A program made the position numbers and the translations under genes. The notes under the pieces are model-generated. The model searched no databases, was not told the origin of the DNA, and saw only the letters and a list, made by a program, of their open reading frames with translations. 64,000 bases of DNA from Octopus bimaculoides (taxonomy: Eukaryota): NCBI RefSeq assembly GCF_001194135.2, contig NC_068986.1:106635429-106699428 (forward strand). The letters are read 5' to 3'. Shown piece by piece: positions 1 through 64,000 of the stretch. Position 1 is the first letter of the stretch. Every line of letters begins with the position of its first letter.

Positions 1-40930: not shown

Positions 40931-41110
40931 AGTGGAGGCGCAATTGCCCAGTTGTTAGGGCAGCGGACTCGCGGTCATAGGATCGTAGTTTCGATTCCCA
41001 GACCGGGCGTTGTGAGTGTTTATTGAGCGANNNNNNNNNNCGAGCAGGCTGTTCCGTTGATCGGATCAACTGGAACCCTCGACGTCGTAAGCGACGGAGT
41101 GCCAACAACA
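40931..41110 (+). mobile_element. SINE family 2 (head and tail joined across a 10-N gap)
   Basis: Head and the cgagcaggctgttccgttgatcgg tail match 41890-42275. Confidence 0.85.
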
Positions 41111-41889
41111 ATTTTTCATGTGGTCAATTCAATGGTTGTTATATTCCAGGCCGGTTAATTCAACTATATAACCAATCAAATATTCCTGTCAAATGGGTAA
41201 ATGTTCATACCGATAGTAAAGCAACATAATGGAGCGGAAGCATACCAATTGTTAGTTTAACTCAAATATTTTAATGACTACAATCTAGTAAAATAATTAA
41301 TCCTGCGCATGCTCCATCTCCCTTCTTTCATCTTGCTTTTTGACTTTCATTTCTTTTTACTTTCAATTTATGTGTCGCCTTTTTCATATTAATCCCTCTG
41401 TTTTATAAAAAAATATATATATAAAGTTTTCTCCAGTCCCGTTTTTCCTTTCTCTACTATATTTACTTCTAAGTTATTAACAATGAATATTTAATGTTCT
41501 ATAAAACAAATGAAACGTTTTAATACACAAGAGAGAAGGAAGATTTTTAAAATATTGAAAAGTTAAAAAGTGGATTACGGTGGCTGAAGAAAGTAAGATG
41601 TATAGCTGACGTCCATATGTTATATAACTGAATTATATAATATATATTAATACAGGTAATTAAAATAACCTATTAATTATTTATTTACTGCAGAATAAAA
41701 TATACTGTTTTCATATTATAAAGGCTGCAAAACGATCATCGCTATATAAATGGAAGTGTATATCTTACTGTCTTCCGCTACCGCAAACCACCTTTTACTT
41801 TTCAATATTTTGTTATATTTCCCTCCTCTCATCTATAGTAAACCTTTCCTTTATGTTATTGCTGATTCTCATCTATATATCAATATTTA

Positions 41890-42275
41890 AGTGGAGGCGC
41901 AATGGCCCAGTGTTTAGGGAAGCGGACTCGCGGTTGTAGGATCGCGGTTTCGATTCCCAGACCGGGCGTTGTGAGTGTTTATTGAGCGAAAACACTTAAA
42001 GCTCCACAAGGCTCCGGTAGGGGATGGTGGGGAACCCTGTTGTACTCTTTCACCACAACTTTCTCTCATTCTTACTTCCTGTTTCTGTTGTGCCTGTAAT
42101 TCAAAGGGTCAGCCTTGTCACACTGTGTCACGCTGAATATTCCCGAGAACTACGTTAAGGGTACACGTGTCTGTGGAGTGCTCAGCCACTTGCATGATAA
42201 TTTCACGAGCAGGCTGTTCCGTTGAGCGGATCAACTGAAACCCTCGACGTCGTAAGCGACGGAGGTCCAACAACA
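41890..42275 (+). mobile_element. SINE family 2, full length
   Basis: tRNA-like A and B boxes, body and (CAA)n tail. Interrupts a block that is continuous at about 20900 in unit B. Confidence 0.9.
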
Positions 42276-42719
42276 TCAGTATTTGAATGTAAATTCTCTG
42301 CGTTGTACATATCTGTATTGGGGCGATGAAATCTAAGTTCTTATGATATTCATTGACCTGATGATCAAGTATTTGCACTGGTATCAATTCGTATGTTACA
42401 CAACTGAATTATATGAAATATATTCATTCAGGTTTGTAAAATGATTTATTATTTATTTACTTATCATACAATAAAATAAATTGCTTTCATATGATAAAGG
42501 CTACGAAAAGATCATCGCTGTATGGATGTCAATTGGTGAAATAATTCTTTCGTTTTATACTTACACTCTTTATGTCTTATATCCCTATATATACATATTT
42601 TTGTGTGTGTGTATTTATGTATGTATATATATTTATAACCCTGATCGACTTTATATACAGCACCCTCTTCATATCAACTCAAGGGAATTTCTTTTGTAGC
42701 ACTCCGTGCCCACGTAGTT

Positions 42720-43005
42720 CATATCATGAAACCCAGGCTGTTATAGTAACTGGTGCTGAAGTGCAATGGCCTTGCTGGAATTTTTGGCACTGTGCTGTGT
42801 CAATACGTTCTGGCATTGGTGTAGCTTTTAATGCCAATATTTGGCACAATTCCTTCGAGGATCTTCCAGATGTATATTACTGCATACCTTTCCCGCATTC
42901 GCTCCAGGTTGTAGTGTCTTAGCTGTTTCTTAGACTTTCCCAATTGCTGAGCTGTTGCAACGAGACGATCTTCTTTGTAGCTACGCTGGATTGGTTGAAG
43001 GTCCG
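42720..43005 (-). mobile_element. LINE fragment, same family as 63720-63983
   Basis: Nucleotide similarity to 63760-63960 (ggatcttcca.atgta...cattcgctccagg), frameshifted. Confidence 0.75.
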
Positions 43006-43026
43006 CTGTTTATATATACATAAATA

Positions 43027-43093
<67 letters not shown>

Positions 43094-43214
43094 GTATGTG
43101 TGTATGTATATATATATGTATGTATGTTTGTACACATATATATGTGTACTTATATATGTAAACATAGACATACATACTTATATACAGGTCTACAAATACG
43201 GACTCACACATCTA

Positions 43215-43415
43215 TATTCTTTTATTTGTTTCAGTCATTTGACAGTAGCCATGCTGGAGCACCGCCTTTTGTCAAGAAAATCGACCCCAGGACTTATTCT
43301 TGGTAAACCTTGTACTTATTCTATCTCCCCCACTTGCCGAACCGCAAAGTGACGGGGACGTAAACACACCAGCACCGGTTGTCATGCGATGTCAGGGAGA
43401 CAAACACAGAGACTG

Positions 43416-43471
<56 letters not shown>

Positions 43472-43700
43472 NNNNNNNNNNNNNNNNNNNNNNNNNNNNN
43501 NNNNNNNNNNNNNNNNNNNNNNNNNNNNNNNNNNNNNNNNNNNNNNNNNNNNNNNNNNNNNNNNNNNNNNNNNNNNNNNNNNCTCACAAGGCTTTGGCCA
43601 GCTCGAGGCTATAGTAGAAGACACTTGCCCAAGATACCACGCATTGGGACTGAACCCGGAACCATGTGATTGGTAAGCCAGCTACTTCACTGACAGGCAC
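43215..43700 (-). mobile_element. SINE family 1
   Basis: Diverged head and tail with internal (CA)(TA)n gap. Confidence 0.85.
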
Positions 43701-43720
43701 TCCAGCGTCTACATACATGC

Positions 43721-43761
<41 letters not shown>

Positions 43762-45044
43762 CACACACAAATATGTATGCGTGTGTGTGCTGATATGTTC
43801 ATGCGTAAATAGTGATTTATCTATGCTAAATTGTGCAATCAGGATGAACAAATACAGCGACGTTTCACGCTTAAAGAGATGGAAGTACTTGTGTAATAGC
43901 AAGAAAGGTAAGTCAATATTTGTAGCATGTACAAAATACTGATTTCCATATCTCATTATAATTTATTGATATATGTACATTGTGGAAAGGCTATTGAGAT
44001 TAAAGTGTACTGAATATGGGATTTTCTTTTAGCATTCAAATCGATTCAAATAGACAACATATTTCCAATTTCCATATTTACGATCCACAATGCAAACTGT
44101 ATAAGACAGTATTTGTTAATAGGAAAGGTCATTGTAAATTTGTTTGATTTTTGTGAAAATAATAGCGACCTTAAGAGTCTTATTTTTTTTTCCACAACAT
44201 TAGTAATATGACAGGATTATACGAGATAGTTGAAATTATGTAGCAAACATCAGTATTATTAAAATTCGACAGTATATTTGCAAATGTTCCTAAACATTCA
44301 TGCACACTCAATCACCCCCACAATCATACACAGAACACATGCACGTACATTCACATGTCCATACACACAAACACATGCATGGTGGGTGGAAAGTAATTAG
44401 GCATTAAAAATTGCTTATAGAATTCCTAGTATCACAGGTCATGGCAAAACCATTTTTTAAAGTGACAACATTAATGAGAATTTATTATTTTTTCATTGTC
44501 TTATTTTATATATCTTATTTTCCCTGATGGCCAGTCGTTTGACTATTCAGGTGCGAGCTAAGGTAGCAGGACGCTATGAAGTATAGAATTCCATTGTTTT
44601 GGTTCAGAGATGGTGATGTGCATGTCTTTTATGAGGAAGTGTACAAAATCAATAATGTAGGCGATTGTAATGTATTTTGGCGATTTAAATAAGAGCTTTA
44701 AATCTTACTTCCAGCAGGTGGACATACTTAGCATGTCCTTTGATTAATTTTAATCCTTCAGTTATTTAAGGCTTTTTTGGGGCCTGCGATCGCCTAAATT
44801 ATTGATTCTATTATTATCATTTTTAAATTGTAACACAAGATAATAATAGAGTCAATGATATCTTCGCAAATATTTTCTCTGTATTGAAATTATTTTCAGA
44901 CACAAAACGACTCAGTTGTAACGCAGACTTCACCGTGACGAGTTGGGGCTCTCCATCATGGTAACGCGTCCTGAAAATGGCGGGGGCTATTATGCCGGTC
45001 CAGAAACCAGTCCACGTGAGTCCAGATACTTGAATGTATTCTTT

Positions 45045-45566
45045 TATTCTTTTACTCTTTTACTTGTTTCAGTCATTTGACTGCGGTCATGCTGGAGCAC
45101 CGCCTTCAGTCGAGCAAATCGACCCCAGGACTTATTCTTTGTAAGCTTAGTACTTATTCCGTCGGCCACTTTTGCCGAACCGCTATGTTACGGGGACGTA
45201 AACACACCAGCATCTGTTATGAAGCGATGTTGGGGGGGNNNNNNNNNNNNNNNNNNNNNNNNNNNNNNNNNNNNNNNNNNNNNNNNNNNNNNNNNNNNNN
45301 NNNNNNNNNNNNNNNNNNNNNNNNNNNNNNNNNNNNNNNNNNNNNNNNNNNNNNNNNNNNNNNNNNNNNNNNNNNNNNNNNNNNNNNNNNNNNNNNNNNN
45401 NNATATATACATATATACGACGGGCTTCTTTCAGTTTCCGTCTACCAAATCCACTCACAAGGTTTTTGTTGGCGCGAGGCTATAGTAGGAGACACTTGCC
45501 CAAGGTGCCACGCAGTGGGACTGAACCCGGAACCATGTGGTTGGTAAGTAAGCTACTTACCACACA
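45045..45566 (-). mobile_element. SINE family 1
   Basis: Head and tail conserved, internal gap. Confidence 0.9.
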
Positions 45567-45991
45567 GAAACTGAGTGATTGTCTTAATCTGTTTGCCTTC
45601 GGACGGTTGATTTCTGCAGTTTTTATCAGTGTATCTTGGCGATTTAAATAAGAGCTTTGACTGTTATTTCCAGCAGGTAGACATACTTAATATACCCTTT
45701 GATTAATTTTAATCCTTCATGAAAGTACATACTTTTGCATATGGATTCTGTCATCGTCGATTTCAGATCAACTAATTAACCTCCTCCTCGAAATAATGCT
45801 GTGAATTAGCAGCTCATTTTACTGACACATTGTTTTCATGTAATTTTCAGATTGAATTAGCATGACACGTTACTACAAAGGTAAACGTTTGAATTTCAGT
45901 TGTATTTCCTCTGTGTACATGTACGTGTACAAACCATAATGTGCGTGCAATTTGTACTGACAATGCTACGTTAGACGTGTCTCCGTATGTA

Positions 45992-46618
45992 TCAGGTCAT
46001 TAAGAATGAAATTTCCGATTTTCTTATGCACGAAGTTTGACAGACGTTAACTTTAATGTTTCGTGCAATGTTTTACAACATTGGAGATTTACATTTCGAA
46101 ATGCAATTCATGGTGTCTGACTATATTGTGAGTTTTCTCTTGTAAATTAATTTTTGTGAACCCATGGATAGATAAAAAATTCGTGTTGTTAATGAATACG
46201 AGTTCCGTCGGGGAACCAATGCATCCCAGACAGATCGAAACATCAATGAGGTGTTGGGAAAGATGTTTCGAGTGAGCACAATGGAAGTTGATGGTTTGAA
46301 AAGTTCTGGCCTAGTGACTTTACTCTTGAAAATCCTCCCCGTGGTAGATCTGAGACAAAGGTGTATAATGACGAGCCGGAAACGGTAATGGAAGTGGATA
46401 CATGTCAAATAACGTGTGAGTTAGCGGCAAGATTTGATGTTTCGATTCCAAATACATTGGACCATCTGAAATAAATCAGCAAAGTAAAGAAGCTGGACAT
46501 GTGGATGACACACGAACTGAACGAGCATCAAATGGTACGTCGTCTTCAAACTTGTTCTTCTTTGCTGTCACGTCATAAAAACGAACCACTCTTTCAGTGT
46601 ATTGTTACGTGTGATAAT
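45992..46618 (+). mobile_element. Mariner transposon 5' half, defective
   Basis: TA followed by TCAGGTCAT end. Reads KIRVVNEYEFRRGTNA...KKLDMWMTHEL...IVTCD (WVPHEL motif and first catalytic D), with stops. Confidence 0.85.
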
Positions 46619-46638
46619 TTCAGACTATTGAAGCTTAC

Positions 46639-46708
46639 ATTCTGGAACGTTCGTAACTCCTTTGGGAAGGATTACAAGGAGGAACAAAGTTGCCAGATAT
46701 GAATACAT
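46639..46708 (-). pseudogene. Copy C signal-peptide exon (MYSYLATLFLLVILPKGVTNVPE); gene truncated, Cys exons 1-2 not found
   Basis: cag|ATG and gtaagc donor are intact. About 20 nt downstream the sequence switches to a mariner relic. I found no homolog of Cys exon 1 or 2 in 39.7-46.6 kb outside small gaps. Confidence 0.7.
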
Positions 46709-47849
46709 CTGTTAGTAAAGAACCACAAATAAAATATCTCATGATATTCCGTATTTCCCTAATATTGTTGCTAAATTAATTCCTACGAAAATCTCGATCA
46801 TTAAAACAAAATTAACATTCAAATATGAGGCTGGTGATCACCTCCTGCATTTACTTTGTCTCTCATACTTTAGTGGGCGACCCTGTTACTACGTGTAAAA
46901 TACCGGAAGAAATGTGTGTTATAGTGGCCTACCCGGAATACTAGAGGTATCATGTTGATGTTGAGGGAAGTTATAACGCCTTGCATTATATATAGAAGCA
47001 CGTAAAATATTTTGTTTTGATTCACGTGTTCCAGAATAAAGAACAGAATATCAACTTCGCTTAATAATTAATATTAAATCCTGTATAGCCAATGCCAATA
47101 TTCCCAAAATTGAAATGGAACATTGGGAACATATTTGCGAAAGTGATTTGACATGAAACTGTGCTTAAACTAAATCAATAACACCTGGAAGCCATATATT
47201 AGCCATTCAAAAACACACAAAGCCTCTTAAGTTTAATTAAACATTTATTATTTGGTATTAAACCTTTCGTAGTATTAATGGGGACCTGCACACTCACGCA
47301 AGACGTTTGGTTCACAAATAGTAATTCACAGTAGAAAACATATTGAAAATAGTACAACCCTTCGACTTTATATAACCATGACAGCCTGTTACCAGCCACT
47401 GAAAAACAGTAACTGAATCCTCGATACATGAACATATTGATAATCCTTCCTTGTAAACGTACAATTGAAGAAAAGTTTAGAAAGGGGACTATTTGATCAT
47501 ATCGATCTCAGCATTCATATGTTTATTTTATTGAGACCGAACATCACTTCAGAAGGAAATGAAATTTTAATGTTTCATTGCAAATAAAATGTAACACAGG
47601 AGATCCGACATCAAACACAATGGATGTATCCATAAAATACACCAGAGCATAATATTACTCACCAGAAAAGAAAGTGTACATACGAGAGAGAGTTAATAAT
47701 ATGTCTCTTTTTTAGTTTTTTAAAAGAATAGCAGCTGACATATCATTCTGAACATCTATAAACAGCCATCAGTATAATGTAACAATCACAATTGCACGTA
47801 AGAATATATCCATACACAAATATAGACATGTATACATATAGACTGAGGA

Positions 47850-47882
<33 letters not shown>

Positions 47883-48468
47883 TGTATGTATGTATGTATG
47901 TATGTGTATGCGAATATGCATATATATGTGTATATATGTATATGTATGTATANNNNNNNNNNNNNNNNNNNNNNNNNNNNNNNNNNNNNNNNNNNNNNNN
48001 NNNNNNNNNNNNNNNNNNNNNNNNNNNNNNNNNNNNNNNNNNNNNNNNNNNNNNNNNNNNNNNNNNNNNNNNNNNNNNNNNNNNNNNNNNNNNNNNNNNN
48101 NNNNNNNNNNNNNNNNNNNNNNNNNNNNNNNNNNNNNNNNNNNNNNNNNNNNNNNNNNNNNNNNNNNNNNNNNNNNNNNNNNNNNNNNNNNNNNNNNNNN
48201 NNNNNNNNNNNNNNNNNNNNNNNNNNNNNNNNNNNNNNNNNNNNNNNNNNNNNNNNNNNNNNNNNNNNNNNNNNNNNNNNNNNNNNNNNNNNNNNNNNNN
48301 NNNNNNNNNNNNNNNNNNNNNNNNNNNNNNNNNNNNNNNNNNNNNNNNNNNNNNNNNNNNNNNNNNNNNNNNNNNNNNNNNNNNNNNNNNNNNNNNNNNN
48401 NNNNNNNNNNNNNNNNNNNNNNNNNNNNNNNNNNNNNNNNNNNNNNNNNNNNNNNNNNNNNNNNNNNN

Positions 48469-48500
<32 letters not shown>

Positions 48501-50231
48501 GCCCTCTTTTATATGTGTATATCCATATGTATGAGGATTAACTCAGATGAAGAGTATTATATACGTAACAAAGTAATTTAAGTGCCAGTAACAAGGTCGT
48601 GCTTGTGCGACAAAAATTCTGAAGTTTCATCAAATAAAATGAATTTGATTTTAACAGTTTTTTGAGCTAGTTATTTACTACACTGATTTAGCTAACGTAT
48701 AAAACAAAATATAATAGCGACAAGATAATTCGCACCAGCATCAACGTGATAGAGCGTTATCAGGCTCTATTTTGACAAATCGCATGCACAGCTCTTTTCT
48801 CTCATGCAGCAGTTTTCAATAGCCACCAATTCCATTTCAGCAGAAATGAATAAATATATAAATAAATAAACACGTATCTCTGGCGGGAAATGTTATAAAA
48901 GAAATGCATGAGTTGTGCCGGATTCTAAAAAAAAAATACAATTATCAAAGTAATGAATATTCAGTGTGAGGATAATTGTTGGTACAACCTCAGCTACCAA
49001 ATATTGCAATAGCAACCAGAAACAAGAGCACAGAAATCGCATCATAAGATGCTAAGTAGGGAGCCTACACGTTTTAATGGACCTGCTAGAAATATCAACC
49101 AAATCTTCCTAGTATCCTTCGTTATTGCGTAAATAATTTGATAAAAAGGAAAGACTATGCCTGAAAACAAAAATAGTACGTGACGTCCACGAATAGAATA
49201 TATTTTGATCATAGAATTTGTTTTAATCGCTCGTGTAAATTAAACAACAATAATTACTATTTCAAAGTCGTGTTCCACCTATGATTTCGAGAGGAATTTC
49301 ACGCAAAATAGATTCAATATTATTAGTGTGATGAAAGTGTAAAATAATTACAAGACATTTATATTCAAAACGAAAGGTAATTAATGTCCGTGTCATCCGT
49401 CTAGGGATTAATTATAATAGGTCTTTGTGTCACATTTCATAAACAAAATGAAAAGAAATTCAGTTCTAAATTGCTACTAGACATGTAACTTACCTCGAAA
49501 TCCTGAACGAGAGCTGAAAAATATTTAACAAATTAAATTAACTAGAATTGCAAACGTTTTCAGAATTTCAGTTTATGTAACATACAACCGCCGTATGTGG
49601 TATATGGAAACTGTAAACATACATTCTCTACATGAATTTCTGGTTTATAGCTATAATACAAATAGGTTTTAGGTTTGCAATGACATGTTCATTGTTAGTT
49701 TTACTATTAGCGTTTAACACTAATTGTTGACCGATACATAACTCGACAGATAACAAAGGAAATGTAGAAAATTAGGACAAAAGCATATCAAATCATTTGG
49801 CGATGGGAACGAAGTTCTAATTAGGAAATTCCATCTAGGAACATATAATCCAATATATTACTTAATTGAGATAGAAGGGAGTTATTTTACTTGAATATTG
49901 GTTGTAATTCTAGCTAGTGAACATGGCGTTGTGAATGAATGATTCACTAAAATACTGAAACTTCACATTCATGGAATCATAATTTCACATCCCCAGTCAG
50001 TACCTACTATTACGAGATTCCATACTAATTGAGCTTCCACGTTTTACAATTTCACCTATGTGTTGCTAATGGACTTATGCAAGTGTCAATGATGTTTTAA
50101 TTTTGTTAATGAACAAAACCTGTAACCCTTTGTTTAAACAACAGTATAATTAGTATTTTCATAAATGTTGTTTCTTTTTTCTTTTTACTATTGTCAATCT
50201 TTCATATGTAGGAGATATTTCTGCCGCACCC

Positions 50232-50264
<33 letters not shown>

Positions 50265-51149
50265 CTTTGCCCGTAAATAGGTGAATGTAATCCTGAAAAT
50301 TGTAAGCTTATAAGAAAGTATTATCGGACGTCGAAACATAATTGGGGCATCAGAAAGAAAATCATAAATTATGATATTTGAATAATGAGAATAATGAAAA
50401 TAGATAAAATGCATGATCAGATGCATTTGTAATCACAAAACCAATTAAATGAAACAGTATCCTTATATCCTTATACATACATAATTTTACAGATGTTTCC
50501 TCTTAGTGGGGAGGCTTTGCTAATTCATTATTACGTAGTGCCAATGCAGCATTAAGTTCTAGTTTTCAATGTCCTATATAAGAAGGAAGATAGAAGTATT
50601 TGCTTATAAATTCAAGTCATGATTTTGCTCACTCGAATAATCATTATTGAAGTGAAACAATAAATTCTCTACTGGTCTTTCCACATATATCTGGAGATGG
50701 AAAGGAGTCTTGTGACAGCATGTTTTATATATCTTGGTTTATACTTGCTTTTGTATATTCATTATCACAATATGGTAGCAAGGAAAATGAACAAAAATGT
50801 CATCTTACCAACGAGTAAAGTTTTATGATCAATAAAACGAGCATGCTGCATAAAGAACTCATAATCTTTAAAACGCAATGACTACTCCATAAATTGCGGA
50901 AATAGATAGATAAATGACGACTGTCATAGAAAAACTTTCGCACTCTCTCAATATATAGCTTTCATTTTCGATTTTCTTTTTTATGTTTCATTTTCATTCA
51001 GAATGCTTCGTACTTGTTATTATGTTATATACTTTGCTCTAATTTTCTGAATGGAAATGTTTGAGACCCGTTTAATGGTAAACACGTTCCTACTATGCAT
51101 ACTAATAACATTTTCTTTTCCTTTCATATCTCATTGCTTTTTCTTTCTT

Positions 51150-51560
51150 TAATAAAGGAGCTGTCGAGTGGTACCCACACGATGGAAAGCGTTCAATCGG
51201 AAGACCTCCACACAGGTGATATGATTCAAAAAAAATGTTCGGTACAACGTAGAGGAGAATGGTGTGAGAACGATGGGAATGGAGCGAATGCTGTGCGAGT
51301 GGAGCCGACGCGGCACGAGACATTCTGGCCTATCTAGTTGATCCAGGTGAAGTAAATATATTTAACCGTAATCACAAACCTGGTGACACCTCCTCCATAG
51401 AGTACAGAGGTATCATTACATTCTCCAGGTGGATTTCCGTGCGCAACCAACTGAGACTATGAATATTTTACAATCATCTCGTTTTTTTATCTACCCCGAG
51501 GTTTCCTGCAGGTTGCCGCCTTAAAGCATACGTTCCCTGAGTCTTTCCTATGTCATTCTA
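51150..51560. mobile_element. Two RTE-clade LINE 3' relics (+ at 51150-51340, - at about 51400-51560)
   Basis: Plus strand reads EWYPHDGKRSIGRPPHR(W to stop)YD, the RTE W.P....R..GRP..RW.D motif. Minus strand reads GYTVRMT*ERL, resembling GH..RM...RL. Confidence 0.6.
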
Positions 51561-52100
51561 ACCGTATATCCAAAGTACTGGTGCTATGCTGACTCTTATT
51601 GCGAAGTAACTGCTCGACCTGGAGAGATGCTTCGATTAAATAGCCTTAAAAGGTAACCTGGCAGTAAAGTAATGATAAATTTGAGATTTATTCTTATGGA
51701 GTAGTAATTTTTATTTCAAACCTAACTGTTAATCAGTTGCTAACTATTTTCCCTCATTGGACGATGTCCGCCATAATCTATTTTGGATCTGACGCTTTGT
51801 ACAATTTTAAATTCTGATAAACAAATTTCTGGAAAAAGTTTCTACATCTGTTCTCCTCAATATATTAATACACTTACATCTATGATTAATACTCTACGTG
51901 CTAGAATAGTTTACGAAACGCAGTTAATATATTTTCACTAATAAATGTAGAAAATGCTACAAGAACGAACGTAAAAGCTGATAACTTAAATAACCTTATT
52001 CAATAAATATGTAAGTATTCACACATAAAGACAAAGCCAATAGTTAACTCATCTGCTATGAAAAATAGGAAGAAAGTATATATTAATTACTATTCCTTAC

Positions 52101-52223
52101 AGGTTCTCAGCGTTTTCGTTACTGAGGTGATACGAGTTATTTCTTTATAACCATCCAATAAACCTGTATGTGTATTCTGATCGCTACAAAAGCAACTTGA
52201 ATGATTGTAACCTACGTGACAAT
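52101..52223 (-). CDS. Copy D Cys exon 1 variant (DCHVGYNHSSCFCSDQNTHTGLLDGYKEITRITSVTKTLRT)
   Basis: Acceptor catttcctttacag, donor T|gtaagg, 123 nt (in-frame one-codon deletion), no stop. Three of six Cys are replaced (TGT to GGT, TAT, CGT). No exon 2 homolog before the unit boundary near 51560. Confidence 0.65.
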
Positions 52224-52998
52224 CTGTAAAGGAAATGCAAGTATTAACGCTAAAAAAGACAAGTTATTTTTCTGTTTGACGGGTTGGATCAGTGATTTAG
52301 TTTATGTGGATTAGTAAAAATTCTTCTCGAACTAAATTCCTTCAACTATTAGATTTGATTGCTAGGTCTTAATAAGTGTCGTAATCGTGTGAATGACGAA
52401 AGCGCTCATGAGCAGAAGCCAATACAGCAGTCAATATTGACACCTTGTTATCTTGGTTGCTAACCAAGGGACTGATAAGAAGCTGAAGCGACTTTGTGTA
52501 TTAAGGGCGCCGGATGATTAGCGAACGGCATCTAGAAAAGCGAGATAATTAATTTCCAGTCAAATAGTGATGTAATTTGTATTTAGTAGACAAATATTTA
52601 TTGTTAAATTTTTCGACTATATCAATATGATGTTAGTAAATTTTTATAGTATTTTACTTTCAATTTCGCTTCGTATTTTCATTCATTTTCTTTAAATATT
52701 TCTTCTTAAACGTGGTAATTTCACAAAAAAATGAAGGTTATTGTCTTAATCTAGAATTTTTGTTTTGTTAATTATACTTCTTAATTTTGTCATAGAAATT
52801 TACACGAAAGGTCCAATGATATAAGACGTTTACCGACCTGTAACTAAGAGGTGTGAAATATTTCATGGTTGTGACGAAAACTTACATTGCATGCTGCATG
52901 GAAAGAAGACATGGAGGCTTTTAATGGGGTCAATTATGATCTTATACACTCATCATATTCATTATCAAAGACGAAAACTTAAGAATATTGGAGCTTAC

Positions 52999-53068
52999 CT
53001 TCTGGAGCATTCGTAACACCTTTGGGAAGGATTACAAGAAGGAATAAAGTTACCGGAAATGTATACAT
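52999..53068 (-). CDS. Copy D signal-peptide exon (MYTFPVTLFLLVILPKGVTNAPE)
   Basis: cag|ATG, G|gtaagc, 70 nt, only 4 nt different from copy B. Confidence 0.8.
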
Positions 53069-54174
53069 CTGTTAGTAAAGAACCACAAATAAAATATCTC
53101 ATTATTTTCGGTATTTCCTTAATATTGTTGCTAAAGTAATTCCTACGAAAATCAATTATTTAAACAATATTAACATACAAATATGAGGCTGGTGATCGCC
53201 TCCTGCATATACTTTGTCTCTCATTATCCAATGGCCCACTCGATTCCTACGTGTAAAATACTGACGTAAACGTATGTCATAGTGCCCTACCTGGAATACT
53301 GGGGTATTAAACCTCATGTTGAGAGAAGTTATAACGCTGAATATCATATACCGAAGCACGTAAAATACTTTGTTTAGAATCGCGTGTTCCAGAATAAAGA
53401 ACAGAATGTCAACTTTGCTTAATAATTAATATCAAATCCTATAGAGCCAGTGACAATATTCCCAAAATTGAAATGGAACATTGGAGACATATTTGCGAAA
53501 GGGATTTGACATGAAACAGCGTGCTTAAATTAAATCAGCATCGCCTGGAAGCCATATATAAGCCATTCAAAACCACACAAAGGCTCTTAACATTTATTAT
53601 TTGGTATCACAATTTTCGTCGCATTAATGGCGACCTGCTCAGACATGCAATCCTATTGGTTCAAAAGTAACAATTCCCAGTAGAATATATAATGGAAATA
53701 ATACAAAACCTTCGACTTTGTATAACTATGACAGCTTGTGAGAAGCCACTGAAAAACATAGTAACTGAATCCGCGATACAAAGAATATTGATAATCCTTT
53801 CTTGTGTACGTACAATTCAAGAAACGTTTAGAAACTGGTCTATTTGATCATATCGATCCCAGCATTCAGATGCTGCTTCTCCTATCGACAGCGTAATTCG
53901 CTTCAGAATGTAATAAAATTTTTATGTTTCATTGAACAAAGTGTATGCCAGAAGTGCGCCGAGTACACGTGCAATAAGTGTATCCATAAAATAAAACAAA
54001 ACATAATATAACTGTCTAGACAAGAAAGTCAAATAAATTTCAAGACAAAGAAATTGAAAACACAGATTATAGTAGAAACTTAAAAAAATAGGAAGTGTCT
54101 AACAGAAACAAGAAAACAAAGCGTGCTTGCATAAGTAGTTAGTTTTGTTGCGTTAACGGTCGTTATAGGAATAG

Positions 54175-54525
54175 GCACAAGGCTAGAAGTTCTAGGGGTG
54201 AAGCGAGTTGATTATTTTCTCCCCATTGCTCAAGTGGTCCTTGTTTATCAATCTCAAATGGATGAAAGGCAAAGTTGAAAGTGAACTCAGAACGATAAGA
54301 TGGGTGATGTGTCGCTAAGTATTGTGTACAGTGTGCTAAAGATTCTGCCAGAAATCTATATGACAGATTGTTATAATAATCATTTCTGTTGTAAGCACAA
54401 GGTCTGACATATTTGGGAAATGATTAAGTCGATCTCATCGCCCCTAGTACTCAACTGGTATTTATTTAATCGACCCTGAAAGGATGAAAGACAAAGTCGA
54501 CCTCGGTGGAATTTGAACTCGGAAT
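54175..54525 (-). mobile_element. Two adjacent degenerate SINE family 3 copies
   Basis: Two successive gaaaggatgaaag(g/a)caaagt motifs, each with an upstream gtcgat...ccc.agt..tcaa.tggt segment. Confidence 0.65.
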
Positions 54526-54692
54526 TTTGAAGCCTTGTATATATTCTTTCGATCTATTTGGTCACACCTCTATGTTAAGAAGGCCTAATGAAATCAACAC
54601 CAGTCGCCAATGGTGGTGGTGTGGGTACAAACATAAACTCAAACGCATGCCTCCCCTAACACAGACACACACACACATATATATATATATAT

Positions 54693-54743
<51 letters not shown>

Positions 54744-55761
54744 ATGGGCTCTGTAGACTTTCCATCAACAAAATTTACTCATAATTTTAGTCGAACATAC
54801 TTGCTCTAGGTGACGTGCAATGGGACCGATCTCGAAATGAAATATTTACAAAGCAATGCCTGCAACTATGTTCGTCATTGTGCCACAGTAAATATTGAGA
54901 CATGAAATGGGTAACACATTGGGTGAAAAGGACGAATTTGATATCCTTGATGGTAGAACATGTCCATATTTTATGGAAGGGCACCAAATTCACCAGGAGT
55001 CGAAAATTATTTTCCCTCACTTGAGAGACTTGCGTTTAGCTCCGATACAAGATTTATACTTTTATTCTTTTACATGTTTCAGACATTAGACTGTGGTCAT
55101 GGAGGAAAATTGAAGGAAAATATGGAACGCTTCACTAATATGTGTATGATTCCTATTCAGAAGCCATGATAAATTTCTGTGCATCGTTTGAGTTTTAGTA
55201 TATGTACTGCCGAATTGTGTACGCAAATTAATTTTTAAGATGGCGATCTGAGTCGTTCGAAGCAGTACAAAGTTCCACCGTGATGTTCTTCGCCTTTCAT
55301 TCATTCGTAGTCGATAAAATAAATACCAGTTTATCACTGGAGTTAATGAAATCGACTCTGAAATTTCTCAAATCATATTAGTTTTCCATTTTGTTAGCTA
55401 AAACCCATGACTGCCTTTGTGTTCATGACAGATAATTATTCTGAGTTTGGAGAGGATTGTGTTTGGGATTTCTAGTTAGTTTAGCATCAGATATGTGAAG
55501 TTGATCGTATAGCAGTTGATCATTTTAAGTGTACATGCAAAAGAGCTAATAATGTCTTTTGTTTTGTTATTCTTTAAAACAATAGCAGTTGACATGAGTC
55601 AATCTGAGCATCACATTGATCACTATATAATTAACTATCAGTATAACGTTACACTCGCAATCACACATAGGAATATATTGATACAAATATAGAGAAAAGT
55701 ATAAGTATAGAATGATGAATATATAGTTATATATAAGCACACTCATGTACGTATGTATGGT

Positions 55762-56136
55762 TGAGGCGCAACGGTCCAGTGGTTAGGGCAGCTGCCTCGC
55801 GGTCGTTGGCAGTTTGGATTCCCAGACCGAGTGTTGTGGGTGTTTATTGAGCGAAAACAACTCAAAGCCCCACGAGGCTCCGGCAAGTGGAAGTGGTGAA
55901 CCCTGTTGTACTCACATCACAACTTTCTCTCACTCTTTCTTCCTGTTTCTGTTGTACATGTATTTCAAAGGGCCAACCTTGTCACACTCTGTGTCACGCT
56001 GAATCTCCCCGAGAACTACTTTAAGGGTACAAGTGTCTGTGGAGTGCTCAGCCACTTGCACATTTATTTCATGAGCAGGTTGTTCCGTTGATCGGATGAA
56101 CTGAAGCCTCGTCATCGTAACCGACGGAGTGCCACG
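55762..56136 (+). mobile_element. SINE family 2, diverged
   Basis: Colinear with 41890-42275. Confidence 0.85.
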
Positions 56137-57374
56137 ACATATGTATACATCGATAAGCACAAACTCATATTCATATGAAAAACATTATATACGTAGCAAA
56201 GTAATTTAAGTGCCAGTAAATAGTCTGAAGTCGTACAACAAAAATATTGACATTTCAACCAATAAAATTAATTTCATTGAAACAATATTATTTTGCGTAA
56301 ATAATTAATAACAATTCCAATTATAATGTATATAAACAAAATATAATGGCGACAAGGTGATTCAAACCAGCACCAATTGAATACAGTGTTCCCAGTCACA
56401 TATATTTCGACAAATTGCATGTATAGCTCTTTTCTCTCATGCGGCAGTTTTCAATGCCGACCTGTTCCATTTCAGTACAAATGAATAAATAAATGAAAAG
56501 ATGCGAATCCCTGGTTCAATCTGTGGCGGGAAAAGTTATAAAAGAAATACATAAGTTGCGCACAATTCTAACGAAAAATCAATTTTCAAAGAAATTAATT
56601 TTCGGTGTGAGGATTATTGTTGGTACAGCCACAACTATCAAACTTTACGGTAGCAACCAAGAAATTGTTGGAGTAGGGAGCCTAAAAGCTTTAATGTACT
56701 TGCTAGAAATATCAACCAAATCTTCACAATAACGTACGTTATTTTATAACTCATTATATGAGAGGGAAAGATTATGACTGAAAAATGAAATATCACAATA
56801 TCATACGTTATATCATAAATCATTAGAGAAGAGGGAAAGATATAACGTCTACGAATATATTTTGATCATAGTTCTTTTTGTTAATCGCTCATGTAAATTA
56901 AACAACAATAATAATTATTTGAAAAATGCATTCCACCTAGGCCTTCGAGTGGAATTTCACTCAAAATAGATTCGATATTATTGATGTGATAAAAGTGTAA
57001 AATAATTAAAAGATGTTTATATTCAAAACGAAAGGTAATTAATGTTAGAGCCATATGTCTAGAGAATAATTATAATAGTTCTTTATGTCACATTTTATAA
57101 ACAAAATTCTAAATATGCTACTAGACATGTAACTTGCCTCGAAATTCTAAATGAGATTTGAAAATTATTTGGCAAACTAAAATTAACTAATTTTGCAAAA
57201 TTTTTCAGAGTATGAGTTTAGCCACCGCATGTGGTATATGGAAATCGTAAACATACATTCTCTCCATGAATTTCTAATTTATATCTATAATACGAATATG
57301 TTTTAATGTTTACAATGACACATTCATTGTTAGTTTTGCTATTAGTGTTTAACAGTAATTCATGACCGATATAT

Positions 57375-57572
57375 ATTTTTCTACTCTATGCACAAGGGAC
57401 GAAAGTATGGCGGAGGAGGGACAGTCGATTAGATCGACCCCAGTAGGCAACTGGTACTTAGTTTAGCGAACCCGAAAGGACGAAAGGCAAAGTCGACCTC
57501 GGCGGAATTTGAAATCAGAACATAAAGAGAGACAAAACATCGCTAAGCATTTCGTCCGGCGTGCTCGCCGCA
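57375..57572 (-). mobile_element. SINE family 3 with 13-bp target-site duplication
   Basis: Flanked by TCATGACCGATAT on both sides. The site is empty in units A, B and C. Confidence 0.85.
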
Positions 57573-57841
57573 AATCATGACCGATATGGAACGCGACAAA
57601 TAACACAGGAGAATTTAGAAAATTAGGACAGAAGAATACAAAATCATTTGGCGATGGAGACGAACCCTCAATTAGGAAATTCCATCTGGGGACATGTAAT
57701 GCAATGTATTAATTAATGAAGGAGGGAGTTATTTTCCATGAATACTGGTTGTAATTCTAGCAAACGGAACATGAAGTTATGAATGAGAGATTCACTAAAG
57801 TTCTCAGGCTTCCATTCTATTGGAACATAATTACGCCTCCC

Positions 57842-57950
57842 CATTCAATGCTTACAATTACAAGATTACATAAAGATTACATTCAATGCTTACAATTACA
57901 AGATTACATACAAGATTACATTCAATGCTTACAATTACAAGATTACATAC
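57842..57950. repeat. 38-39 bp tandem repeat, about three copies
   Basis: cattcaatgcttacaattacaagattacat repeated three times. Confidence 0.9.
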
Positions 57951-57959
57951 ATAGTGAGC

Positions 57960-59230
57960 CGGATTGCTGAAATGAGGTACTACATCCCTTTCTTCATCTT
58001 CAAAGTAAACCAATTAAACGCCAATCACATTGATAACGAGGTAAAAATTTAAAAAATTATCAACAGCCGTGGAGATCGCACTGGCTAAAATATAGGAGGA
58101 GTAGCGACTTTTCTCAATTGTTTCTATGAAAATCTCAAGCAATAATAGAAACAGGCTTCCAAGAGAGAAAAAGTACTCAACATGAGAGTCAAAAGACTTT
58201 ATAAAAATCAACCAATTAAAATACAACCGCAAACAAAAACTACAATCAGCAGCAATAAAAGGCTTGAATTGAAAAAAAAAACAGCGTCTGCAGTTCAGCG
58301 AGAAAACCTACATAGATGCTCGAAGAGCTGCTGACAAAAATTGGGTAATCAAAAAAAAAAACAGTTTCCGAAAATGTTTTATTCCTATGCCAACAATCGT
58401 AGGGACGCCCTCTCATCCGTTGATCCATTAATTGGTCGACACGCATAAATATGAGACTAATCTTTGTCTTCAATTTTATCCGCGTCATGTCATATTTATT
58501 ATACTATAGCATTCCTCTGCTACTGCCTGTAGAGTTAGTTTCTGGTCCTCTTCAAATCGTGTTAACATGTAGGAATTTACATCTGCATCGTTGCATGCAG
58601 TTAGCTTTGAACATGCTCGAGCTTAATGCATTTTATTGAAATGTTTCTCATTGTCTGATTACAATCTCAGCATAGATGACGAAATCTTCATCATCTTTTT
58701 TTTTACCTAATTTAATCACTGCCAATGAATATTTAACAGGGACATTCTTTACTGAAAATTTCTGCACCAAAAGTATTGGACGTTCTTCAGAAGCTATATT
58801 ACTATATTTAGCGATCTCAAGGATATTGACGCAAGGGATCTGAACGAACTCATTCCTCAACCTATTATCTTGGAGAGAACAATCATCGCCTCTAACATCA
58901 TAGCAACAATAAATAAAATCATGTACTATTCTGCTGTAGAACCTGATAGATCCACCGCTAGTTTCCTGTTCTATTTAAAATTATCATAAATCAAATCAGA
59001 GGAAAAGATTCGATTAACCTCAAACAAAATCTGGTCAAATTTCAATGGATACCAGATAAGCCACCTTTACCTGGACACATCTTATTCAACAAATTCTTTC
59101 TTGAATAGGTCATGTTACCACAAAACGTGTCTTAAAAAATAACTTAACAGAACCTATCAGTTGGTGCAATTAAATTAGACATGGCCTGAGTCACACTTTG
59201 ACCGAGATATATTTAGGTAAAGTTATATAT
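57960..59230 (+). mobile_element. Paralog of the 12.9-14.7 kb LINE relic, internally deleted
   Basis: Colinear similarity, e.g. catgtactattctgctgtag.acctgatagat and cagataagccac. Confidence 0.7.
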
Positions 59231-60228
59231 ACAAGAAATTTCGATAAACACAAGTTCCTATGTAGGTTGGCTAAATGCTTTCAAAGAGTGATAGACCTTC
59301 AAAAGCCAAGCTTTTGCAGTAACTGTACCCTGCTTTAGATGGAGTGAACAATGCTTTGGTGCAACACAATGACATCCACTGCAAGCATTTTTACCACTCT
59401 TAATGCCATAGTTAGTTACTAGAAGAATTTCCTTCAAGAAATAAAGCCGTAGTTCTTTGAGCCTCTACCTGCACTTCATCTGTTGCACAGTTGCAAACGG
59501 CTTAATATAGCAGCGTTGGATTGCTTCTAGCCCACTTGTTACTTTGACACTATGCAGTGATAATCCAAGGGGCCGAGAAAAAATTTGCTCCATGGAGCCA
59601 ACGATTATCTTAGTGTCTCGTCCTGAAGGACCTTACTATCCATCCTGCCAACTGTCTACACACTGTTGATATCTTGGCAATGTCTGTGTGTGATGCTCTC
59701 GGGTCCTGAATATCCAATCTCTGGTGCATTTGAAATTTTGCAGCATTAAACAGCATATAGTCTTCGACAGACCACTTGTGTAATGCTTTAAGATGCCGCA
59801 GTACATACACACACACACACACACGCACACACACACACACACACACACACNNNNNNNNNNNNNNNNNNNNNNNNNNNNNNNNNNNNNNNNNNNNNNNNNN
59901 NNNNNNNNNNNNNNNNNNNNNNNNNNNNNNNNNNNNNNNNNNNNNNNNNNNNNNNNNNNNNNNNNNNNNNNNNNNNNNNNNNNNNNNNNNNNNNNNNNNN
60001 NNNNNNNNNNNNNNNNNNNNNNNNNNNNNNNNNNNNNNNNNNNNNNNNNNNNNNNNNNNNNNNNNNNNNNNNNNNNNNNNNNNNNNNNNNNNNNNNNNNN
60101 NNNNNNNNNNNNNNNNNNNNNNNNNNNNNNNNNNNNNNNNNNNNNNNNNNNNNNNNNNNNNNNNNNNNNNNNNNNNNNNNNNNNNNNNNNNNNNNNNNNN
60201 NNNNNNNNNNNNNNNNNNNNNNNNNNNN

Positions 60229-60271
<43 letters not shown>

Positions 60272-61688
60272 TTTATATATAGGTGAATGTTATCCAGAAA
60301 GGTATTACTCGATCGTCGAAACATACTTGGAGAATCAAAAAGAAATTAATTTTCGATATCCAAATAACGAAAACATACAAATCATGATCAGATGCATTTG
60401 TAATCCAAAACTAAATAAATGAAACGATATCCTATCCTTATACAGACATAACTTTACAAACGCTTCTGACTTAGTGGGGAAGCTTTGCCTGTTTATTTTT
60501 ACACAGTGCCAATGTAGCATTAAGTTGTGGTTTTCAACGTGCTATATAAGAACAAAGATAGAAGTATTTGCTTATAATTCAAGTCATAAGTTTACTCAAA
60601 CGAAAAATCGTTATTGAAGTCGAATAGTAAATATTCTACTGGTCTTTCCACTTATATCTGGAGATGGAAAGGTTCTTGTGACAGCATGTTACATATAACT
60701 TGGTGCGTACTTGCTTACGTGTATTCATTATCACAATATTGTAACAAGAGAAATGAGCATATATGTCATCTTTCAATTAACCAGTAAACTTTTATTGTCA
60801 GCGAAAATGAGCAGGTTGGATAATGAACTTATAATCTGTATGTGTATAACACAATTACTACTCCATAAATTTCGAAAATAAAGAGATAAATGGCGACTGT
60901 CATTGAAAAACTTTCAATGAAAGGGCTTGCACAATCTCACATTGTATAGCTTTCATTTTCAATTTTCTTTATGTTTTATTTTCTTTCAAGCTGCTTCGTA
61001 CTTGTTATTATATTATATACTTCATTTTAATTTTCGGAATGGAAATTTCTGAACTCCGATTATTGGTGAACGAATTCTCATTATACAAGCTGTAATTCAT
61101 TTTTCTCTCATTTCATTTCTCATTGCGTTTTCTTTCTTTAATAATGGTGTAATGTTTTAGAATACCAGAGTATGAGGTACTTCTTAACCTTTTCTAACCT
61201 AACTATGACAAATATAATTTCATCAGAATTCAACGTACGATGAATATAAAGAAACAAAGTTTGCTCTAGAAGCGTTGAGATGTATTGAAAGATACAGAAA
61301 TAATTTATTCTCAAACGCATGATAATGCTAAGACATGGTTGGCCGGTAACGAATTTTTCTGCAGTATACGGATAGCTTATTCTGTTCGTGCTATTGTCTT
61401 AGCATTATCATGCCTTTGAAAATAAATTATCTCTGTATCTTTTAATTTAAAATATAAATATTCATTTGATATTGTTGGTTTTGTTTGTGAATTAACTGAT
61501 TTGAATCTATTCAACATATTTAAAAATTTATTTGCATACTCGACTAGTTACATTTTTGCTTTTGGTTTCCTTCTTTGAAGGGTTTTATTAAATGTTTCTT
61601 GTTTCATGTCTTTCGATAACGAAGATTCGAACTTTGAAATTCTAGGTCAACAAGTTTAGAATTTAGTTTATATATATGTATACACACA

Positions 61689-61755
<67 letters not shown>

Positions 61756-61767
61756 ATGTGTGTGTGT

Positions 61768-61798
<31 letters not shown>

Positions 61799-63063
61799 CG
61801 TATGCATGACTGGTAACATCTGTTCTCAAAATCTACAACGTCAACCCTTCAACCCTTCCCCCCATCGCCACACATATATTTATCCCGCAATTCTTCACTC
61901 TAATTCTTCCGATAACTTGATCACTCACAGCTCCATATTTCTGTACTAACTCTGGTACCTCTGCATGCCCATCCTAGCTTCTAACCTACCTTCACCCCAA
62001 TTGAGCTACCTAAATCATCCTTCCCCTAATACTTGCCTTCCTCTTCACCCATTCTACCAATACATTTTCCTGTCTCCTCACCTAAGAATCTAAATTTTTA
62101 TCTGTCCACCCTGAAGACATGAAGTCGAAGGCCAGATCTATTCAATGTGTATTTGCTTATTGTTTAGAACTACATCTGCTAACATTGTGAAATAAATACA
62201 AACCTCCGAAAACAGCTGTCGCACTTGTAACGCCATACATTAAAGTTTTCAGGGTCTATGTTTATTTATGCTTATCTGGTTTCCTAAATTACAACAATCG
62301 GTCTTGTGTCCGTGATATAGCTGCATTCAACGTAGGGCAATCTTTGGATGCTCTTATAAATAAAGAAATAAGACGCTTCTCATAACCCAGCAAATGCGGT
62401 AAATATTCGTTAATCTAATGAAGTTTTGATGGAATATCGTTTACGCGTGTAACAGTCTCATATATTATTCTATTGTTTTGAAGGACAAAAGTTTTGGTAT
62501 ATGTTTTCTTGGTCATTAAATTGTTGGAATTTATAGGATTGTGTATAAGTAATAATGTATGATCGGTAATTCTGTGTATCCTTGATANNNNNNNNNNNNN
62601 NNNNNNNNNNNNNNNNNNNNNNNNNNNNNNNNNNNNNNNNNNNNNNNNNNNNNNNNNNNNNNNNNNNNNNNNNNNNNNNNNNNNNNNNNNNNNNNNNNNN
62701 NNNNNNNNNNNNNNNNNNNNNNNNNNNNNNNNNNNNNNNNNNNNNNNNNNNNNNNNNNNNNNNNNNNNNNNNNNNNNNNNNNNNNNNNNNNNNNNNNNNN
62801 NNNNNNNNNNNNNNNNNNNNNNNNNNNNNNNNNNNNNNNNNNNNNNNNNNNNNNNNNNNNNNNNNNNNNNNNNNNNNNNNNNNNNNNNNNNNNNNNNNNN
62901 NNNNNNNNNNNNNNNNNNNNNNNNNNNNNNNNNNNNNNNNNNNNNNNNNNNNNNNNNNNNNNNNNNNNNNNNNNNNNNNNNNNNNNNNNNNNNNNNNNNN
63001 NNNNNNNNNNNNNNNNNNNNNNNNNNNNNNNNNNNNNNNNNNNNNNNNNNNNNNNNNNNNNNN

Positions 63064-63504
63064 AGGTCTTCTGTTTTGGTACATTTGAACCATTGTTTAC
63101 TCAGTGAATCGAAAACGAGCGATGTTTCATCAGGACAATGCGTGACCCCACACTGAGAAGATCATATCACAGAAGATCGAAGAGCTTGGTTGGGAAAAAA
63201 TTCCTCATCCACCTTATTCTCCCGACCTTGCTCCTTCAGACTGCCATTTGTTTCGTAGTTTACAGAATCATTTGGGGGACATAACTTTCGCAAGCCAGGA
63301 GGAGGTCGAAACTGACATTTCAGATTTCTTCGTTTGAAACCAAAAGAGTTTTACATTGATGGGATTAAAAAGCTTGTAAATAGATGGAAGGAAGTCATAG
63401 ATAATCAGGGAAAGTACATTGATAATTAACTTTCAATTAAATATAACATTTGTTCACTTGTTTTCTTTATTCAAAATTCAAACAGTATTTATGGGATGAC
63501 CTGA
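63064..63504 (+). mobile_element. Mariner transposon 3' part, defective
   Basis: FHQDNA*PH...LGWEKIPHPPYSPDLAPSDCHLF, ending in ATGACCTGA-TA. Confidence 0.9.
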
Positions 63505-63714
63505 TATATATAAAATGCTACACTGTTATTATTGAGAGCCTCTTCTGATATGTGGGAATTGGTGAATAATAGAGTTTGATGTCGCTACCCGCATTGCACC
63601 TCCCGCCGCTAGGTAGGTTCATATGGGACTCTCGATAGGCAAAGTTCCAGTTTTGATTTGAAAACACCTACGCCCACTTTATTTACGTCCTTCAGGCTCT
63701 TTGGGAGAATATTA

Positions 63715-63965
63715 AACATCTATGGTCCTTTGAAAGCCAGACCGTTGCAGCATCTGGTCAAGAAGCGCGATGGCTTTGTTGGGATCTTTGGCATTGTGCA
63801 GTGTTGACCCGTTCCGGCATTGGTGTACTTTTCCATGCCAAAATTTTGCACAGATCCTTCTAGGATCTTCCACATGTACATTATTGCATCTCTCTCACGC
63901 ATTCGCTCCAGGGAGTAGAGCCTTAGCTGTTTCAGCTTTTCCCAGTAACTGAGCTGTTGCAATAA
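63715..63965 (-). mobile_element. LINE RT C-terminal fragment
   Basis: LSYWEKLKQLRLYSLERMRERDAIMYMWKILEG...LAFKGP is a typical LINE C-terminal segment. Confidence 0.85.
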
Positions 63966-64000
63966 ATATATCAATGTGTACAAATATATATATATATATA

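What the first reader, a model, noticed from the sequence alone, without database searches (positions are those of the whole stretch)
52101..52223. Mature Cys exon evolves faster than its introns and signal exon
Hand counts for B versus D: signal exon 4/70 nt different (about 6%), two intron samples about 12-15%, Cys exon 1 about 43/123 (about 35%) with only a handful of synonymous changes. The exon keeps its frame, both splice sites and has no stop. For A versus B: signal 11/70, exon 1 33/126, all six Cys kept. Neutral decay should not push an exon above intron divergence. A conserved leader with a hypervariable mature region is established for conotoxins and antimicrobial peptides. D has also lost three of six Cys, implying an altered disulfide framework.
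Basis: partly seen in the sequence, partly recalled or inferred. Interest (0 to 1): 0.72.

Follow-up and report, generated by a model that had tools for sequence, protein, structure and literature searches.

The report
Fast-evolving cysteine exon, octopus secreted-protein cluster
The flagged stretch is one exon of a probably decaying, truncated copy in a cluster of octopus-only genes for small secreted cysteine-rich proteins. Their mature-protein exons evolve about twice as fast as the introns around them, as in venom and defence peptide genes, but positive selection on this copy is not shown.

Summary
The counts hold. B vs D differ at 4/70 signal-exon sites, 140/725 intron sites (19%, not 12-15%) and 44/123 Cys-exon sites. 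No non-coding 123-column window reaches 44.

The window is Octopus bimaculoides. It carries four tandem minus-strand copies of an uncharacterised family of secreted 12-Cys proteins. A is LOC128248166 and B is LOC128248167. C and D were not among the annotated proteins my searches returned.

The excess is family-wide, not special to D. On an 8-sequence tree with O. vulgaris relatives, Cys exon 1 evolves 1.85x faster than introns and flanks (p=6e-12). The rate is equal at all three codon positions. The synonymous rate is 1.8x non-coding and dN/dS is 1.06. The signal exon runs at 1.0x.

D's exon belongs to an old D-type subfamily shared with O. vulgaris. Against those relatives its dN/dS is 0.83-0.95. 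D has no downstream exons before copy C, has a GC donor on exon 1, and alone lost three otherwise invariant Cys. That fits neutral decay.

The low B-D leader divergence is a roughly 100-bp local tract, probably gene conversion.

Verdict: a real, venom-gene-like "accelerated evolution" pattern in a new family. Adaptive remodelling of D is not supported.

The parts
52101..52223 (-). Copy D, Cys exon 1 (the finding). 123 nt, phase 1-1. Encodes (D)CHVGYNHSSCFCSDQNTHTGLLDGYKEITRITSVTKTLRT. Only 3 of the 6 family-invariant Cys remain.
   Evidence: Acceptor ttacag|, donor |gtaagg.
52999..53068 (-). Copy D, signal-peptide exon (70 nt, MYTFPVTLFLLVILPKGVTNAPE). A CTAAC..CAG acceptor lies directly before the ATG.
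57138..57157 (-). Copy D, 3' end of the 5' (mostly untranslated) exon 1, inside repeated block X (56139-57870). Its donor is GC (57137-57136), where A, B and C have GT.
52224..52998 (-). Copy D, intron between the signal exon and Cys exon 1. This is the neutral comparator. It is 19.3% diverged from B and 15.0% from O. vulgaris OvD1.
51787..52100 (-). Copy D, downstream intronic sequence still homologous to A and B. Homology ends at about 51787. No Cys exon 2 or last exon follows before copy C's block X, which begins at 50024.
46639..46708 (-). Copy C, signal exon. Homology to A, B and D stops 26 nt after it (46613). No Cys exon 1 or 2 was found. Assembly gaps are present.
44029..44096 (-). Last coding exon downstream of C (..FCIVDRKYGNWKYVVYLNRFEC*). 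It is the only terminal exon available to C or D.
49494..49513 (-). Copy C, 3' end of exon 1, in block X (48485-50024).
34356..34425 (-). Copy B (LOC128248167), signal exon.
33473..33598 (-). Copy B, Cys exon 1 (126 nt, six Cys).
31477..31608 (-). Copy B, Cys exon 2 (132 nt, four Cys).
24642..24709 (-). Copy B, last exon (two Cys plus stop). The spliced product equals XP protein P0009 exactly.
36375..36394 (-). Copy B, 3' end of exon 1, in block X (35584-36891).
12234..12266 (-). Copy A (LOC128248166), exon 1 with the alternative ATG (MFFLALIQNSE) used by isoforms X1 and X3. Lies in block X (11256-12779).
9717..9786 (-). Copy A, signal exon.
8818..8943 (-). Copy A, Cys exon 1 (126 nt, six Cys).
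7509..7640 (-). Copy A, Cys exon 2 (132 nt, four Cys).
2239..2306 (-). Copy A, last exon (two Cys plus stop).

Best explanation
What it is. The interval is the first cysteine exon of copy D in a four-copy tandem cluster, ordered D-C-B-A on the minus strand. The cluster belongs to an octopus-restricted, uncharacterised gene family. A full gene has five exons: a 5' exon, a signal exon, Cys exon 1 (6 Cys), Cys exon 2 (4 Cys) and a last exon (2 Cys). All coding junctions are in phase 1. The product is a secreted protein of about 108 residues with 12 Cys.

Shown:
- The mature-protein exons evolve roughly twice as fast as the introns, flanks and signal exon around them, in all lineages tested.
- All three codon positions run at the same rate, and dN/dS is about 1.
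- The Cys scaffold is untouched everywhere except in D.
This is the 'accelerated evolution' pattern described for snake-venom PLA2 and conotoxin genes.

Inferred, most likely. There is recurrent diversifying selection on the loops between cysteines of a secreted ligand, toxin or defence-type protein. A locally raised substitution input in these exons may also contribute.

Why B vs D looks extreme:
- It spans an old split between B-type and D-type subfamilies. The subfamily stem branches are about 9-11 times longer in the exon than in non-coding DNA.
- D adds its own unconstrained changes.
- D is most likely a degenerating partial duplicate rather than an adaptively remodelled gene.
- The small B-D leader distance is a short local tract, probably gene conversion.
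For: Identity and structure. A and B match NCBI models XP_052824992/3/5 and LOC128248167. All exons and splice sites are mapped.

Family-wide acceleration:
- Fitch steps per site: 1.19 in the exon, 0.65 in the intron, 0.65 downstream, 0.67 in the signal exon.
- Non-coding-calibrated ML: exon rate 2.03x (7 taxa, p=7e-14) and 1.85x (8 taxa, p=6e-12).
- Codon positions 1/2/3 run at 1.96/1.75/1.86x.
- Non-synonymous divergence exceeds non-coding in sister pairs: ObiA-OvA 0.231 vs 0.114 (p=0.002); OvD1-OvD2 0.232 vs 0.107 (p=0.001).
- Cys exon 2 and the last exon run at 1.66-1.67x at non-synonymous sites.
- CpG content does not explain the excess.

Old D subfamily:
- Exon clades A, B and D have 94, 86 and 99% bootstrap and span both species. 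The intron D clade has 80%.
- D, OvD1 and OvD2 share the codon deletion.
- stemD and stemB are 8.7x and 11.4x longer in the exon than in non-coding DNA.

D decaying:
- No downstream exons before copy C.
- GC donor on exon 1.
- Not among the annotated proteins returned, whereas A and B are.
- omega on the ObiD branch is 1.19, not significant.
- D has three Cys losses; the other seven sequences have none.
- The state is compatible with neutral simulation.

Leader tract.

Precedent. Introns more conserved than mature coding regions, signal region excepted, equal rates at three codon positions and KA about equal to or above KS, as summarised in PMC7285919. Conotoxin exon-specific rates in PMC3862624.
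Against: - dN/dS is not above 1 (1.00-1.09, p=0.75-1.0; loops only 1.32, p=0.31). Classical evidence for positive selection is therefore absent.
- The synonymous rate is itself about 1.8-2x non-coding (p=0.008-0.014). Selection on amino acids does not predict that.
- The inference rests on introns and flanks being a fair neutral yardstick. I could not test that genome-wide.
- The second ortholog pair (LOC128248058 vs OvB2) shows only a weak Cys exon 1 excess (0.159 vs 0.113, p=0.12). Its fastest exon is the signal exon (0.257).
- The exons are short (41 codons), so estimates are noisy.
- D keeps an open frame and both splice sites. It could still be expressed and spliced to the last exon at 44029-44096.
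- No expression or function data were available.
Confidence: 0.55

Rival explanations
1. Copy D's mature exon was driven by lineage-specific positive selection. D is a neofunctionalised paralog with a new disulfide framework of three or four Cys.
For: - The D-branch excess in the A/B/D three-taxon analysis is 24/123 vs 114/1692 (2.9x, p=7e-6).
- dN/dS is 1.7-1.85 against A and B.
- omega_D is 3.1, or about 5 when branch lengths are fixed to non-coding.
- The frame, the in-frame deletion and both splice sites are intact.
- A hypothetical D plus C-last-exon product is open.
Against: - With O. vulgaris D-type sequences added, most of the 'D branch' turns out to be the old subfamily stem, and the codon deletion is ancestral.
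- D vs OvD1 and OvD2 gives dN/dS of 0.95 and 0.83. The ObiD branch omega is 1.19, not significant.
- The exon-only LRT for omega_D>1 gives p=0.10.
- D lacks Cys exon 2 and a last exon of its own, has a GC donor, and was not among the annotated proteins returned.
- The hypothetical product has an odd number of Cys (5).
- An open frame plus three lost Cys is unremarkable under neutrality.
Confidence: 0.12
2. Yardstick artefact. The mature exons are simply almost unconstrained apart from the Cys (omega about 1). The introns and flanks evolve below the true neutral rate, through constraint, alignment bias, or a genome-wide tendency of synonymous sites to outrun introns. Nothing is accelerated.
For: - omega is 1.0-1.1 and the synonymous rate is raised as much as the non-synonymous rate.
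- In the second ortholog pair, pS is 0.17-0.26 in all four exons against 0.113 non-coding. That looks like a general offset.
- NG86 under-counts synonymous sites when transitions are favoured (kappa about 2).
Against: - The signal exon of the same genes has a synonymous rate of 0.83-0.95x non-coding and an overall rate of 1.0x. The offset is therefore not general to coding sequence here.
- Four independent non-coding partitions, and two ortholog pairs totalling more than 4.5 kb, all give about 11%. That is unlikely if all were equally constrained.
- Counting every gap column as a difference gives at most about 14% for ObiA-OvA, against 22% in the exon.
- The ML model accounts for kappa and still gives rho of 1.8-2.0.
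Confidence: 0.2
3. Mutational or recombinational cause. Mature exons receive extra substitutions. The source is either a locally raised mutation rate, as proposed for conotoxins, or short exchanges with divergent paralogous exons. Both would raise synonymous and non-synonymous change together.
For: - Rates are equal at codon positions 1, 2 and 3.
- Synonymous differences are raised even in codons whose amino acid is unchanged: 14 per 39 sites vs 0.141 non-coding, p=0.0006.
- The partial copy OvD1 has an exon branch 4.3x its flanks.
- Segment trees differ along the gene, so exchange does occur in the cluster.
- In the second half of the exon, ObiB is closer to OvD2 (14 differences) than to OvB2 (19).
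Against: - No mechanism is known that would spare introns tens of bases away.
- The six Cys codons show only about the neutral number of synonymous changes. This is a hand count: 2 TGT/TGC changes, about 1.8 expected.
- Numbers are small.
- Paralog exchange should also raise intron divergence.
Confidence: 0.1
4. The 'exon' is not coding. It is a chance open frame in segmentally duplicated non-coding DNA.
For: D itself has no protein model among those returned. The first word-based search found nothing.
Against: - Homologous exons in A and B are parts of NCBI protein models that my splicing reproduces exactly.
- Exon boundaries, phase and 12 Cys are conserved in O. vulgaris.
Confidence: 0.01

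Closest known systems
Accelerated evolution of crotaline snake-venom phospholipase A2 isozyme genes (Nakashima et al. 1993, 1995, as summarised in PMC7285919)
   Same: - Introns and flanks are more conserved than the mature protein-coding exons.
- The signal-peptide region is not accelerated.
- Substitutions accumulate at similar rates at all three codon positions.
- KA/KS is about 1.
- The genes form a tandem multigene family of secreted disulfide-rich proteins.
   Different: - There is no sequence or fold relationship.
- The host is an octopus, and the tissue of expression is unknown.
- Acceleration is about 2x rather than the larger factors reported for PLA2.
- KA/KS is not shown to exceed 1.
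Conotoxin precursor genes (signal / pro / mature exons with exon-specific substitution rates; PMC3862624)
   Same: - The host is a mollusc.
- The signal and the mature Cys-rich region lie on separate exons.
- The mature exon is hypervariable on a fixed Cys scaffold.
- In-frame trinucleotide indels occur in the mature exon.
- The synonymous rate is raised in the mature region. That last point is from my memory of Conticello et al. 2001 and was not checked here.
   Different: - Conotoxin signal sequences are unusually conserved. Here the signal exon evolves at the neutral (non-coding) rate.
- The product is far larger (about 108 residues, 12 Cys over three exons).
- There is no propeptide exon.
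- There is no homology to any conotoxin superfamily.
Partial-duplicate (unprocessed) pseudogenes in tandem gene clusters
   Same: Copy D keeps its 5' exons and introns but lacks 3' exons. It has lost residues that are invariant elsewhere. It evolves with omega of about 1, and my protein searches did not return it.
   Different: It has no stop codon or frameshift, and its splice sites are intact. A similarly truncated copy (OvD1) in O. vulgaris still keeps all six Cys.

Membership tests
Toxin-type 'accelerated evolution' gene family (pattern, not homology) | Mature-coding exon diverges more than adjacent introns and flanks | tested here: met
   The exon runs at 1.85-2.03x non-coding (p<=6e-12). 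It exceeds the intron in every pair in the 7-sequence matrix. The excess is weaker, 1.4x and not significant, in the LOC128248058/OvB2 pair.
Toxin-type 'accelerated evolution' gene family (pattern, not homology) | Similar substitution rates at the three codon positions | tested here: met
   1.22/1.17/1.17 steps per site. 1.96/1.75/1.86x non-coding.
Toxin-type 'accelerated evolution' gene family (pattern, not homology) | dN/dS at or above 1 in the mature region | tested here: inconclusive
   omega is 1.00-1.09 and not different from 1. Sister pairs range from 0.49 to 1.46. Loop codons alone give 1.32, p=0.31.
Toxin-type 'accelerated evolution' gene family (pattern, not homology) | Signal-peptide region not accelerated | tested here: met
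   The signal exon runs at 0.99-1.02x non-coding. One ortholog pair is an exception: 18/70 differences.
Toxin-type 'accelerated evolution' gene family (pattern, not homology) | Expression in a venom, defence or reproductive secretory tissue | not testable with these tools
   No expression data were reachable. The locus identifier is absent from the paper library.
Conotoxin superfamilies | Highly conserved superfamily signal sequence, and homology of precursor and Cys framework | tested here: not met
   The signal exon evolves at the neutral rate. The profile search of 1.84 billion proteins hit only Octopus proteins. There is no Pfam or PDB match.
Any described cysteine-rich domain family (Pfam / PDB) | Significant profile match | tested here: not met
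   Pfam gave no family for the exon peptides. For full-length members it gave only two stray sub-threshold single-member hits. PDB gave 0 hits at E<=10. The AF2 model is too poor for a fold search (pLDDT 41.8).
Unprocessed pseudogene (copy D) | Loss of parts of the gene needed for a full product | tested here: met
   No Cys exon 2 or last exon lies between 52100 and copy C's block X. Assembly gaps leave some doubt.
Unprocessed pseudogene (copy D) | Disabling mutations (stop, frameshift, splice-site loss) | tested here: not met
   The frame is open and the AG/GT sites are intact. The only changes are a GT>GC donor on exon 1 and three lost invariant Cys.
Unprocessed pseudogene (copy D) | Neutral evolution on its own branch | tested here: inconclusive
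   omega on the ObiD branch is 1.19, not significant, but background omega is also about 1. All Cys losses in the family fall on D: 3 there, 0 in the other sequences.

The most novel reading that the evidence does not exclude
The extra substitutions in the mature exons are not only selective. These exons would receive a genuinely higher input of change than introns tens of bases away, through targeted mutation or exon-limited exchange between paralogs. The 'partial copies' D in O. bimaculoides and OvD1 in O. vulgaris would not be dead. They would be alternative 5' cassettes (promoter + signal exon + Cys exon 1) spliced to shared 3' exons. Together that would amount to a diversity-generating architecture for an octopus secreted protein.
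Probability: 0.1. Interest if true: 0.75.

Novelty: new member of a known kind. Interest (0 to 1): 0.4.

Why it matters
If the pattern stands, this is a cephalopod example of the exon-faster-than-intron evolution so far documented mainly in snake, cone-snail and similar toxin genes and in some defence peptides. It occurs in a gene family with no name, no known domain and no relatives found outside Octopus.

It flags LOC128248166, LOC128248167 and LOC128248058 as candidates for proteins involved in an arms race or in recognition, such as venom, immunity, reproduction or chemical signalling. The system has clean ortholog pairs and short introns. That makes it suitable for separating selection from mutation as the cause of raised synonymous rates in such genes.

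For the specific finding, the practical message is cautionary. A striking paralog contrast shrank to an ordinary decaying copy once orthologs from a second species were added.

Tried and rejected
- Word-indexed protein search with B's first 65 residues found nothing, although B's own model is in the collection. The exhaustive profile search was needed.
- Pfam on exon peptides and on full-length members gave nothing usable.
- PDB sequence search gave no hits.
- AlphaFold2 on A with a 3-row alignment gave pLDDT 41.8, so no fold search was run.
- A six-frame scan for further Cys-rich exons and tblastn with all family exons found no downstream exons for D. They also found no Cys exons for C.
- CpG hypermutability was rejected as a cause. 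Non-CpG columns give 1.11 steps per site in the exon against 0.56-0.62 in non-coding DNA.
- Multi-hit codons were rejected as the cause of the raised synonymous rate. Codons with an unchanged amino acid are also raised.
- Flank alignments around Cys exon 2 were unreliable (simple repeats and gaps gave p=0.3-0.48). I did not use them as a yardstick.
- Literature searches found no paper on the locus, no relevant octopus Cys-rich family and no genome-wide dS for the species pair.
- A Pfam check of the suspected retroelement fragment at 51160-51360 failed because of stop codons.
- OvB2 was first treated as B's ortholog. One search showed that its true ortholog is LOC128248058, so I re-ran the analysis with 8 taxa.

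Full report
**What is there**

The window is a gap-rich, AT-rich draft sequence (24 runs of N). I identified it as Octopus bimaculoides through protein matches.

The interval 52101-52223 on the minus strand is a 123-nt open exon. It is bounded by ttacag| and |gtaagg.

Self-comparison shows four tandem paralogous units on the minus strand.

An exhaustive profile search with the three Cys-exon peptides hit only Octopus proteins.
- A is LOC128248166, with XP isoforms of 142-159 aa.
- A later profile search showed that B is LOC128248167. Its 131-aa product equals my spliced model exactly.
- A third O. bimaculoides paralog, LOC128248058, lies elsewhere on the chromosome.

These models give the full gene structure:
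- a 5' exon inside a repeated upstream block X
- the 70-nt signal exon
- Cys exon 1 (126 nt, 6 Cys)
- Cys exon 2 (132 nt, 4 Cys)
- a last exon (2 Cys)

All coding junctions are in phase 1.

The mature protein has about 108 residues and 12 Cys. It has no Pfam or PDB relative. The AlphaFold model was unusable, with pLDDT 41.8. I found no literature on the locus.

**The observation**

For B vs D:
- signal exon 4/70
- Cys exon 44/123 (0.358)
- whole intron 140/725 (0.193), somewhat above the sampled 12-15%
- downstream 0.160

For A vs B, the signal exon differs at 11/70 and the Cys exon at 33/126.

The B-D exon excess over all non-coding sequence (0.177) is significant (Fisher p=4e-6). No non-coding window of the same size comes close: the maximum is 31 mismatches against 44. 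The flanks return to ordinary divergence immediately outside the splice sites.

D has lost three of six Cys, each by a single-base change.

**Why the D-specific reading fails**

Taken alone, A, B and D suggest a D-branch burst:
- a 2.9x excess on the D branch, p=7e-6
- dN/dS of 1.7-1.85
- omega_D of 3.1, although the exon-only LRT gives only p=0.10

I then fetched the O. vulgaris loci. They contain:
- an A ortholog (OvA)
- two D-type copies (OvD1 and OvD2)
- a B-type gene (OvB2), whose true O. bimaculoides ortholog is LOC128248058

D's exon shares the codon deletion and many residues with OvD1 and OvD2. Exon clades A, B and D have 94, 86 and 99% bootstrap, and each spans both species. The intron also supports the D clade, at 80%.

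So the B-type / D-type split predates the species split, which is put at about 34 Mya in PMC10700109. Most of the apparent 'D branch' is old subfamily stem.

Against its real relatives D gives dN/dS of 0.95 and 0.83. On its own branch omega is 1.19, not significant.

All O. vulgaris D-type exons keep six Cys. The losses are therefore private to the O. bimaculoides copy.

That copy shows several signs of decay:
- It has no Cys exon 2 or last exon before copy C's 5' block.
- Its exon 1 has a GC rather than a GT donor.
- It was not among the annotated proteins my searches returned, whereas A and B were.

I simulated neutral change on the inferred D-type ancestor, using the 19 substitutions D carries. 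The frame stays open 44% of the time, and three or more Cys are lost 31% of the time. Decay explains D's state without invoking a new disulfide framework.

**What survives, and is more general**

The exon-faster-than-intron pattern is a property of the whole family.

| Pair | Cys exon 1 | Non-coding |
|---|---|---|
| ObiA-OvA (orthologs) | 0.222 | 0.114 |
| OvD1-OvD2 (recent paralogs) | 0.244 | 0.107 |
| ObiD-OvD1 | 0.276 | 0.157 |

Fitch steps per site:
- exon 1.19
- intron 0.65
- downstream 0.65
- signal exon 0.67

I estimated branch lengths from introns and flanks, and then fitted a rate multiplier to each exon:
- Cys exon 1: 2.03x with 7 sequences (p=7e-14) and 1.85x with 8 sequences (p=6e-12)
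- signal exon: 0.99-1.02x

The three codon positions are equally fast (1.96/1.75/1.86x).

A codon model separates the two components. The synonymous rate is 1.82-1.97x non-coding (p=0.008-0.014). omega is 1.06-1.09 (p=0.75-0.82). With free branch lengths omega is 1.00.

Cys exon 2 and the last exon behave similarly, at 1.66-1.67x non-coding at non-synonymous sites.

I excluded two possible artefacts:
- CpG sites do not explain the excess.
- Multi-hit codons do not explain the raised synonymous rate.

The second clean ortholog pair, LOC128248058 vs OvB2, gives the same non-coding divergence (407/3593 = 0.113). Its Cys exon 1 excess is weaker (0.159, p=0.12), and its signal exon is fast (0.257). 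The effect therefore varies among lineages.

**The leader**

The signal exon is not conserved by selection. The B-D value of 4/70 lies in a 102-column tract with 5 mismatches (53081-52980, permutation p=0.02). D differs from its O. vulgaris relatives at 12-14 of the 70 signal-exon sites.

The signal-exon tree groups the O. bimaculoides copies B, C and D. The upstream region of D groups with the A clade at 92%. The 5' part of the unit is therefore a mosaic, which points to gene conversion or unequal exchange. It does not apply to the intron.

**Mechanism**

Shown: the mature exons change about twice as fast as adjacent non-coding DNA while the six Cys, the frame and the splice sites are kept.

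This matches what is called accelerated evolution in crotaline PLA2 genes. There, introns are more conserved than mature coding regions, the signal region is excepted, the three codon positions run at equal rates, and KA is about equal to or above KS (PMC7285919). It also matches the exon-specific rates of conotoxin genes (PMC3862624).

Inferred: the likeliest cause is diversifying selection on the inter-cysteine loops of a secreted protein engaged in some antagonistic or recognition interaction.

The raised synonymous rate is not predicted by that explanation alone. It keeps two rivals alive:
- extra mutational or recombinational input confined to the exons
- a biased yardstick, in which introns evolve below the neutral rate

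I could not obtain a genome-wide comparison of synonymous and intron divergence for these species, which would decide between them.

**Verdict**

The leader's similarity is probably gene conversion. D itself is most likely a decaying partial duplicate.

The novelty lies in a new, uncharacterised, octopus-restricted family that shows a known evolutionary pattern.

Noticed in passing
window 55116-55222 (-): A full-length match to U6 spliceosomal RNA (52.7 bits, E=2e-10). It lies inside copy D's first intron, between block X and the signal exon. It could be a gene or a pseudogene copy.
   Followed up: no
window 8244-8763; also 32616-33033, 45037-45567, 43215-43714, 80-668, 16797-17025, 6138-6301: An abundant SINE-like repeat of about 400-500 bp with an internal (TA)n/(TG)n core. 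Assembly gaps often break it there. Many copies also occur in the O. vulgaris loci. In copy A it is inserted right after ...CAGAC, 54 nt downstream of Cys exon 1, inside a tract otherwise nearly identical to B.
   Followed up: partly
window 8779..8182 (SINE excluded) vs 33427..33354: A 74-column tract just downstream of Cys exon 1 differs at only 2 positions between A and B, where about 18% is expected (permutation p=0.02). It is either a conversion tract or a conserved intronic element.
   Followed up: partly
window 53768-53069 (upstream of D's signal exon): D's upstream region groups with the A clade (ObiA+OvA+ObiD, 92% bootstrap), while its intron and exon group with the O. vulgaris D-type copies. 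The unit is a recombinant mosaic.
   Followed up: partly
window 57136-57137 (-): The donor of copy D's 5' exon is GC (gag|gcaagt). A, B and C have GT.
   Followed up: yes
window 14900-16700 (-), with GC skew +0.25 to +0.35 over 14-18 kb: A long tandem array that reads as an open frame of HSHSIPIPFPF-like units (587-aa ORF across a gap). It looks like a minisatellite rather than a gene.
   Followed up: no
window 22000-24000: Strong negative GC skew (-0.435) and G+C-rich repetitive ORFs at 22833-23321. Unexplained.
   Followed up: no
window 51160-51420 (+): Reads like a decayed retroelement fragment (..WYPHDGKRSIGRPPHR..), sitting where D's homology to its paralogs ends. This is by eye only; the Pfam check failed on stop codons.
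   Followed up: partly
window 2172-2306 and 7509-7528 (-): NCBI isoform X2 of A uses an earlier donor in Cys exon 2. It therefore reads the last exon in another frame (C-terminus FASWNVRIKM...), losing the last two Cys. This is either an annotation artefact or real alternative splicing.
   Followed up: partly
L001 78582-79542; L001 34351-34461 and 30299-30388 (-): O. vulgaris also has a truncated D-type copy (OvD1). Its homology starts only about 110 nt upstream of the ATG, and it has no downstream exons, yet it keeps six Cys. Its exon branch is 4.3x its flanks. A more distant family member lies on the opposite strand of the same locus.
   Followed up: partly
O. vulgaris proteins P0003 and P0004 (CAI9724927, CAI9724926): The deposited O. 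vulgaris models skip Cys exon 2. P0003 fuses about 250 residues of unrelated upstream sequence across a 98-kb 'gene', so these look like mis-predictions. Part of that upstream sequence looks transposon-derived, by eye only.
   Followed up: partly
tool behaviour, vs 67: The word-indexed search with B's first 65 residues reported no candidate, although B's exact protein (P0009) is in the collection. A negative from that tool with a short query is not reliable.
   Followed up: yes
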